Source of the DNA: Chloroflexota bacterium
GTDB lineage: Bacteria; Chloroflexota; Dehalococcoidia; Lucifugimonadales; JADFKI01
Assembly (NCBI GenBank): GCA_027623195.1
Contig: JAQBUT010000002.1
Coordinates: 1 to 64,000 of the forward strand
Reading direction: 5' to 3'
DNA: 64,000 nt
Shown: in pieces, positions 1 to 64,000 of the stretch
Layout: every line of letters starts with the position of its first letter
How positions within the stretch are numbered: the first letter of the stretch is position 1
Made by a program: the position numbers and the translations under genes
Notes under the pieces: generated by a model
Database searches by the model: none
The model's input: only the letters and a program-made list of their open reading frames with translations
Told to the model about the DNA's origin: nothing

Positions 1-156
1 TGACTCAGGTTTCATCACCCAAAGTCTACCTTGAGAGGCCTTCTTTTTATACTTTTCCTAGAATCATCCAAATTCGGGATGACTCATGTTGGAACGTTAA
101 ATATGTGAACTTATATCTATTTTGCCAGATGAATCGGCATTAGCTTGCGGCTGTTC

Positions 157-615
157 TTACCAGAGGTTTCGCACACGAATAGCGCCAGCCAACGAGAGCA
201 GCGGCATCGAGCGCTTCAGCAGGACGGCTAGGTCCTGCACTCCACCGCAACGCATTCGGACCTCCTCGGCCACGGATATGGCCAAACGGCCAGCTTGCAG
301 GTAAGTGCTTGCCTGTAGCACCGGCACGAACTAATCCAGGTCAGAGCCTTTGGCGTGTTCAACGGCAATAGGTCGGCTGTTGCGCCGGAAACGCCGCTTG
401 CTTACGCCTCGCTTCTGTGCTGCGTTAAGGATAGCGCCCACCAGCGCAGACTGATCCAGGTCCCGCCCACTTTCCCCATCACCCTTCACCACATCATCCA
501 CAACCATCATCCCCTTCGTCTCACCCAAGGCTCCACTCCCTACAACACGACCCCTCACTTCAAGTGTCGGTTGGCCGCTTTGAATTCTCTTGCCGCTTAA
601 TGGATTTCGCAACAA
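157..615 (-). pseudogene. possible decayed minimal nucleotidyltransferase (MNT)-like gene remnant
   Basis: ORF 331..615 contains ILNAAQKRGVSK...GSDLD; after an in-frame TAG (331-333) the frame stays open to TAA at 157. Loosely resembles MNT 'ILxxAxxxGxxxxxVFGS...SDxDxLV', but the GS motif is absent. Confidence 0.25.
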
Positions 616-763
616 GTCGTAAGAATCAGGTTAGCAAGCGGGTCAGAGAGTTGCATAGCGAAGAGCGGGCTCCATTTCTGAAAAGTTCTTATACTTTTTC
701 AATTTTCTTTTCAAGAAACGGAGGCCGTATTATACAAATGCTGTTAATCATATAACGTCTGGC

Positions 764-1414
764 TTAGTCCAGAAGATGTGAGCTATCGTTGAAGCGGTGC
801 ACCCGCCAAAGCTCGGTATTATGGTAGGTCGCGTGGTCCTTGTGCCACCACCGTTCCGCGTCGACGCTAAGGTCGAACACAGCGGTGTTTCGCACGCCGA
901 GGCCCCATGTGCGGTCGGTGCCCATGAGCGCAGCCAGCATATGGCCCATGATGCCGCCGTGGGTGAACATCAACACAACGTCGTCGTTAGCGTGGCGGCT
1001 TAGAATAGCATCCACAACCCGGCGGCCCCTGGCCCTTCGTTCGGCTGAAGTTTCAGCGCCATCCACAACACCCCAGTCCCTGTTCCGCTCGAACTCCGAG
1101 GCCACTTCCGGGTATTTCTTTGAAATGTCCGCCCAGGTCATCCCACTGAAAACCCCGATATCATGCTCCATCAGTTCGTCCCAGGGTGTAATTTCGTGAC
1201 TCCAGGAGCGCGAGACGATAGCCGCCGTCTGAGCGGCACGGCTCTGCGGGCTGGAGTACACATGGGTCGGTTCGAAGCCCTCACTCAGAAACCGACCGTA
1301 AAGCAGTTCCGCCTGCTGGCGGCCGCCTTCGGAAAGCTCGTATTCGGCCCGCCCTTGCATTAGGCCTCCGGCGTTTCCAAGGGACTCCGCATGACGCACA
1401 AAAATAAGTCTCAT
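764..1414 (-). CDS. histidine phosphatase (phosphoglycerate mutase family)
   Basis: N-terminal FVRHAES motif, SSPQSRAAQTA, LME, C-terminal THGG and FNDSSHL. Confidence 0.9.
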   Translation of the reverse strand: MRLIFVRHAESLGNAGGLMQGRAEYELSEGGRQQAELLYGRFLSEGFEPTHVYSSPQSRAAQTAAIVSRSWSHEITPWDELMEHDIGVFSGMTWADISKKYPEVASEFERNRDWGVVDGAETSAERRARGRRVVDAILSRHANDDVVLMFTHGGIMGHMLAALMGTDRTWGLGVRNTAVFDLSVDAERWWHKDHATYHNTELWRVHRFNDSSHLLD

Positions 1415-1444
1415 AACAGAAGCAAATTAACGCAGAACCCGAAA

Positions 1445-2134
1445 TCAGTCAATCAGGATTCCCGACAGTTCAGTCAGGTCTTTTACAGTAGCGTCGGGGC
1501 GTTCATCGTCGGTGCGCGGCTTCTGGAGCCTACCTACGCCTTGAAGTATACGCACCGTCTGCATTCCCAGCGCCTTGGCAGGCTTTATGTCGTTGTCGAT
1601 GCGATCGCCTATCATCACCGCGCCGTGCGGCTCACAACCGGCCTGCTCCAGGGCGATGCGAAAGATTTCGGGGTCTGGCTTGGCTATCCCTAGCTCTGTG
1701 GAGGAAAGGCATACGGAAAAGAAGGAATGCAGACCGTAATTTCTCAGCCGCTCCTCCGTGCCCTCAGGCTGGTTGGCGATTACGCCCAGCTGATATCGGC
1801 CGGCAAGAGAGATCAGAAGAGGCTCAGCGTCCGGATAAGGCTTCTCCAGCTCCTTGGGATAGCGCCCAGCCTTTCGCACAAATTCCTGGTGTTCGGGACT
1901 GGGGATTAGCTCGTTCAGCACACTGACGAAGGGACTGGAATCAAAGCGTTCACTGGCTTCTTCCAGACCCTTTACGAGGCCGGGGACGGTCGCCTTCACA
2001 TCCAGTTCCTCTAAGGAATCGCACACCTGTTGCAGCCGTCCAAATGCCGCGCCATCTTCATTGATGAGTGTGTAGCCCAGGTCGAAAAAGACCCAGCGAA
2101 TATTTTCAATAATTAATGGCATGGTATTTTGCAA
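1445..2134 (-). CDS. HAD-family hydrolase
   Basis: FFDLGYTL motif I, IANQ, KPDPEIF, MIGDRIDND. Confidence 0.88.
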   Translation of the reverse strand: MQNTMPLIIENIRWVFFDLGYTLINEDGAAFGRLQQVCDSLEELDVKATVPGLVKGLEEASERFDSSPFVSVLNELIPSPEHQEFVRKAGRYPKELEKPYPDAEPLLISLAGRYQLGVIANQPEGTEERLRNYGLHSFFSVCLSSTELGIAKPDPEIFRIALEQAGCEPHGAVMIGDRIDNDIKPAKALGMQTVRILQGVGRLQKPRTDDERPDATVKDLTELSGILID

Positions 2135-2175
2135 AGCGTGAGCAATGATGTAGGGCCATAATCGACGCGCACGTA

Positions 2176-2748
2176 TTAGCTCTTGTTATTGGCAGGAGTG
2201 ATATTGCCGTCAGCGTCGGCCTCAAGGATCGTGAAGAAGTCGTAACCCCGACGTATGATCTCTTCGCTGCCACCCTGATGCCTGTCCAGTATCGACAGGA
2301 CCTTGATTACCTTACAGCCCGCCGCCTCCATTGCGTCAATGGCGAGGAACAGGCTGGCTCCGGTGCTACAGGTATCATCCACGACGGCTACCCTGGCTCC
2401 GTCGACCAGCGGGCCCTCAATGCCACGCTTGCCGCCGTGTGCCTTGGCCTCCTTGCGGACGATCAGCCCCGGAATGGGGTGGCCCTGCTGGTAGCTCAGT
2501 AGCGCCACTGAGGATACGATAGGGTCTGCGCCAAGAGTAGGGCCAGCAAGGGCCTCTGCGCCGCATTCAGTAAGCACGGGCATAAACGCCTCGCTTATGA
2601 GGTTCGCCCCCTCGGGGTCCAGCGTTATCATGCGGCCGTCGAAGTAGTAAGAGCTGGTGCCGCCTGCGGAGAGTTTAAACTCCCCGAACATTAGCGCACC
2701 CGTCTTTTTAGCCAGTGCCAGAATCGCCTCTGCGGAATCGTTGCCCAC
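2176..2748 (-). CDS. pyrE: orotate phosphoribosyltransferase
   Basis: GEFKLSAGGTSSYYFD, VRKEAKAHG loop, PRPP motif VAVVDDTCSTGAS. Confidence 0.95.
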   Translation of the reverse strand: MGNDSAEAILALAKKTGALMFGEFKLSAGGTSSYYFDGRMITLDPEGANLISEAFMPVLTECGAEALAGPTLGADPIVSSVALLSYQQGHPIPGLIVRKEAKAHGGKRGIEGPLVDGARVAVVDDTCSTGASLFLAIDAMEAAGCKVIKVLSILDRHQGGSEEIIRRGYDFFTILEADADGNITPANNKS

Positions 2749-2810
2749 CTAGATTCACCCCCTGCCAACTTGATCCTGTGCGACATGATCTGAAGTTACA
2801 CCACTGGCCG

Positions 2811-3410
2811 TTAGCGATACAACCCGTGCTCTAAGATATAGCCCTCCACCGACTCCGGCACCAGGTACCTTATGGACCGGCCCTCGTGGATACGCTTACG
2901 TATCTCGGTTCCGCTGACCTCTATGAGAGGCCCTTCCAGCAGGCTTAGCCTATCCCTGGCGTTGCCAAGTGTTTTGCTCAGCTCGCCAAGATCAACCGAC
3001 CGATGGCTTGGTCGCGTCACGCCGACTACATTGGCCAACTCAAGGATGCGTTGGGGTTGGTACCAACGCTCCAACTCGCTCAAGGCATCAGCCCCGAGTA
3101 CCACGAAAAGCTGAGAGCTATCGCCTAGCTTCTCATGCAGCAGTTCCAAAGTATCGACGGTGTAGGAGGGGCCTGGTCTGGCCATCTCCAAGTCTGAGGA
3201 ATAGAAGGCCGGGTTTGAGGCAATTGCCAGGTCCACCATGGCCAGCCTGTGTTCGGCATCTGTTACGGGCATTTCAGACTTGAACCAGGGCTTACCTGCA
3301 GGCACGAAGAGCACCTCATCGAGACCTAGCTGCTCCCGGGTCTCCTCAGCCACCACCAGATGACCCATGTGAACGGGATCGAACGTGCCCCCGAATATCC
3401 CTAGCTTCAA
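2811..3410 (-). CDS. nadD: nicotinate-nucleotide adenylyltransferase
   Basis: GGTFDPVHMGH, SYTVDTL, GAD, VSGTEIR, YLVP; downstream of obgE. Confidence 0.96.
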   Translation of the reverse strand: MKLGIFGGTFDPVHMGHLVVAEETREQLGLDEVLFVPAGKPWFKSEMPVTDAEHRLAMVDLAIASNPAFYSSDLEMARPGPSYTVDTLELLHEKLGDSSQLFVVLGADALSELERWYQPQRILELANVVGVTRPSHRSVDLGELSKTLGNARDRLSLLEGPLIEVSGTEIRKRIHEGRSIRYLVPESVEGYILEHGLYR

Positions 3411-3487
3411 GGTATCACTGCGATGGCGTAACGCCGTGAATGCAGTTCACAAGCCACGTTAGAGAGCATGTGCGGCATGTCCAATAA

Positions 3488-4759
3488 CTACTCCCACTCC
3501 CACTCCATAACGCCGAATCGTACGGCATCGCCCGACATTACCCCGGCCTCTTCCAGAGCCCTGACTATCCCCGTGCGCTGCAAATGGCCCAGGAACTGAA
3601 TTCTGGCGTTCCAGTCCTGCTCATCCAACATAGCCGCGATACGGGCTACTCTGGGCGCCTCAACTACGAAGACATTACCCTGCTTGTTGATCTTAATGGG
3701 CTCCCGCCTTGGTCGTGGTCTCAGTACGGGTATGTTGTTTATATCGATCTCGATTTTTGTAGTAGCGTCCCGAAGCTTGGTTTCCTGCAGGACCTCGTAG
3801 ACCTTATTCAGGAGGTCATCTACGCCCTCATGCGTGGCGGCAGATATGACGAAAAGCGGCTCGCTATAGTCTTTGAACTGTTCCCTAATCTCTGCCTGTA
3901 GCTCACGCACCTCGGTAATATCCAACTTGTTTATGGCGATGACCTGAGGCTTGCTGGCAAGATCTTCGTTGAACTGGACCAGTTCCTGATTAATCTTACG
4001 GAAATCGTCCAGTGGGTCCAGCGCCGAGCCGTCCACCATATGAACCAGCACACGGGTCCTCTCGATGTGCCTCAAGAAGTCGTGACCCAGGCCAATCCCC
4101 TCGGAGGCGCCTTCGATAAGACCGGGGATGTCTACCATGACGAAGGTGTCGCGAAACCTCTCAATAACGCCAAGCACGGGCTCCAGCGTTGTGAACGGGT
4201 AGTTGGCTATCTTGGGCCTCGCAGCGCTCACAGAGGCCAGCAGGCTGGACTTCCCGGCATTGGGCAGTCCTATGATGCCTACGTCTGCCAGAAGCTTAAG
4301 CTCTAGTCGGACGCGAAGCTCCTCGCCTAACTCGCCCTCCTCAGCCAACAGAGGGTACTGGTTTGTCGAAGTGGCGAATCGGGCGTTGCCTCGACCACCA
4401 CGGCCACCCTTGGCTATGATGATGGCCTGCCCCGGCTCAGAGAGGTCAGCTAACTGGTTGTTCGTGTCAGCCTCCCACACCTGAGTGCCCACTGGCACAG
4501 GTATCTGAATATCCTCGCCGTTCTTGCCGTGCTTGTTTGCTCCCTCGCCCCTACCGCCGGGGGAACCCTCGAACCTCCGATGGTATCGGAACTCCAAAAG
4601 TGTAGTCACGTTCGGTTCGGCCACGAGGATGATGTCTCCTCCGCGACCTCCATCTCCGCCGTTAGGCCCACCACGCGGAACAAATTTCTCGTGACGGCCG
4701 CTAACGATTCCGTTACCACCGTGGCCGGATATCATGTGGATAAATACTTGATCAATCAT
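3488..4759 (-). CDS. obgE: GTPase ObgE/CgtA
   Basis: Gly-rich Obg fold (GGPNGGDGGRGG), GLPNAGKS, YPFTT, DIPG, NKLD, SA motifs, C-terminal OCT domain. Confidence 0.98.
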   Translation of the reverse strand: MIDQVFIHMISGHGGNGIVSGRHEKFVPRGGPNGGDGGRGGDIILVAEPNVTTLLEFRYHRRFEGSPGGRGEGANKHGKNGEDIQIPVPVGTQVWEADTNNQLADLSEPGQAIIIAKGGRGGRGNARFATSTNQYPLLAEEGELGEELRVRLELKLLADVGIIGLPNAGKSSLLASVSAARPKIANYPFTTLEPVLGVIERFRDTFVMVDIPGLIEGASEGIGLGHDFLRHIERTRVLVHMVDGSALDPLDDFRKINQELVQFNEDLASKPQVIAINKLDITEVRELQAEIREQFKDYSEPLFVISAATHEGVDDLLNKVYEVLQETKLRDATTKIEIDINNIPVLRPRPRREPIKINKQGNVFVVEAPRVARIAAMLDEQDWNARIQFLGHLQRTGIVRALEEAGVMSGDAVRFGVMEWEWE

Positions 4760-5060
4760 TTTATATTCTAATAATACATAGTAATAATGCCGTGGATACC
4801 GGGGATTCGGCCTTATTGCTACTCCTTAGCGATTTGGGTCCAGAGCCTTGTGTTGCCAATGGTCTCCCTTTTAGGGTAGTGCCGTACTTTACATATGTAT
4901 TGTAAGTTTAGCATGTGTGAGGGGTGGACAGTGCAGGGACACCTGAGGATAAGTAGCCGGACCTGCCTCAGCGCGATATCTCACCCAAAAGTAGTTCAAT
5001 AACTATCCACCATGCAGCAATGTTATCCACTAAAATCGGCGGGTTATCCACTTCTGTTCC
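4735..5060. promoter_or_regulatory. probable chromosomal replication origin (oriC): DnaA boxes plus AT-rich DnaA-trio/unwinding element
   Basis: TGTGGATAA 4735-4743 (perfect), CGTGGATAC 4791-4799, TGAGGATAA 4944-4952, CTATCCACC 5003-5011, TTATCCACT 5023-5031 and 5044-5052; minus strand GTATCCACG-GC-ATTATTACTATGTATTATTA at 4768-4799; dnaA lies about 3.7 kb away. Confidence 0.8.
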
Positions 5061-5122
5061 CCGGGCCTGTTTATTCTTTGTTTAACGAAAGTCTAGTAAA
5101 AGTGTTCTGATTTTTGGAAAGG

Positions 5123-7414
5123 TCAGCCCTCGTCGGAGTCGAGCTGAGCCTCCAACGCATCTGCCTCTTCGTACCGCCCGAGCGCGCGGTAGGTGTTGGC
5201 CAGGTTGTTTCGACTGCCGAGGGTACTGGGGTGCTCCGACCCAAGAACGCGCTCCCTGATCTCAAGGGTCTCCTGGTCCAACTTCAGCGCTTCGTCGTAC
5301 CTGTCCAACTGCTGGTAGTCGACTGCCAAGTTGCTTCGACTTGTGAGTGTATCGGGATGCTCCGGCCCAAGAACGCGCTCCCTGATCTCAAGGGTCTCCT
5401 GGTCCAACTCCAGCGCCTCGTCGTTCCGCCCGAGCGCGCGGTAGGTGATGGCCAGGCCGTTTCGACTGGCGAGAGTGTCGGGATGCTCCGGCCCTAGAAC
5501 CTGCTCCATAATTTCTAGGGTTCCCTGGTCCAACTCCAGCGCCTCGTCGTTCCGCCCAAGCGCGCGGTAGTCGTTGGCCAGGTTGCTTCGGATGCCGAGA
5601 GTGTCGGGATGCTCCGGCCCAAGAACGCGCTCCCTGATCTCAAGGGTCTCCTGGTCCAGTTCCAGCGCCTCCTCGTATCGCCCAAGCGCACCGTAGGTGT
5701 TGGCCAGGCCGTTTCGACTTGAGAGGGTACTGGGGTGCTCCGACCCGAGAACGCGCTCCCTGATCTCAAGGGTCTCCTGGTCCAACTTCAGCGCGTCGTC
5801 GTATCGCCCAAGCGCACCGTAGGTGTTGGCCAGGTTGTTGCTGAGCCAGAGCAGGTCGTTCTGGTCTTCCTCCAGCGAAGATTTTCCGGCTGCCCGGATA
5901 TGCGTGTGGTGTGTGACCTCCCTCCGTAGCGCGCCATGATCGGTTTTAACAATGGCGATGAGCCTTCGATTACACCTGGCCACGGCCAGAGTCACCGCAC
6001 CCTCCTCATTAGTGGCGGCTATGGCGGCAGCGGTCAAGGCGTGTAGCCTAAAGCCTTCATCGGGTACTGAAAGGACGGAGCGTTCCATACATAGCCTAAC
6101 CAACTCGGTGAGGCCATCACCGTCGCGGCCCGTCAATGCAGCCAGCAACTCGCGGCTCACAGGCGCGTCCGCTATGTATCCCAGAGGGGGAATGTCCGCT
6201 CTTGCGTCGTCGGGCAGCGCATTCAGGGTGCCGGCGATGGTGGCGAACACGCCTTCCTCTCGTGCAATAGCGGCATGGCCGAGCGCCGTCTGGAAGGCCC
6301 TCAACTGTATGGGGTTTGGCACGGTTCGGAGCTCTTTCAGCAAACTTTCAGGAGTATGCTCCCACTTCAGCCGCGGGGCCAGCATTTCCAGAGCCATGGG
6401 AAGGTAGCCGACGGTTTCCGCTATTTTGGGCAAACACGCGTCGGCCTTGTCGGTGCTACTGCGAGAGCACAGCAACTCAACGGCGGCGTTGTTGTCGAGG
6501 ACGGCTAGGGGCAGGAACTTCGCAAATGTCGGCAGGTGTCCGGCGTTACCATCGCGAGTAGTAAACAGTAGGGGAACTGATCCGGCCAACGGCGCCAACT
6601 CTCCGACCATTCTTAATGTAGTAATGTTGTCTACGATCCACAGGGTGTCGCTCGGAAGGGCGGTCAGCTTCTCGGTTACGTCCCTTGCGACGTCACCAGG
6701 AGGCCGGTCCCCGATCTCCACACGCAGATCAGGGGCCAGGGCGACCAACGTCTGCTCTGCCGTATCGCCCGCAGCCGTCCAGAAGCCGTTACGCTTGGGG
6801 TCGTGGCTGTACTCCGCCGCCAACTGCGACTTGCCGAAGCCCGCTCCGCCAGACAGCACGACGATCTTGTTGTTTTCTGTAAAGGCCTTGGATATATCGT
6901 CGAGTACTGACGCACGGCCAAAGAAATTGTCGCCCAGGCTCAAGGGCCTTCCTCGCCAGTAGGAGGGCTGTGTATCGCTTGTGGAGACCGCCGGGGTTTG
7001 TTGGTAAATGTTAACGACGTCCGCATTGGCGGTGACCACGCCGCCCTCCACGGCACTGCTCTGGATGTTTGGCCCGCCGACGTTGGCCTGCCTGCCACCT
7101 TCCGCAGTAACGTTTACGTTGCGCTGGTGACCTGAGACGATGTCGCCTTGTATTGTACCGACCCGGATATTGTCCCTGGTTACGCTAACCTGCCCACCAT
7201 TATTGTCCACCATGGCAGCAGGAGTTTTATCATTCGTGTTGCGTTTAACGAAGGGCCATATCGCTCCGGCGAGGACGAGGGCGACCCCAACGAAGATCAT
7301 TGCGGGCGCAACCCATGGTAGGAAAGGAGGATTTTCGGCCAGCAGTATAGGCAGCCCTCCGCTGGCCAAGGCTATTCCAATAGGGATTAAGGCCGCAGTC
7401 TTGCTCATCACCAA
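5123..7414 (-). CDS. NLR-like STAND protein: 2 TM helices, low-complexity beta segment, NB-ARC, TPR repeats
   Basis: Walker A GGAGFGKS, Walker B LWIVDN, LFTTR sensor, GYLPMAL, RLH; C-terminal 42-aa TPRs (LGxEHPxTL); hydrophobic N-terminus. Confidence 0.9.
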   Translation of the reverse strand: MVMSKTAALIPIGIALASGGLPILLAENPPFLPWVAPAMIFVGVALVLAGAIWPFVKRNTNDKTPAAMVDNNGGQVSVTRDNIRVGTIQGDIVSGHQRNVNVTAEGGRQANVGGPNIQSSAVEGGVVTANADVVNIYQQTPAVSTSDTQPSYWRGRPLSLGDNFFGRASVLDDISKAFTENNKIVVLSGGAGFGKSQLAAEYSHDPKRNGFWTAAGDTAEQTLVALAPDLRVEIGDRPPGDVARDVTEKLTALPSDTLWIVDNITTLRMVGELAPLAGSVPLLFTTRDGNAGHLPTFAKFLPLAVLDNNAAVELLCSRSSTDKADACLPKIAETVGYLPMALEMLAPRLKWEHTPESLLKELRTVPNPIQLRAFQTALGHAAIAREEGVFATIAGTLNALPDDARADIPPLGYIADAPVSRELLAALTGRDGDGLTELVRLCMERSVLSVPDEGFRLHALTAAAIAATNEEGAVTLAVARCNRRLIAIVKTDHGALRREVTHHTHIRAAGKSSLEEDQNDLLWLSNNLANTYGALGRYDDALKLDQETLEIRERVLGSEHPSTLSSRNGLANTYGALGRYEEALELDQETLEIRERVLGPEHPDTLGIRSNLANDYRALGRNDEALELDQGTLEIMEQVLGPEHPDTLASRNGLAITYRALGRNDEALELDQETLEIRERVLGPEHPDTLTSRSNLAVDYQQLDRYDEALKLDQETLEIRERVLGSEHPSTLGSRNNLANTYRALGRYEEADALEAQLDSDEG
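5150..5850 (-). repeat. intragenic 126-bp tandem repeat (five full copies plus one partial) encoding TPRs
   Basis: near-identical DNA units such as AAGAACGCGCTCCCTGATCTCAAGGGTCTCCTGGTCCA recur with a 126-nt period; boundaries approximate. Confidence 0.9.
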
Positions 7415-7517
7415 CCTCGGTGCTTGTCTGCGTGGCGTATTCGTGACGCCCGCGCCAATGGCATACAGAATACCATAAGAGAGGTTGTCGATTAAGCTGA
7501 ATGGCCCGCGAAGGCTG

Positions 7518-8576
7518 TCAGTCTGCGCTTAACCTTGCCCTGATGGCATCGCCCACCTGAGTGGTGGAGAGGCTGCCGCCAATGTCGGGGGTGGTCTGGC
7601 CCTGGCTTATGGCGTGACGCACTGCGCTCTCGATGGCTCCAGCGGCCTCGCGGTGGGCCAGGTGCTCCAGCAGCATCTTGCTCGCCATGATGGCCGCCAT
7701 GGGATTGGCTACGCCCTTGCCCAGAATGTCCGGCCCGGTGCCGTGAACTGGCTCGAAGTAGCAGAAGTTCTTCTCAGGGTTGTAGCAGCCTGTTGGGGCC
7801 AGCCCCCGACTTCCCTGCACCGCCCCGCCAATGTCGCTGAGAACGTCACCAATTCGGTTCTCGCCGACCACGACCTGCAGCTCCTCGGGCGATACCACCA
7901 TCATGTATGCCAACGTGTCCACGTGGGTGTGTATCCCCTCGATGTTCGGGTACCTTGCCGACACCTCTGCGAATACGCGGTTCCACAGGCCGTCTGGCAG
8001 ACCCTTCTCCGCCATGTGAACCCGCGTGCTGCCCTCCTGCTGGGCGTAGTTGAAGGCGAACTCCAGCACTCGCTTGACTCCCTTGTACGTGTTGTACTCG
8101 GGGCGAATCTCAACCTCGTCCTCGGTGCCGACCCTGTAGTTGCCGGCGGTCCCGAACTCGTATCCCTCGGTGTTCTCCCGGATTACCGTGAAATTAATGT
8201 CTTCAGCCGTCTTGTTTTTGAGAGGCGTCAGGTCCGGCGCTATGAGGCGACAGGGGCGGACGTTGGCAAAGAGGTCCAAACGCCGTCTCAGCCCCACGAG
8301 AACGGGCATGGCGCTGACGTCTTCCGGCGTGCGGTGGTCGATGCCCCCCGCGCCAAAAAGCGCCGCGTCAAACCTGTTGGGCAGGTCGTCTATGAAACCG
8401 TCCAGGTCCTCCGGGAAGGCCTCTCCGGTGCGCAGGTATCGCTCCGAGCCAAGGTCGAAGGTCTCGTACTCCAGCCCAAGCTCGTACTTCTCGTTGACGA
8501 CGTCCAGGACCTTCACGGCCTCGGGGACCACTTCGTTGGCGATGCCGTCGCCGGGTATTACTGCAATTTTAGCCAT
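7518..8576 (-). CDS. isocitrate/isopropylmalate/tartrate dehydrogenase family protein (divergent)
   Basis: IPGDGIA, LRRRLDLFANVRP, RENTEG, GDVLSD, EPVHG..PDI, ANPMA, TPDIGG. Confidence 0.88.
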   Translation of the reverse strand: MAKIAVIPGDGIANEVVPEAVKVLDVVNEKYELGLEYETFDLGSERYLRTGEAFPEDLDGFIDDLPNRFDAALFGAGGIDHRTPEDVSAMPVLVGLRRRLDLFANVRPCRLIAPDLTPLKNKTAEDINFTVIRENTEGYEFGTAGNYRVGTEDEVEIRPEYNTYKGVKRVLEFAFNYAQQEGSTRVHMAEKGLPDGLWNRVFAEVSARYPNIEGIHTHVDTLAYMMVVSPEELQVVVGENRIGDVLSDIGGAVQGSRGLAPTGCYNPEKNFCYFEPVHGTGPDILGKGVANPMAAIMASKMLLEHLAHREAAGAIESAVRHAISQGQTTPDIGGSLSTTQVGDAIRARLSAD

Positions 8577-8762
8577 TGGCGCAGCTCCTATGAATTTTTT
8601 GGTTCTCTTTGGACTAAAGATGGCGCGTCAATATCATGCGCGCTACTGTTTCCTTGGAGTTTACCCTATCGAGGAGGATTCATGCGGGGTAGGCGTTGGG
8701 GTCCGTTTGTAGCGAAGGGCCTGGGCCGTGACACGGGGGTGGCCCGTCACGCTGGTGGGCCT

Positions 8763-10127
8763 TTAGCCAGCCAGCGACTCGCGGATTTTGAGAATATCGA
8801 GGCGGAGCTTGTCGTTCACGTTCTGCTGGTTCTCGATGGTGCGGCAGCCGTGCAGCACGGTGGTGTGATCCTTACCGCCTAGAATGCGCCCGATAGCCGT
8901 GGCGCCCAGATGGACCTCTTCTCGTAGGAGGTACATCGCCACCTGTCTTGCCTGCGCCGTCTTTCGGTCCCTCTTTCTACCTTTGAGGGTCTCCAGGTCC
9001 ATCTGGTAGTAGGTCGAGACGCCGGTAAGAACGGCCTGCTCTGAAACCTGATGGGCCTCTTCCTGGTACTGGGTATCGGCGGCCACCTGCATAACGAGTT
9101 CGGCGTCGATTGCCCGCCGAGTCAGGTCTGCATAAGCCACCAGGCGGTTAAGGCTGCCCTCTAGCTCCCGGATATTTCGGTGAGGTCGTCCGCCCAGCAT
9201 TTCGAGAACGAAGGGGTCGACGTTCAGTTTCATCTGCTCCGCTTTAGCCCGCAGGATGGCAAGGCGCGTCTCCAGGTCCGGGGGCTGTATGTCTACGACC
9301 AGCCCTCCTGCCAGGCGGGAGCTTATACGCCGCTCCAGCGTCTTCAGCGCCGACGCCGGCCTGTCGCTGGTGATGACGATCTGCCGATTGCTCATGTGCA
9401 GCGCGTTGAAGGTATGGAAGAAGCCCTCCTGCGTCTGCTCCTTGCCGATCAGGAACTGGATGTCGTCCAGCAGGAGCACGTCGGCATTGCGATAGCGCAG
9501 CCGGAAGTCCTCCGTCTTGCCCTCGCGGATCGCCTTGATGTAGTCGTTGGTAAACTCTTCTGTTGTGGCGTATATAAGCGAAAGCCCCTTAGATCGCACC
9601 CGCTCCCCTATTGCGTGGAGTAGATGCGTCTTCCCCAGGCCAACGTCGGAGTACATAACTAGCGGGTTGTAAGTGGTGCCAGGTTTTTCGGCCACTGCCA
9701 AGGCGGCGGCATGTGCCAACTCGTTGGACTTGCCCACGATGAACGTATCGAATGTGTACTTCGGATTCAGGCGGGACAATGGCGGCGCTGCGGCTTGCTG
9801 AGTGGAGGCAGCCCTCGTTTGTCCGGAATCAGTCGGGATAGTGTTTTCACCCGCGTCTGTGTCCCCATCCAAAATTACTTGGAAACGAACATCAGCAGAA
9901 CCTTTGGTGACCCGCTCTACGGTTTGGGATATGAGCGTGTACATTCGCTGTTCCAACATCTCGGCGACGAAGGCGTTAGGTGTGCCCACAACGAGCTCTC
10001 CGTCCAGTTGAGAGATACCTACGGTCCCTTTAAGCCACGTCTCGTAGCTGGGACGAGTTACTTGCAACTGAAGTTCACCTAAGACTGCGCTCCATATCTG
10101 GCGAGCGCCTGGAGTAATGGCGGTCAT
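8763..10127 (-). CDS. dnaA: chromosomal replication initiator DnaA
   Basis: YTFDTF, YNPL, GLGKTHL, LLDDIQF, QEGFFHTFN, NIRELEG, RQVAMYL, GGKDHTTVLHG. Confidence 0.98.
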   Translation of the reverse strand: MTAITPGARQIWSAVLGELQLQVTRPSYETWLKGTVGISQLDGELVVGTPNAFVAEMLEQRMYTLISQTVERVTKGSADVRFQVILDGDTDAGENTIPTDSGQTRAASTQQAAAPPLSRLNPKYTFDTFIVGKSNELAHAAALAVAEKPGTTYNPLVMYSDVGLGKTHLLHAIGERVRSKGLSLIYATTEEFTNDYIKAIREGKTEDFRLRYRNADVLLLDDIQFLIGKEQTQEGFFHTFNALHMSNRQIVITSDRPASALKTLERRISSRLAGGLVVDIQPPDLETRLAILRAKAEQMKLNVDPFVLEMLGGRPHRNIRELEGSLNRLVAYADLTRRAIDAELVMQVAADTQYQEEAHQVSEQAVLTGVSTYYQMDLETLKGRKRDRKTAQARQVAMYLLREEVHLGATAIGRILGGKDHTTVLHGCRTIENQQNVNDKLRLDILKIRESLAG

Positions 10128-10405
10128 ACACTGGGCCTCTCGTGAGATTGCCGGCTTGCTGAATTTCCCAGAGGGGGAGAGGTGTTTTCCCGTCCGTTAA
10201 GGGAAATTCACAAGGCCGACTTACTTGAAGGGCCTTCATATTAGCATTGGATCACTGTGCCGTTTCAAGGTAGCATTTAAACCAGAAAAGGTTCATTTTT
10301 TAGCTTGACAAATTCCCATTACGGAAGCGACGAGCCTACGACGCCGGGCGCGAGCTCCAATCCCCGTGGCAGCACGTTTTCGCCGATTCGGACCCTTTCC
10401 CGCCG

Positions 10406-10590
10406 TTAGTGTTGATTAGCCTTGGAAGGCTTTGCACCGCCCCGGAGGAATCTACAACCGGGCTGTTTCTTCAGGAAGTAGGCAAAGTCGTCCATTCCGG
10501 CTGTACGGCGCGAAGAAAATATATTTTCCGCAGCGTTGTGGCTAACTCGCTCAGCCAATCCAGGTTCGTCGTCCGTCACCGGGCACAACG
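10406..10590 (-). pseudogene. C-terminal remnant of an M20 amidohydrolase
   Basis: CPVTDDEPGLAE...AGMDDFAYFLKKQPGCRFLRG resembles the M20D C-terminus 'YPxTxND...MGxEDFAYFLxxxPGCxFxLG'; no N-terminal part present. Confidence 0.45.
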
Positions 10591-10682
10591 ACGAACGAAG
10601 ACGCACGAGCGAAGTCCCCAACATACATAAAAACCAAAAACGTCGACCTGCATGATAGCTGTGGTCTAAACTGCATATCAAC

Positions 10683-11531
10683 TTGATGAGTGAGGACAAA
10701 ACTTTGGCTGATATCCCACTTGGCGCTAGCGGAAGGTCCGCATTAGATGTCGCGAAAGACGCTGCTCTCCAGGCCGGGAAGCTGATGGCCGACCGCTTCT
10801 ACGAGACCAAGGAGATTTCCTACAAAGGCCCGGGCGACGTAGTGACCGACGTCGACAAGGCTGCAGAAGAATTGCTTCGCGGCATTCTTGCCAAGGAGTT
10901 TCCGGACATGGGTTTCCTTGGTGAGGAGTCGGCGGGAGACCGCGCCGATCAGGGCTACGTGTGGATTGTGGACCCTGTTGACGGCACCCGTAATTACGCC
11001 GCCGGCATTCCTTTCGTATCTCTGGTTATTGGCCTGGCGCTGGACGGCGAAGTGCTGGTGGGCGTTAACTACGACCCTCTCGTGAAGGAAATGTTCTACG
11101 CCGAGAGGGGTCAAGGCGCGTACCTCAACGACAGCCGCATCTACGTCACAGAAAACACGAACCTCAGCGAAGGTGTTCTTGGCATGGACCTGAGCTATGG
11201 CCACGAAGGCACCATGCAAGGTTTGGACATAGTGCGGTCCTTCTGGCCCGCGCTTTGGAGCCTGCGCATCATGGGGTCGTCCGCTTTGGGACTTTCTTAC
11301 GCGGCTGCAGGGCGCTATGACCTCTTCTTCCACGGTGGATTATCGCCCTGGGATCAGGTGGCGGGCATGCTGCTAGTGGAGGAGGCAGGAGGAGTCGTCA
11401 CGGACCGCCATGGGAAACGCGCCACGTTGTATAGTGATGGTATTATCGCGTCCAACAAGACCTTGCACTCGGATTTCCTGCACCGTACCGACGGTATGGA
11501 GTGGCGTAAACCAACCAGGGCGACGGTATAG
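10683..11531 (+). CDS. inositol monophosphatase family protein
   Basis: DVVTDVD, GEE, WIVDPVDGTRNY, PWDQVAGMLLVEEAGG. Confidence 0.92.
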   Translation: MMSEDKTLADIPLGASGRSALDVAKDAALQAGKLMADRFYETKEISYKGPGDVVTDVDKAAEELLRGILAKEFPDMGFLGEESAGDRADQGYVWIVDPVDGTRNYAAGIPFVSLVIGLALDGEVLVGVNYDPLVKEMFYAERGQGAYLNDSRIYVTENTNLSEGVLGMDLSYGHEGTMQGLDIVRSFWPALWSLRIMGSSALGLSYAAAGRYDLFFHGGLSPWDQVAGMLLVEEAGGVVTDRHGKRATLYSDGIIASNKTLHSDFLHRTDGMEWRKPTRATV

Positions 11532-11670
11532 CGACAGGCCTTTCCTGTCAGAGATAATGTTCATATAATGACAGCGGTACCCAACGCTTCAGATTCCTCA
11601 TTTACTTCGTAATGACATATAGAGAACGCTATCGGTACACGAAGCGTTGTGAAACAGGTGAGAACGAAAC

Positions 11671-12354
11671 ATGAACGGCATTCATGACATGGGTGGCATG
11701 CATGGTTTCGGGCCTATCGAGATCGAGGAGGATGAGCCCGTCTTCCACCAGCCGTGGGAGGGCCGGGTATACGGCATCGTCACCACGATTCGCGACGCCC
11801 ACGATGTATATGGGCCGTACGGTTTGCGCTCCTACATCGAAAGCATACCGCCGGACCGGTATCTGGTGGCCAGCTATTACGAAAAGTGGATGCTGGCTCT
11901 GGAAAACGCCCTTTTGGCCAAGGGCTTGCTGTCGAAAGAGGAGTTGGAGGCCAAAACCTCAGAATATCTGGACAATCCCGGCGCTGCGGTGCCTCGCCGC
12001 GAAGACCCGGAAGCGACCCAGCGTGTTGTCGAAAACATCCGACTACGCCTTCCGCTGGCCAAAGACCCTGATGCGGACATCCGCCCTGCCTTTCAGGTTG
12101 GCGATGCCGTTAAGGCTCGCAACATCAATCTTCGAGGACACTCGCGACTTCCCCGTTACGTTCGAGGCAAAGTAGGAACCATAGAAAAGCTGTACAAGAT
12201 ACAGGACTTTCAGGACCATGTGCCGGAGTCGGAACAGGGTCCGCAGCCCGTATACAGCGTGCGATTCAAAGCTGAGGAGCTTTGGGGCGCCGCCGCCGAG
12301 GGTAACCAGAGCCTTTACATCGACATGTGGGAGAGTTACCTGGAGTCGGCTTAG
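11671..12354 (+). CDS. nthB: nitrile hydratase beta subunit
   Basis: MNGIHDMGG start, FHQPWEGR, SYYEKW, GHSRLPRYVRGK, YSVRF, DMWESYLE. Confidence 0.96.
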   Translation: MNGIHDMGGMHGFGPIEIEEDEPVFHQPWEGRVYGIVTTIRDAHDVYGPYGLRSYIESIPPDRYLVASYYEKWMLALENALLAKGLLSKEELEAKTSEYLDNPGAAVPRREDPEATQRVVENIRLRLPLAKDPDADIRPAFQVGDAVKARNINLRGHSRLPRYVRGKVGTIEKLYKIQDFQDHVPESEQGPQPVYSVRFKAEELWGAAAEGNQSLYIDMWESYLESA

Positions 12355-12385
12355 ACCAAGCAGGTAGGAGACACAGGAGTAATAC

Positions 12386-12997
12386 ATGAGCGGTCAGCAC
12401 CATCCCGAGCCAGAGTCCTACGCCGCCATACGCGCCAGGGCCATCGAGTCACTGTTGGTGGAGAAGGGCCTCATAGCTAGCGACGCAGTGGACGCCCGTG
12501 TGCAGGCCTACGAGCAAGATATCGGCCCGCTAAACGGCGCCAGGGTTGTGGCTCACGCCTGGGTGGATCCTGAATACCGGACCCGTCTATTGGAAAACGG
12601 CACCGAGGCCATAGCCGAGTTTGGTTACACAGGTGCACAGGGCGCCGAGATAGTGGTACTGGGAAACACGCCTGACATCCAGAACGTTGTGGTGTGTACC
12701 CTATGCTCCTGCTACCCCTGGCCGGTTCTGGGATTGCCTCCAACCTGGTACAAGTCCCACGCCTACCGCGCCCGTGTTGTTATAGAGCCCCGCGCGGTGC
12801 TCAAGGAGTTTGGCCTGGAGCTGGACGATGTCGTAGAGGTCCGGGTTTGGGATAGCAACTCGGACATCCGCTACATGGTGCTGCCTGAGCGGCCCAGCGG
12901 CACCGAAGGCATGACTGAGGACCAGCTAATGGCCCTGGTGTCCCGGGACAGCATGATCGGTGTTGCCAAGGCCAAGAGCCCTGCACAGGTAGGCTAG
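12386..12997 (+). CDS. nthA: nitrile hydratase alpha subunit, cobalt type
   Basis: metal-binding VCTLCSCYPW; Thr/Tyr variant is the Co-type signature. Confidence 0.97.
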   Translation: MSGQHHPEPESYAAIRARAIESLLVEKGLIASDAVDARVQAYEQDIGPLNGARVVAHAWVDPEYRTRLLENGTEAIAEFGYTGAQGAEIVVLGNTPDIQNVVVCTLCSCYPWPVLGLPPTWYKSHAYRARVVIEPRAVLKEFGLELDDVVEVRVWDSNSDIRYMVLPERPSGTEGMTEDQLMALVSRDSMIGVAKAKSPAQVG

Positions 12998-13169
12998 AGG
13001 CCTCCTCGACTTGCTTGAGCCTGATTTTGGGCGCAGGTTTAGCCGTTGGGCGATTGGTAGTAGAATATTAAGAACGGCAATGCATAGATTGCGCAGGAAT
13101 TGGCGAATACCTAACCCGTAAAGTTGGCCTTGGCCGAGTTCAGTTGCAATTATTGGAGGATTTAAAATT

Positions 13170-13655
13170 ATGCCCTCGTTTGATGTGGTTTCCAAGACGG
13201 ACCTGATGGAGGTCGATAATGCTATTAACGGAGTGCAACGGGAGATCACCCAGCGCTTTGATCTGGCGGGAACGAAATGTGAGGTCAGCCGGGCGGACGA
13301 CGCCCTCACCATCTTGGCGGACGATTCGATGAAATTGCGCCAGGTGGAAGACCTGTTACGGAAGTATCTTACCCAACGAAAGGTTGACCAGGGCGCATTT
13401 GAATTCCAAGAGCCACAGGACGCCACAGGGAGTAGCCTCCGTGAGGTCGTCAACATTAAGCAGGGAATCGATGGCGACTTGGGACGAAAGATAAGCAAGG
13501 CAGTTAGAGGGAACAAGCTCAAGGTTCAGGTAGCCATTCAGGGCACGGAGCTCCGGGTGACGGGCAAAACCCGCGACGATCTTCAGGCTACAATACAGTT
13601 CATTAAGGACATGGAATTGGAGCAGCCGCTACAGTACGTGAATTTCAGAAGCTAG
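13170..13655 (+). CDS. yajQ: YajQ family cyclic-dinucleotide-binding protein
   Basis: MPSFDVVS, NAIN, RFD, KLKVQVAIQG, LRVTGKxRDDLQ, PLQYVNFR. Confidence 0.95.
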   Translation: MPSFDVVSKTDLMEVDNAINGVQREITQRFDLAGTKCEVSRADDALTILADDSMKLRQVEDLLRKYLTQRKVDQGAFEFQEPQDATGSSLREVVNIKQGIDGDLGRKISKAVRGNKLKVQVAIQGTELRVTGKTRDDLQATIQFIKDMELEQPLQYVNFRS

Positions 13656-13776
13656 GCTGGCGCATTGTATCTGGGAGCCTGTGCAATACTCAGTGCCAAC
13701 GCCGCATAACCGGCATTTCACAGCCTTCACAACGGATCGTGCCCTTGGCCGTATGGACAAAATAAAGGAATCTCCT

Positions 13777-14124
13777 GTGACCGAGTCCACAGATATTCGC
13801 ATCGCCAATATGGATGAAAGCATCGCGTTGCCCCGCTCCAATGGAGAACTGGTCTTCGAAGCCCCATGGGAGGGCCGTGCGTTTGGCATCGCCGTGGCGC
13901 TCAACGAAGATGGCCAGTACGACTGGAGCGAGTTTCAGGCCCGCCTCGCAGAGGAGATCGCCGAAGCTGAGCGGACCGACGCGCCGTCCACCTATTACGA
14001 ACGTTGGTTGGCCTCTCTGGAGCGTCTGGTGCTGGACAAAGGCATGATCACCCCAGAAGAGATCGAGACGCGCATGGCCGAGTACGCTTCCGGGCAGCGC
14101 AACGACGACTGGCACCAGCACTAA
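13777..14124 (+). CDS. nitrile hydratase accessory (P14K/NhlE-like) protein
   Basis: PRSNGELVFEAPWEGRAFG, WSEF, YYERWLASLE; GTG start chosen after AAGGA. Confidence 0.88.
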   Translation: MTESTDIRIANMDESIALPRSNGELVFEAPWEGRAFGIAVALNEDGQYDWSEFQARLAEEIAEAERTDAPSTYYERWLASLERLVLDKGMITPEEIETRMAEYASGQRNDDWHQH

Positions 14125-14202
14125 TTTCGTCCAAACCCCCAGGGGCAAGATGGGCGGTAAAGGCTACGAATGGCTTGCCCATGCCCTGTTATAACCCCGA
14201 GC

Positions 14203-15438
14203 CTAGGGCCGGCCGCCCAGCGTGAACTCGTCCTGCATCTCCGTGTCGCCTCTGTAATACACCACCGCCACTGTTTCTCCCGGCTGATGGGTTATGAGAA
14301 ACTTGGAAAGCTCTCCCGTGTTCAATATGGGTGTGGCCCCCAACTGGACGATAATGTCCTCAACACGCAGTCCGATATCAGCAGCTGCGGTGCCTGCGAT
14401 AACCCGGCCCACCAAGATGCCTTTCGTGACCGGCAGGTCGAATCGGCTGGCAAGACCAGGCGTGACGTTAACCGGCGAAATGCCTATAAATCCCCGCACC
14501 ACATAGCCCCGCTCCATCAGCTGACTCACAACGATTTTGGCATCGTCGATGTTGATGGCGAAGCCGATACCCCGACCTGACTGGATGATCGCCGTATTGA
14601 TGCCGATGACCTCAGCGCGGTCGTTTACCAGGGCGCCGCCGCTGTTGCCGGGGTTGATCTCGGCGTCGGTCTGAATGAGGTCGACGATGGTCGTCGAGGA
14701 ATCCGTGTCGATGGACCTCCCCAGGGCGCTAACTACGCCCTTGCTCACCGTAGGACCGCCCGGTAGTCCCAGCGCGTGCCCTATGGCGATGACATCCTCG
14801 CCTACTTGCATGTCCGCTGAAACGCCCAGTTTGGCAGGTCGAAGCTCCAGCCCGTCTGCCTCCACACGAATGACTGCCAGGTCCGTCTGGAAGTCGTTGC
14901 CGACAACCTTTGCCTCCCGACTTTCGCCATTTTCGAAGATGACAGTTATACGCCGGGCTCCGTCCACAACGTGATTATTGGTCATGATGTGACCGTCGGC
15001 GTTCAAAACAATCCCGGTGCCCACGCCTTGGCTGGGAGAAGCCTGGTTAAACATGTTCATGGAAAGTGTTTCCGTGACGACCTGCACCACAGACGGCGTC
15101 AGAATCTTGACGACATCGGGAGTGGTGAACTTCTCAGCCTGTTGCGACAGGGATTCCGGCTCGGAAGTTGGCGGGTTGTCGGCCCCGTCCACGAAGGGTG
15201 TTGGCGAAGGCTCTTCTACCGTGGGCAGGGGTGGCACGACTGAAGGCGCAGTGGCGGTGGTGACTGCCTGTGTGGCTTCGGCCGTTGCTGCGACAGAAGA
15301 CGCTGCGGGCGCGATCCCAACCGGCTCCTGCACTGGTTGGCCGAAATTACATGCTACTGCTATCAATGATATGACCAGCACTGCCGAGGCTGCCCTATGA
15401 ATGCGCCGGCGACGAATTTCTAGAAAGTTCATCCACAC
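14203..15438 (-). CDS. HtrA/DegP-like serine protease with PDZ domain, probable lipoprotein
   Basis: TNNHVV, DLAV, INPGNSGG catalytic triad, C-terminal PDZ, lipobox-like AVAC. Confidence 0.93.
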   Translation of the reverse strand: MWMNFLEIRRRRIHRAASAVLVISLIAVACNFGQPVQEPVGIAPAASSVAATAEATQAVTTATAPSVVPPLPTVEEPSPTPFVDGADNPPTSEPESLSQQAEKFTTPDVVKILTPSVVQVVTETLSMNMFNQASPSQGVGTGIVLNADGHIMTNNHVVDGARRITVIFENGESREAKVVGNDFQTDLAVIRVEADGLELRPAKLGVSADMQVGEDVIAIGHALGLPGGPTVSKGVVSALGRSIDTDSSTTIVDLIQTDAEINPGNSGGALVNDRAEVIGINTAIIQSGRGIGFAINIDDAKIVVSQLMERGYVVRGFIGISPVNVTPGLASRFDLPVTKGILVGRVIAGTAAADIGLRVEDIIVQLGATPILNTGELSKFLITHQPGETVAVVYYRGDTEMQDEFTLGGRP

Positions 15439-15510
15439 GAGGGCCCCCTCCTCCTTTTTGGATTATATGTAGAAGTGCACCGAAGATGGAAACCTATCGG
15501 CCTCTAACAT

Positions 15511-15548
15511 AGAAAACGCATCCCTAAAGCAACGGTTAGGGACGCGTT
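15511..15548 (-). terminator. intrinsic terminator after the alpha/beta hydrolase
   Basis: AACGCATCCCTAA/TTAGGGACGCGTT hairpin followed by a T-run on the minus strand. Confidence 0.6.
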
Positions 15549-15560
15549 GGGCTTTGTGAG

Positions 15561-16400
15561 TCAGTCGACCAGGAATTGGCGTAGCTCTTGCAGCAAGAAT
15601 TCGGGATTATCCGCAGGTATGGGATGGCCGGAGTCCGGCACCTCAAGGAACTGCATGGAGGGCTGTATCTCCTGCATACGAGCGACGATCTCCGGGGACA
15701 GGAAATCGCTGTGGCCCCCCTTCAATTCCAGAATGGGGCATCGAATCTTTGCCCACTGTTCCCACAGGTGCGGCACTTCGCGGGCGCCAAACCCGCCGTT
15801 TATCCAGAACATGTCCGGGTCGTGCCTGGGGACATACTTATCGGCGTAGTTGAGCCTCAGCCCGTGTTGGGCCTGGTTGCGGATGTAGTCCAGAGATGCT
15901 CTGGGGTTGAGTCGAGAGGAGTACTCGACAAACTCATCGTGGTTCCGCCAGCCCAGAGGACGTCGGCCCATTCCATCAACCTGCTTTTTAGCAGAGGTCG
16001 CGCTCATTTCCGGCCCGTAGTCCAGGCACACGAAATGCTTGAGCTGGTCGGAGTGGTCACCGGCGTAGGAGATTCCGTTTCGGGCGCCCAGGGACGCGCC
16101 AACGAGATCGAACGGCACGATACCCACTGCCTGCGCGAATTCCGCAAAGTCGGCTGCGAAGGCCGTGACAGCGTAACCCTCCCTTGAGTGGTCGGATTCG
16201 CCGTGGCCCCGCTGGTCCAGTGCAATGACGTGAAATTCGTCTCGTAGCTCTCGGGCAACGAAATCCCAGTTGTGGGCAGTTCCATTTTGGCCGTGAGCTA
16301 GCAAAAGATTGCGCGGCGAGTTCCCGCCCCAGTCCAGGTAGTGGATGTTGATTCCGTTGACTTCGACAAAATGATCGCTTGGCTGGGCTGCCGTGGGCAT
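15561..16400 (-). CDS. alpha/beta hydrolase
   Basis: HG, DQRGHG, GASLG nucleophile elbow, C-terminal GH; ATG at 16400 preceded by GGAGGT. Confidence 0.9.
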   Translation of the reverse strand: MPTAAQPSDHFVEVNGINIHYLDWGGNSPRNLLLAHGQNGTAHNWDFVARELRDEFHVIALDQRGHGESDHSREGYAVTAFAADFAEFAQAVGIVPFDLVGASLGARNGISYAGDHSDQLKHFVCLDYGPEMSATSAKKQVDGMGRRPLGWRNHDEFVEYSSRLNPRASLDYIRNQAQHGLRLNYADKYVPRHDPDMFWINGGFGAREVPHLWEQWAKIRCPILELKGGHSDFLSPEIVARMQEIQPSMQFLEVPDSGHPIPADNPEFLLQELRQFLVD

Positions 16401-16479
16401 CTTCACACCTCCGAATGCATCTCTCCGGAATGTTACCAGCTTGGGCCGTCCCCCGGCAGATTCAGGTCCGCGAGGGCGC

Positions 16480-16517
16480 AAAAAAGCCAGGAACCCTGAA
16501 AATTCAAAGCCCCTGGC
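16480..16517 (-). terminator. intrinsic terminator of rpsU
   Basis: minus strand GCCAGGGGCTTTGAA...TTCAGGGTTCCTGGC followed by TTTTTT. Confidence 0.7.
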
Positions 16518-16570
16518 CAATAATTACCAGTAATTTACGCGGCTAGATGGGTTTTGAAAACCCTTGTAAA

Positions 16571-16759
16571 TTATCGAGTGCGGCGACGGCGCATCCGACG
16601 TAAGCTACGCTGCTTATCCAGTCGCAATTGCTCTCCCTTGGAGCGGAAGAAGCGCCTGTTCCTAAGTTCGCGCAAAATGCCAGACCGCTGCATGGTGGTC
16701 TGGAACCTCTTGAGAAGTACCTCTGGGTCTTCGCCCTCGCGAAGGGTTACGTATGCCAA
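16571..16759 (-). CDS. rpsU: 30S ribosomal protein S21
   Basis: VTLREGE..EVLLKRF...SGILRELR.RRFF, basic C-terminus. Confidence 0.9.
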   Translation of the reverse strand: MAYVTLREGEDPEVLLKRFQTTMQRSGILRELRNRRFFRSKGEQLRLDKQRSLRRMRRRRTR

Positions 16760-16887
16760 ACCAAAGTCTCCTTGGAATTGTTTTGATTTTATTTAGATCA
16801 ATAATACGGGACGACCAACATCCCAGTAAAGCAAAAGTATATCACAGGGTTAGGAGGCCAACAACTGCTAACGACGCACGAAAAACC

Positions 16888-17670
16888 CTAAACCCAGGGC
16901 CATGGCACGTCATGGTATGGATCCAACACCGGCAGCTTGGGCTCCTTGATCAGGGCATCGACCCTTTGCATCAGAGCCTGAATCTCCTGTTTTGCCACCA
17001 TCGTCGATAACTGGGCGGTTAGACTATCCGTAGGTAAACGCAGCCTTTGCATGAGGATTTTCAGGTCCTCCACAAGCGGTTCAGGGATGGCCTTGCCCCA
17101 ATACTCCAGCATGACGGTGCGTAGCTTGAATATGGGATGGAACGTCAATCCGTGATCGATGCTCCAAATCCGCCCGTCCTCGCCTAGCAGGCAATGGCCC
17201 GCTTTACGATCGCCGTTGTTAACCACCACGTCGAACAGCGCAAACTTCAAAAACTCCTCGGCCCTTTCCTCAAACAGGTCGAAGTATGTGATGTCTGGGT
17301 CGCATTCGACGTAGTGCTGCATGGAGCCGATGCCGTAAGGACCCTCCCTCACCAGTGTGTAAGGTATGTTGGGCCAGCCTAAGGCTCGGCTGAGGATGAA
17401 TGTAGCGTGCTCCCGCTGGTATAGTGTGCCGTGGGGATAGTCGTACAGAGGGCGTTCGCCGTCTCGAGGCTTGTAGATAGCTTGCAAGTACTTTCCCTCG
17501 CCCGCTTGCAGGCGGACCAGGAAAGTGTAATTGGATCCCCACGCCATCCTGAAACCGCCAATTACCTCGCCGGACGCCAATAGCGGTATTGCTTCCTCTT
17601 CAGGCAGCGTGATGGGAAGGTCGTCGGTATCGTGGGTAGGCTGTCTAGGATTTCGTCTTCGGGAAGGCAA
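16888..17670 (-). CDS. SCO1664 family protein (PI3/4-kinase-like fold)
   Basis: GSNYTF, IYKPRDGERPL.D, RE.A, NNGDRKAGH, IDHGLTF, PWP end. Confidence 0.85.
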   Translation of the reverse strand: MPSRRRNPRQPTHDTDDLPITLPEEEAIPLLASGEVIGGFRMAWGSNYTFLVRLQAGEGKYLQAIYKPRDGERPLYDYPHGTLYQREHATFILSRALGWPNIPYTLVREGPYGIGSMQHYVECDPDITYFDLFEERAEEFLKFALFDVVVNNGDRKAGHCLLGEDGRIWSIDHGLTFHPIFKLRTVMLEYWGKAIPEPLVEDLKILMQRLRLPTDSLTAQLSTMVAKQEIQALMQRVDALIKEPKLPVLDPYHDVPWPWV

Positions 17671-17757
17671 GGCACCCTCTCGGATAAATTTCCGTACCTG
17701 GAGAGGCGTTGGGAGCGGTCAGAGTTTTCATCTGAGTCCTTGTCGTTGAGCGCCCTG

Positions 17758-18276
17758 CTACTCGAGGCTGGTTATCTTGGCGTGGCCGTTTACCCTGGGG
17801 CACTCATGGCCATCGGGATCTATCGGGCTGCTACACAGAGGGCAAATCGGGCGTCCCGCAGCGCAGGCCTTAAGTGCTTCCTCGGCAAAGCTCTCCATCT
17901 GGCGTCGGTTGATCCACAGCCGTACGGTGGCCTCTCCCTCGTCTTCGTCCTCCAGGTCGTGGGCGTCGATGAGAAAGTAGCCGTTACTGCCATCGTGGCC
18001 CAAGATCAGTTTCCCCACCTTGAAGTCCAGTCGCGTAAGACCAGGCGCCTCTCTGTCCGATGGCGTGCCTTCAGGGTTTCTGGATTCTCCGCCTAGAGTC
18101 GTGAGCAACTGTTGAATGCCTACTGCAAGCTGCATCAGCTGTTCTTTTTCCAGCCATAAGCTAGCTGTGCTGCTCTCGCTATCGGCTAATATGCGGAAAG
18201 TACGTTTGCCAGGCTGCCCCAGCGCCTCCGGTTGCAGTCTGAATATTCTAGTGAATTCAATCTTTGCGTCAGCCAT
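17758..18276 (-). CDS. DUF3090 family protein
   Basis: GQPGKRTFRI, LEKEQL, AAGRPICPLC..PIDPDGH.CPR.NGH; directly upstream of the SCO1664 gene. Confidence 0.85.
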   Translation of the reverse strand: MADAKIEFTRIFRLQPEALGQPGKRTFRILADSESSTASLWLEKEQLMQLAVGIQQLLTTLGGESRNPEGTPSDREAPGLTRLDFKVGKLILGHDGSNGYFLIDAHDLEDEDEGEATVRLWINRRQMESFAEEALKACAAGRPICPLCSSPIDPDGHECPRVNGHAKITSLE

Positions 18277-18667
18277 ATTGCATCCCATATTAGTGGGTAA
18301 CGGCTATCGCTGCAAGCCTTGTTGTCGGTAAGGAAGCCCCATGCTCGCGTTAACATTCGCAGCCATTCGCATACTCGAAACCGGACTACGGTCTGATAAT
18401 GGCCTGAGCTGACCGCCGCTAGCGCCGCGAGTTGGCCGTCGATGAGGTGCGCACACGGTTAGCTTTTGCTAGAATTGGGGCGCTTTAGGCGGCGGCAATC
18501 TGATCCGGGGAATGAAAAAAGCCGCTCGGCATAAGTTGATTAGAAATAAGTCATGTAAAGGCAAAATAGTTTTCATTGTTAAGACAACAATTCGCTAGTC
18601 AATGATTGCCTACGCAATTTTGGTGGCTGTCTGACACTTGGCATCGCAGTAATTAAGGAGAAGGCCC

Positions 18668-19771
18668 TTGCTAGAACGATTCAAGGTTCCAAAAAAAGAT
18701 GAGGTCAGGGTTTCTCACGAGTCCCTTCACGAGGTGATAAAGGCCGTCTTCTTGAAGATGGGGACCTCGGAAAGCGACGCTGTCGAGGCTGCTGACGTCC
18801 TGACGATGACTGACCTTCGTGGTGTGGAGACTCACGGCGTTTCCAACATGCTGCGGGCTTACGTGGACCAGTATACAAGCGGCCAGGTCAACCCTAAACC
18901 CGACTGGAAGATCGAGCGGGAGACTCCAGGCACTGCTGTCATCAACGCCGACAGGGGGTTGGGTGTGGTGCTGGGCCGGCGGTTCATGGACATCGCCATC
19001 GAAAAGGCCAAAGTAGTTGGTTTCGGGGTGGTGACGGTCAACAATTCCGGCCATCTGGGAGCTGTGGGTCACTTTTCCATGTATGCAGCGAAACAGGATT
19101 TGGTGGGCATGTGCGCTACTGCGGCTGGCACGGGCGTGCTGCCGACCTTTGGGGCTGAGCCTCGCTTTGGCACTAACCCCATCTCCATCGCCGCTCCTGC
19201 CAACAACGAGGCGGCTCTACTTTTCGACGCCGCAACGTCCCAGATCGCAGGCAACAAGTTTACTCTGGCCAGGAGAATTGGCTCTGACCTGCTGCCGGGG
19301 TGGATAGCCGATGCTGAAGGCAATCCTGTAATGGAGGAGACGCCCCCGCCGGATGGTGACCGAGGGTACGGCCATCTGCTGCCCCTTGGCGGCACCCGCG
19401 AGAACGGCTCACACAAGGGCTATGGTTTCCTTATGATGGTGGATATTCTGGCTGGCATGCTCTCTGGATCGGTACCGGGCATGTTCGACTCGGAATACTT
19501 CGAGAGCGCGTACAAGCATTACTTCGCGGCCTACAATATCGAGGCTTTCACCGACGTAGCCGAATTTAAGAGCAACATGGACCAGATGCTGCGCACCCTG
19601 CGAGAGACCAAGCCGGCCCCCGGCCATGATAGGGTGATTTATCCCGGCCTCGCGGAGTACGAGGAGGAGCAGGACCGGCGCGCCAACGGAGTGCCGTTGC
19701 ATACAGAGGTCATGGGGTGGTTCAAAGGTCTGGAAGATGAGATGGGCGTTCCAGCCCTGACTCGTATTTAA
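18668..19771 (+). CDS. Ldh_2 family oxidoreductase (type 2 malate/lactate/sulfolactate dehydrogenase-like)
   Basis: DLRGVETHG, NSGHLG, GTNPISIA, DAATS, HKGYG, YPG. Confidence 0.9.
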   Translation: MLERFKVPKKDEVRVSHESLHEVIKAVFLKMGTSESDAVEAADVLTMTDLRGVETHGVSNMLRAYVDQYTSGQVNPKPDWKIERETPGTAVINADRGLGVVLGRRFMDIAIEKAKVVGFGVVTVNNSGHLGAVGHFSMYAAKQDLVGMCATAAGTGVLPTFGAEPRFGTNPISIAAPANNEAALLFDAATSQIAGNKFTLARRIGSDLLPGWIADAEGNPVMEETPPPDGDRGYGHLLPLGGTRENGSHKGYGFLMMVDILAGMLSGSVPGMFDSEYFESAYKHYFAAYNIEAFTDVAEFKSNMDQMLRTLRETKPAPGHDRVIYPGLAEYEEEQDRRANGVPLHTEVMGWFKGLEDEMGVPALTRI

Positions 19772-19824
19772 ATCCCGCCTAATGGTTCGTATAAAAAGTA
19801 GAAGTTGAACCGGAGATCAAAAAA

Positions 19825-20583
19825 ATGGGAAAACTGGACGGTAGAGTAGCCATAATTAGCGGTGGCGCGAGAGGCCAGGGCGCGGAAGAGGCCAAACTTT
19901 TCGCCCGAGAAGGCGCTAAAGTCGTCTTTGGCGACATTCGCGACGACGAGGGCCGACAGGTGGAGGCTGAGATCCAAGAGTTGGGTGGCGAGGCTGTGTA
20001 CGTCCATTTGGACGTTACCAGCGAGACGGAATGGCAGAAGGTTGTCCAGGACACCCTCGCCCGCTACGGCAGACTGGATATTCTGGTAAACAATGCCGCC
20101 ATCATAGTCCCCAGGGTCGACATCGAAAACACTGCGGCAGAGGACTGGGACCGCGTCTTCGAGGTTAACGCCAAGAGTGTTTTCCTGGGCACCAAGCATT
20201 GCATACCGGCCATGAGAGACTCTGGCGGCGGCTCCATCGTCAATATCTCGTCTGTGGCAGGGATCGCGCAGTCATCCCATCAGGAGCCGGCCTACGCTGC
20301 CAGCAAGGGTGCCGTGCGAATCTTCAGCAAGGTAACCGCGGCTCAGCATGCTAAGGACGGCATACGCTGCAATTCGGTGCATCCCGGGCCTATCGACACC
20401 GAGATGCTAAACACAGCGTTCGCAGATGAGGAAGCCAAGGCAAATCGTCTGCTGAGAGTTCCGATGCAGCGCATGGGCAGGGCCGAGGAGATAGCCAAAG
20501 GCGTTTTGTACCTGGCCTCCGACGACTCGTCCTACGTAACTGGCTCCGAGCTAGTCATCGACGGCGGCGCCATCGTTATGTAG
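19825..20583 (+). CDS. short-chain dehydrogenase/reductase
   Basis: SGGARGQG, NNA, YAASK, NSVHPG, DGG. Confidence 0.93.
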   Translation: MGKLDGRVAIISGGARGQGAEEAKLFAREGAKVVFGDIRDDEGRQVEAEIQELGGEAVYVHLDVTSETEWQKVVQDTLARYGRLDILVNNAAIIVPRVDIENTAAEDWDRVFEVNAKSVFLGTKHCIPAMRDSGGGSIVNISSVAGIAQSSHQEPAYAASKGAVRIFSKVTAAQHAKDGIRCNSVHPGPIDTEMLNTAFADEEAKANRLLRVPMQRMGRAEEIAKGVLYLASDDSSYVTGSELVIDGGAIVM

Positions 20584-20773
20584 GGAAGGCTCATCCGAAG
20601 GTTTTTTCTACCTCATTCACTTCCCCTTCCATACTTAAAGAGGCGCGAAATCTTGAATATCTATCGGTTCAATCGGCTTGGTGTGAGGTTTGATGGCCAG
20701 AACTCATCCAGCCGCGCCTAATTGGTTAAACTAGCCAATAATAATTTCGTCAAAGGAGCCAAAAGCCAAAAGA

Positions 20774-21238
20774 ATGCCGAGAGCCCCTTTTCAGGTACTG
20801 GTGTTTCCCTTTCGCAGAGTAACGGAAGCTACGTTTGAGTACGCCGTGTTCAAGCGGGCCGACGCCGGTTACTGGCAGGCTATCGCCGGTGGCGGCGAGG
20901 ACGATGAGAAGCCTGTCGAGGCTGCCCGGCGGGAGGCCCACGAGGAGGCGGAGATACCGGTCGTATCATGCTACTACCCGCTGGACTCCGTGGCCCACAT
21001 CCCAACCTACTTCTTCGAGGCCAGGAGTTCCTGGCCCAAGGACACCTACGTCATCCCTAACCACTGCTTCGCCGTGGAGCTTCCCGATTTGGATATCGTG
21101 CTGTCCCACGAGCATTCGGAGTTCCGCTGGGTTACGTTTCCGGAGGGTACGAAGCTGCTGTATTGGGAGGACAATCGCACCGCGCTTTGGGAGCTGAACC
21201 AGCGACTCCTCAATGGCGACCTGCCTGAGCCCCTTTAG
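20774..21238 (+). CDS. NUDIX pyrophosphatase (NudB/dATP pyrophosphohydrolase-like)
   Basis: WQAIAGGGEDDEKPVEAARREAHEEA Nudix box, SHEH. Confidence 0.88.
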   Translation: MPRAPFQVLVFPFRRVTEATFEYAVFKRADAGYWQAIAGGGEDDEKPVEAARREAHEEAEIPVVSCYYPLDSVAHIPTYFFEARSSWPKDTYVIPNHCFAVELPDLDIVLSHEHSEFRWVTFPEGTKLLYWEDNRTALWELNQRLLNGDLPEPL

Positions 21239-21259
21239 GCGACGGATGCCTACGACATC

Positions 21260-22429
21260 ATGACAACTCAGCTGCCGTCGCTGCTTATCTCAATCCCCGA
21301 AGGCGTTATAGACCTTGGATGGGGTCATCCGTCGCCCGCGCTGCATCCCACGGAGGCCATACGCACGGCTGCGAACCACGCCTTGGCCGACGGGTCAGCG
21401 ACCGCTCTGCAGTATGGCGCCACGCAGGGCTACGGGCCGCTTCTGGGGTCCCTGGCAGCCTTTCTATCAGCGGAGGCGGCCTATGGCATGCTAGTGGAGC
21501 CGGGTAGCCTGTTCATAAGTGGCGGCGCATCGCAGGCCCTGGACCTTGCCACCACGCTGTTTGCAGGGCCCGGCGACACTGTTTTCGTAGAAGAGCCCAG
21601 TTATTACCTCATCGGGAACATTTTTCGTGACCATGGCCTGAACGTCGTCGGGGTGCCCACAGACGAGCAGGGGCTGCGAACCGACGCTCTGGAGGCGATG
21701 CTAGCCGATAAGGCTACTCCAAGCCCTGCCATGCTTTACATCGTCCCGACCTACCAGAACCCATCCGGAGCTGTGTTGCCGGTGGAACGCCGCCGTAGGC
21801 TGGTGGAATTGGCTGACCAGTATGGATTCACCGTCCTGGCCGATGAGGTATACCAGTTGCTGCACTACGGAGACCCTCCCCCGCCGCCTCTGGTGGCGTT
21901 CGACCAGTCAGAACAGGGCTGTGTGGTGTCTTTTGGCTCCTTCTCCAAGATTCTTGCCCCTGGACTGCGAGTGGGATGGGTCCAGGGCCACCGATGCCTA
22001 ATAGGTCGCTTCACCAACGCCGGTATGGTGGTAAGCGGCGGGGGCGTAAGCCATTTCACGTCGGTGGTGGCACACGCCGCACTGGAGTTAGGGCTTCTTC
22101 AGGAGAACGTAATTAAGTTACGGCAGACGTACTCCGCCCGGGTAGAGGCTATGAGCAGATCCCTGGAGGCATATCTTGGCGGCGCGGCCGAGTTTGTGAC
22201 CCCTGGTGGAGGCTACTTTACCTGGGTGCGCCTCACTGGCGGCGTGGACACGGACAGGCTGCTGCCTGTGGCTCAGAAGGCTGGCGTATCCTACAGACCC
22301 GGTACGGCCTTCTCGGCGCATGGGGCGTTTTCGGATAGGCTACGTCTGGCGTTCGCGCTGTACGAGGCTGACCAACTCGACGAGGGCATTGGACGCCTTG
22401 CCACGGCGCTGGAGAGATATTCTCAATAA
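21260..22429 (+). CDS. PLP-dependent class I/II aminotransferase
   Basis: YQNPSG, DEVY, SFSKILAPGLRVG. Confidence 0.92.
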   Translation: MTTQLPSLLISIPEGVIDLGWGHPSPALHPTEAIRTAANHALADGSATALQYGATQGYGPLLGSLAAFLSAEAAYGMLVEPGSLFISGGASQALDLATTLFAGPGDTVFVEEPSYYLIGNIFRDHGLNVVGVPTDEQGLRTDALEAMLADKATPSPAMLYIVPTYQNPSGAVLPVERRRRLVELADQYGFTVLADEVYQLLHYGDPPPPPLVAFDQSEQGCVVSFGSFSKILAPGLRVGWVQGHRCLIGRFTNAGMVVSGGGVSHFTSVVAHAALELGLLQENVIKLRQTYSARVEAMSRSLEAYLGGAAEFVTPGGGYFTWVRLTGGVDTDRLLPVAQKAGVSYRPGTAFSAHGAFSDRLRLAFALYEADQLDEGIGRLATALERYSQ

Positions 22430-22520
22430 AACCTACAACGTACAGGTCAAGTGGGTCATTTAGGTCATCGTGACCTGTTGGACTAAAATCGAGCATTAGA
22501 TAATGAAAGGGAGTCGATAT

Positions 22521-23294
22521 ATGGCAGAAAAACAGAAGGTAGTTATTACAGGCTTTGGGGGCCGTATTGCCCGGGTGCTGCGGGAAAATCTGGGTGACAA
22601 GTACGAGTTCAGTGGCATCGACCGAGTTCCTGTTGAAGGGCTAAACTCGCTGACGGCTGACCTCACCAACTTTGACGCCATACTCCCTGTCTTTCAGGGC
22701 AAGGATGTGGTGGTGCACCTGGCAGCGGAGCCCAGGCATACTACTGATATCGGCTGGGACATTCTCCTGCCGGACAACGTAGTCGCCACGGCTAACGTCT
22801 TCGAGGCCGCGCGGCGAGGTGGGGTGAAGCGCATCATTTTCTTTAGCTCCATGCATGTTGACGGCAAGTACGAACTGGATTACCCGTACTCTGCCATCGC
22901 AGAAGGGAATTACGAGGGTTTGGAGCCGGAAAAGATACCTCTGGTCGCCCATGACATGCCTGATAGGCCCGATGGACCTTATGCCGTAAGCAAGATCTTT
23001 GGCGAGGCCCTGGCTCGGTACTACGCCGAGGAGTACGAAATGACCTCGATCTGCATACGATTGGGCACGGTAAGCCCGGCCAATAGGCCAGGAAGCGACC
23101 CCCGCAGCTTCGTAAGTTGGTTTAGCCATCGAGACCTGGTCACGATGGTGGATCGGTCCATCGAGGTGAAGAATGTCACTTTCGATATCTTCTTCGGTGC
23201 TTCAGGCAACACGTGGAAGATCTACGACACGCCCCGGGCATGGCGTGTGCTGGGCGCAGAGCCCCAGGACGACTCCGAGAGCTTCCGAGAATAA
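22521..23294 (+). CDS. NAD-dependent epimerase/dehydratase (uronate dehydrogenase-like)
   Basis: ITGFGGRI, HLAA, SS, RPDGPYAVSK. Confidence 0.82.
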   Translation: MAEKQKVVITGFGGRIARVLRENLGDKYEFSGIDRVPVEGLNSLTADLTNFDAILPVFQGKDVVVHLAAEPRHTTDIGWDILLPDNVVATANVFEAARRGGVKRIIFFSSMHVDGKYELDYPYSAIAEGNYEGLEPEKIPLVAHDMPDRPDGPYAVSKIFGEALARYYAEEYEMTSICIRLGTVSPANRPGSDPRSFVSWFSHRDLVTMVDRSIEVKNVTFDIFFGASGNTWKIYDTPRAWRVLGAEPQDDSESFRE

Positions 23295-23488
23295 GAAAGG
23301 TTGGAGCTATAGTCAACAGGCGGACCATATCCAGAAAACTCTAACGAAAAATTCACAAAAAGTCCCAAATTCTCACGGCGTTTGGCCGATTCGGGACAAT
23401 AATTACCCCCAGTTTTTCATACCTGGACCGGACAATGGCTTTAAAGAAATGGTTCATTTAGTGGGATTCGGCCTGAAGGCCTGGTGGC

Positions 23489-24586
23489 ATGATGATAATC
23501 AGACAACTATTTGCCAGAACTAAGCCAGCGAGCGGTCAACAGGCTGCGGAGGCTATCCAGTCTGCGGTTGAAGCAGCCCTGCCAATCGCCAAGCCGCATA
23601 TCAGGAGATTCGCCAAGCCCGAACGTGCTTCCTCCGACCACGACGTGAGGCTATGGCATCAGGAAGTCGTCCAGCGTCTGGGGCGGAACGACTTCTACCT
23701 CGTATGCGAGCCTAGCTGCGATGGTTTCGCCGTCTCCATGACCTACGAGAACGGCGATCTGACCAGTGTTGTGGCCACGGACGGCGATATCAGGGGCCAG
23801 GCGGTTACCGATACCCTGCGCAAGATCCCTGGCGTCCCTAAGCGCCTCACAGGAACAGACCTTCCCATTCACCTGGAGGTTTTGGGGAATATATACGTGC
23901 CTGTGCTTGGCGGCGTCAAACAGCCCAACAACAACCGCTCAGGCCTCAGACTGTTCGTACACGGAATCTCCTCTTCGGTCGGTGGCCGTGTCCCAGCAAA
24001 TCAATGGTCGGCATTGGCATACTTGAGAGCTGTTGGATTCGACGTGAGCAGCGATATCAAGCTGGCAAGGACTTCACAAGAGGTCCTGAGCCACTACCAG
24101 ATGCTGGCAAACAAGGCGAACGTTGGAGATTACCCCTGTCGAGGCATGCTGGTGAAGGTGAATCGTTTCGATCACCAGGCTGTTCTTTCAGTCCACGAAG
24201 ATAGCGCAAACTGGGCGCTGTCCTATGGCTTTCCCCCCGGCCCACGAACGGACCTACGCGCAATAGACAGTCCCTCTGCCCAAACTCAACCAGCCCAGCC
24301 ATTGCCAGCTAGACGGCAGCCGCTAAAAGGGCTAAGCGTTGTTGTGGAGGTCCGGTCTGCCCGGCCATCGGTCTTACAGGTCGAAAACAGGGTACAGAAC
24401 CTGGGCGGCACAATCGTACGGAATGTCAAAGACAACGCCGATTACATAATCACTGACAACGCCGAGAAAAGTATGCTAAAGGCCAGGCTCATGCGAGCCC
24501 GTACCGTCGGCCTTGGTGATTTCATTCGTTACTGCAACAACATGCAAGTCATGAGTCGTCTGGACGATCTCATTGCCAGGCTCTAA
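23489..24586 (+). CDS. LigA-derived protein: degenerate adenylation domain plus BRCT, predicted catalytically inactive
   Basis: LigA-like segments CEPSCDGFAVSMTYENG, LEVLGNIY, RGMLVKVN, WALSYGFP; BRCT-like PLKGLSVV...LGG...V..NADYII. Confidence 0.8.
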   Translation: MMIIRQLFARTKPASGQQAAEAIQSAVEAALPIAKPHIRRFAKPERASSDHDVRLWHQEVVQRLGRNDFYLVCEPSCDGFAVSMTYENGDLTSVVATDGDIRGQAVTDTLRKIPGVPKRLTGTDLPIHLEVLGNIYVPVLGGVKQPNNNRSGLRLFVHGISSSVGGRVPANQWSALAYLRAVGFDVSSDIKLARTSQEVLSHYQMLANKANVGDYPCRGMLVKVNRFDHQAVLSVHEDSANWALSYGFPPGPRTDLRAIDSPSAQTQPAQPLPARRQPLKGLSVVVEVRSARPSVLQVENRVQNLGGTIVRNVKDNADYIITDNAEKSMLKARLMRARTVGLGDFIRYCNNMQVMSRLDDLIARL

Positions 24587-24652
24587 CCCTTTGGCTTTTC
24601 GGCAGATGCCCTCCTGCCCTATGCAGGGCCTGATGACCAGCCCTTCACGGTA

Positions 24653-25819
24653 TCAGAAGATGTACTCCGGACCCTCGATGTACTTAAACCTGTCGAAAGC
24701 GTCGGCCTTCAGCGTGAAGCCCAAGCCTGGAGTCTGCGGCGCGTAAACGGTGCCTTCGCGGATGTCGTAGGGCTCGTTGAACAGTTCGTACATCATGGGC
24801 ATGTAGCCCTGGCTTACTTCCAGTATGTGGCAGTTCACTGACGACATCGCCACGTGGATGCTGGCCGCGAACAGTATGCCGGAACCCCATGCATGTGGTG
24901 CCAGCCGAATCCCCCGTGCCGACGCCATGGCTGCGATCCGTCGAATTTCCGTGTAGCCCCCTGCCCTGGCCACATCGGGCTGAGCGATATCCACGCCTCT
25001 GTGCATGAACAGGTCCTCGAAGTCGAAACGGGTGAACTCTCGTTCGCCGGTGGCGATGGGAATGATGGTCGAACGACGCACGTCGGCAAGCCCCGGGTGG
25101 TCGTCCGGGGAGATCGGCTCCTCGAACCAGGAGAGATCATACGGCTCCAGCTTTCTGGCCAGCCGTATTGCCGTGGACACGTCCAGCGAGCCGTGGGCGT
25201 CGATCATCAGCTCTACGTTGGGCCCGATTCCGCGACGGGCAGCCTTAACGCGGCGGACTGTGTTTTCGATGGAGAAGCCATCGCGTCCTACTACTCGCAT
25301 CTTGACGGCCGTAAAGCCCTTGGAGGCGTAGCCGCCCATTTCCTGCTCTGCCTCGTCACCAGGCGCCCAACCTCCAGAGCCGTAGCCTCGCACAGAGTCT
25401 CGCACGGCCCCCAGCGCCTTGTAAATGGGTATGCCCAGGGATTGGGCCTTAACATCCCAAATAGCCAGGTCTACGCCCGCGATGGCCTCCATGGTCAGGC
25501 CGCGCCGACCGTCCCCCGGTTGGGAGTGGCCTGTTTCCAGGGCCGGCTTCCAGCGCGAGCCGTTATACATCTTCTCGTAAAGAAGCTCCGAGTACATCGG
25601 GTCCTCGCCCAGTATCGCAGGAGCCAACTCGTGATCTACGATGGCGCAGATGGCCTGCGGACTGCCCAGGGAGGCTCCCACGCCGACCAGGCCGTCGTCG
25701 GTCTCCACCTGGATGATGACGGAGTCGCTCTTTATCTTCGTGCCGAGGTCAGTCCGGTGCTGTCGCTCCTCGGGAATGGGGTCGGACATTGGAATTGCGC
25801 GTACGCTGGTTATCTTCAT
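24653..25819 (-). CDS. mandelate racemase/muconate lactonizing enzyme family protein
   Basis: AGVDLAIWD, KMR, LMIDAH, WFEEP, TGE, QPD, PH, PGLG. Confidence 0.93.
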   Translation of the reverse strand: MKITSVRAIPMSDPIPEERQHRTDLGTKIKSDSVIIQVETDDGLVGVGASLGSPQAICAIVDHELAPAILGEDPMYSELLYEKMYNGSRWKPALETGHSQPGDGRRGLTMEAIAGVDLAIWDVKAQSLGIPIYKALGAVRDSVRGYGSGGWAPGDEAEQEMGGYASKGFTAVKMRVVGRDGFSIENTVRRVKAARRGIGPNVELMIDAHGSLDVSTAIRLARKLEPYDLSWFEEPISPDDHPGLADVRRSTIIPIATGEREFTRFDFEDLFMHRGVDIAQPDVARAGGYTEIRRIAAMASARGIRLAPHAWGSGILFAASIHVAMSSVNCHILEVSQGYMPMMYELFNEPYDIREGTVYAPQTPGLGFTLKADAFDRFKYIEGPEYIF

Positions 25820-25926
25820 CTTCTCTCTTTTGCCTTGCCGAATGCCTGGCTAGGGTGTGTGGTCTGCCTCCAGCACGACGGCTGTCGTCCGCTAGTGGGA
25901 AGGCTTTTGACGAATATCCAAAAGAC

Positions 25927-26559
25927 TTAATGGAGGGTTGTCTTGATCCGTTCGTCGAGCTCCGCCTGTAGCTCATCCAGGTCGCAGTCCACGATTCCCA
26001 CGTGGTCCCGCAGGATCTCGGCGTAGGAGGCTATCTCAGATCGGTTCGTCCAGGTCTCGCTATCCCAAAGGTTAGAGCGTATGAAGGCCTTGGGACAGTG
26101 GGTGAAGACCTCTTCCACATCTACCACAATGGCCAGTTTTGGCAGCTTATTGCCTACAGCCATGCTCTGCAGAAGATCTGCGTCGCGAACAAGCGTAACG
26201 CGGCCGTTGATGCGAAGCGTCTCGTTCATGCCGGGCACCATGAATATCATTCCTACGTTGGGGTTGGCAATGAGATTCGTAAGAGTGTCCAGTCGGTTGT
26301 TGCCGGGAAGGTCGGGCACAGCAATAGTCTTGTCGTCCAGGACCCGTATGAAGCCTGGGGCGTCGCCCTTGGGTGAGACGTCGCAGCGAGTGCCGTCGGA
26401 GGTGCCGAAAAGCACGAAAGGCGACTTCTCGATGATCGTCCGGCAGTGCTTGTCCAGGTGGTCCAGCTGTTTGTTGACAGCCCGATCGGCGGGCCAGCCA
26501 AATATATCACGAAGCTGTTCTTCGGACGTTATGACCTCATTGAATCTGGTGGCAACCAT
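25927..26559 (-). CDS. pyridoxamine 5'-phosphate oxidase-like FMN-binding protein (MSMEG_1061-like)
   Basis: CDVSPKGD.PGF, PD.PGNNRLD, ETLRING, HCPKAF.RS.LW. Confidence 0.88.
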   Translation of the reverse strand: MVATRFNEVITSEEQLRDIFGWPADRAVNKQLDHLDKHCRTIIEKSPFVLFGTSDGTRCDVSPKGDAPGFIRVLDDKTIAVPDLPGNNRLDTLTNLIANPNVGMIFMVPGMNETLRINGRVTLVRDADLLQSMAVGNKLPKLAIVVDVEEVFTHCPKAFIRSNLWDSETWTNRSEIASYAEILRDHVGIVDCDLDELQAELDERIKTTLH

Positions 26560-26675
26560 AATGAACCTCTCTTTGGACTAATTCGGCTTCGCCAGTAAAG
26601 GGCGCGCCTCTGATTTTACCCCATATTCTACGTGGGCACTAATGGTGCCAACCTTCGTATTTGCGCCATAGAGGG

Positions 26676-28391
26676 CTACTCCAACTCTCGCAGGTACTTC
26701 TCCATCTCGCAGGCGAACCACAGCGCCATGGCGCCTCCACGGTCGTCCAGGCCAAAGATGGCAGGCCTGTCGAAGTAGTCGCGACGGCTCGCCTGCACTC
26801 CGGTGCCGGTGCAAACGTCCACCAGGCCACCTTCGTTATCCACCCGCTCGTTCACAAACTGCCACGCCCATGCCAGCGATAGCTTGAAGGAGTCGTCCAG
26901 CCAGCCCACGCGCATGCCCCTGGCCATGGCGTAGCCTAACATGCAGGTAACGGTCAGCTCGGAGTAGGAACCGGGAAAATCGATGACCTCCAGCCAGCCA
27001 CCTGACGGCGACTGGTACTTTTGCAGCGCCTCCAGGTGTCGCTGGTGGGCGCGACGTATGCTGCCCCTATCCACGTGGTTGCGGGGCATATAGGTCAGCG
27101 TCTCACAATAGCCCAGGGCGGCAAAACCGTTGCCTCGGCCCCAAAAATGTGGGGTCTTGCGGTCGTGCCAGAACAGACCGTTTTCCTGCTGAATGCCAGC
27201 ATCAAGCAGGAAACGGCACTGGATGTCTGTGTAGGTCTGGTGGCCGGTAATCTCCGTGGCCCTTCCTAGAATCGCGCCTCCGTAGAACATGTCTTCGGGG
27301 CGGTACTCCGGGTCAGACGGCGGCGGGACGTTGCCTATCTCAGAAGGCCTGTAAAGGTCTGCAATTTCCACTAGCTGTTCGGCGTAACGCTTTTCGCCTG
27401 TGGCCGTCGTGAGTTCATCTTCCCACACCATGCCTGCAAGGTTGGACCCGCTGTTGCCTTCGCCAAATACCTGCTCCAACGTGCAAGATGAGTAGCCCCG
27501 GACTATATGTACCAGGTCCGGCACGGGGTCTTCTCCCTCGGGATCAAGCTCCTTTAGTCGTAGCCGCCCGCTCAGGGAGACGCCCTGAGTGTAGATAACG
27601 GGGTTAAGCTTGTGTCCGTAGACGGAACCCAGTAGTCGGGCCACTTCCAGCGGCGTGCGGGCTCTCCTGGCATCCAATTCCTGCCTTGCCGGAGAGGAGC
27701 CCAGGGCCGATTCTTGTGACAGGATCGCCCATAGTCTTCCCAACTCAGCCTTTAATGAATCTGCGGGACAGGTCAACAGCAGTCCAGGTACAGGGGCCAG
27801 ATTATTCGGCTTTCCGTCTGCGAGGGCGTTCAGGAGCGAACCCTCCTCGACTAGCGGGTAGGCGTTCAGGGAGGTGCCAATCCTTGAGACAGGTCCTGAG
27901 TACTCCCATCGGACTGAGATGCCATCACGGACTTCCAGCACCAAATCCGGCGCGTTGAAGCTTATCCAACGCCATAGGTATCGCGATTCAGGGTTGTGTG
28001 GGTCGCCATAGTAACCGTCCTCTGGAGGGGGATAGCCGGTGGCGGGGTTTCCGCCGGCGCCGTTGCTGCGGGAGATTCCCAGCGCAAGGCCGTCGGGGTT
28101 GCCACAGGGCACCGCGCTTAGGGCGACCTCTTTGCCCAGCGCATCGCCTCCTTCCACGTAGGATTCGATAGCGCCCAGAGAGTGGCTCACGTCCTCTATT
28201 GTTCCGGTTAGACCGCCCACCAGGAGCACTCTCGTCTTGTCGGTGTCGGGAAGATATGCGTCTCCATGCACCAGCGCAGGGATCGGCCGCTCGGATCGAG
28301 TCACGCCGCATGCGTCAATTCGCCAGCGGTCTGGTGTCTGTTCCGCCAGGGTGTTAAGCCGTTCGTCGAGGTCCAGTCCATTACTTACCAT
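26676..28391 (-). CDS. GH88/GH105-like glycoside hydrolase fused to an N-terminal M14-peptidase-like domain
   Basis: C-half: EDMFY, GLFWH, WGRGNG, ELTVTCM.GY; N-half: VLLVGG, VPCGNPDG, PESRYL, PDLVLEV. Confidence 0.75.
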   Translation of the reverse strand: MVSNGLDLDERLNTLAEQTPDRWRIDACGVTRSERPIPALVHGDAYLPDTDKTRVLLVGGLTGTIEDVSHSLGAIESYVEGGDALGKEVALSAVPCGNPDGLALGISRSNGAGGNPATGYPPPEDGYYGDPHNPESRYLWRWISFNAPDLVLEVRDGISVRWEYSGPVSRIGTSLNAYPLVEEGSLLNALADGKPNNLAPVPGLLLTCPADSLKAELGRLWAILSQESALGSSPARQELDARRARTPLEVARLLGSVYGHKLNPVIYTQGVSLSGRLRLKELDPEGEDPVPDLVHIVRGYSSCTLEQVFGEGNSGSNLAGMVWEDELTTATGEKRYAEQLVEIADLYRPSEIGNVPPPSDPEYRPEDMFYGGAILGRATEITGHQTYTDIQCRFLLDAGIQQENGLFWHDRKTPHFWGRGNGFAALGYCETLTYMPRNHVDRGSIRRAHQRHLEALQKYQSPSGGWLEVIDFPGSYSELTVTCMLGYAMARGMRVGWLDDSFKLSLAWAWQFVNERVDNEGGLVDVCTGTGVQASRRDYFDRPAIFGLDDRGGAMALWFACEMEKYLRELE

Positions 28392-28619
28392 TTTTCAACC
28401 TGCATTAAATTAAAGTAATTCTCAAAACAATTGTTGCTATATCAACGATGCCTTGGCTGGGTCAGTTGCATAAGCAACTAATGCCGCAATGCCCCTCAGA
28501 TTGTGGTTTCAACATCCTGCGGAAAAGCGCGAGCCAATTTTAACACAACGGCCTGTAAAGTCGGAATTGGGAGTCCAATTGAAGTGAAAGATGTTGCAGT
28601 GAAATTGGCGGTGATGTGC

Positions 28620-29390
28620 TCAGTCAAGTACAGGCGTAGGAAGCCTGTTAATCAGCGCGGCGAGGTATCCTGCGCCAAATCCGTTGTCGATGTTGACCAC
28701 GCCAATGCCTGTAGCGCAGCTGTTTAGCATAGCCAGCAAAGCGGCCAGGCCATCGAAACTTGCGCCGTAGCCCACGCTGGTGGGGACCGCGATAACGGGC
28801 ACCTGGACTAGCCCGCCTACCACCGATGGCAACGCGCCCTCCATGCCAGCCACAGCCACAACGACTCTGGCTTTCTGCAACGTCGGTATCTGCGCCAGCA
28901 ACCGGTGGATCCCGGCTACGCCAACGTCGAATACCCGCTCCACCTGGCTGTCCATTAGCTCGGCTGTTACCGCAGCCTCGTACGCTACTGGAAGGTCCGC
29001 TGTTCCTGCGCAAACGATTAGCACACCGGGTGTGGTCTTGACGGAGTCAGCCTCTCTGCGGTCCACGGCGATGGTTCTGGCGACATCGTCGTACTGGGCG
29101 TCAGGAGCCTTGGCCTTTAGGGCGTTGAACGCCTCTTGGGAAGCACGGGTAACTAGAAGGCGGTCCGACTGCTTTAATAGCGCCTCGCCTATTGAAGCTA
29201 CCTGCTCAGGGGTCTTGCCCTGGCCGAAGATGACTTCCGGGAACCCCTGGCGTATGGCTCGGTGGTGGTCCACCTTCGCGAACTCCAGGTCCTCGTAGGG
29301 CAGGCTCCGCAATTGAGCGATAACATCGTCCTCAGAGAGGCCGTTTTCCTTGAAGTTCTTGAGTAGGATGCGTAGCCGCGACTCGTCGAT
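28620..29390 (-). CDS. larB: nickel-pincer cofactor biosynthesis protein LarB
   Basis: [53 protein letters not shown]; family-like N-terminus extends to ATC at 29390 (ORF track starts at TTG 29312). Confidence 0.93.
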
Positions 29391-29510
29391 GATGCGTCTC
29401 CCAAGTTAGGCGCCCGCCTCCAGGTGGTAGAGGGGCGCTGGTTGTTCGACGGGGTGGTAATCCCCTGCATCGAGTATACAGGGCTTCTCCAGAAATCGTA
29501 AAGTCAAATG

Positions 29511-29549
29511 AAAACGGCCCCGCGTTACTGCGGGGCCGATCTTCTTTTT
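29511..29549. terminator. intrinsic terminator, possibly bidirectional
   Basis: CGGCCCCGCG/TGCGGGGCCG stem flanked by AAAA and a T-rich tract. Confidence 0.65.
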
Positions 29550-29606
29550 ATTTCCACTGTACGTCCGACAAAGCGGACCCGGGCGTTGGGGCCAGGTTGC
29601 CTCTGC

Positions 29607-29798
29607 CTAACTGGCTCGAGTCAGCGCCGGAAGCTCCACCCTAAACTCCTCCAGCCTCAACTTCAGAGAACCGGGTATAGGCTCGTCCGATGCATCCTTA
29701 TACCAGCCGCATTGCAAGCAGGTCAGGTACTCTCCGTACCAGTCGCTGGTTCCATGGACGTCCCCATCACAGCGCGGGCAGCTCTTGAAGTTCAGCAT
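29607..29798 (-). CDS. small zinc-ribbon protein
   Basis: CPRC...CLQCG; SD GAGGAG upstream of ATG; terminator downstream. Confidence 0.75.
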   Translation of the reverse strand: MLNFKSCPRCDGDVHGTSDWYGEYLTCLQCGWYKDASDEPIPGSLKLRLEEFRVELPALTRAS

Positions 29799-29845
29799 TT
29801 CGGATCTCCTCTCGTTTCCTGTCTAGCCTTATTATCTCTTAGGAG

Positions 29846-29889
29846 TGTTACCGAATCGTTACCGGGTTATTAATTCTGTGTTAACACCT
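29846..29889. promoter_or_regulatory. 11-bp-periodic direct repeats, OmpR/PhoB-type operator candidate
   Basis: TGTTACC (29846), CGTTACC (29857), TATTAAT (29868), TGTTAAC (29879). Confidence 0.5.
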
Positions 29890-30103
29890 TTTGCATACTA
29901 TAATTCGGCTTATGGTTACCTGTTTTCGACTTGGCGACCATTCCCAGGATTACGGCCTAGGCTGAATGTATTAGTAAGCCCTTCGTGAAGTCCTTTATGC
30001 CAGGCAATAGTGGCTCCAAGTCCGGTATCCGGTTGGCTAAATCAATCTACGAAAGGTGCTAGGAGCGTATTAATTACAGACGGCCCAGGTTTATTCTGAT
30101 TTC

Positions 30104-32125
30104 ATGAACAATCCCGTCACATTTTGCAGATTGAATGCACTTCTATTGGCTGCGCCGCTCATCGTGGCAGCGTGTTCGTTTGGCCCAACTGAGGCCTTGC
30201 CTGGCGCTAACTCGCTCTCGGAGAGTCCGACCTCGGTCGCCGACCCCACGGTGATTCCATCCACGCCGACGGCCACCGTCACTCCCGAAGTCCAGCCAAC
30301 ATCTACGCCTGTCGAGGTGCGTGCTCCCAAGAAGCCCGTAATAAACGACCCCTTGAGCGGTCCCAATCTGCTTCCGGAACCCCCGGAGCGAGACCTATAT
30401 GCACTCGCCCTCCGCTTCGGAAAGGTCCAAGCAGGCGTCGAACCGGATTCAAATACGGTTAAGAAAGATGGCGGTAGCTATGAGGTAGGTCATAGCCAGT
30501 CATTCTTCGTCAACGATCTGGTAGACAACACTACCTACACCATCATGGCCACGCTGCGGGTGGTCAGCGAGAACGCTTACTGGTATGGAGATGATGACGA
30601 GAAGGTGAGCATTTCGGACCAAGCTCTCCTGAGGGGTGCGGAGGTATTCGAATCCGAGATTAGGCCTGGTATGGTGCGATCCCTGGGCGACATCAGGAAC
30701 CCTGGGGTAGATGGCGACCCACGCCTTACGGTTCTGCACACGCCCCTAAGGGCGGCGGATGGATATTTCGGCTCAAGCGATGAGTATCCGCAATCAATTC
30801 ATCCCCATAGCAACCAGCGGGAGATGATTTACATGGACGTCAGTCGTCTGACGCCGGGGTCATATCCCTACCTCAGTGTGCTGGCGCACGAGCTTCAGCA
30901 TGCCATTCATTGGAATCTGGACGGCGGCGAGGATGCCTGGATAAATGAAGGAATGTCCGAGCTGGCCAAGGAGCAGGTCGGCTACGATACATACTTCGTG
31001 GATGCCTTCCTGCGGAAGCCCGAGGTTCAGCTGAATTTTTGGCCGGACGAAATAGGGACCAGCGCACCGCATTACGGAGCTTCCTTGCTGTTTTTGGCAT
31101 ACGTTGCCGAGTATTACGGGGGCTACGAGGCGATGGGCGACCTGGTTCGTGAGCAGGCCGACGGGATTAATGCCCTTGAGCTTCACCTGTCGAAGTTCGG
31201 TCAGTCTTTTGAAAAAGTATTCAAAAGCTGGGCAGTGGCCAACTATCTGGACGCTGATTCAGGCCCTTATAGGTACCCGGATAGGTCCGTCAAAGTGCAA
31301 TCGATCCGACGGGTTTTCGCGGAGTTGCAGGAAGTCGAAAGCCTACCACAGTTCGCGGCGCGTTATTACGACCTGAGGCTTCCCGATGGTGATTACCTGT
31401 TGGATTTTTCCGGTGGTGCCAGGGTCGCACAGGTGGACACGCAATGCTGGAGCGGACAAAGCTGTTGGTGGAGCGGCAACGGCGATTCCATCGACTCCAT
31501 GCTCACCAGGGACCTGGATCTGACGGGGCTAACGCACGCTACTCTGGAGTTCTGGACCTGGTTTGACATTGAAGAGGGTTGGGATTACGCCTACGTGTCC
31601 GTTTCTGCAGACGGTGGCCAGACATGGGACATTCTGGAGGGCGAACACACGACTGCGGATGATCCTGTGGGCAACAACTTCGGCACAGGGTTTACGGCCA
31701 AAAGCGGCCAGTGGGTCCAGGAGTCTATGGATATTTCCGAATTCGCGGGCGAAAAGATCCAGTTGAGGTTCGAGTACATAACGGACGATGCGGTAAATTT
31801 GGATGGGTTCGTTTTGGACGACATCGCTGTGCCGGAACTGGGGCTGCTAGATGATGCCGAGACGGAAGGCAGCTGGACCGGTGCAGGCTTTCAACTCATC
31901 GGTAACGCGCTTCCTCAGAAATTCGCTGTGCAGGTAATCGAGTTCGGCCTGGACGGTGATAGCGTTGTCCGGGAGATTGACCTGGAGGGTGGGATTGCTG
32001 CACAAGCCCAGTTTGCAGGATTGGGAAAAGATATTGAGAACGTCGTGCTCGTGATAACGCCGCTCACGAGAGGCACCTTCATGCCCAGCGGCTATTCACT
32101 GTCCATTACAGCGGACGGCGGCTAG
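30104..32125 (+). CDS. secreted/lipoprotein zinc metalloprotease (immune inhibitor A/M30-like)
   Basis: lipobox VAAC, AHELQH...NEG, InhA-like C-terminal WDYAYVSVS.DGG, RFEYITD. Confidence 0.85.
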   Translation: MNNPVTFCRLNALLLAAPLIVAACSFGPTEALPGANSLSESPTSVADPTVIPSTPTATVTPEVQPTSTPVEVRAPKKPVINDPLSGPNLLPEPPERDLYALALRFGKVQAGVEPDSNTVKKDGGSYEVGHSQSFFVNDLVDNTTYTIMATLRVVSENAYWYGDDDEKVSISDQALLRGAEVFESEIRPGMVRSLGDIRNPGVDGDPRLTVLHTPLRAADGYFGSSDEYPQSIHPHSNQREMIYMDVSRLTPGSYPYLSVLAHELQHAIHWNLDGGEDAWINEGMSELAKEQVGYDTYFVDAFLRKPEVQLNFWPDEIGTSAPHYGASLLFLAYVAEYYGGYEAMGDLVREQADGINALELHLSKFGQSFEKVFKSWAVANYLDADSGPYRYPDRSVKVQSIRRVFAELQEVESLPQFAARYYDLRLPDGDYLLDFSGGARVAQVDTQCWSGQSCWWSGNGDSIDSMLTRDLDLTGLTHATLEFWTWFDIEEGWDYAYVSVSADGGQTWDILEGEHTTADDPVGNNFGTGFTAKSGQWVQESMDISEFAGEKIQLRFEYITDDAVNLDGFVLDDIAVPELGLLDDAETEGSWTGAGFQLIGNALPQKFAVQVIEFGLDGDSVVREIDLEGGIAAQAQFAGLGKDIENVVLVITPLTRGTFMPSGYSLSITADGG

Positions 32126-32133
32126 GCAGGGCC

Positions 32134-32490
32134 TTACTTGCGGCGGCCCATCATGGTCTGAAAGGTTCTCTGGAGCCTGGGAAGCCTCGGGTCGTACTCC
32201 CCCAGCGGGTATTGCTCGGGATGGGACTCCACCCACTGAAGGGAGACCTCTCTAGTCAGTTCATCGGACATGATGCGGTCCATCGACTGCTCCTGGGCAA
32301 ATCGGAGCATTTCTCGGCGCCTAAGCGATACTTTGCGCAGATACAGAGGAATCCTAACGGGCAGTGCCAGCAACTTCCCCACGAGCCTGAAAAGCGAAAC
32401 CTGGTCGTCGAAAGCCTCGTGGACAGCTCTGGCCTCGTGCTTTCCCAACTCCGCCCGCCAGTCCCAACCTTCGGGTCTTTTCTGATTCAT
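32134..32490 (-). CDS. hypothetical protein
   Basis: ATG at 32490 preceded by AGGAG; no recognisable motif. Confidence 0.6.
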   Translation of the reverse strand: MNQKRPEGWDWRAELGKHEARAVHEAFDDQVSLFRLVGKLLALPVRIPLYLRKVSLRRREMLRFAQEQSMDRIMSDELTREVSLQWVESHPEQYPLGEYDPRLPRLQRTFQTMMGRRK

Positions 32491-32838
32491 GGCCTTCTCC
32501 TGCTGGAAACCCTCATTAACTAGCCGCTGATCGTGTATTGCAAAGAGTATTCTGGGAGTTACGCGCACTTATTGCCGAAGTTTATGCCTAGTATCTGGGA
32601 CTGTCAATTCTCAGGTAGTTCCCTGCGCAGAAGAGCCAAATCTGCACAACATGATGTCGTGTAGCCTTTCTCTTCCTGTGCCGCTATAATAACGTTGTTC
32701 CATTATTAGAATTTGTGGTGCCTGGCACCAGGATGGTTTAACTTCTTAGCATTCGACAAAAAAAGCCTTCCAGCGCCATGAATAGCCGCTATTGGAGGCA
32801 ACGTTGAAGGCAAATGGTTCGGCTCAAGGAGGGGCATC

Positions 32839-33660
32839 GTGACATCCCAAGAATTTTCGTTCTCAAAGTTTTCCAGGAATGATTTCTACGAGAAGCTGAA
32901 CTCACGCCTAGTCGAAATGGCGGAGCTAAACTCTGGTCAACGTATTGTTGATCTGGCTTGTGGCACCGGTGGAGTCACGAAAATAATATTGGAACATCTT
33001 AGGGACGCCCGTGATTCCGTAGTCATCGCGGTGGATCACTCCGCGTCTGCACTAAAGCAGGCGATGGAGGAGTTGAACGGCCGTAAAGTTTCTGCGCTTC
33101 AGTTCGTCCAAAGTCAGGTAGAGCAGCTTTCCGAGTCACTCAAGGAAACGGTGGATACCATCGTCTTCTGCAACGCTATTCACTACATCCCCGACAAGGA
33201 CGCTCTTATTGAGGACATTTCCAAGTCCCTCAAGCCTGGAGGAAAGTTCGCCTTCAACACCTCGTTCTACGAAGGCAGCCATCCCCCGGAAACTCTTGAC
33301 TACTATCGCAAGTGGATGTTCAAAGCCATGCGCATTCTGCGTCGAGAATACGGTCTTTCTCCCTCTAGAGAAAATAAGGTTGAGTCTCGGAAGCACCTTA
33401 CACCGGAACAGTACAAGAGCATCCTGGAAAATCATGGGCTTCAGATTGTTAAGCAGGAAATCGAAACAGTCGATGTTCCCATAGATGGTTATTTGGACAT
33501 TTCCGCCTTCCAGGACTTCGTCGAAGGCGTTATGCCCGGTGTACCGTTGGACAAGGCCAGCGCTGCGTTGCAAGAAGGGGTCCGGCAGACATTTGCCGAA
33601 ATGAATCTGACCTACGTGTCCCGCAGTTGGCTAGAGGTTGTGGCGGTGCGGGCTGCCTAG
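32839..33660 (+). CDS. class I SAM-dependent methyltransferase
   Basis: VDLACGTG, VD.S, LKPGG; AAGGAGG SD. Confidence 0.9.
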   Translation: MTSQEFSFSKFSRNDFYEKLNSRLVEMAELNSGQRIVDLACGTGGVTKIILEHLRDARDSVVIAVDHSASALKQAMEELNGRKVSALQFVQSQVEQLSESLKETVDTIVFCNAIHYIPDKDALIEDISKSLKPGGKFAFNTSFYEGSHPPETLDYYRKWMFKAMRILRREYGLSPSRENKVESRKHLTPEQYKSILENHGLQIVKQEIETVDVPIDGYLDISAFQDFVEGVMPGVPLDKASAALQEGVRQTFAEMNLTYVSRSWLEVVAVRAA

Positions 33661-33684
33661 TCGGTAAGCCCGAGGGACTAGGTC

Positions 33685-34641
33685 ACGCCCCTTTTTCTGA
33701 CAGACCAAGACGTTAGCAGCCTCCTGACTATGGAGGATGCCTTGGTTGCCGTCGAAGAATCGCTGCTACAGCAGGCTCAAGGAAACGCAGTCAACCTGCC
33801 TCGCGCTCATAGCATTGCAGCCCCTCACGTTTACCTGGCTCACATGCAGGGCGCCCTTCATGAACAGGGCGTCGTAGGCTTCAAGGCCTATACCGGCTCT
33901 TCCCAAGGCTACAAGTTTCTAGTCTACATCACCGATATGAATTCTGGAGAACTCCTCGCGATCATCGAAGCCAATCGCATGGGCCAACTCAGGACTGGCG
34001 CCGCCACCGGAATAAGCGTTAAGCATATGGCCAGAAGTGATCGCCAGGTTGTTGGCATACTGGGCAGTGGATATCAGGCAGGAACTCAGCTTGAAGCGGT
34101 GTGCCGAGTTTGCGACGTAGAGTCTGCCGTGGTCTACAGCCCCAGTCCCCAACGCCGAGCCTCCTATGCCGAAAACATGTCTCGAGAGCTTGAATTGCCA
34201 GTCACGGCTGTGGATTCAGCCAGGGACGTTGTAGAAGCAGCCGATATTCTGATCACCATTACCTCCTCCCGCACGCCCGTGTTCGAGGGCCAGTGGCTTA
34301 GGCCTGGTATGCACGTGGCGGCGGTGGGCGGCGCCAACGAGTATGTCACCGAGCTGGATGATGACGCCGTCTCGCGGCCCGACGTCCTGGTAGTTGATAG
34401 CATTGCACAGGCCAAGAAGGAATGTGGCGAGCTCCTCATGCCCGCCTCTCGTGGCCTGATTCTTTGGGAGCAGGTCCGCGAGCTTTGGGAGGTTGTTGAC
34501 GGTTCAGTTGCGGGCAGGCGAAGCGATGACGAGGTGACGTTGTTCAAGGCGTTGGGCATGGCCATATGGGATGTTGCCGTCGCCAAGGCGGTGTATGATA
34601 AGGCGGTGGCCCAGGGTGTAGGCATTCGCATCGGGGACTAA
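33685..34641 (+). CDS. ornithine cyclodeaminase/mu-crystallin family protein
   Basis: RTGAATG, GSGYQA, ADI, HV.AVG, EL, ECGE, TLFK..G.AI.D; family-like N-terminus extends to ACG at 33685 (ORF track starts at ATG 33730). Confidence 0.9.
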   Translation, partial: TPLFLTDQDVSSLLTMEDALVAVEESLLQQAQGNAVNLPRAHSIAAPHVYLAHMQGALHEQGVVGFKAYTGSSQGYKFLVYITDMNSGELLAIIEANRMGQLRTGAATGISVKHMARSDRQVVGILGSGYQAGTQLEAVCRVCDVESAVVYSPSPQRRASYAENMSRELELPVTAVDSARDVVEAADILITITSSRTPVFEGQWLRPGMHVAAVGGANEYVTELDDDAVSRPDVLVVDSIAQAKKECGELLMPASRGLILWEQVRELWEVVDGSVAGRRSDDEVTLFKALGMAIWDVAVAKAVYDKAVAQGVGIRIGD

Positions 34642-34724
34642 TGCCAATCGGCCTACCCCGCCATGTTTTCTAAGATCGATACAATAACCTCTACTAAAGA
34701 CGAAAATTGCCAGGTATCCAAGAA

Positions 34725-36089
34725 ATGTCGATTCGCGCTTTAACGCCATTGGACGGACGATACGCCTCTCAAGTAGTAGAGTTGGCCGACTACCTGTCGG
34801 AGTGGGCGCTCATCAAGTATCGGGTGCTGGTGGAGGTGGAGTGGCTCATTGAGATGGCCGCGAGCCAACACATATCCAACCTGAGAGAACTGACGACCGC
34901 CGAGATCAAAGTCCTGCGCCAGTTATCTGAAAATTTCGATGACAAGGCCGCGCTGAGAGCCAAAGAAATTGAGGGTACGACTCGCCACGATGTAAAGGCC
35001 GTCGAATACCTGATAAGGGAGCAGCTTGAAGGCACATCCCTGGAGGACGTTTCGGAGTGGATACATTTCTGCTGTACGTCCGAGGACATTAACAACCTCT
35101 CCTACGCCCTGATGCTAAAAGATGCGCTGGAGCAGGTCTGGCTACCGGCAGCCCAAGAGTTAGTAAGTGTCGTAGCATCAATTGCTCAGGAAACCAGAGA
35201 GATACCACTATTGGCCCGAACGCATGGGCAGCCCGCCTCGCCCACAACGCTGGGCAAGGAGTTGGCGGTCTTCGTGCACCGCTGGCAGCGTCAGCTAAAG
35301 CAGATCGGAAGCGCTGAGTATTTAGGAAAATTCAACGGCGCGGTTGGAAGCTATAACGCCCACGCCATCGCCTACCCGGAGGCCCCATGGGAGGACATCT
35401 CCAGCCAGTTCGTGGAGAGGCTTGGCCTGACGCACAACCCGCTCACCACGCAGATCGAGACCCACGACTTCCTGGCGGAGATATTCCACGCCATGACGCG
35501 CTTCAACACCGTCACCGTGGACTTCGACAAGGATATCTGGACCTACATCTCCCTGGGCGTGTTCAAGCAGACGGTTGTGGAAGGCGAGGTTGGTTCGTCC
35601 ACCATGCCCCACAAGGTTAACCCCATCAACTTCGAGAACTCTGAGGCCAACATGGGCATCAGCAATGCCCTGCTGGAGCATCTGGCGTCCAAGCTGCTGG
35701 TATCCCGTCTTCAGCGCGACCTTACCGACTCTTCGGCGCTGCGCAATCTGGGACCGGCTATTGGCCACAGCCTGGTTGGCCTGAAATCTGCCATGCGCGG
35801 GCTGCGGCAGATCGCAGTGGATGAGGCTCTGGTGCGGGCGGAGTTGGCTGGCTCTTGGGAGGTTCTGGCGGAGGCTGTGCAGACCGTCATGCGCAAGCAC
35901 GGCATAGGCGACGCATACGAGCAGCTCAAGAATTTTTCGAGAGGCGCAGCCATCGATCGAGAGGGCATGCAGGGCTTCATCAAGAGCCTGGACCTGCCCG
36001 AAGATGATAAGAAGCGCCTTCTGGTCCTCACCCCTGAGACCTACACCGGCATCGCCAGCGACCTGGTCCGGCATATTTCGGAAGGCTAG
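34725..36089 (+). CDS. purB: adenylosuccinate lyase
   Basis: LTPLDGRY, HDVKAVEY, TSEDINN, RTHGQPASPTT, GSSTMPHKVNPINFEN. Confidence 0.97.
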   Translation: MSIRALTPLDGRYASQVVELADYLSEWALIKYRVLVEVEWLIEMAASQHISNLRELTTAEIKVLRQLSENFDDKAALRAKEIEGTTRHDVKAVEYLIREQLEGTSLEDVSEWIHFCCTSEDINNLSYALMLKDALEQVWLPAAQELVSVVASIAQETREIPLLARTHGQPASPTTLGKELAVFVHRWQRQLKQIGSAEYLGKFNGAVGSYNAHAIAYPEAPWEDISSQFVERLGLTHNPLTTQIETHDFLAEIFHAMTRFNTVTVDFDKDIWTYISLGVFKQTVVEGEVGSSTMPHKVNPINFENSEANMGISNALLEHLASKLLVSRLQRDLTDSSALRNLGPAIGHSLVGLKSAMRGLRQIAVDEALVRAELAGSWEVLAEAVQTVMRKHGIGDAYEQLKNFSRGAAIDREGMQGFIKSLDLPEDDKKRLLVLTPETYTGIASDLVRHISEG

Positions 36090-36126
36090 TGGATCGGACC
36101 GGTCTAGAAAACTCTACTTAAAGAAA

Positions 36127-36693
36127 TCAGGCAGTTTTGGCCTCTTCCCACACCGTGCTGCGCTTCATGGGGTCTTCGATGCCCCGCTGAAGCCCTCGGA
36201 CGTAGGCCATCTGTCCCCCGTGCTGGTTCATCTCCCCAATGATCTGCTGGTAAACGCTGGCCAGCGTAAAGCGGCCGCCGGCGGGACTATCCACCCAGGT
36301 GTCTTGGAGCTCCTGGTCGCTGAGGGTTTCAAGAAAACCCACGGCGTTGGCGCGAACTGCCTCTGCGTACTCCAGTAACGGGGTTAACGGCGGGACCTGA
36401 AATGCTGCCACTTGCTCCACGGAAAAGCCGAACCCCCTGTCCTGTGGGTTCGCCGGGGCACGGCCAAATTTCTCTGCCCAGCCGTTGGTGCTCCAGATCT
36501 CATCCGTTTGCTTCATGATCGTCTGCACCAGGAAGTCGTGTACTCGTGCGCAGTGCCAGGCTATGAAGCCAATGGACATGCTGTCAGGGCCGGGCCGATA
36601 TGCCAACTCCTCTGCGCTAAGGCCATTCAGTGTGTCTAGGTGGGAGCTGTGGTACTGGTGCATGGATTTTTCGATAAATTCTTTCAGCGCCAT
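36127..36693 (-). CDS. DinB family protein
   Basis: SIGFIAWH...D, NQHGGQMAY. Confidence 0.8.
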   Translation of the reverse strand: MALKEFIEKSMHQYHSSHLDTLNGLSAEELAYRPGPDSMSIGFIAWHCARVHDFLVQTIMKQTDEIWSTNGWAEKFGRAPANPQDRGFGFSVEQVAAFQVPPLTPLLEYAEAVRANAVGFLETLSDQELQDTWVDSPAGGRFTLASVYQQIIGEMNQHGGQMAYVRGLQRGIEDPMKRSTVWEEAKTA

Positions 36694-36860
36694 TTCATGT
36701 CTCCTGAGGGTGCCTGTTTGTCGGTCTGGACATTTTAGCCGGATGTCCAGAAAATTGGCATAGGTTACTTATTCCCACAGCCTGGACTGGAATCGACAGC
36801 CCTGAGGTGACATCCTATAATTCCAGCCTATTCAAGCAAATCGCAGGACGGAGACTCTAC

Positions 36861-37940
36861 ATGCATTACCAGCTCGAGCGCACTCACGGGTGCCGCATTT
36901 CCGACGCCTGGACCTATCGAGGCCTGAAGACAGCCGTCATCGAGAACGAGCTTTTGCGTATCGTGGTGCTGATAGACAAGGGCGCGGACATCTACTCCTT
37001 CGTCCATAAGCCCTCTGATACGGATTTCCTTTATCGTTCCGACTGGGGAGTGCGGGACCCGCGCAAGTTCGTCGCTCCGTCCGGCGATGGCGTGGGTGCC
37101 TGGATGGACACATACGAGGGAGGCTGGCAAACGGTTCTGCCCGGCGGAGGCTTTCCATCGCGGTACGGCGGCGCGGACATGGGCCTGCACGCCGAGGTCA
37201 ACAACGTTCCTTGGGACGCGGTCATCATCGAAGATACTTCGGAAAGGGTAAGCCTTCGGTGCTCTGTCCGGACCTTCAGGACGCCTTTCTTCTTCCAAAA
37301 GACGCTGACCCTCACGGCTGGCTCTCCGGTTCTGGAATTGGAGCAGGCGCTGGTAAATGAGGGCGAGGAGCCTGTTCACTGCGTCTGGGGCGAGCACATT
37401 GCCATCGGCACGCCCTTCCTGAGCGAGGACTGCGTAATCGATCTGCCTGGCGGCCACGTCATCAACGACCCCAACGACTTTCACCCCAACAACCGCATCA
37501 AGGCCGGTTGGGAAGGCCCCTGGCCCATGACGGAACTCAAGGACGGGACGCCCCACGACCTCAGCAAGGTCCCGCCAAAAAGCTTTCGGTCATACGACCA
37601 GTCGTACGTAACGGACATGCCGGAGGGCTGGTACGCCATCACTAACCAGCGACTGGGCCTTGGATTCGGAGTCGTCTACCCAACGGACGTTTACAAGTAC
37701 CTCTGGTATTGGCAGTCATTCGGCGGCGGTTATGGCTATCCCTGGTACGGTCGCAGCTACAACATTGGCCTGGAGCCCTTCACCAGCTACACCAACGAGG
37801 GACTTCAGAATGCTGTGAACAACGGCACCGCGCTCCTGGTCCAGCCCGGCCAGCGCGTGGAGACATCGCTAAAGGCTTTGGCGTATGAGGGCACAGGCGT
37901 GGAGCGCATTAACGCTGACGGGACGGTGGTGGTCAGGTAA
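36861..37940 (+). CDS. aldose 1-epimerase-like protein (DUF4432-like)
   Basis: ENELLRIVVL.DKGADI, GGWQ, LHAE, WGEH, GLEP; ATG after GGAG. Confidence 0.75.
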   Translation: MHYQLERTHGCRISDAWTYRGLKTAVIENELLRIVVLIDKGADIYSFVHKPSDTDFLYRSDWGVRDPRKFVAPSGDGVGAWMDTYEGGWQTVLPGGGFPSRYGGADMGLHAEVNNVPWDAVIIEDTSERVSLRCSVRTFRTPFFFQKTLTLTAGSPVLELEQALVNEGEEPVHCVWGEHIAIGTPFLSEDCVIDLPGGHVINDPNDFHPNNRIKAGWEGPWPMTELKDGTPHDLSKVPPKSFRSYDQSYVTDMPEGWYAITNQRLGLGFGVVYPTDVYKYLWYWQSFGGGYGYPWYGRSYNIGLEPFTSYTNEGLQNAVNNGTALLVQPGQRVETSLKALAYEGTGVERINADGTVVVR

Positions 37941-37944
37941 ATTC

Positions 37945-38484
37945 CTAGCCTTTAATCCCGAACAGCACTTCCTTGGTCCAGCCCCACGGGTGTAACTCGG
38001 CGAAGTGCAGAATATACTCCTGCCCCATTTTGGGGACGTACAGCAGCGCCAGCGCCAGTGCGATATGCCAGGGCTTCGTCGGTAGGTAGCGCGGTGCATG
38101 CCTGTCCGCAATGATGTAGTACAGGAAGAAGTTTTCGAACAAGTTCGGGAAGAAGAAGAACAGCTTCCGAATGTGGGTCATTTCGAAGGCTATCAGCCCC
38201 ACCAGTCTGAACACGAACAGGAATATGCTGGTGTTGCGAGCCATTAAGTTGCTCCAGCTGAGAGACACATAAAGCTCAAAGGTCAGGTAATACATGTCCA
38301 TCCACTTGTCGAATAGCTGGTATTGGTCGCCGAATCCGACCGTCTCACCAAACGCCGTCGCCAGGATGTCCACGATAACCACGTCCACCAGCATGGAGGC
38401 AATGGCCCCCGTTATGCGCCAACGGAGGATTGTCAGTGGCACCAGGAGCCGGATAAGTATTACGATAACTGCGGCAATGGTCAT
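37945..38484 (-). CDS. integral membrane protein
   Basis: several hydrophobic segments; YQ..DK..D.YY, FPN.FE. Confidence 0.75.
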   Translation of the reverse strand: MTIAAVIVILIRLLVPLTILRWRITGAIASMLVDVVIVDILATAFGETVGFGDQYQLFDKWMDMYYLTFELYVSLSWSNLMARNTSIFLFVFRLVGLIAFEMTHIRKLFFFFPNLFENFFLYYIIADRHAPRYLPTKPWHIALALALLYVPKMGQEYILHFAELHPWGWTKEVLFGIKG

Positions 38485-38609
38485 GGTTCACGGGCCTGGC
38501 TTATGGGCTTGTAATGACTTTCGAGCCTTTCCTGTCTATATAGCGTAAACCTGGATACCAGGAAACGCGAATCAGGCCTAAATGACAAGTTGCTTTACCA
38601 CAAAGCATC

Positions 38610-39059
38610 TTACGTCGTGGCAGACGCTGGCCGGGCCTTCAAATACGCCAGCTTTCTTGAGCGTATCGTCTCGCGGGCTGTCATAATGACTTCCCTAACG
38701 TCCACGGAATCTACAGCCGGGTCGAAGCGCGGGTGCAGTCGGGAGGCGAGGCCAACCCAGTAGCGGGAGCCGTCCTTGCTTCGTCCGAGAAACTCGCGGT
38801 CTATCAAGAAACGGCGAAGGTTGACGTAATCCAGGCGGCGTAGTGTGGGATGGATCTCCTTCAGCCAGCCTTTGAGCGCTTCGTTGACTTCGCTCTCGGT
38901 GTACTCGGCCTTCACGTCGAATATAAGCGACACGCCCTTGAGCAGGATGTTTTTGTCCGCCTGGCGTCTCGGCAGAGTTCTGAGGCCACTCTCCACGAAT
39001 AGCTGAGAGATTCGGCGGGTGAACTGTTCTCTCGTAATAAAGTTTTCCGACTCTGTCAC
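38610..39059 (-). CDS. DUF2087 family protein
   Basis: YTESEVNEAL, DYVNLRRFLID..FL.R..DGS.Y. Confidence 0.8.
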   Translation of the reverse strand: MTESENFITREQFTRRISQLFVESGLRTLPRRQADKNILLKGVSLIFDVKAEYTESEVNEALKGWLKEIHPTLRRLDYVNLRRFLIDREFLGRSKDGSRYWVGLASRLHPRFDPAVDSVDVREVIMTARETIRSRKLAYLKARPASATT

Positions 39060-39478
39060 TACTGAAGCCCCGTCCCGTACACATGGTCCGGCACGACCAC
39101 CACCACCGAACGCGCTTCGTCTTTCATTGCCCGGTCGTATATGGGCCAGTCTGGGTGTTCGCCTGCGATGGCGCGGTAAACCTCTCGCAGCGCCATTTTG
39201 AGCTTCTCCGGCTCTGTGTTGTCCTCAGACATTATCCTGGCGCTGCCCTCTAGGACCACGAATCCCCACCAACTGTCCTGCGACACCAAAAGAGAGCAAC
39301 GAGGGTCGCGCTTCAGGTTACGAAGCTTGGTCCGATCTTCAGTGGTGGTAAATGCCGCACCATCCTCGAAAGGGCCAACCACGATGACGCTAAGCTGGGC
39401 CATGCCGTTTTTGCGGAAGGTGCTTAATACCGCCTTGTGGTGTTCCCCGATGAACGCGCTTACCTGATCGCTGAGCAT
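39059..39478 (-). CDS. PPOX-class F420-dependent oxidoreductase
   Basis: AVLST.RKNG.AQLS, K.RNL.RDPR.SL, GEHPDW..Y..AM. Confidence 0.88.
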   Translation of the reverse strand: MLSDQVSAFIGEHHKAVLSTFRKNGMAQLSVIVVGPFEDGAAFTTTEDRTKLRNLKRDPRCSLLVSQDSWWGFVVLEGSARIMSEDNTEPEKLKMALREVYRAIAGEHPDWPIYDRAMKDEARSVVVVVPDHVYGTGLQ

Positions 39479-39543
39479 TACGCCCTCCTGTATTCTGATG
39501 CCTGGGAAAGACTTCGATGGGCCGTTGGCCTTAATGGCAATGC

Positions 39544-40008
39544 CTACAGGACGAAGTCGATCTCGTATAGGTGATAGTGGGAGTGGGACATGCCCAGGTC
39601 TGCGTACGTCTGTTGGGCGACGGTGTTGTCTCGCTCAACGTATAGCCGAATGCCGCAGATGTCGTCCCTGGAACTGGCAATGCCGTGAACGTGGTCGTGA
39701 AGGGCCCGGTAAACGCCTCGTCTGCGCCACTGGGAGTCCACGTAGACGCTCTGAATCCACCAGAAGGTGGCGTTACGCCAGTCGCTCCACTCGTATGTTA
39801 TCAGCAGGCTGCCGACCACCTGGCCATCGCTTTCGGCCACCAGGTAGAACCCTTTTTCTTTGTTCTGGAATACCTGTTGGATTCCGTTTCGTAAAAGGCC
39901 ATCATCCAGCGTCTTGCCTTCGGATTCCTGAGCCAGGCCCTGCTGAAATTCTGCTATTCGATTGATGTCAGAGGGGATGGCTTCCCGGATTCGAATTTCG
40001 TTGGTCAC
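39544..40008 (-). CDS. GNAT N-acetyltransferase
   Basis: EWSDWRN, QSVYV...RRRGVY, RLYVE..N..AQ.TY..LG. Confidence 0.9.
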   Translation of the reverse strand: MTNEIRIREAIPSDINRIAEFQQGLAQESEGKTLDDGLLRNGIQQVFQNKEKGFYLVAESDGQVVGSLLITYEWSDWRNATFWWIQSVYVDSQWRRRGVYRALHDHVHGIASSRDDICGIRLYVERDNTVAQQTYADLGMSHSHYHLYEIDFVL

Positions 40009-40085
40009 ATCAAATTTCCCGACGTAATCAAATTTGCGTCATGGTATCATGACGCGGCCTCGTCGGGCGAAAAAGAGGCCCTGAT

Positions 40086-41180
40086 ATGCGGGTGGAGGTG
40101 AAGGAACTGGACATTCTGGTTGTGGGCGCGGGACCCGCCGGGTTGGCTGCGGCCACTGCCGCCGCTCAGTCGGGTGCCGGCGTCGTGCTGGTGGACGGTG
40201 CTTCGTGGGCCGGCGGTCGTCTTGCCCTCCAGACGCAGCTACTTCAGGGTCCCAAGTCCATATATGCGGGTCTCAGCGGCGTCAATTTCTGTCGCATGCT
40301 CGTTGACCAGGCCTCCGAAGCTGGGGTAGACATCAGGCTGGGCACTCCGGTACTTACCGTAGGTCGAAATTCGGACGGCAGCTTCGTAGCGTCCATGACG
40401 GGGGAAGGCCCCTCGCTACGAGCGGGCGCGGTGGTTTTATCCACGGGTTCTAACGAACCACAGTACCGGTTTCCCGGGTCTGATCTGCCGGGCGTAATGC
40501 TTTCCGGGGACGCCCAGGTGATGTTGAATATCCACGGGAAGCTGGCTGGCAAGCGCATCGCTATGGTGGGCTCCGATAACGCAGGCCTGCTTATCTCGGC
40601 CAACCTTATGGATGCAGGTGCGGAAGTCGTAGCGGTTGTAGACGAAGCCTCTGAAATCGTAGGTCGGCATATTAATTGGGAACACTTGCGAGCAAGTGGC
40701 GTACAGTTTTTGGCCTCCACGAAGGTTTTAATGGCTGCCGGAGCGGGTAGATTAGAACTAGTGACAATGCGTGATGCTGCGTCCGAGGTTCGCAAATTGG
40801 CTGTCGACGTTATGTGTCTGGCAGGGCCGAGGATTCCCGATGTGGGGCTGGCCTCCCTGGTCGGAACTGCCGTTAGTGAGCAGGAAGCTCTAGGTGGCCT
40901 GGTTCCGGTGCACAGCAGGCGTATGGGGACCAACGTCCCAGGGCTTTACGTTTGTGGCGACGCCTCCGGTGTGGAGAACGGTGCCGCAGCCTTGGAGAGC
41001 GGTCGCATCGCAGGCCTGAGCGCGGCTCAAGACCTTGGCTACCAGAACTCGCTGGCAAAGGCCATGTTGACCAGGTCCAAGGGAAGACTAGCATACCTAC
41101 GCAGGGGGAGAGGCGGAGGCCTCAAACGCAATGCCAAAAATGCGTTGGCTGCTGAACACCGCAGCCTGACGCGAAATTAA
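40086..41180 (+). CDS. FAD/NAD(P)-dependent oxidoreductase (sarcosine oxidase alpha/HcnB-like)
   Basis: GAGPAG, GGRL, STG, FPG.DLPGV, PGLYVCGDA.G. Confidence 0.82.
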   Translation: MRVEVKELDILVVGAGPAGLAAATAAAQSGAGVVLVDGASWAGGRLALQTQLLQGPKSIYAGLSGVNFCRMLVDQASEAGVDIRLGTPVLTVGRNSDGSFVASMTGEGPSLRAGAVVLSTGSNEPQYRFPGSDLPGVMLSGDAQVMLNIHGKLAGKRIAMVGSDNAGLLISANLMDAGAEVVAVVDEASEIVGRHINWEHLRASGVQFLASTKVLMAAGAGRLELVTMRDAASEVRKLAVDVMCLAGPRIPDVGLASLVGTAVSEQEALGGLVPVHSRRMGTNVPGLYVCGDASGVENGAAALESGRIAGLSAAQDLGYQNSLAKAMLTRSKGRLAYLRRGRGGGLKRNAKNALAAEHRSLTRN

Positions 41181-41193
41181 TGAAGAGGAATTA

Positions 41194-41520
41194 ATGGAAA
41201 GCTTTGAGATTCTCGACGTAATAACCATGCAGAAGAGCCTGGGTGAGCAGTACCTGGAGTTCTTCAAGGGAGATAATCTCAGCGTTGGTATTTACTCAAT
41301 TCCGATTGGTGATGTGGACCCGCAAGAGCCCCACACTGAGGACGAGATCTACTATGTGGTTAGCGGGCATGGAAAGCTGAGGGTCGGTGATGTCGTTCGT
41401 AGCGTTAAACCCGGCTCAATCGTATTCGTGGGAACGGGTGTCGAGCATCAGTTTCACGACATAACGGAAAACCTCATGGTGATGGTTATATTCGCCCCGC
41501 CGCGAGGCTCCCGGGCGTAG
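41194..41520 (+). CDS. cupin domain protein
   Basis: QEPH.EDE.YYV, H.FHDI. Confidence 0.88.
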   Translation: MESFEILDVITMQKSLGEQYLEFFKGDNLSVGIYSIPIGDVDPQEPHTEDEIYYVVSGHGKLRVGDVVRSVKPGSIVFVGTGVEHQFHDITENLMVMVIFAPPRGSRA

Positions 41521-41564
41521 GCAATACGGCTTTACTTCCACCTCCAACCCATAAGGTTATGAAG

Positions 41565-41608
41565 AAAATAGCAGGCCCAGGATTTTATTATGCTGGGCCT
41601 GCTTTATT
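41565..41608. terminator. intrinsic terminator
   Basis: AGCAGGCCCAG/CTGGGCCTGCT 11-bp stem with A/T flanks. Confidence 0.7.
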
Positions 41609-41733
41609 ACGGACACCCCGCTAACGAATAGCCGCTGCGCCTGCTCTCTTTTTGAAATTTCCTTCTTCTTCGGAGAATACGTATAATACGTCACGTATTC
41701 GATGTCCCTGTTGTCTTAGAGGAGCCTGCGTAT

Positions 41734-42450
41734 ATGGCGATCAATAAGGTCGTTGCCTCTTTCGCAGAGGCAGTAGCCGACATCCCCGACGGCGCGACAC
41801 TGATGTTGGACGGGTTTGCCGGCCCCGGCGGGACCTCACAGCATCTAATCAGAGCACTGCGAGACCACGGCGCCAGGGACCTGACCATCATCAGCAATAC
41901 CGGTGGACTGGCCAGTGTGATTGGCTTTGGAACGCTTCCTGGTGATCGGCCGGTGGACATTGGCATTCTCGTGGATAACGGGCAGGTCAGGAAGCTCGTG
42001 GCATCTTTCCCAGTCTCGCCTTCGCCGTCTCGACCTACGTCCTACGAGCTTGCATATAAAGAGGGTAAGGTTGAGCTTGAGCTGGTGCCGCAGGGAACGC
42101 TAGCGGAGCGGATACGGGCTGGCGGGGCCGGTATTGCCGGCTTTTACACGCCCACCGGAGCAGGCACCCAACTTGCGGAAGGTAAAGAAACTCGGACCTT
42201 CGACGGCAAAGATCACGTGTTGGAGCTTCCCTTAAAGGCCGACTTCGCACTGTTGCGTGGTAACAAGGCAGACGTTATGGGCAACGTTGTCTACAGGGGC
42301 ACATCGCGGAATTTCAACGGTGTGATGGCTACCGCGGCCGCCGTAACCATTATGGAAGTAGACGAGGTGGTGGAGGTCGGCGAGTTGGACATGCACGATA
42401 TTCATACACCTGGAATTTATGTAAATCGTATTGTGGAAATAAATAGTTAG
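41734..42450 (+). CDS. 3-oxoacid CoA-transferase subunit A
   Basis: ADIPDGAT, PQGTLAERIRAGGAGI.GFYTPTG.GT, RNFN, HTPGIYV. Confidence 0.93.
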   Translation: MAINKVVASFAEAVADIPDGATLMLDGFAGPGGTSQHLIRALRDHGARDLTIISNTGGLASVIGFGTLPGDRPVDIGILVDNGQVRKLVASFPVSPSPSRPTSYELAYKEGKVELELVPQGTLAERIRAGGAGIAGFYTPTGAGTQLAEGKETRTFDGKDHVLELPLKADFALLRGNKADVMGNVVYRGTSRNFNGVMATAAAVTIMEVDEVVEVGELDMHDIHTPGIYVNRIVEINS

Positions 42451-42469
42451 ACTCGAAAGGAGTATTTAA

Positions 42470-43384
42470 ATGAAGCTGGTATTTTTCGATGATTTTACTT
42501 TGGGAGTCCTGAAAGGTGACTCCGTGGTGGATGTCTCTGACGCTGTTAAAGACATACCGTACACCTTCCCGCAGGACCTGCTAGCCGGACTGATAGCCAG
42601 ATGGGACGACAAAAAGGGCCCGCTTCAGGCGTTCGTGGACAAGGCCTCAGGTGTGCCAACATCTTCTGTCAGGCTAAGGTCCCCGGTGCCGAAGCCACAC
42701 AACATTGATTGCATGGCCGTCAACTACATGGAAAACGGCACCCGGGCTGAGCCTGCACCTAAGAATGGCTTCCACAAGTCCCCCAGCGCGGTGATCGGTG
42801 ACGGCGACACCATCGTGCTGCCGGACGTTGCGGCAAGCATATTTGAGCACGAGGCCGAGTTAGGGCTGGTCATTAGCAAGAGGGCGTCCAACGTCAAGGC
42901 TGCCGACGCTTACGATTACATCTTTGGCTACATGAACTTCATCGACGTTTCCGCCCGTGGTGTCCCGGCTTTCTATCAGATGAAATCCCGCGAGACATTT
43001 GCTCCTATGGGGCCCTGGTTGGTTACGGCCGACGAAATCGCCGATCCGCAAAAACTGCCGGTGAAGCTCTGGGTCAACGGCAAGCTGATGCAGGACTTCA
43101 ACACCGACGACATGGCCCACAAGATCCCTCAGGTGATCGAATGGATTTCGTCCTTACACACGCTGGAGGCAGGCGACGTGGTAGCCACCGGCACCAACCA
43201 CCGCGGCCTCAGCGCCCTTCACGACGGCGATAAGATGGAGATAGAGGTCCAGGGCCTGGGCAGACTCCACAATGACGTTCGCGACGACCTGAAGCGCACC
43301 TGGTCCCGGGAGACCAGGCTGGACATCATGAACAGGGGCGGAGAGGGTACCACGCCTCAGCTTACCGGCAAGTACGCCAAGTAA
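42470..43384 (+). CDS. fumarylacetoacetate hydrolase family protein
   Basis: AVNY, EHEAELG, DVSAR, K..ETF.PMGP, GDVVATGT. Confidence 0.92.
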   Translation: MKLVFFDDFTLGVLKGDSVVDVSDAVKDIPYTFPQDLLAGLIARWDDKKGPLQAFVDKASGVPTSSVRLRSPVPKPHNIDCMAVNYMENGTRAEPAPKNGFHKSPSAVIGDGDTIVLPDVAASIFEHEAELGLVISKRASNVKAADAYDYIFGYMNFIDVSARGVPAFYQMKSRETFAPMGPWLVTADEIADPQKLPVKLWVNGKLMQDFNTDDMAHKIPQVIEWISSLHTLEAGDVVATGTNHRGLSALHDGDKMEIEVQGLGRLHNDVRDDLKRTWSRETRLDIMNRGGEGTTPQLTGKYAK

Positions 43385-43474
43385 TCGAAATTCGTTAAGA
43401 ACCTGGCTGCAGGGCTTCGCCTGGCTATGGAGCCCTGCGGCCTATCTGGACACTGAAACCGGAGCAACGTCCAA

Positions 43475-44143
43475 ATGGAAGAAAAGCTACGCCTGGATAG
43501 GGAGATCATCGCCATGCGGGTGGCCCGCGAGTTTCAGGATGGCGACGTGGTCAACCTGGGCATTGGCATACCTTCGCTATGTTCGCAGTTCGTGCCGGAA
43601 GGTAGAGAGGTGCTCTACCATAGCGAGAGCGGCGTTTTGAACTTCGGCCCCATGGCTGAGCCCGGTGAAGAGGACGCGGACCTGACCAACGCCAGTGGGC
43701 AGTTTCTAGCCTGGTATCCCGGCATGTCCTTCTTTCACTCTGCTGATGCCTTCGCCATGATTCGCGGCGGCCACATCGACGTGACTGTATTAGGCGCGCT
43801 GCAGGTGTCCGAGACCGGAGACCTGGCAAACTGGATGCTACCGGAACGGGGCATTGGAAACGTAGGCGGGGCTATGGATTTGGCTGCTGGAGCCAGGCGC
43901 GTCATTGTCGCCATGGAGCATTCCGACAGGAGCGGCGCATCCAAGATAGTGAAGAATTGCGATTACCCTCTAACGGGCAAAGGCTGCGTTGACACTATCG
44001 TAACCGACATCGCAGTCATAGAGGTCACGAGCGACGGCCTTTTGCTGAAAGAGGTGGCCCCTGGCTGGTCTGCTGAAGACGTGCAGGCGCTCACCGACGC
44101 CCGCCTAATCATCTCTCCTACGCTGCAGGACATCCAGCTCTAG
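43475..44143 (+). CDS. 3-oxoacid CoA-transferase subunit B
   Basis: VNLGIGIP, SESG (catalytic Glu), MIRGGHID, GDLANW, GGAMDL. Confidence 0.93.
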   Translation: MEEKLRLDREIIAMRVAREFQDGDVVNLGIGIPSLCSQFVPEGREVLYHSESGVLNFGPMAEPGEEDADLTNASGQFLAWYPGMSFFHSADAFAMIRGGHIDVTVLGALQVSETGDLANWMLPERGIGNVGGAMDLAAGARRVIVAMEHSDRSGASKIVKNCDYPLTGKGCVDTIVTDIAVIEVTSDGLLLKEVAPGWSAEDVQALTDARLIISPTLQDIQL

Positions 44144-44264
44144 CATCTGATGCCAGTGACTAACGTGAATCCTAAGTGCATAATAATTGCCAATATACGA
44201 AACAATTTTCTTGATTTTGAGTTCCGGTGTCACCACGCCAATGGCGAATTAGAAAGGCCGTTAT

Positions 44265-44758
44265 TTGGCGGACGATGCCAGGGGGCTTGATGCGCAACCA
44301 ACCGATGACACCGGAGAAGTAAACTTCAATGAAGTCTCGGAGCTGACGGCATCCTCAGTCACCAAGACTCCAGCCTCCGGCGAAAGGGCCAGTTGGCGAC
44401 AGACCTTTAGCTCCCTCTCCAGCCCATCGTTCCTATTTTTCTGGTTAGGAATGCTTGGCATCATGGCCGGTATGCAGATGCAAATGCTGGCCCGTAGCTA
44501 CCTCACCTACGACCTCACTGGCTCGGCCACGCTGACAGGGGTTGTCGGAGCGGCCAATGCCTTGCCCATGCTATTCCTGTCGCTTTTCGGCGGAGCCATC
44601 GCGGATAGATTCGACCGGAAAGGCATCGTTCAGGTCGGTCAATTCCTTTTCGCCGTACTGTCGCTGGTCATCGGACTTGTGATCTTGTCCGGCGACATTA
44701 CCTGGCAGTACCTCATGGTGGGCGCCATTATCCAGGGGGCTGTCTTCTCCTTCATGAT
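44265..44758 (+). pseudogene. MFS transporter, N-terminal fragment only
   Basis: FFWLGM, GGAIADRFDRK motif A; MFS-like sequence stops after GAVFSFM and the frame then reads the antisense of the next gene. Confidence 0.8.
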
Positions 44759-45391
44759 ATCCGGTCCAATGGCGTCGACCACAGAGTCGCCCGTGCCCTG
44801 GCCGATACTCACTGCCAACTCTGCGACGTCACCTGCATGGGCTGGCTGCACCCGGTACTGGCCTGTTCCGAATATGGGGAAGATTCGAAAGTTTCGCAGC
44901 GACCAGGCGATATTGTTCAGCAGGATATCCTCTTTGCCGAATATTAACGCTGGCCTGACGATGCCATAGGAAAGCCCGGAGTTCATGACGGCCTGCTCTT
45001 GCAAGGCTTTGCCTTTGAAGTACGGCAGAGGAGAGTCTAGTGAGGGGTTGGTTACGCTGATCTGCACTATCCGTCGAATGCCCGCGGCTCTGGCGGCCTT
45101 GACCAGCGTTCTCGTGTTCCTGACGGCGGTGGCGTGACTTACCTGGCCTTTTGCGAATCGCACCCAGTAGGTGTTGTAGAGGACTGATGCGCCCTCCAGG
45201 CTCTTGGCCAAGCGGGCGGGATCGTCGAAGTCGTAGGGCATTGCCTGGACCTGCCCCTGGAACGGGTCATCCCTTTTCGGATGACCCGTCAGCGTCTTCA
45301 CGGGAACGCCGCGTCTCAAGAGTTCATTGGCTATGTATTTGCCGGTGTAGCTGAAGGCGCCGGTTACAATGCTGAAATCGTCAGATGGCAT
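44756..45391 (-). pseudogene. atypical SDR (NDUFA9-like NAD(P)-binding protein), C-terminally truncated
   Basis: VTGAFSYTG, YFKGK, RPALIFG.ED, QP.H..D, DAIGPD; thereafter reads the MFS antisense. Confidence 0.78.
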
Positions 45392-45421
45392 AGCCTTCCT
45401 AATACCCTGGCGGAGGAGCCA

Positions 45422-46048
45422 CTACGCCCACGGTACCTCGGTTGGGGGCGGCCTCTTCGCGTCACGAAGTAGTTCCACTAACTCCCCTAGCAAGGCCGCT
45501 GTTGAGAGCTCCCACCAGTCCCGTCGATTGCGTTTCATGGTCCAATTGAAGACCTTCATGGACCAGGGGCGCTGAGCGTCCCCTTCGTCAAGAGGGAAGA
45601 ACAGACGGGGCGAGCGGAGACAGTCTACCATGACGGAAACTTCCGGTCGCTCGAACTCCATGTTTTGAGACCACCCAAGGACGAACCAGTCTCGAATCCT
45701 ATCCATCATCATAAGTTCTTTCACCATGGCCATGTCTATGATGCCCAGGCGGTACGCCCAGGAAACGGCCTCGGTGTTCGACGTCTTGTGGAACTTTCGA
45801 TAGCCCTGAATCTTGACAGTGGTTATCTCCAGCAGTTCCTTGACGTGCTCTTCCAGAAGAACGCCTGCGTTGACGACTGCCGACCGGGGGTCTGCAGTCA
45901 TGAGCTCCCGCATGTGTGGAGCGATACGTCTCTCTTCAACCCAGAGGTGGAACTGCGGCAGGTCGTCCTGGAATCGCCGAATTGGATCGTCTTCAACCAC
46001 TTGCAGAGGCTGATTGCGGTTCACGAGCGAGGTTATAGGTGAGATCAT
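45422..46048 (-). CDS. MtlR-like/HEPN-fold protein with degenerate motif
   Basis: PRSAVV.AG.LLE, AY.LGII, EL....RIR; ATG after AAGGAG. Confidence 0.55.
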   Translation of the reverse strand: MISPITSLVNRNQPLQVVEDDPIRRFQDDLPQFHLWVEERRIAPHMRELMTADPRSAVVNAGVLLEEHVKELLEITTVKIQGYRKFHKTSNTEAVSWAYRLGIIDMAMVKELMMMDRIRDWFVLGWSQNMEFERPEVSVMVDCLRSPRLFFPLDEGDAQRPWSMKVFNWTMKRNRRDWWELSTAALLGELVELLRDAKRPPPTEVPWA

Positions 46049-46168
46049 CTTTTGCTCCTTTGCAGGGGATTTCAAACAGCTTAATTGCTGCACCGAATGC
46101 AAATGGTTGGGACGGAGGGTGAAAGAGGGTTGTCTACCGCATGGTGATATCCGGCCGCCAGATGATTG

Positions 46169-48763
46169 CTATTGTACGATAGAGAACGTGGAGCCCGTTT
46201 GGCCTTTGTGGACCTCTATTCTGACCGGGAAAGCGTCTTTGACCTGCTCTATGTGGGTGATGACGATAATCCTCTTGAAATCGTCTTGAATGGACTGAAT
46301 GGCTTCCGTTAGGCGTTCCTGGCCGATGCGGTCTTGGGAGCCGAAACCTTCGTCTATGAACAGTATGGGAAGAGGCGCTCCCGACCTGCGGGCCAGCAGC
46401 TTGGACAGCGCGATACGCAGCGCGAAGTTGATTCGAAAGGACTCGCCGCCGCTAAAAGTCTCGTAGCTGCGGGTGCCAACCTCGTCCGCTATCCTAATGT
46501 CTAACTCTTCTGAGGGCTGACCTGTGATGCGGTCCCGACGCCCCTCCCGAAGCTCCAGCTTAAGGAACATTCGGTTCTCTGTAAGCCTGCCCAGGATTTC
46601 ATTGGCCTCAGCCTCAAGCTGGGGCATGGCGCTCTCTATTATCAGGGCCTGCACCCCATTCTTCCCGAAGGCTGCCGTTAGCTCATCGTAAATGGCCTTC
46701 TCACCAACCATTTGTCGCAGCTGTTGTTCCTGTTCCCTGACCTCGTTGGCAAGGGTCTCACAACGCTGAATTTGCTGCAGCAGTATGCCCTGGCGTACCT
46801 GGACCTCGTCCCTCTGCTTGGCCAGCAGCGAATGTTGGGCCTGCACCTGCTGCAGGTGGACTTCCAGCTGGGGCAAGACCTTCATCTCTTCCAGGAGCGC
46901 CACGATTCGCACCGTCGCCTCCTGGATCTCAGCATGACGTCTCTCTAGCATCTGGCGAGCGGACTCCAACGCGCTTTTCTGCGCTGGCAGGTTTGCCTCC
47001 GCCTCAGACAGTCGGCGGTGCAAGTCTCGATACGGCTCTAGCGTGCGAATACTTTCCCGTGATATCTCGTGGCGTTGGGCGTCGTAGCCCAATGCAGCCA
47101 ACTCAGACTCCACCAGGTGTACCTGGCGTCTCTCTTCGACGGCGTATGCCTTGCCTCGTAAGGCCTGCTCCACCAGCGTCAGTTCTGAGCCAACCAGTTT
47201 AAGGTCTTCCTCTGCTTTGTGGGAATCCGCCTGGTCACGTTGCAGGTTTACCATTCTGGTCTGAAGCTGCTGTCGACCGGAACGTACTTCAAGTTCCATC
47301 TTGGAAACCCGAGCGGTCAACTCTTTCTGCTGGCTCTCCAATGCCTTTTGTTCGGCCTGGTTTGCTATGTAGGCCGCCCGCCCATCCTGGCCGACTCGCC
47401 GGTACTCGCTTTGGAGATGCTCCTGGCCCTCTGCCCCCAGCGCTTGATTGCATAGCGGACAGGTGGCGTCGCCTTGCTTCAGCATGTCGAACTTCAGCCG
47501 TGTGTCCTCCATGGATTGCCGCAAACGTACGTTCTCCTCGCCCAACGAGCGCACCCTGACGGCCATGTCTTCGGCGGTGGCCTGCTGCTTCGTTAGCTCG
47601 GCCTCCCGCTGCTCCAGGGCGGCCTGCTCCTGCTGCAATGCGTTCAGGCTGTCAACTATCATCGGCAGTCGCTGGGCCAGAGGCTTCAACTCATTGGCGA
47701 TTCTTGTTTTTAGCTGGGTTGCCTGCGCCGAAAGCGTTGCCTCCTGGCGCGCGATCTCCTGCTCTGCCTGAGCCTTTTGGCCGTCTAGCTGACTCTTGCG
47801 ACCTAGCGCCTGGTTAAGACGATCTAGCTCCGCAGTGCCCGTTTCCAGGGCGGCGTAGTTCTCCATTATCTCTGCGCGTCTGATCTGGACCGCTTCGTGG
47901 TTTGCGACAGATAACTCGTAGGCCTTCACCTGGCGTTCCACGTCGGCCACTTCTGCCTGGGCGCTGTTCATGCGGCCCTGGGTGAGTTCCATGTCTCCGC
48001 GTTTTGATTGCAACCCCTGCACGCTGAGATTAAGCTCATCGACTTTCAGCCTGAGGGCGTCGACATCAGGGGTCAGCCTTAGAAGCTCTCCTTTGGCTTG
48101 CTCTAACCTCTCTTGAAATTCGGGAAGCTGTGCGATTTCCGAGCGTCGAAGCTCCACAGCGTTCTCCGCGTTGCGAATGCTCTCCTGATTTTCCCGGCCT
48201 CTGGCCCTGGCGCGCTCCTCCAGCCGCTGGTAGTAGGAGAGGTCCAGAACTTCGGCAAGACAGGCCTTACGCTCAGACGGCGTGCTGCGGGTGAACTGGT
48301 CTGCCCTACCCTGCAGAAGGAATGCCGTGTTGGTGAAGGTGTCGTAGTCCATGTGCAGGATTTCGATGATTCGCCGCTGGGTGTCCCGCATGGTGTTGCC
48401 CGTAATAGGGGAAAAGCTGTCGTCGTCGCCGCCCTCATCGGATGCTACTTGTAGCTCTAACAGCGTCGAGCCCTGTCGGCTGCGACCTGAGCGGGAGTGC
48501 CTTCTGCTTACGCGGTACGTCTGGCCCTGGGAGAGGAACTCAAGCTCCACAGCCATGTCCTGCTGGCCCTGGTGGACTAGCTCCTCCTGAGTGCGGGCCC
48601 TGGACTCTCCCCACAAGGCCCATGTGATGGCGTCCAGCAGGGCGGACTTGCCGTTGCCATTGTCTCCGCACAGGCAAGCGATGTGAATGCTGCGGAAGTC
48701 CAGCGTCGGGACGTCCTCGCGGTAGCACATGAAGTTCTTGACGGTAAGCTTTAGGGGAATCAC
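46169..48763 (-). CDS. sbcC: SbcC/Rad50 family SMC-like ATPase
   Basis: NFMCY, GDNGNGKS, LLQG Q-loop, coiled coils with CPLC zinc hook, FSGGE, IDEGFG, ITH. Confidence 0.92.
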   Translation of the reverse strand: MIPLKLTVKNFMCYREDVPTLDFRSIHIACLCGDNGNGKSALLDAITWALWGESRARTQEELVHQGQQDMAVELEFLSQGQTYRVSRRHSRSGRSRQGSTLLELQVASDEGGDDDSFSPITGNTMRDTQRRIIEILHMDYDTFTNTAFLLQGRADQFTRSTPSERKACLAEVLDLSYYQRLEERARARGRENQESIRNAENAVELRRSEIAQLPEFQERLEQAKGELLRLTPDVDALRLKVDELNLSVQGLQSKRGDMELTQGRMNSAQAEVADVERQVKAYELSVANHEAVQIRRAEIMENYAALETGTAELDRLNQALGRKSQLDGQKAQAEQEIARQEATLSAQATQLKTRIANELKPLAQRLPMIVDSLNALQQEQAALEQREAELTKQQATAEDMAVRVRSLGEENVRLRQSMEDTRLKFDMLKQGDATCPLCNQALGAEGQEHLQSEYRRVGQDGRAAYIANQAEQKALESQQKELTARVSKMELEVRSGRQQLQTRMVNLQRDQADSHKAEEDLKLVGSELTLVEQALRGKAYAVEERRQVHLVESELAALGYDAQRHEISRESIRTLEPYRDLHRRLSEAEANLPAQKSALESARQMLERRHAEIQEATVRIVALLEEMKVLPQLEVHLQQVQAQHSLLAKQRDEVQVRQGILLQQIQRCETLANEVREQEQQLRQMVGEKAIYDELTAAFGKNGVQALIIESAMPQLEAEANEILGRLTENRMFLKLELREGRRDRITGQPSEELDIRIADEVGTRSYETFSGGESFRINFALRIALSKLLARRSGAPLPILFIDEGFGSQDRIGQERLTEAIQSIQDDFKRIIVITHIEQVKDAFPVRIEVHKGQTGSTFSIVQ

Positions 48764-48786
48764 CGTCTCATTTTATTCTTTTTTTG

Positions 48787-48930
48787 GACTGTGGGCGAGG
48801 CAATACGAAGGTGGCTGAAGTGGCCGCTCAATTTCCCTGCCGTCCCGTATCGTCCCAACCTGGCGTGGTTCACTATTTACGACTCTAAGAGGCGGCAGGA
48901 AACTGAATTGCTGTCTTGCGCTATGCAGTC
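48787..48930 (+). ncRNA. candidate structured non-coding RNA of unknown family
   Basis: closing stem GACTGTGGGCGAGGCA/TGTCTTGCGCTATGCAGTC, side hairpin, long inner stem TTTCCCTGCCGTC/GGCGGCAGGAAA; TATTCT -10-like hexamer 7 nt upstream; paired by eye only. Confidence 0.35.
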
Positions 48931-48977
48931 AAAGGCTCCGAATACGCCAGCACTTGCTGGTTTCCAATGTATCTGGC

Positions 48978-49853
48978 TTAACCGAGGTGCTGGTGGATGA
49001 ACGCGGTCATCAACTCTAGCGTCTCCTTGGCAATTGGCAGGGAGAGATCTTTCAGCAAGCCTTCGCCTTCGTATTCGTCTCCGAAGAAGGTAACGTCTAT
49101 TTGGCCGCCTGCTTTTCGGTATTGCGTGATGAACTCGTCCAAGTCCGGGCGCGGATGCGACGCCTCGTATTCGCGTGCCAGAGACAGCATTGGTGGCAGG
49201 GAAGTGCGCTCACCCCGTTCCAGGATCCGCGCAGGAGTTCCCTCAATCATGGCCTCTTCAGTCAGCCAGTACTGCTCATGGAAAGGCGGCACCCGTTCGG
49301 CCATTCCGGCTGGCGGGGTCAGGTCAGGTCGCAGGCCCTTGGCATACTGGTAGCGGCCTAGCGGATCGGTCAAGGGGGAGACCAGAATCGCGCAACCCAC
49401 TGATCCGTCCACCGCAGCAGAGCCTGCCGGGAGTGGCAAGGCGGCGTAGCGTGCATCATCCGGGCGCAATCCAAGCAGCATTGACTGGTGTCCGCCAGTA
49501 GAAGTGCCCATGACGCCGATGGAACCCGGGATACCGTTCCACGACTCGGCCTGGGTCTTGCACCACCGAATCCCATAGTTTATGTCGGCCAGAGATGCAG
49601 GGTATGACGCTACCGGAGGAACGCGAAAATCCAGCGCCACCACGATTACGCCATTCTTGGCCAGCGCTTTGTTGGGTGCGTCTTCATCGTGACGATTTCC
49701 ATTAACCCAGGCCCCGCCGTGCAGTTCGACCATGATCGGGAATGGTCCGGTACCGCGGGGTTTGAAGAGACGAGCCATGAAGGGTGTATCGCCGTGCTGG
49801 AGATATTCGACGTCCGCGACATCGACTTCATAAGATTGCGTGCTGGTAGTGAT
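48978..49853 (-). CDS. alpha/beta hydrolase (hormone-sensitive-lipase-like esterase)
   Basis: HGGAW, GTSTGG; N-terminus extends to ATC at 49853 behind AAGGAG (ORF track starts at ATG 49778). Confidence 0.88.
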   Translation of the reverse strand: MTTSTQSYEVDVADVEYLQHGDTPFMARLFKPRGTGPFPIMVELHGGAWVNGNRHDEDAPNKALAKNGVIVVALDFRVPPVASYPASLADINYGIRWCKTQAESWNGIPGSIGVMGTSTGGHQSMLLGLRPDDARYAALPLPAGSAAVDGSVGCAILVSPLTDPLGRYQYAKGLRPDLTPPAGMAERVPPFHEQYWLTEEAMIEGTPARILERGERTSLPPMLSLAREYEASHPRPDLDEFITQYRKAGGQIDVTFFGDEYEGEGLLKDLSLPIAKETLELMTAFIHQHLG

Positions 49854-50026
49854 GTGAGGCTCCTTTTTTAGGTGTGCTGTGGGACTTACTTCGGCTCAGA
49901 TTACATGTCGTGGGCATCTTGGTCAAGCTGCCGAGTCGACCATGCCAAAACTGTTACCCCTGTTACCCAAGTAAGGAGACCCGCACCTGCTCAATTCAGA
50001 GATTTTTTTTCGGGTTTGTCTGTCGG

Positions 50027-50677
50027 TTAGTCGGTCGGAGAATCGCCTGATTTCTCCGGCTTATCGAAGTACGGCAGGGGCAGTTCGCCGCGCAGCAGCC
50101 TGAAGACCAGCGGCACCCGTTTGTTGTGGCCGGTGGACAGCGGCGGCAACTCGTCTTCAGCGAAAAAGCCGACGTCGGTAGTCTCTGGTAGGGAGTGCAC
50201 CGGATCGCCATCTGGAGCGTCCACCAGGAAGGTGGCGGTATATATCTGGGCCATGACTTGGTCTCGCCATCGCAGGGAGTCGAAGATTCCTAGCATACGC
50301 GTCACCTCTCCCACAATGCCAGCCTCCTCCTGTAACTCCCGCTGGGCCGTTCGCGCAATGGTTTCGCCCACGTCCGTGAAGCCGCCCGGCATGGCCCACA
50401 AGCCATTGTCGCCCCGCCTGATGAGCAGGATTTTGCCATCGCGAATCACCACGGCCTCCCCGCCGCAGTTGGGACTTACGTGGCTCAGGTTGTCCTGGTA
50501 GATTGCCAACACGTCGGCCGGGTCGCGACCATCAGCCGCGCTAACAAGCCGGGCGCTCAGGGCAAGGATGCGCTCGTACCGCTCCCGGTCGTAGGCCTCT
50601 TCGGTAAAGCGCAATCCCATGTCTGCAATGGACCGCAATTCGTCGGCGATGGTGTAAAGGGGGCCGGGTGTAGTCAT
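50027..50677 (-). CDS. NUDIX hydrolase with N-terminal helical (Nudix_N) domain
   Basis: A..GL.F....YDRERY, PGG..DVGET....AQREL.EEAG. Confidence 0.9.
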   Translation of the reverse strand: MTTPGPLYTIADELRSIADMGLRFTEEAYDRERYERILALSARLVSAADGRDPADVLAIYQDNLSHVSPNCGGEAVVIRDGKILLIRRGDNGLWAMPGGFTDVGETIARTAQRELQEEAGIVGEVTRMLGIFDSLRWRDQVMAQIYTATFLVDAPDGDPVHSLPETTDVGFFAEDELPPLSTGHNKRVPLVFRLLRGELPLPYFDKPEKSGDSPTD

Positions 50678-50839
50678 CGAGGTTCAGCCTTCATCTAGCA
50701 ATAATAGATTCATAAACCGTATTCTTAATAGGTTTTCGACACCCTGTTATTAAAGTAACCACATACTGTGCGTTTATCTGATTGCGAGTGTATCCAGAAG
50801 GGAGTTCAGAAAATGAAGGAAGTGCTGATAGCAGTGCAG

Positions 50840-51529
50840 CTAAGTGTAAGATTCGAGCTTTTCTAACCAGCTTCCAAAAATCGGGCATTCCTGACGGATG
50901 ACCTCAAGACCGATTGCGCTTGCCGCTTGACTACCATGCAAAGGCTTATGATAGCCTTGAGCCAATGCCACAATTCGATGTGAAGGTGATGTCGAAGGCG
51001 AGTCGTTGATCTCTTCTGGACTAGCAAATTGGTTCCTGATTTCCATGAATGGCGAGGATAATTCGGCTCTTCCGATACTTTTCGCTAACATAATCGGGCT
51101 GCTGAACAATAAACCCTCGAATTCGTGCATCATGATGTAAGGAATGAAACGATCAACATCAAAACTAGCACCCATTTCCTTGCAGATGTCAGTTTTGATG
51201 GCATCTGCGACGGCAGTGGCCTTTTGACCAACTGCGAGATTGGTCGTTACATCCCTGCCCGGCCACGCTTTGCTACCAGTCTCGGGCATTCCGTAGAAGT
51301 CGACCATGGTGGTCGAAATGCTCCTCGAATCTTCTTTGAGATGCCGGAGAATGTCTTGGCGGACCGAGCCCCAGGGTTTAACCCCACCGCGCTTAGAGCG
51401 AAGGCGGGCGTTTCCGAAAAGCCGTGCGCTCACGCTCTCGTAACCGCATTGGTAAAGATGCGGGGCGAGCACGTCACTGACGAACCTTTCTTCAGTCTGC
51501 CCTTCGACGTGGATAAATAGCCTGGTCAT
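50840..51529 (-). CDS. DUF4276 family (TOPRIM-like) protein
   Basis: VEGQTEE.FV, TTMVDFYG, HEFE.LLFS, PEEIND....PS.RI, Y.KP.HG, IR.ECP.F..W. Confidence 0.85.
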   Translation of the reverse strand: MTRLFIHVEGQTEERFVSDVLAPHLYQCGYESVSARLFGNARLRSKRGGVKPWGSVRQDILRHLKEDSRSISTTMVDFYGMPETGSKAWPGRDVTTNLAVGQKATAVADAIKTDICKEMGASFDVDRFIPYIMMHEFEGLLFSSPIMLAKSIGRAELSSPFMEIRNQFASPEEINDSPSTSPSHRIVALAQGYHKPLHGSQAASAIGLEVIRQECPIFGSWLEKLESYT

Positions 51530-51535
51530 TTTGAA

Positions 51536-52645
51536 CTAACCTTGTGGTCGTCCACCCAACTCGTTCTTTTCCCAGAGCTCCCCTAGGCTGTATTCCTCTA
51601 ACCATGAAACGAGCCCCTCCGATTCGAGTCGGCGAAACTCGGTGCGACCATCCACGCAATCTGCCACCAAGACATCTTCGGGTTCGAAGTAATTCAAAAG
51701 AATCGGCGATTGCGTGGAAACTATCACCTGAGTCTCGATTGATACCTGTTGGATCAAAGATGCCAAGAGTCCGATAGCATATGGGTGTAGCCCGAGTTCC
51801 GGCTCGTCCACCAGAATAACCGACGGCCGATAGCGCTTCGGCTGGAGAAAAAGTGTGGTCAACGCTATGAATCGCAAGGTCCCGTCCGAGAGAGAGGATG
51901 CGTCGAAATAATCATCGGAGTTTCGATGACTCCACTCTAATCGAACCTTTTCCGTGTTCAATCGTTGTGGTTCAAGCTGAAAGTCATCGAAAAACGGTGC
52001 CACTTGTTGCACTGTGCGCCGGATGAATTGGTAGGATTCGGGCTCTTTCTGCCCAAGGTAGTAAAGGAACCCTGCCAAGTTCGAGCCATCAGGTCGCAGA
52101 AATCTATTGTCATTAATGTCAGCGGTTCTCTTTATTGGGGAATCGGAACCGGTGTCGTGGAAATGATAAATTCGCCAACTGTCTAAGTCCTTTCGCACGT
52201 AGTAAGCGACACGACTCGCCGATGAACGGCTGATACCAGCTTCATTTCCCTCCCTCTTAAGGGGCTCGGCATATTGCGGTCCGTCGGGATACTGCTGCTT
52301 GTGCCAATAATAGACGGATTCGGAGTATGGAATGAGTCCGTCAGTCACAGTGGGTCGAAGCTCGATTTTATAATGATTTTGGTCGTCATTAAACGATACT
52401 TGCACCTCTATTGCCGTCGTCGTCTTGGATCCAAAATGTAACAATCTGTTGGCTCCACCTGCCGTAGCGACATAGTCTTCAAGGTGCCCATCTCGTATGG
52501 CACGCAAGAAATCGAACACTCCTACAAAATTAGACTTCCCTGAACCATTTGGGCCAATTAGCAAGTTGATGGCCTTCATGTTCAGATTCTCAACGGAGGC
52601 CATGCTTTTGAAGCCTTTGATAGTGATGGTGTTGAGTGGGGGCAT
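51536..52645 (-). CDS. ABC-type ATPase (AAA_21-like)
   Basis: GFKS, GPNGSGKSN, YHFHD, LSDGT signature, DEPELGLHP, STQS. Confidence 0.9.
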   Translation of the reverse strand: MPPLNTITIKGFKSMASVENLNMKAINLLIGPNGSGKSNFVGVFDFLRAIRDGHLEDYVATAGGANRLLHFGSKTTTAIEVQVSFNDDQNHYKIELRPTVTDGLIPYSESVYYWHKQQYPDGPQYAEPLKREGNEAGISRSSASRVAYYVRKDLDSWRIYHFHDTGSDSPIKRTADINDNRFLRPDGSNLAGFLYYLGQKEPESYQFIRRTVQQVAPFFDDFQLEPQRLNTEKVRLEWSHRNSDDYFDASSLSDGTLRFIALTTLFLQPKRYRPSVILVDEPELGLHPYAIGLLASLIQQVSIETQVIVSTQSPILLNYFEPEDVLVADCVDGRTEFRRLESEGLVSWLEEYSLGELWEKNELGGRPQG

Positions 52646-52816
52646 GCACTGTTCTCTCGCGCGGTAACAATAGAAAGTCTCACCGCTTTCCAAATATGTC
52701 CAAATACACATGAGTAAGATGGTGCGTATTTATTATATATTGTCGAGGCGCGTCAGAGTGAGACGCACCACTATTTCCTCACCCTCGAGGCAATCTTACG
52801 GCTACAAGTGCCATCT

Positions 52817-55800
52817 TCACTTCCTTGCCTCCCCCTTGTACCAGCCCAATGGCTTGATGTTGTATTGGGTGCCGCTGTTGGATAGGCACTCTACGGCGAC
52901 GCGAGCGGTGTCCAGCGAGGTGTAGCATGGGATGCGCACGCCAACGGCGGCCCTGCGTATCTCGAAGCCGTCCTCCATCGACGCTCGGTCCCCCTCGATG
53001 GTGTTTACCACCGCGTTGACGGTCCCGTTCGTTATGAGGTCTACGGTATTGGGATGCTCCGACTCGTGGGCCTTGGCAATCTCGATAACGTCGATTTCCA
53101 GGCCGCGAATCATGGCTGCGGTGCCGCCGGTGGCGTACAGCTTGTAGCCTGCCTCGTTCAGTTGCCGGATCATCGGCACAGCCTCGGCCTTGCTGCGGTC
53201 GGAAATGCTAATCAGCATGGAGCCTTTCTCCGGCAGCATGAGGCCCGACGCCATCAAGGCCTTGGACACCGCCGATGAGAAGGTCTTGTCGATTCCCATC
53301 ACCTCGCCGGTGGACTTCATTTCCGGGCCAAGGTAGGTGTCTACGCCAGTCAGCTTGGCCATGGAGAACACCGGAGCCTTTACAGCCACCAGGTCTTGCT
53401 TCTTCCAAAGTCCGCCCTCGTAGCCCTCGTCCTTGAGGTTCTTGCCAAGCATTGCCTTGATTGCCAGGCGTATCATGGGCACGCCGGTGACCTTGGATAT
53501 GAAGGGTATGGTGCGGCTGGCACGCGGGTTGACCTCGATGACGTAGACCTCGGTCTTGCCGCTGGCCTGGCCTGTGGACCCCGGGCTGCGGTAGGCCGGC
53601 CCGCCCACGACAACGTACTGGATGTTCATGAGACCCTTGACCTGCAGCTCCCGACCAATACGGGTGGTGTAGTCGACGATGGTGTTAACCTCGTCATCGC
53701 TAAGCGTTAGGCCGGGGTATATCGCCATAGAGTCGCCGCTGTGCACACCGGCCCGCTCCACATGCTCCATGATGCCTGGAATCAGCACATTCTCGCCGTC
53801 GCAGACCGCGTCCACCTCTACCTCGCGGCCCTCGAAGTACTTGTCGATGAGCACCCGCCGCCCCATGCCCGCCTCGAAGGCCGAACTCATGTAGCGCACC
53901 AACTCGGTGGCGTTCTGAACTATTTCCATGGCGCGACCACCTAGCACGTAGCTCGGCCTGACCAGAACGGGGTAGCCTACCTCTTGCGCCACGTTTAGCG
54001 CCTGTTCCAGATTGGTCACGGTGGCTCCCGGAGGGTTGGGAATGCCAGTGCTGGCCAGAAACTCCTCGAAGAGCTGTCGGTCCGATGCAATGTCGATAGA
54101 TTGGGCGGTGGAGCCAAGAATAGGCATTCCAACAGCGTCCAGCGTCTGCGATAGGTTGATAGCTGTCTGCCCGCCGAACTGAACTATCGAAGCCGGGGAT
54201 ACCTCATCGCCATCCTCATTCAGGACAGCTTCGTTCTCCAGAATGTCGCGAACGCTCTCGTCGTCCAGGGGTTCGAAATATAGCCTGTCGCTGGTGTCGA
54301 AGTCGGTGGAGACGGTCTCAGGGTTGGAGTTGACCATTATGCTCTTTACGCCATCTTCGCTTAGCGCCCAGGCGGCGTGCACGGAGCAGTAGTCGAACTC
54401 GATACCCTGCCCTATTCTGATGGGGCCGCTGCCGATAACCAGCGCCTTGTTGCCGGGCATGGACACAGCCTCGTTCTCCTGCTCGTATGTGCTGTAGAAG
54501 TACGGCGTCACGGCTTCGAACTCGGCGGCGCAGGTGTCCACCATCTTGTATACGGGGATGATGCCCCACTGCTGCCGGAGCCGACGCACCTGCTCTGTGG
54601 TCCTGTCCGTTAGCACGCCAATCTTCTCGTCGGAGAATCCCAGGTGTTTGGCCTCACGCATCAACTCGGCGTCCAGGTGCCCGTTGAGAAGTCGATTATC
54701 CATTAAAGCTATATTCTGAAAGGCCCTGGTGAACCATGGGTCGATGCCGGTGAGCCGCGACAACGTCTCCGGCGTCACATCCCTGCGAAGGGCGTAAAGG
54801 AGTCCCCACAGGCGTTCGTCGTTGGGGTGCAGAGGTAGATTGGGGAGTTTTTGCTCCCCGTTAACCTGCGTTTTTGCCTCGGTACTCTCCGGATTGCCAA
54901 AAGACTCGGAAAGATTCCAGTCGGAGTCCTCCCAAAGAATATCGCGGTTGGTTATCTCAAGAGACCGCACGGCCTTCTGGAACGCTGCCTCGAAGGAGCG
55001 GTCAATGGCCATGACCTCTCCGGTGGCCTTCATCTGCGTGTTGATGGACCTATCGCCCGCCGTGAACTTGTCGAAGGGCCAGCGGGGTATCTTGACCACG
55101 CAGTAGTCCAGCGCGGGCTCGAAGGCGGCCAGCGTCATCTGCGTTACGGCATTAGGAATCTCATCCAGATGTTTCCCCACAGCGATCTTGGCGGCAACGC
55201 GCGCAATTGGGTAGCCCGTGGCCTTACTGGCCAGCGCCGAGCTACGGCTTACGCGGGGGTTGACCTCGATGATGTAGTAAGGGCTGTCTGCCCTGCCGTT
55301 TTCAGGCAGCGTTTTGGCAACAATGTCGCCGGGTTCCAGCGCCATCTGTATGTTACAGCCGCCCTCGATACCCAGCGCGCGGATAATCTTGAGGCTGGCA
55401 GAGCGCAGCATCTGGTACTCTTTGTCCGACAGGGTTTGGCTGGGGGCCACGACGATGCTATCACCAGTGTGCACGCCCATGGGGTCGATGTTCTCCATGT
55501 TACAGACGGTGATGCAGTTGTCTGTGGCGTCTCGGATTACCTCGTATTCGATCTCTTTCCAACCGATGAGCGACTTCTCCAGAAGCACCTGAGTTATGGG
55601 ACTGGCCGCCAGTCCGCCAGCGGTTATGGACTCAAACTCCTCTCGAGTGTTGGCGATGCCTCCGCCGGTGCCGCCCAGCGTGTACGCGGGCCTTATGACC
55701 AGAGGGAGGCCTATGTCCTCCACCGCCTGCCAAGCCTCTTCCATGGAGCTGACTATGGAACTGGGCGCCACAGGTTCGCCAATCTCCGTGAGTAGATTCC

Positions 55801-56197
55801 GGAACAGCTCTCGATCCTCGGCGTTCCTTATGGTCTGCAAGGGAGTGCCAAGAAGCCGGACATTGTACTTTTCCAGGATGCCGGCCTCGGCAAGCTCCAC
55901 TGCCAGGTTGAGGCCAGTCTGACCACCAAGGGTAGGCAGTATGCCGTCGGGACGCTCGGCGTCGATTATTCGATCAAGCACCTCGACGGTTAGCGGCTCG
56001 ATGTAGACGACATCTGCGATGCCCTCATCAGTCATGATGGTTGCGGGATTGGAGTTCACGAGGACAGTGATAACCCCCTCTTCCCGCAGGGCCTTGCAGG
56101 CCTGGGTGCCGGCGTAATCGAACTCGGCTGCCTGCCCAATGACGATGGGCCCCGAGCCTATAACGAGAACTTTTTTGGGTTTGCCGGATTCTGGCAC
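52817..56197 (-). CDS. carB: carbamoyl-phosphate synthase large subunit
   Basis: [15 protein letters not shown], duplicated ATP-grasp halves, [15 protein letters not shown]-terminal MGS domain. Confidence 0.98.
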
Positions 56198-56223
56198 GCT
56201 TAGATATGACCTCTTTTTAGCAT

Positions 56224-56631
56224 TTACTCGATCTCAAATTCAGTGGTTAGATTGCCAACTGCAACCGTGTAGAGGCCCGGCCGCAGCACCTCGGTGTCTA
56301 TGGGAACGATGTGAATGAACTGTGCGACCGAGCCCACCCGTGTCTCGCATCCATCTTTGCCCGTGCGCGCGGTCTCGATCTCCAAAGTGATTGTTCTGCC
56401 GTTGATTTCCTGGTTTACATTACTTATTCGAGAGCATGAGTGGTCGAACGACCCGTTGAGGACAATCTCAATCTCTTCGTTCGTCAGATCGTTACCAGGT
56501 CGGGACTCGATGGAAAACATTCGCGCCTCGTGAAGCTCGTCCACGACCGGAGGCGCCGCTCCCCCAGAGGAACAGGCTGTAACTATAAGCGCAAAGGAAA
56601 TGACGCCTAAGAGATTACGAAGCCTGTTCAA
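56224..56631 (-). CDS. putative lipoprotein
   Basis: signal peptide with VTAC lipobox; beta-rich body with a Cys pair. Confidence 0.7.
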
Positions 56632-57388
56632 TGCCGTTGGCCTTCAGGTATTCCGTCATCTTGTCCGGGAAATTTACGGTGCCGCCGTCGGCCCCTGCGT
56701 CCACTACACGGCGCATTAATTCTTCGTTGGTCAGGCCCCAGCATCGCACTACGAAGCCGGCATCACGAATCTTGCTCACCAACTCCGGAGTCGTGATGTT
56801 GGCGCGGGGGCAAATCTGGCTGATGCCTATTTCCTTCGCCTCGTGGATAAACGAGTCGTTCCACGGCGAGCCGTCTCCCGATGGCACGAGCCATCCTTTG
56901 GGAAGCACAGCATCGTACTCCGCCGCCTCCTGAAGCCATTGCTTGTGGAACGAGGTGATGGTCGCGCTGTCATTCAGGCCGTGCGCGCGAACCATGTCGA
57001 TGGTCCGTCTTGATAGGCCGGGTTTGGCATCCCGCGCCTTAATTTCGATATGAAAGTGCAGTCGGCCCTTATAGTGCTGTAACACCTCGGCTAACGTATG
57101 AATAGGCTCTCCGGCGAACTCCGGGCCAAACCATGCCCCGGCATCCAGCTTTTGAATGTCTGCCAGGCTCTTGCCTGATACCGGGCCTGTGCCGTCTGTG
57201 GTGCGGTCTACGATATCGTCATGAATGACCACAATGTGATCGTCGCTAGTGAAGTGGACGTCCAGCTCGATGTGGCTGATGCCCATGGCTAGCGCCTTGT
57301 CGTAGGCGGCAAAGGTGTTCTCAGGCGCGTAAGACGACGCGCCCCTGTGGGCGATGTTTATGAATGTTCTTGAATGTGAATCTAGCAT
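56615..57388 (-). CDS. glycerophosphodiester phosphodiesterase
   Basis: AHRGAS..APENT, ELDV, HD, EIK, TSF. Confidence 0.92.
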   Translation of the reverse strand: MLDSHSRTFINIAHRGASSYAPENTFAAYDKALAMGISHIELDVHFTSDDHIVVIHDDIVDRTTDGTGPVSGKSLADIQKLDAGAWFGPEFAGEPIHTLAEVLQHYKGRLHFHIEIKARDAKPGLSRRTIDMVRAHGLNDSATITSFHKQWLQEAAEYDAVLPKGWLVPSGDGSPWNDSFIHEAKEIGISQICPRANITTPELVSKIRDAGFVVRCWGLTNEELMRRVVDAGADGGTVNFPDKMTEYLKANGIEQAS

Positions 57389-57393
57389 CGCGT

Positions 57394-58524
57394 TTATTCC
57401 TTGGCCTCGCGTACCATGTCCAAAAATTTGTCGAAGATGTACTCGTTGTCCAGGGGGCCGGGCGAGGCCTCCGAGTGGTACTGAATCGTCATGATGGGCA
57501 ACGACTTGTGCCGGATGCCTTCTACCGTGCCGTCGTTGAGATTCAGGTGGCTTACCTCTAGGTCTGATGGAAGGCTGTCAGCGTCCACCGCGAAGCCGTG
57601 GTTCTGCGCCGTGATATGCACCAGGCCGGTCTCCAGGTCTTTGACCGGGTGGTTGGCCCCTCTGTGGCCGAACTTCAGCTTGAAGGTCTTGCCTCCAAAG
57701 GCTCTTGCGACGACCTGGTTGCCCAGGCAAATGCCAAAAATGGGTAGCTTGCCCACCAGGTCCTTGGCCGTTTGCACGGCGTAGTCCAGGTGCTCCGGGT
57801 CGCCAGGGCCGGGGGAGAGCAGCACGCCATCGGGTTTGTGCGCCAGTATGTCCTCCGCTGTGGACGTAGCTGGCATGGCTACCACTTCACAGCCCTTGGA
57901 GCGCAGCATACGGAGGATGTTGTACTTCAGGCCGCAGTCGCTGACCAGTATTTTGTACTTTGTTTCCGGAACCTCTTTATTGGTGTACGGCGTGCTGGAC
58001 GGACTTGCAAGAGGCTGGTCCCAAGCGTACGGCTCCTCAGTGCTGACCTGACGCACGAAGTCGATATCGCCGTAGGTTGGTAGGTCCTGGAGGCGGGTTA
58101 GCGCTGCCTGCGGGGTCTGGCCCACAGCTATCATCCCCATCATCACGCCGCTGGTCCTGAGCCTGCGAGTGATGGCTCGGGTGTCCAGGCCGCTTATGCC
58201 TGGTATGCCCTGCGATTTCAAGAAATCGTCCAGTGTCATGGTGCTGAGCGAGTGACTAGGGCGCAGGCTGTGTTCCCGTACCACGAAGCCCGAGACCTGC
58301 ACTTGCTTCGATTCGAAGTCCCGTTCGTTGATGCCGTAGTTGCCTATCAACGGATAGGTTGGGATCACAATTTGCCCGGCGAACGACGGGTCGGTGAGCA
58401 TCTCCTGGTAGCCCGTCATCGACGTTGCGAAGACGACCTCGCCATGCACGGATTTATCCGCGCCAAAAGAGTAGCCGGAGTAAATGGACCCGTCTTCCAG
58501 GACCAGGTGCGCGGGTTTTCTCAT
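57394..58524 (-). CDS. carA: carbamoyl-phosphate synthase small subunit
   Basis: LEDG, GYQE.LTDPS, SPGPGDP, GICLG, QNHG, QYHSEASPGP. Confidence 0.98.
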   Translation of the reverse strand: MRKPAHLVLEDGSIYSGYSFGADKSVHGEVVFATSMTGYQEMLTDPSFAGQIVIPTYPLIGNYGINERDFESKQVQVSGFVVREHSLRPSHSLSTMTLDDFLKSQGIPGISGLDTRAITRRLRTSGVMMGMIAVGQTPQAALTRLQDLPTYGDIDFVRQVSTEEPYAWDQPLASPSSTPYTNKEVPETKYKILVSDCGLKYNILRMLRSKGCEVVAMPATSTAEDILAHKPDGVLLSPGPGDPEHLDYAVQTAKDLVGKLPIFGICLGNQVVARAFGGKTFKLKFGHRGANHPVKDLETGLVHITAQNHGFAVDADSLPSDLEVSHLNLNDGTVEGIRHKSLPIMTIQYHSEASPGPLDNEYIFDKFLDMVREAKE

Positions 58525-58525
58525 A

Positions 58526-59248
58526 TCAGTTAGCACTCAGCGATAGCAGGTGTCCCACCAGCTCCTCGGGCGCAGAGAGGAACGGCGAATGGCTGGTGTC
58601 CATAGTGAAGACCTGTTTGCATGGCAATGCTGCATACATTGCCCTCTGAGCATCGATTGGTATTGCCTTGTCCTGCAGGCACTCGATGTACACCCTGGGC
58701 ACCCGGCCAAAATTGGCATCTGTGGTCTTCATTGGCGCGCCTGATGCCTCGATAGACTGCGGGCATACCAGCGACTTCGCCCTCTCTACGTCTTCGTCAG
58801 AGCAATCGAAGTAGAAGATGTCTTTAGCTAATTCCGGTCTAATGGTGCGGTAAACGCCGTCTTTGGACACGATGCCGGAGGCAGCCCTCTCTGCGTTGGA
58901 GCGTTGCGGACTGTCGGGTACCTGGCTTTTACCACTCTTCAGCAGCGCAGCCGTCAGATACACCAGCGTGTTGATGCTGCCGGGGCAGTACTCCGCTGCC
59001 TGGGTTATTACCCTGCCGCCCATGCTGTGGCCCACGAGGATTACGGGTTCCCCTTGAGCCCCCGCCACCTCACACGCCCTCCTGGCATAGGCGTCCAGCG
59101 TCACCTCTCCGATAGGCGTGCGGTCCTGGCCGTGGCTCGGCAGGTCTGGCGCGACGGCCTTGTGTCCCGCCGCCTCCAGCAGCGGCACCACCTTATCCCA
59201 GCACCATCCGCCGTGGTACGCGCCGTGTATTAATACGTAAGTGCTCAT
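58526..59248 (-). CDS. alpha/beta hydrolase (methylesterase/salicylate esterase-like)
   Basis: HGAYHGGWCW, GHSMGG, D.AI, SHSPF. Confidence 0.9.
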   Translation of the reverse strand: MSTYVLIHGAYHGGWCWDKVVPLLEAAGHKAVAPDLPSHGQDRTPIGEVTLDAYARRACEVAGAQGEPVILVGHSMGGRVITQAAEYCPGSINTLVYLTAALLKSGKSQVPDSPQRSNAERAASGIVSKDGVYRTIRPELAKDIFYFDCSDEDVERAKSLVCPQSIEASGAPMKTTDANFGRVPRVYIECLQDKAIPIDAQRAMYAALPCKQVFTMDTSHSPFLSAPEELVGHLLSLSAN

Positions 59249-59264
59249 TTAGTTATGAATCCTA

Positions 59265-60623
59265 TTACCTAGCTGCGGACGGTTCCGTCTGATATCTAAC
59301 GTCCCCACCAACCAACGTGGCCACGACCTGCCCCTTTAGCGTGGCGCCGTCGATGGGCGTGTTCTTGCCTTTGGACAGGAAGCTTTCGGCGTCGACCACC
59401 CACTCCTTGTCGGGGTCGATGATCGTGATGTCGGCCTGGGCTCCTACTTTCAAGGTGCCGATGTCAGACCTTGCCAAGAACTTGGCTGGCCCTAAAGTGA
59501 GCTTTTCGATAAGAAGCAGAAGATCGATGTCCTTGTGATGGACCAGCGACATTAACTGCCCCAGGGCCGTCTCCAGCACGCTGATGCCGAAGGCCGCCTG
59601 CTGGAAGGTGCACATCTTGTCCGTGCGGTTGTGAGGCGCGTGGTCGGTGGCGATGAAGTCGATAGTGCCCTCTTTAAGGCCCTGAATCATAGCCAATCTA
59701 TCGGCCTCCACTCGCAGAGGCGGATTGACCTTGGCGAAGGTGTCGTAGGCGGAAGTGTTAAGCGGTTCGAAGGCCGTATCGCCGTGATGTTGGCCAAGAA
59801 CAGTCTCATCCGTAAGCGTCAGGTGATGCGGCGTTACCTCGCAGGTTACGTTATCAAGCCCGCGTTCCTTGGCTCTGCGCACCAGGTCCAGCGCGCCCGT
59901 GGTGCTCAGGTGAGCCACGTGGTAGCGGCCTCCCGTAAGTTCTGCCAGCGATATGTCCCTGGAGACCATAACGTCTTCTGCCGAGTTTGGTATGCCCTTG
60001 ATTCCCAGCCTGTTGGAGACCCAGCTCTCGTTCATGGAACCACCATTGAACAACGCTGGTTCCTCGCAGTGGTTGATGATGGGCAGACCCTGGGAAGAGC
60101 TATAAGCCAGCGCCTGTCTCATGATGTTGGAGTCTGTCACCGGGTGGCCGTCGTCGCTGAAGCCGATTACGCCAGCCTCAGCTAGCTCACCCATCTCGGC
60201 CAACTCTTTGCCCAGGCTACCCTTGGTGATGCAGCCGATGGCCAGCACTCGGACCGAAGCCTCGTCGCGGGCCTTGCGCAGTACGTATTCGACTGTAGCC
60301 CAAGTGTCCATAGTCGGGCTGGTATTGGGCATGGCGCACACCGTGGTGAAACCGCCCTTGGCCGCTGCTGCGGTGCCGGTTGCTATGGTCTCTTTGTCCT
60401 CGAAGCCGGGCTCCCTCAAGTGGCAGTGTAGATCGATGAAACCTGGGCTGACTACCAGTCCGGAGGCGTCGATAACGTCGCACGAGTCCGGCGGGTCTAT
60501 ATTGCCTTCAATAGCATGAACTACGCCATTCTTCACCAACAGGTCGGCCACCTGGTCCATGCCCTGGCTGGGGTCAACGATGCGTCCGCCTTTTATGAGC
60601 ACCTGGATTAGCGCCTTCTCCAT
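59265..60623 (-). CDS. pyrC: dihydroorotase
   Basis: DLHCHLREPG, MPNT, HCE, H.S, KVNPPLR, ATDHAPH. Confidence 0.96.
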   Translation of the reverse strand: MEKALIQVLIKGGRIVDPSQGMDQVADLLVKNGVVHAIEGNIDPPDSCDVIDASGLVVSPGFIDLHCHLREPGFEDKETIATGTAAAAKGGFTTVCAMPNTSPTMDTWATVEYVLRKARDEASVRVLAIGCITKGSLGKELAEMGELAEAGVIGFSDDGHPVTDSNIMRQALAYSSSQGLPIINHCEEPALFNGGSMNESWVSNRLGIKGIPNSAEDVMVSRDISLAELTGGRYHVAHLSTTGALDLVRRAKERGLDNVTCEVTPHHLTLTDETVLGQHHGDTAFEPLNTSAYDTFAKVNPPLRVEADRLAMIQGLKEGTIDFIATDHAPHNRTDKMCTFQQAAFGISVLETALGQLMSLVHHKDIDLLLLIEKLTLGPAKFLARSDIGTLKVGAQADITIIDPDKEWVVDAESFLSKGKNTPIDGATLKGQVVATLVGGDVRYQTEPSAAR

Positions 60624-60991
60624 TAACTTGTCCCCTCAAACCTGTCTAGAATCTCCAGCACATGCGGGTACACCGATACTTCGTTGATTCGGTCCCACCA
60701 GAAGAACTCCTCCACGGTAACGTCGTCGCGGACGTTGACTTCTCCCTCGGCCTGGATTCGGAATACGTGGTGATTGTTGTGTTTGCCGCCGTGCTGGAAA
60801 AGGTATGCGATTGTAGAAGCTACCAGAGTAGTCTCCTCATGAAGCTCCCTTGCTACTGCGGATATGGCCAGCTCGTCTGCTTCAATGCCTCCGCCGGGCA
60901 ATGCGAAGCTTGGCCTGTTGCGGTCGCGCACCAGCAGCACCTTCTCGTCGCGCATCAGAATAGCGGTTGCCCTTTGCCGAATTGACGACAA
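60623..60991 (-). CDS. NUDIX hydrolase
   Basis: LPGGG....E....AVARELHEET; TTG start at 60991 after GGGAGG, immediately past the pyrB stop. Confidence 0.85.
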   Translation of the reverse strand: MSSIRQRATAILMRDEKVLLVRDRNRPSFALPGGGIEADELAISAVARELHEETTLVASTIAYLFQHGGKHNNHHVFRIQAEGEVNVRDDVTVEEFFWWDRINEVSVYPHVLEILDRFEGTS

Positions 60992-60992
60992 G

Positions 60993-62051
60993 CTATCTTG
61001 CCTCCCTGATGGGCGTGGCGATGCCGTACAAGAGGGCCATGCGGACGGCCACGCCGTTGGTAACCTGTTCCTCGATGACCGACCTGGCTCCATGGGCTAC
61101 GTCCGGATCGATTTCGACGCCCTCGTTTACCGGCCCCGGATGCATTACCAGCACCTCGGGCTTGGCAAGGGCCAGACGCTTCCGGTTAATCCCATAGATT
61201 TTTGAGTATTCTCGCAGGCTGGGGAGATGCCCGGCCTGCTGGCGTTCCGACTGCAGGCGCAGCGTCATCACCACGTCCGCATCTGCCAAAGCCCTCTCCA
61301 AGTTAGGCTCGACGGTCACAGCGCTGAATGGATGGCCCTCCACCTCTTTCCCGCCGTTGAGGAAGTCCGTGGGCATTAGCGTGGGTGGTCCGCAGAGGAC
61401 TACATCTGCGCCCATCTTCGTTAGGCCCCACAGGTTGGAGCGCGCTACGCGGCTATAGAGCACGTCCCCAACTATGACAACCTTTAGGCCCGCGATCTTA
61501 CCAAGATGCTTTCTAATCGTGTACATATCAAGCAGAGCCTGCGTCGGGTGGGCGTGCATGCCGTCACCTGCGTTAATCACCGAGGCGTCGAGGAACCTGG
61601 AGAGGAAGTGAGGCGCACCGGAATCTGGGTGGCGAATCACAATTATGTCGGCGTTCATTGCTTGCAGCGTCAGCGCCGTGTTGTAGAGGGACTCGCCCTT
61701 CTCCACGCTGCTGCCTCTACCAGAGACGTTGATAACGTCTGCACTGAGGATCTTGCCCGCCTGCTCGAAGGATACCCTGGTGCGGGTGCTGGCCTCATAG
61801 AACATCGTTATAACGCTCTTGCCCCTAAGCGTTGGCACTTTCTTGATATCCCGTTGCAACACCTCTTTCATGGCATCGGTGTTCTGCAACACCGTCTCGA
61901 TTTCTCCCACGGAGAAGTCGTCCAGGTCGAGTATATGCTTTCGCGGGAGGCTAGGTTCATGCCCGTTGGTGTGAATATCGGTCATCAGGTGTTGCTGATT
62001 GGCAACCGGCACAGCGCCCGCCCCCAGTTGGCTAGACTGAGTCATCGTCAC
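60993..62051 (-). CDS. pyrB: aspartate carbamoyltransferase catalytic subunit
   Basis: [30 protein letters not shown]. Confidence 0.97.
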
Positions 62052-62592
62052 CTCTTCTTGTAAGCACTACCTCGTCCAGGCCGTCCACCTCTTTCATTCG
62101 CACGCGCACGTCCTCGTCGAAAGATGTTGGAACGTTCTTGCCCACGTAGTCTGCTCGTATGGGAAGCTCACGGTGGCCGCGGTCCACCAGCACTGCAAGC
62201 TGGATTTCGCTGGGCCTGCCGAAGTCGTTGAGCGCGTCCATGGCGGCGCGAATGGTGCGGCCTGTGTAGAGAACATCGTCAACTATGATGACGTGGCGCC
62301 CCTGGATATCAACTGGGATATCGGTCTTTTGCATCACCGGCCTAGCCCCTCCGGCCAGGTCGTCACGATACAGGCCGACATCCAGGGAGCCGGTGGCAAT
62401 ATCTTTGCCTTCGAACTCGCGTATGTAGGCTGCCAGTCGAGTGGTGAGGGGTACGCCCCGAGTGTGCATGCCGATGAGTACGACGTTTTGAACGCCACCG
62501 TTGCGCTCAAGAATCTCGTGGGAGATTCGCACCAGCGCACGCCGGATCTCGTCTGCGCTAAGGATAGTTCTTTCGCGTTCGGCCTGGGTCAT
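62032..62592 (-). CDS. pyrR: bifunctional pyr attenuation regulator/uracil phosphoribosyltransferase
   Basis: [38 protein letters not shown]. Confidence 0.97.
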
Positions 62593-62613
62593 GCCGCGCG
62601 CCTGTGATAGGCC

Positions 62614-62738
62614 AACAAAAAAACCTCTCGCCCTTTGGCAAGAGGTTCACGCTGCTATTCACAAGCCGACTCAATTCTAGGTGAGTCGCGCTATAGCCGC
62701 TATCCCTTGCCAGCCTCACGGGACTGTATTAAAGGGTT
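62614..62738 (-). promoter_or_regulatory. PyrR-binding attenuator leader (binding loop plus terminator)
   Basis: minus strand CCTTTAATACAGTCCCGTGAGGCTGGCAAGG matches the PyrR loop consensus; terminator AACCTCTTGCC...GGCGAGAGG-TTTTTTT before the pyrR start. Confidence 0.9.
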
Positions 62739-62766
62739 GCTGCAAATTGCTTATACTGTATTCAAC

Positions 62767-62795
62767 ATTGTAAAACGATTAGGCTCCATGTTCAA
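62767..62795 (-). promoter_or_regulatory. sigma70-type promoter of the pyr operon
   Basis: TTGAAC-N17-TACAAT about 30 nt upstream of the PyrR loop. Confidence 0.65.
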
Positions 62796-63072
62796 GTCAA
62801 TTCCCTTCGAATTTGACTTGGAAACGCTCGCGACGAATCCTGCCCTGCTAGCACAACGCCGGGAGGGAATAATTTAAGGTAGGCGAACAACCGGGAATAT
62901 CAACCTTGACGCACTCTCCGGCGAAATACTAGAATGGTTTTCGAGTCGCTCTTTATGGGCTGCACAGGCCGCTACGACGCGTTTCGGACCAGATCAGAGG
63001 ATCGTGCGCAACTCATAGGAGCAAATAAAAGGCAGGTTTTCAATCCAAAAAAAGAGAGGCGTCTTAGACCTG

Positions 63073-63498
63073 ATGTCGGCGGGTGGTGTGGTTTATCGCA
63101 TGGGCGATACCGGCGTAGAAGTGGTAATCTGCGGGAGGACGACCCCTGCCCTCTGGGGCCTGCCCAAGGGCACTCCAGAACAGAGTGAGACCCGTGAGGA
63201 GACCGCGCTTCGTGAAGTAAATGAAGAGACAGGTCTCGAGATATCCATAGAGCGGTATATAGGCAGCATAGAGTACTGGTTTAACCTTCCCAACGATGGC
63301 GTGCGCTGCCGAAAGAATGTGCATTACTACCTGATGAACCCCACCGGGGGCGATGTTTCGCTGCACGACCATGAGTTCGATTACGTGCGGTGGCTTTCTG
63401 CCGAGGACGCCGTTAGGATGCTTACGTACCAGAACGAGGTCGGAATAGTTGAGGATGCCCTTTCCCTGGTGGTCTCGAAGAAGTCCCAAACCAGCTGA
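63073..63498 (+). CDS. NUDIX hydrolase
   Basis: SAGGVV, LPKG..E..E..EETALREV.EETG. Confidence 0.9.
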   Translation: MSAGGVVYRMGDTGVEVVICGRTTPALWGLPKGTPEQSETREETALREVNEETGLEISIERYIGSIEYWFNLPNDGVRCRKNVHYYLMNPTGGDVSLHDHEFDYVRWLSAEDAVRMLTYQNEVGIVEDALSLVVSKKSQTS

Positions 63499-64000
63499 GA
63501 AGGTGCACTTGAGGGGCAAACGGATCATCCTACGTGAAAAGCGCGCTGAAGATGCGCCGGACGACTACGCCTGGCGCGTAGACGAGGAGCTGGCTCGACT
63601 GGATGCCACCAGGCCCATCAGCATGTCCTTCGAAGACTTCCAGCGATACTCACAAGATGAGATAGGCTATCCCAGCCCGCGCTCGAAGCGTTTCGGCGTG
63701 GACACTCCCGATGGCGTTCACATCGGCAACTGCATGTACTACGACATCGACTTGCGCAATGGCGAGACCGAGCTAGGCATCATGATCGGCAATCGCGAAT
63801 ACTGGAGCAAGGGCTACGGTCGCGATACGGTCAACACCCTCCTCGACTACATCTTCACCAACACAACCATGACCCGCGTGTACCTACATACGCTGGAGTG
63901 GAATAATCGGGCGCGGCGATCCTTCGCACAGTCCGGATTCCGCGAGCTCAAAAAGGTCCGGCGCAGCGGCCTGGACTTCGTGCAAATGGAGATCATGCGC
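63455..64000 (+). CDS. GNAT N-acetyltransferase (RimJ/RimL-like), runs off the window end
   Basis: hand translation: LRGKRIILREK...HIGNCMYY...ELGIMIG.REYWSKGYG...YLHTLEWN.RA..SF...GF; no stop before 64000, so absent from the ORF track. Confidence 0.85.
   Translation, partial: MPFPWWSRRSPKPAEKVHLRGKRIILREKRAEDAPDDYAWRVDEELARLDATRPISMSFEDFQRYSQDEIGYPSPRSKRFGVDTPDGVHIGNCMYYDIDLRNGETELGIMIGNREYWSKGYGRDTVNTLLDYIFTNTTMTRVYLHTLEWNNRARRSFAQSGFRELKKVRRSGLDFVQMEIMR

Follow-up and report, generated by a model that had tools for sequence, protein, structure and literature searches.

An NLR-like gene of a Chloroflexota bacterium with an exchangeable N-terminal cassette and a duplicated G/N/Q/V/I-rich segment

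Closest described systems

BASS motifs, as described by Dyrka et al. (bioRxiv 10.1101/2020.01.06.895854), are stretches of about 25 residues enriched in Q, N, G, V, and I, depleted in K, P, and L, and containing pseudo-repeats; in the Bell/NLR pairs of that account, the receptor is of the NB-ARC-TPR type and the motif lies just before its NOD. In fungi, five Fibularhizoctonia NLRs carry a BaMLKL domain, a motif, a NACHT domain, and TPRs, and the authors propose that the motif serves as an oligomer-stabilizing scaffold (Wojciechowski et al. 2022, PMC9815663). The E. coli antiphage system Bab/Agp (BASS11), as presented by Ibarlosa et al. (bioRxiv 10.1101/2024.11.07.622273), combines an amyloid-type motif, a TPR sensor, and a membrane-targeting helical effector. 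Avs and bNACHT STAND proteins are built in the order effector, STAND, repeat, with exchangeable N-terminal effectors and TM among the listed domain labels (PMC13581612; bioRxiv 10.1101/2022.07.19.500537); the word "amyloid" is absent from the main texts of both sources. Bacterial NLRs have been described as varied in their N-terminal effectors (Kibby 2022).

The gene described here lies in a 64,000-nt stretch (the window) of contig JAQBUT010000002.1 from a Chloroflexota bacterium and shares something with each of these. Like the receptors of the Bell/NLR pairs as Dyrka et al. describe them, its product places a Q/N/G/V/I-rich, K/P/L-poor, pseudo-repeated segment just before the core of an NB-ARC-TPR receptor; unlike them, the segment is internal (from aa 70) rather than at the N-terminus of the NLR, doubled, and behind a hairpin that is not Bell-like, it comes without an adjacent or genomic partner, and it matches the one motif class that we profiled only weakly. 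With the Fibularhizoctonia NLRs, as the available text of PMC9815663 presents them, it shares a single-chain build that runs from effector through motif and NOD to TPRs, with the hairpin as the putative effector. The differences are that it is bacterial and NB-ARC-type, with a two-helix hairpin in place of an MLKL-like bundle, that the Fibularhizoctonia motif is common to separate effectors and short NLRs of the same genome whereas this one is not, and that a natural motif-less allele exists. Bab/Agp differs in having two genes, no STAND core, a Bell-related effector, and a function shown by experiment; Avs and bNACHT proteins differ in that ours matches no Avs or PADLOC profile, has TPRs of the kinesin-light-chain type, and lies outside a defense island. 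We found no bacterial hairpin-motif-NB-ARC-TPR case in the passages of the literature available to the search, and nothing of this layout in the available text of Bechon 2024 and Kaur 2021. As far as its sequence can be read, the protein would work like an all-in-one NLR, and it resembles the two-gene BASS systems without being a member, because its motif is internal and the partner absent.

The gene and its surroundings

The reading frame (5123-7414, reverse strand) has 763 open codons counted from a TTG at 7414, and residue numbers are given from this TTG throughout. ATG 7408 is the likelier start, giving a gene at 5123..7408 with a product of 761 aa: it stands 5 nt behind GAGGT, a word like a ribosome-binding site (7414..7418, reverse strand), and matches the three database copies, which are 761 aa long with an identical N-terminus. 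An in-frame GGAGG followed by GTG at aa 126 is probably due to chance because a similar site occurs at aa 474. A frameshift or two-product reading was set aside, a slippery heptamer being absent from the first 600 nt, as was an assembly artefact: one contig of sequencing run X2, which may be the source sample, spans 6023-7852 with zero differences.

Downstream of the N-terminus lies a STAND core of the NB-ARC type with helical and winged-helix parts (5870..6964, reverse strand; aa 151-515). It contains Walker A (GGAGFGKS, 6827-6850, reverse strand), Walker B (LWIVDN, 6626-6646, reverse strand), TTR, GxLP, and LHxLT, kept in family alignments of 18 and 28 rows; Walker A, Walker B, and the sensor-1, GxP, and xHxL motifs of the STAND family are all intact. 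Pfam NB-ARC scores 20.3 bits (E 3.6e-4), below its cut-off of 23.5, as do the relatives. The core is followed by six 42-residue TPRs resembling those of kinesin light chain, the last of them partial (5144..5869, reverse strand). In the full-length structure model, pLDDT is mostly 85-96 from residue 150 onward, and the model is confident outside aa 58-146; Foldseek matches it best to the STAND-TPR structure 6mfv (E 2.8e-13) and also to Apaf-1, CED-4, and kinesin light chain TPRs. The protein is thus modeled as a STAND fold with a C-terminal repeat sensor, and the intact NB-ARC and TPRs noted in an initial reading made from the sequence alone (the sequence-only reading) are borne out by the motifs, the family alignments, and the STAND-TPR and Apaf-1 structure matches. 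The profile of the FxSxx-COOH system TPR protein (NF040586) reaches 297.6 bits against a curated cut-off of 300, its best stretch lying within the TPRs, a near miss that likely reflects a shared NB-ARC/TPR type. No other ORF of this type was found in the genome. TPR number varies: a contig of run X5 is without three repeats (positions 5191-5597), and the P0007 cluster differs in 42-residue steps.

The N-terminus begins with two hydrophobic helices (7340..7396, aa 7-25, and 7247..7318, aa 33-56, both on the reverse strand), the second followed by a basic KR. Kyte-Doolittle 19-mer averages reach 2.05 over aa 7-25 and peak at 2.36 in the second hydrophobic stretch (aa 31-56). The full-length model folds both stretches as helices, with block pLDDT values of 72-87, in agreement with the sequence-only reading. 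A profile of this hairpin, run against 401 genomes, recovered only its own training members and 3 borderline matches, and no stand-alone effector combining the hairpin with the motif was found in this way. A stand-alone 104-aa hairpin homolog, without the repeat and without an adjoining NLR, is present in a genome of the same genus (G001, L003:1438-1752). A second match to the N-terminus in the 401-genome search was discarded as an antisense artefact containing a stop.

The gene is flanked by obgE and a gene resembling leuB or tartrate dehydrogenase (7518..8576, reverse strand), which carries no motif; the sequence-only reading had seen no adjacent effector with a matching motif, and this holds. 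Together with the leuB-like gene, the NLR-like gene fills the gap between obgE and dnaA, which is empty in genomes G002, G003, and G004; in G001 the contig stops at this point, and G005 has a different arrangement. Between obgE and the 3' end of the NLR-like gene, DnaA-box-like sites (4735..5052, no strand assigned) mark a likely oriC. The NLR-like and leuB-like genes part it from dnaA, a separation that G002, G003, and G004 lack; GC skew flattens and turns nearby (positions 4735-5052 and 5114-8750). Further along the window, at 11671-14124, ORFs resemble by eye the beta, alpha, and accessory subunits of nitrile hydratase. Among PADLOC 2023 profiles, a library that the Avs families of 2026 lie outside, only a TPR model matched the gene. 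The surroundings are housekeeping neighbors, not a defense island.

A duplicated segment in one exchangeable cassette

Between hairpin and core lies a segment (aa 70-138) composed to 62% of G, N, Q, V, and I, with no K, no L, and one P; the sequence-only reading had quoted it to the letter as a G/N/Q/V/I-rich stretch between the TM helices and NB-ARC. By composition its best 69-residue window ranks fourth among 3,972 genome ORFs (stop-to-stop, at least 150 aa). That reading had also described two pseudo-repeats: a two-fold repeat stands, at a lag of 34 residues (Z 4.54, family-wise p 0.0016 over lags 5-40 and 5,000 shuffles), whereas the register it had quoted does not (lag 18-19, Z -0.63 and 1.49). 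A harmonic at period 17 reaches Z 5.46, equaled in 0 of 500 shuffles. The two units, 68 residues in all (unit 1, 7106..7207, aa 70-103, with a 22-residue core at aa 82-103; unit 2, 7004..7105, aa 104-137, core at aa 116-137; both on the reverse strand) are identical at 9 of 34 residues and 52% of bases, against a codon-shuffle null of 31 +/- 4% that reached this value in 0 of 20,000 shuffles at a lag picked after the scan. Between the units, prefix and core are about equally alike (50% DNA identity over the 12-residue prefix, 53% over the core), and this favors a single tandem duplication of 34 codons as the origin of the segment; a fusion of effector gene and receptor gene, each with one motif copy, is disfavored for the same reason. 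Read in this arrangement, the two cores are linked by a Gly-rich 12-mer, N82 would stack on N116 and N101 on N135, and R98 would lie opposite D132, pairs that we presume to be like the ladders and salt bridges of HET-s.

Structure prediction gives the segment a pLDDT of about 27-45 in both the full-length and the single-sequence model, below 50 throughout it in the single-sequence model of aa 3-157; such values say little, being expected of a segment without aligned homologs. A four-copy complex prediction (score 0.01, mark 0.32; controls not folded) carries no weight here for or against a fold. When the segment was searched with phmmer against 1.84 billion representatives, no true homolog came up; the two matches, one a protein of Ig/PKD repeats and the other a low-complexity repeat protein, are unrelated repeat proteins. 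There was likewise no homolog among 3,936 candidates or in the 401 genomes, and the ESM Atlas held no usable match for the N-terminus of this protein or of its relative P0007.

The sister protein P0003 shows how the segment is distributed. Its core is identical to ours at 346 of 368 positions (94%) and its N-terminus at 37 of 86 (43%); the latter combines a hairpin homologous to ours with a Pro/Ser linker and has no repeat. In contigs of runs X3 and X5, both from one estuary study, position 6966 is joined to 7411 through 264 other bases, which amount to 88 codons and encode the P0003 N-terminus in place of the 444-nt cassette of hairpin, linker, and repeat (6967..7410, reverse strand). The flanks of these contigs are about 99% identical to the locus in the window (5 differences in 896 positions for X3 and 7 in 792 for X5; in the core, 55 in 1202 and 81 in 1370), and a contig of run X4 breaks at the same places, its loose end, read by hand, being the P0003 linker. 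The exchanged stretch begins at the start codon and ends at the first core residue: in these contigs from one estuary study, the whole N-terminal cassette is swapped in one piece at a single locus. The repeat belongs to one allele and has the look of an optional extra, not of the centerpiece of a new system, although the existence of an allele without the motif is no proof that the motif does nothing where it is present. The sequence-only reading had proposed that stacking of the segment drives clustering of the hairpin, a claim that the comparison does not support, since a sister allele at the same locus, with a 94% identical core, has a homologous hairpin without the segment; it had also set out what would count against it, lack of conservation of the segment being one half, and that half is what is found, the sister allele having a Pro/Ser linker instead.

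The wider family gives a similar picture. A core search recovered 32 proteins among 7,999 scored candidates, 28 with a usable N-terminus and 4 without; these N-termini, labeled partly by eye, comprise two-helix hairpin, single helix, DUF4062, TIR-like, helical, ParA-like, and motif-only forms. The named relatives are Chloroflexota and Dehalococcoidia, the core profile finds matches in 9 of the order's 401 genomes, distant ones in two, and at least seven metagenome loci are listed, four of the seven listed being distant NTPases. A quick tree of 34 cores groups seven hairpin proteins into one clade (SH-aLRT 96), within which the double repeat occurs only in our protein: five of the seven linkers are of a Pro/Ser/Thr type without the segment, and P0007 has, by eye, a shorter beta-type stretch. 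Across the hairpin clade, what stays constant is the hairpin and what varies is the repeat. On a crude score of BASS-type composition, our linker is the highest of 31 in the family (0.68, against 0.45-0.55 for Bell motifs); four of the 31 reach the Bell-motif level, and the receptor motif of genome G193, taken up below, just misses it, so the score undercounts.

Relation to Bell and BASS motifs

The segment has the composition bias and pseudo-repeats described for BASS motifs, and one member of the NLR family sits next to a candidate Bell gene. In G193 (L036:3596-6412), a frameshifted, motif-only family member lies 58 bp before a 139-aa Bell-like gene, and the two motifs are identical at 12 of 25 residues. 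The Bell label is a putative one drawn from size, an N-terminal helix, and a weak RHIM match, no library profile having named the protein; its 17 homologs also terminate in a motif of this class, one of them with the weak RHIM match. The receptor and the Bell-like gene make up a canonical BASS-type pair in this Chloroflexota order, which wires the NLR family to BASS-type signaling in at least one lineage. The G193 pair lies between a tRNA-like region and IS-like ORFs. The Bell profile matches 2 of 401 genomes: G193, which is in its training set, and G027, where the Bell-like gene adjoins a different NLR. In G027 (L048:1501-2642), this gene has a different, longer beta-type tail and is directly followed by a broken NB-ARC-like frame that starts with a short motif.

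How close the segment comes to the Bell-motif class was assessed with a profile built from 6 non-redundant of 8 motifs in the register of G193, a register whose fit was first seen by eye. Of the 17 Bell motifs, 9 were excluded: 7 were longer by one residue, 1 was shorter, and 1 did not match. The two highest-scoring windows in the whole protein are aa 113-137 (7.0 bits) and aa 79-103 (4.4 bits), 34 residues apart, with shuffle p of 0.015 for the best window and 0.0008 for the pair. Held-out members score 46-61 bits, and P0011, which shares their motif, reaches 41 bits; among the 41,675 ORFs of the genome, at least 15 outscore our protein. In the reverse comparison, a profile of the two units places 3 of the 17 Bell proteins above the 99.9th percentile of the genome's ORFs. 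Neither repeat contains the Gly-Asp-His/Asn turn that Bell motifs conserve, and Pfam and NCBIfam hold no motif match in the segment. These comparisons weakly suggest a distant resemblance to the Bell-motif class, not membership in it.

A partner with a matching motif was sought with phmmer and three repeat profiles among 41,675 ORFs of the genome, which is 87% complete, and none was found, the best score being 29 against self scores of 105-107.5. No Bell homolog was found in this genome (G000), in G001, or in G002, while the control G193 matches, and there was no RHIM match. The sequence-only reading had allowed for a receptor signaling in trans, an option for which the motif, Bell, and neighbor searches show no visible partner. 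Two other proteins of the genome with related compositions match no named family: a 224-aa protein with an internal G/N/V/I motif and then a helical C-terminal domain (C9:110910-111584, reverse strand; L009:4911-5585), and a protein of about 218 aa with a short N-terminal helix, a G/Q/V-rich motif, and an unnamed domain (C18:7895-8551, reverse strand; L008:1396-2052). In the repeat searches the C9 protein came about 1,400th and the C18 protein 20th to 542nd; the C9 protein is the best match to the Bell-motif profile in the genome (17.9 bits), and its motif is unlike the NLR repeat.

How the receptor may work

We lean, if only a little, toward a single-chain membrane NLR-like immune receptor, one of a small Chloroflexota family, whose N-terminal cassettes can be exchanged and whose repeat is either an optional scaffold or a relic. 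The variable TPR array would bind a foreign protein; the STAND core would swap nucleotide and then form a ring, which would cluster the N-terminal hairpins, and these would damage the membrane. The constant output part would be the hairpin rather than the repeat. The segment, duplicated as a 34-codon unit and private to one allele, would be a BASS-like motif; if it folds, it would most likely stack into a two-rung beta-arch that bridges hairpin and ring and helps, without being required, as scaffold or amplifier, and it may equally be a relic. A defense role, toxicity of the hairpin, and any amyloid fold are proposed here by analogy with STAND and Bell/HeLo biology. An immune role fits less well with housekeeping neighbors and with the lack of any defense-system profile match beyond the TPR model, the hairpin may serve simply as an anchor or signal, and as a BASS-like motif the segment falls far short of the 41-61 bits of true members. 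A more elaborate form of this idea, which we hold only tentatively and think on the whole unlikely, has a single chain carry the receptor together with its effector and a double amyloid motif, with amyloid-plus and amyloid-minus cassettes as alleles and the amyloid rung as a plug-in amplifier by which a ring recruits resting receptors and clusters hairpins beyond itself.

The repeat would be essential if the ring nucleated a two-rung beta-solenoid needed for hairpin clustering, one that could spread to resting receptors. Such a switch would account for the stacked Asn pairs and R98/D132 across the two cores, for the highest BASS-type composition score in the family, and for frame and composition kept in units only 52% identical in DNA, and two effector-side repeats are also the layout of HET-s and BASS1/6 in the available accounts (Dyrka 2020; PMC7889193); we nonetheless judge it rather improbable, given that the sister allele and five of seven clade members have the hairpin alone, that 1.84 billion representatives hold no true homolog, and that both repeats miss the turn conserved in Bell motifs. 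The low pLDDT of the segment in both models, its restriction to one allele, and the variability of family linkers would be expected if the protein were a membrane-anchored STAND sensor, for defense or otherwise, and the segment a drifting low-complexity spacer without a fold. The spacers of the family are rich in Pro, Ser, and Thr, however, whereas the segment has a single Pro, neither Lys nor Leu, and a strand-like alternation, and both units fit the Bell-motif class of the family in register; we consider a neutral spacer doubtful indeed. Least probable, to our minds, is a membrane-anchored receptor that templates an unlinked effector with a matching motif: phmmer and three profiles find no such partner, and neither a Bell homolog nor a RHIM match turned up, even though the incomplete assembly leaves room for one, the C9 and C18 proteins have internal G/N/Q/V/I stretches, and unlinked motif partners have been proposed for fungi in the available text of PMC9815663.

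Coming back to the single-chain receptor with exchangeable cassettes, its interest lies in the question of why some NLRs signal via amyloid motifs and others fuse the effector directly; the scaffold role proposed for internal motifs of fungi (PMC9815663) is a hypothesis. Two natural alleles, with cores 94% identical and homologous hairpins, one with the motif and one without, would make the contribution of an internal motif directly measurable. The locus also places Bell/motif pairs (2 of 401 genomes) and hairpin-type output (9 of 401) in a Chloroflexota order in which they are rare. Should the segment prove inert, the locus would still be a tidy case of effector-cassette exchange within a population in a bacterial NLR.
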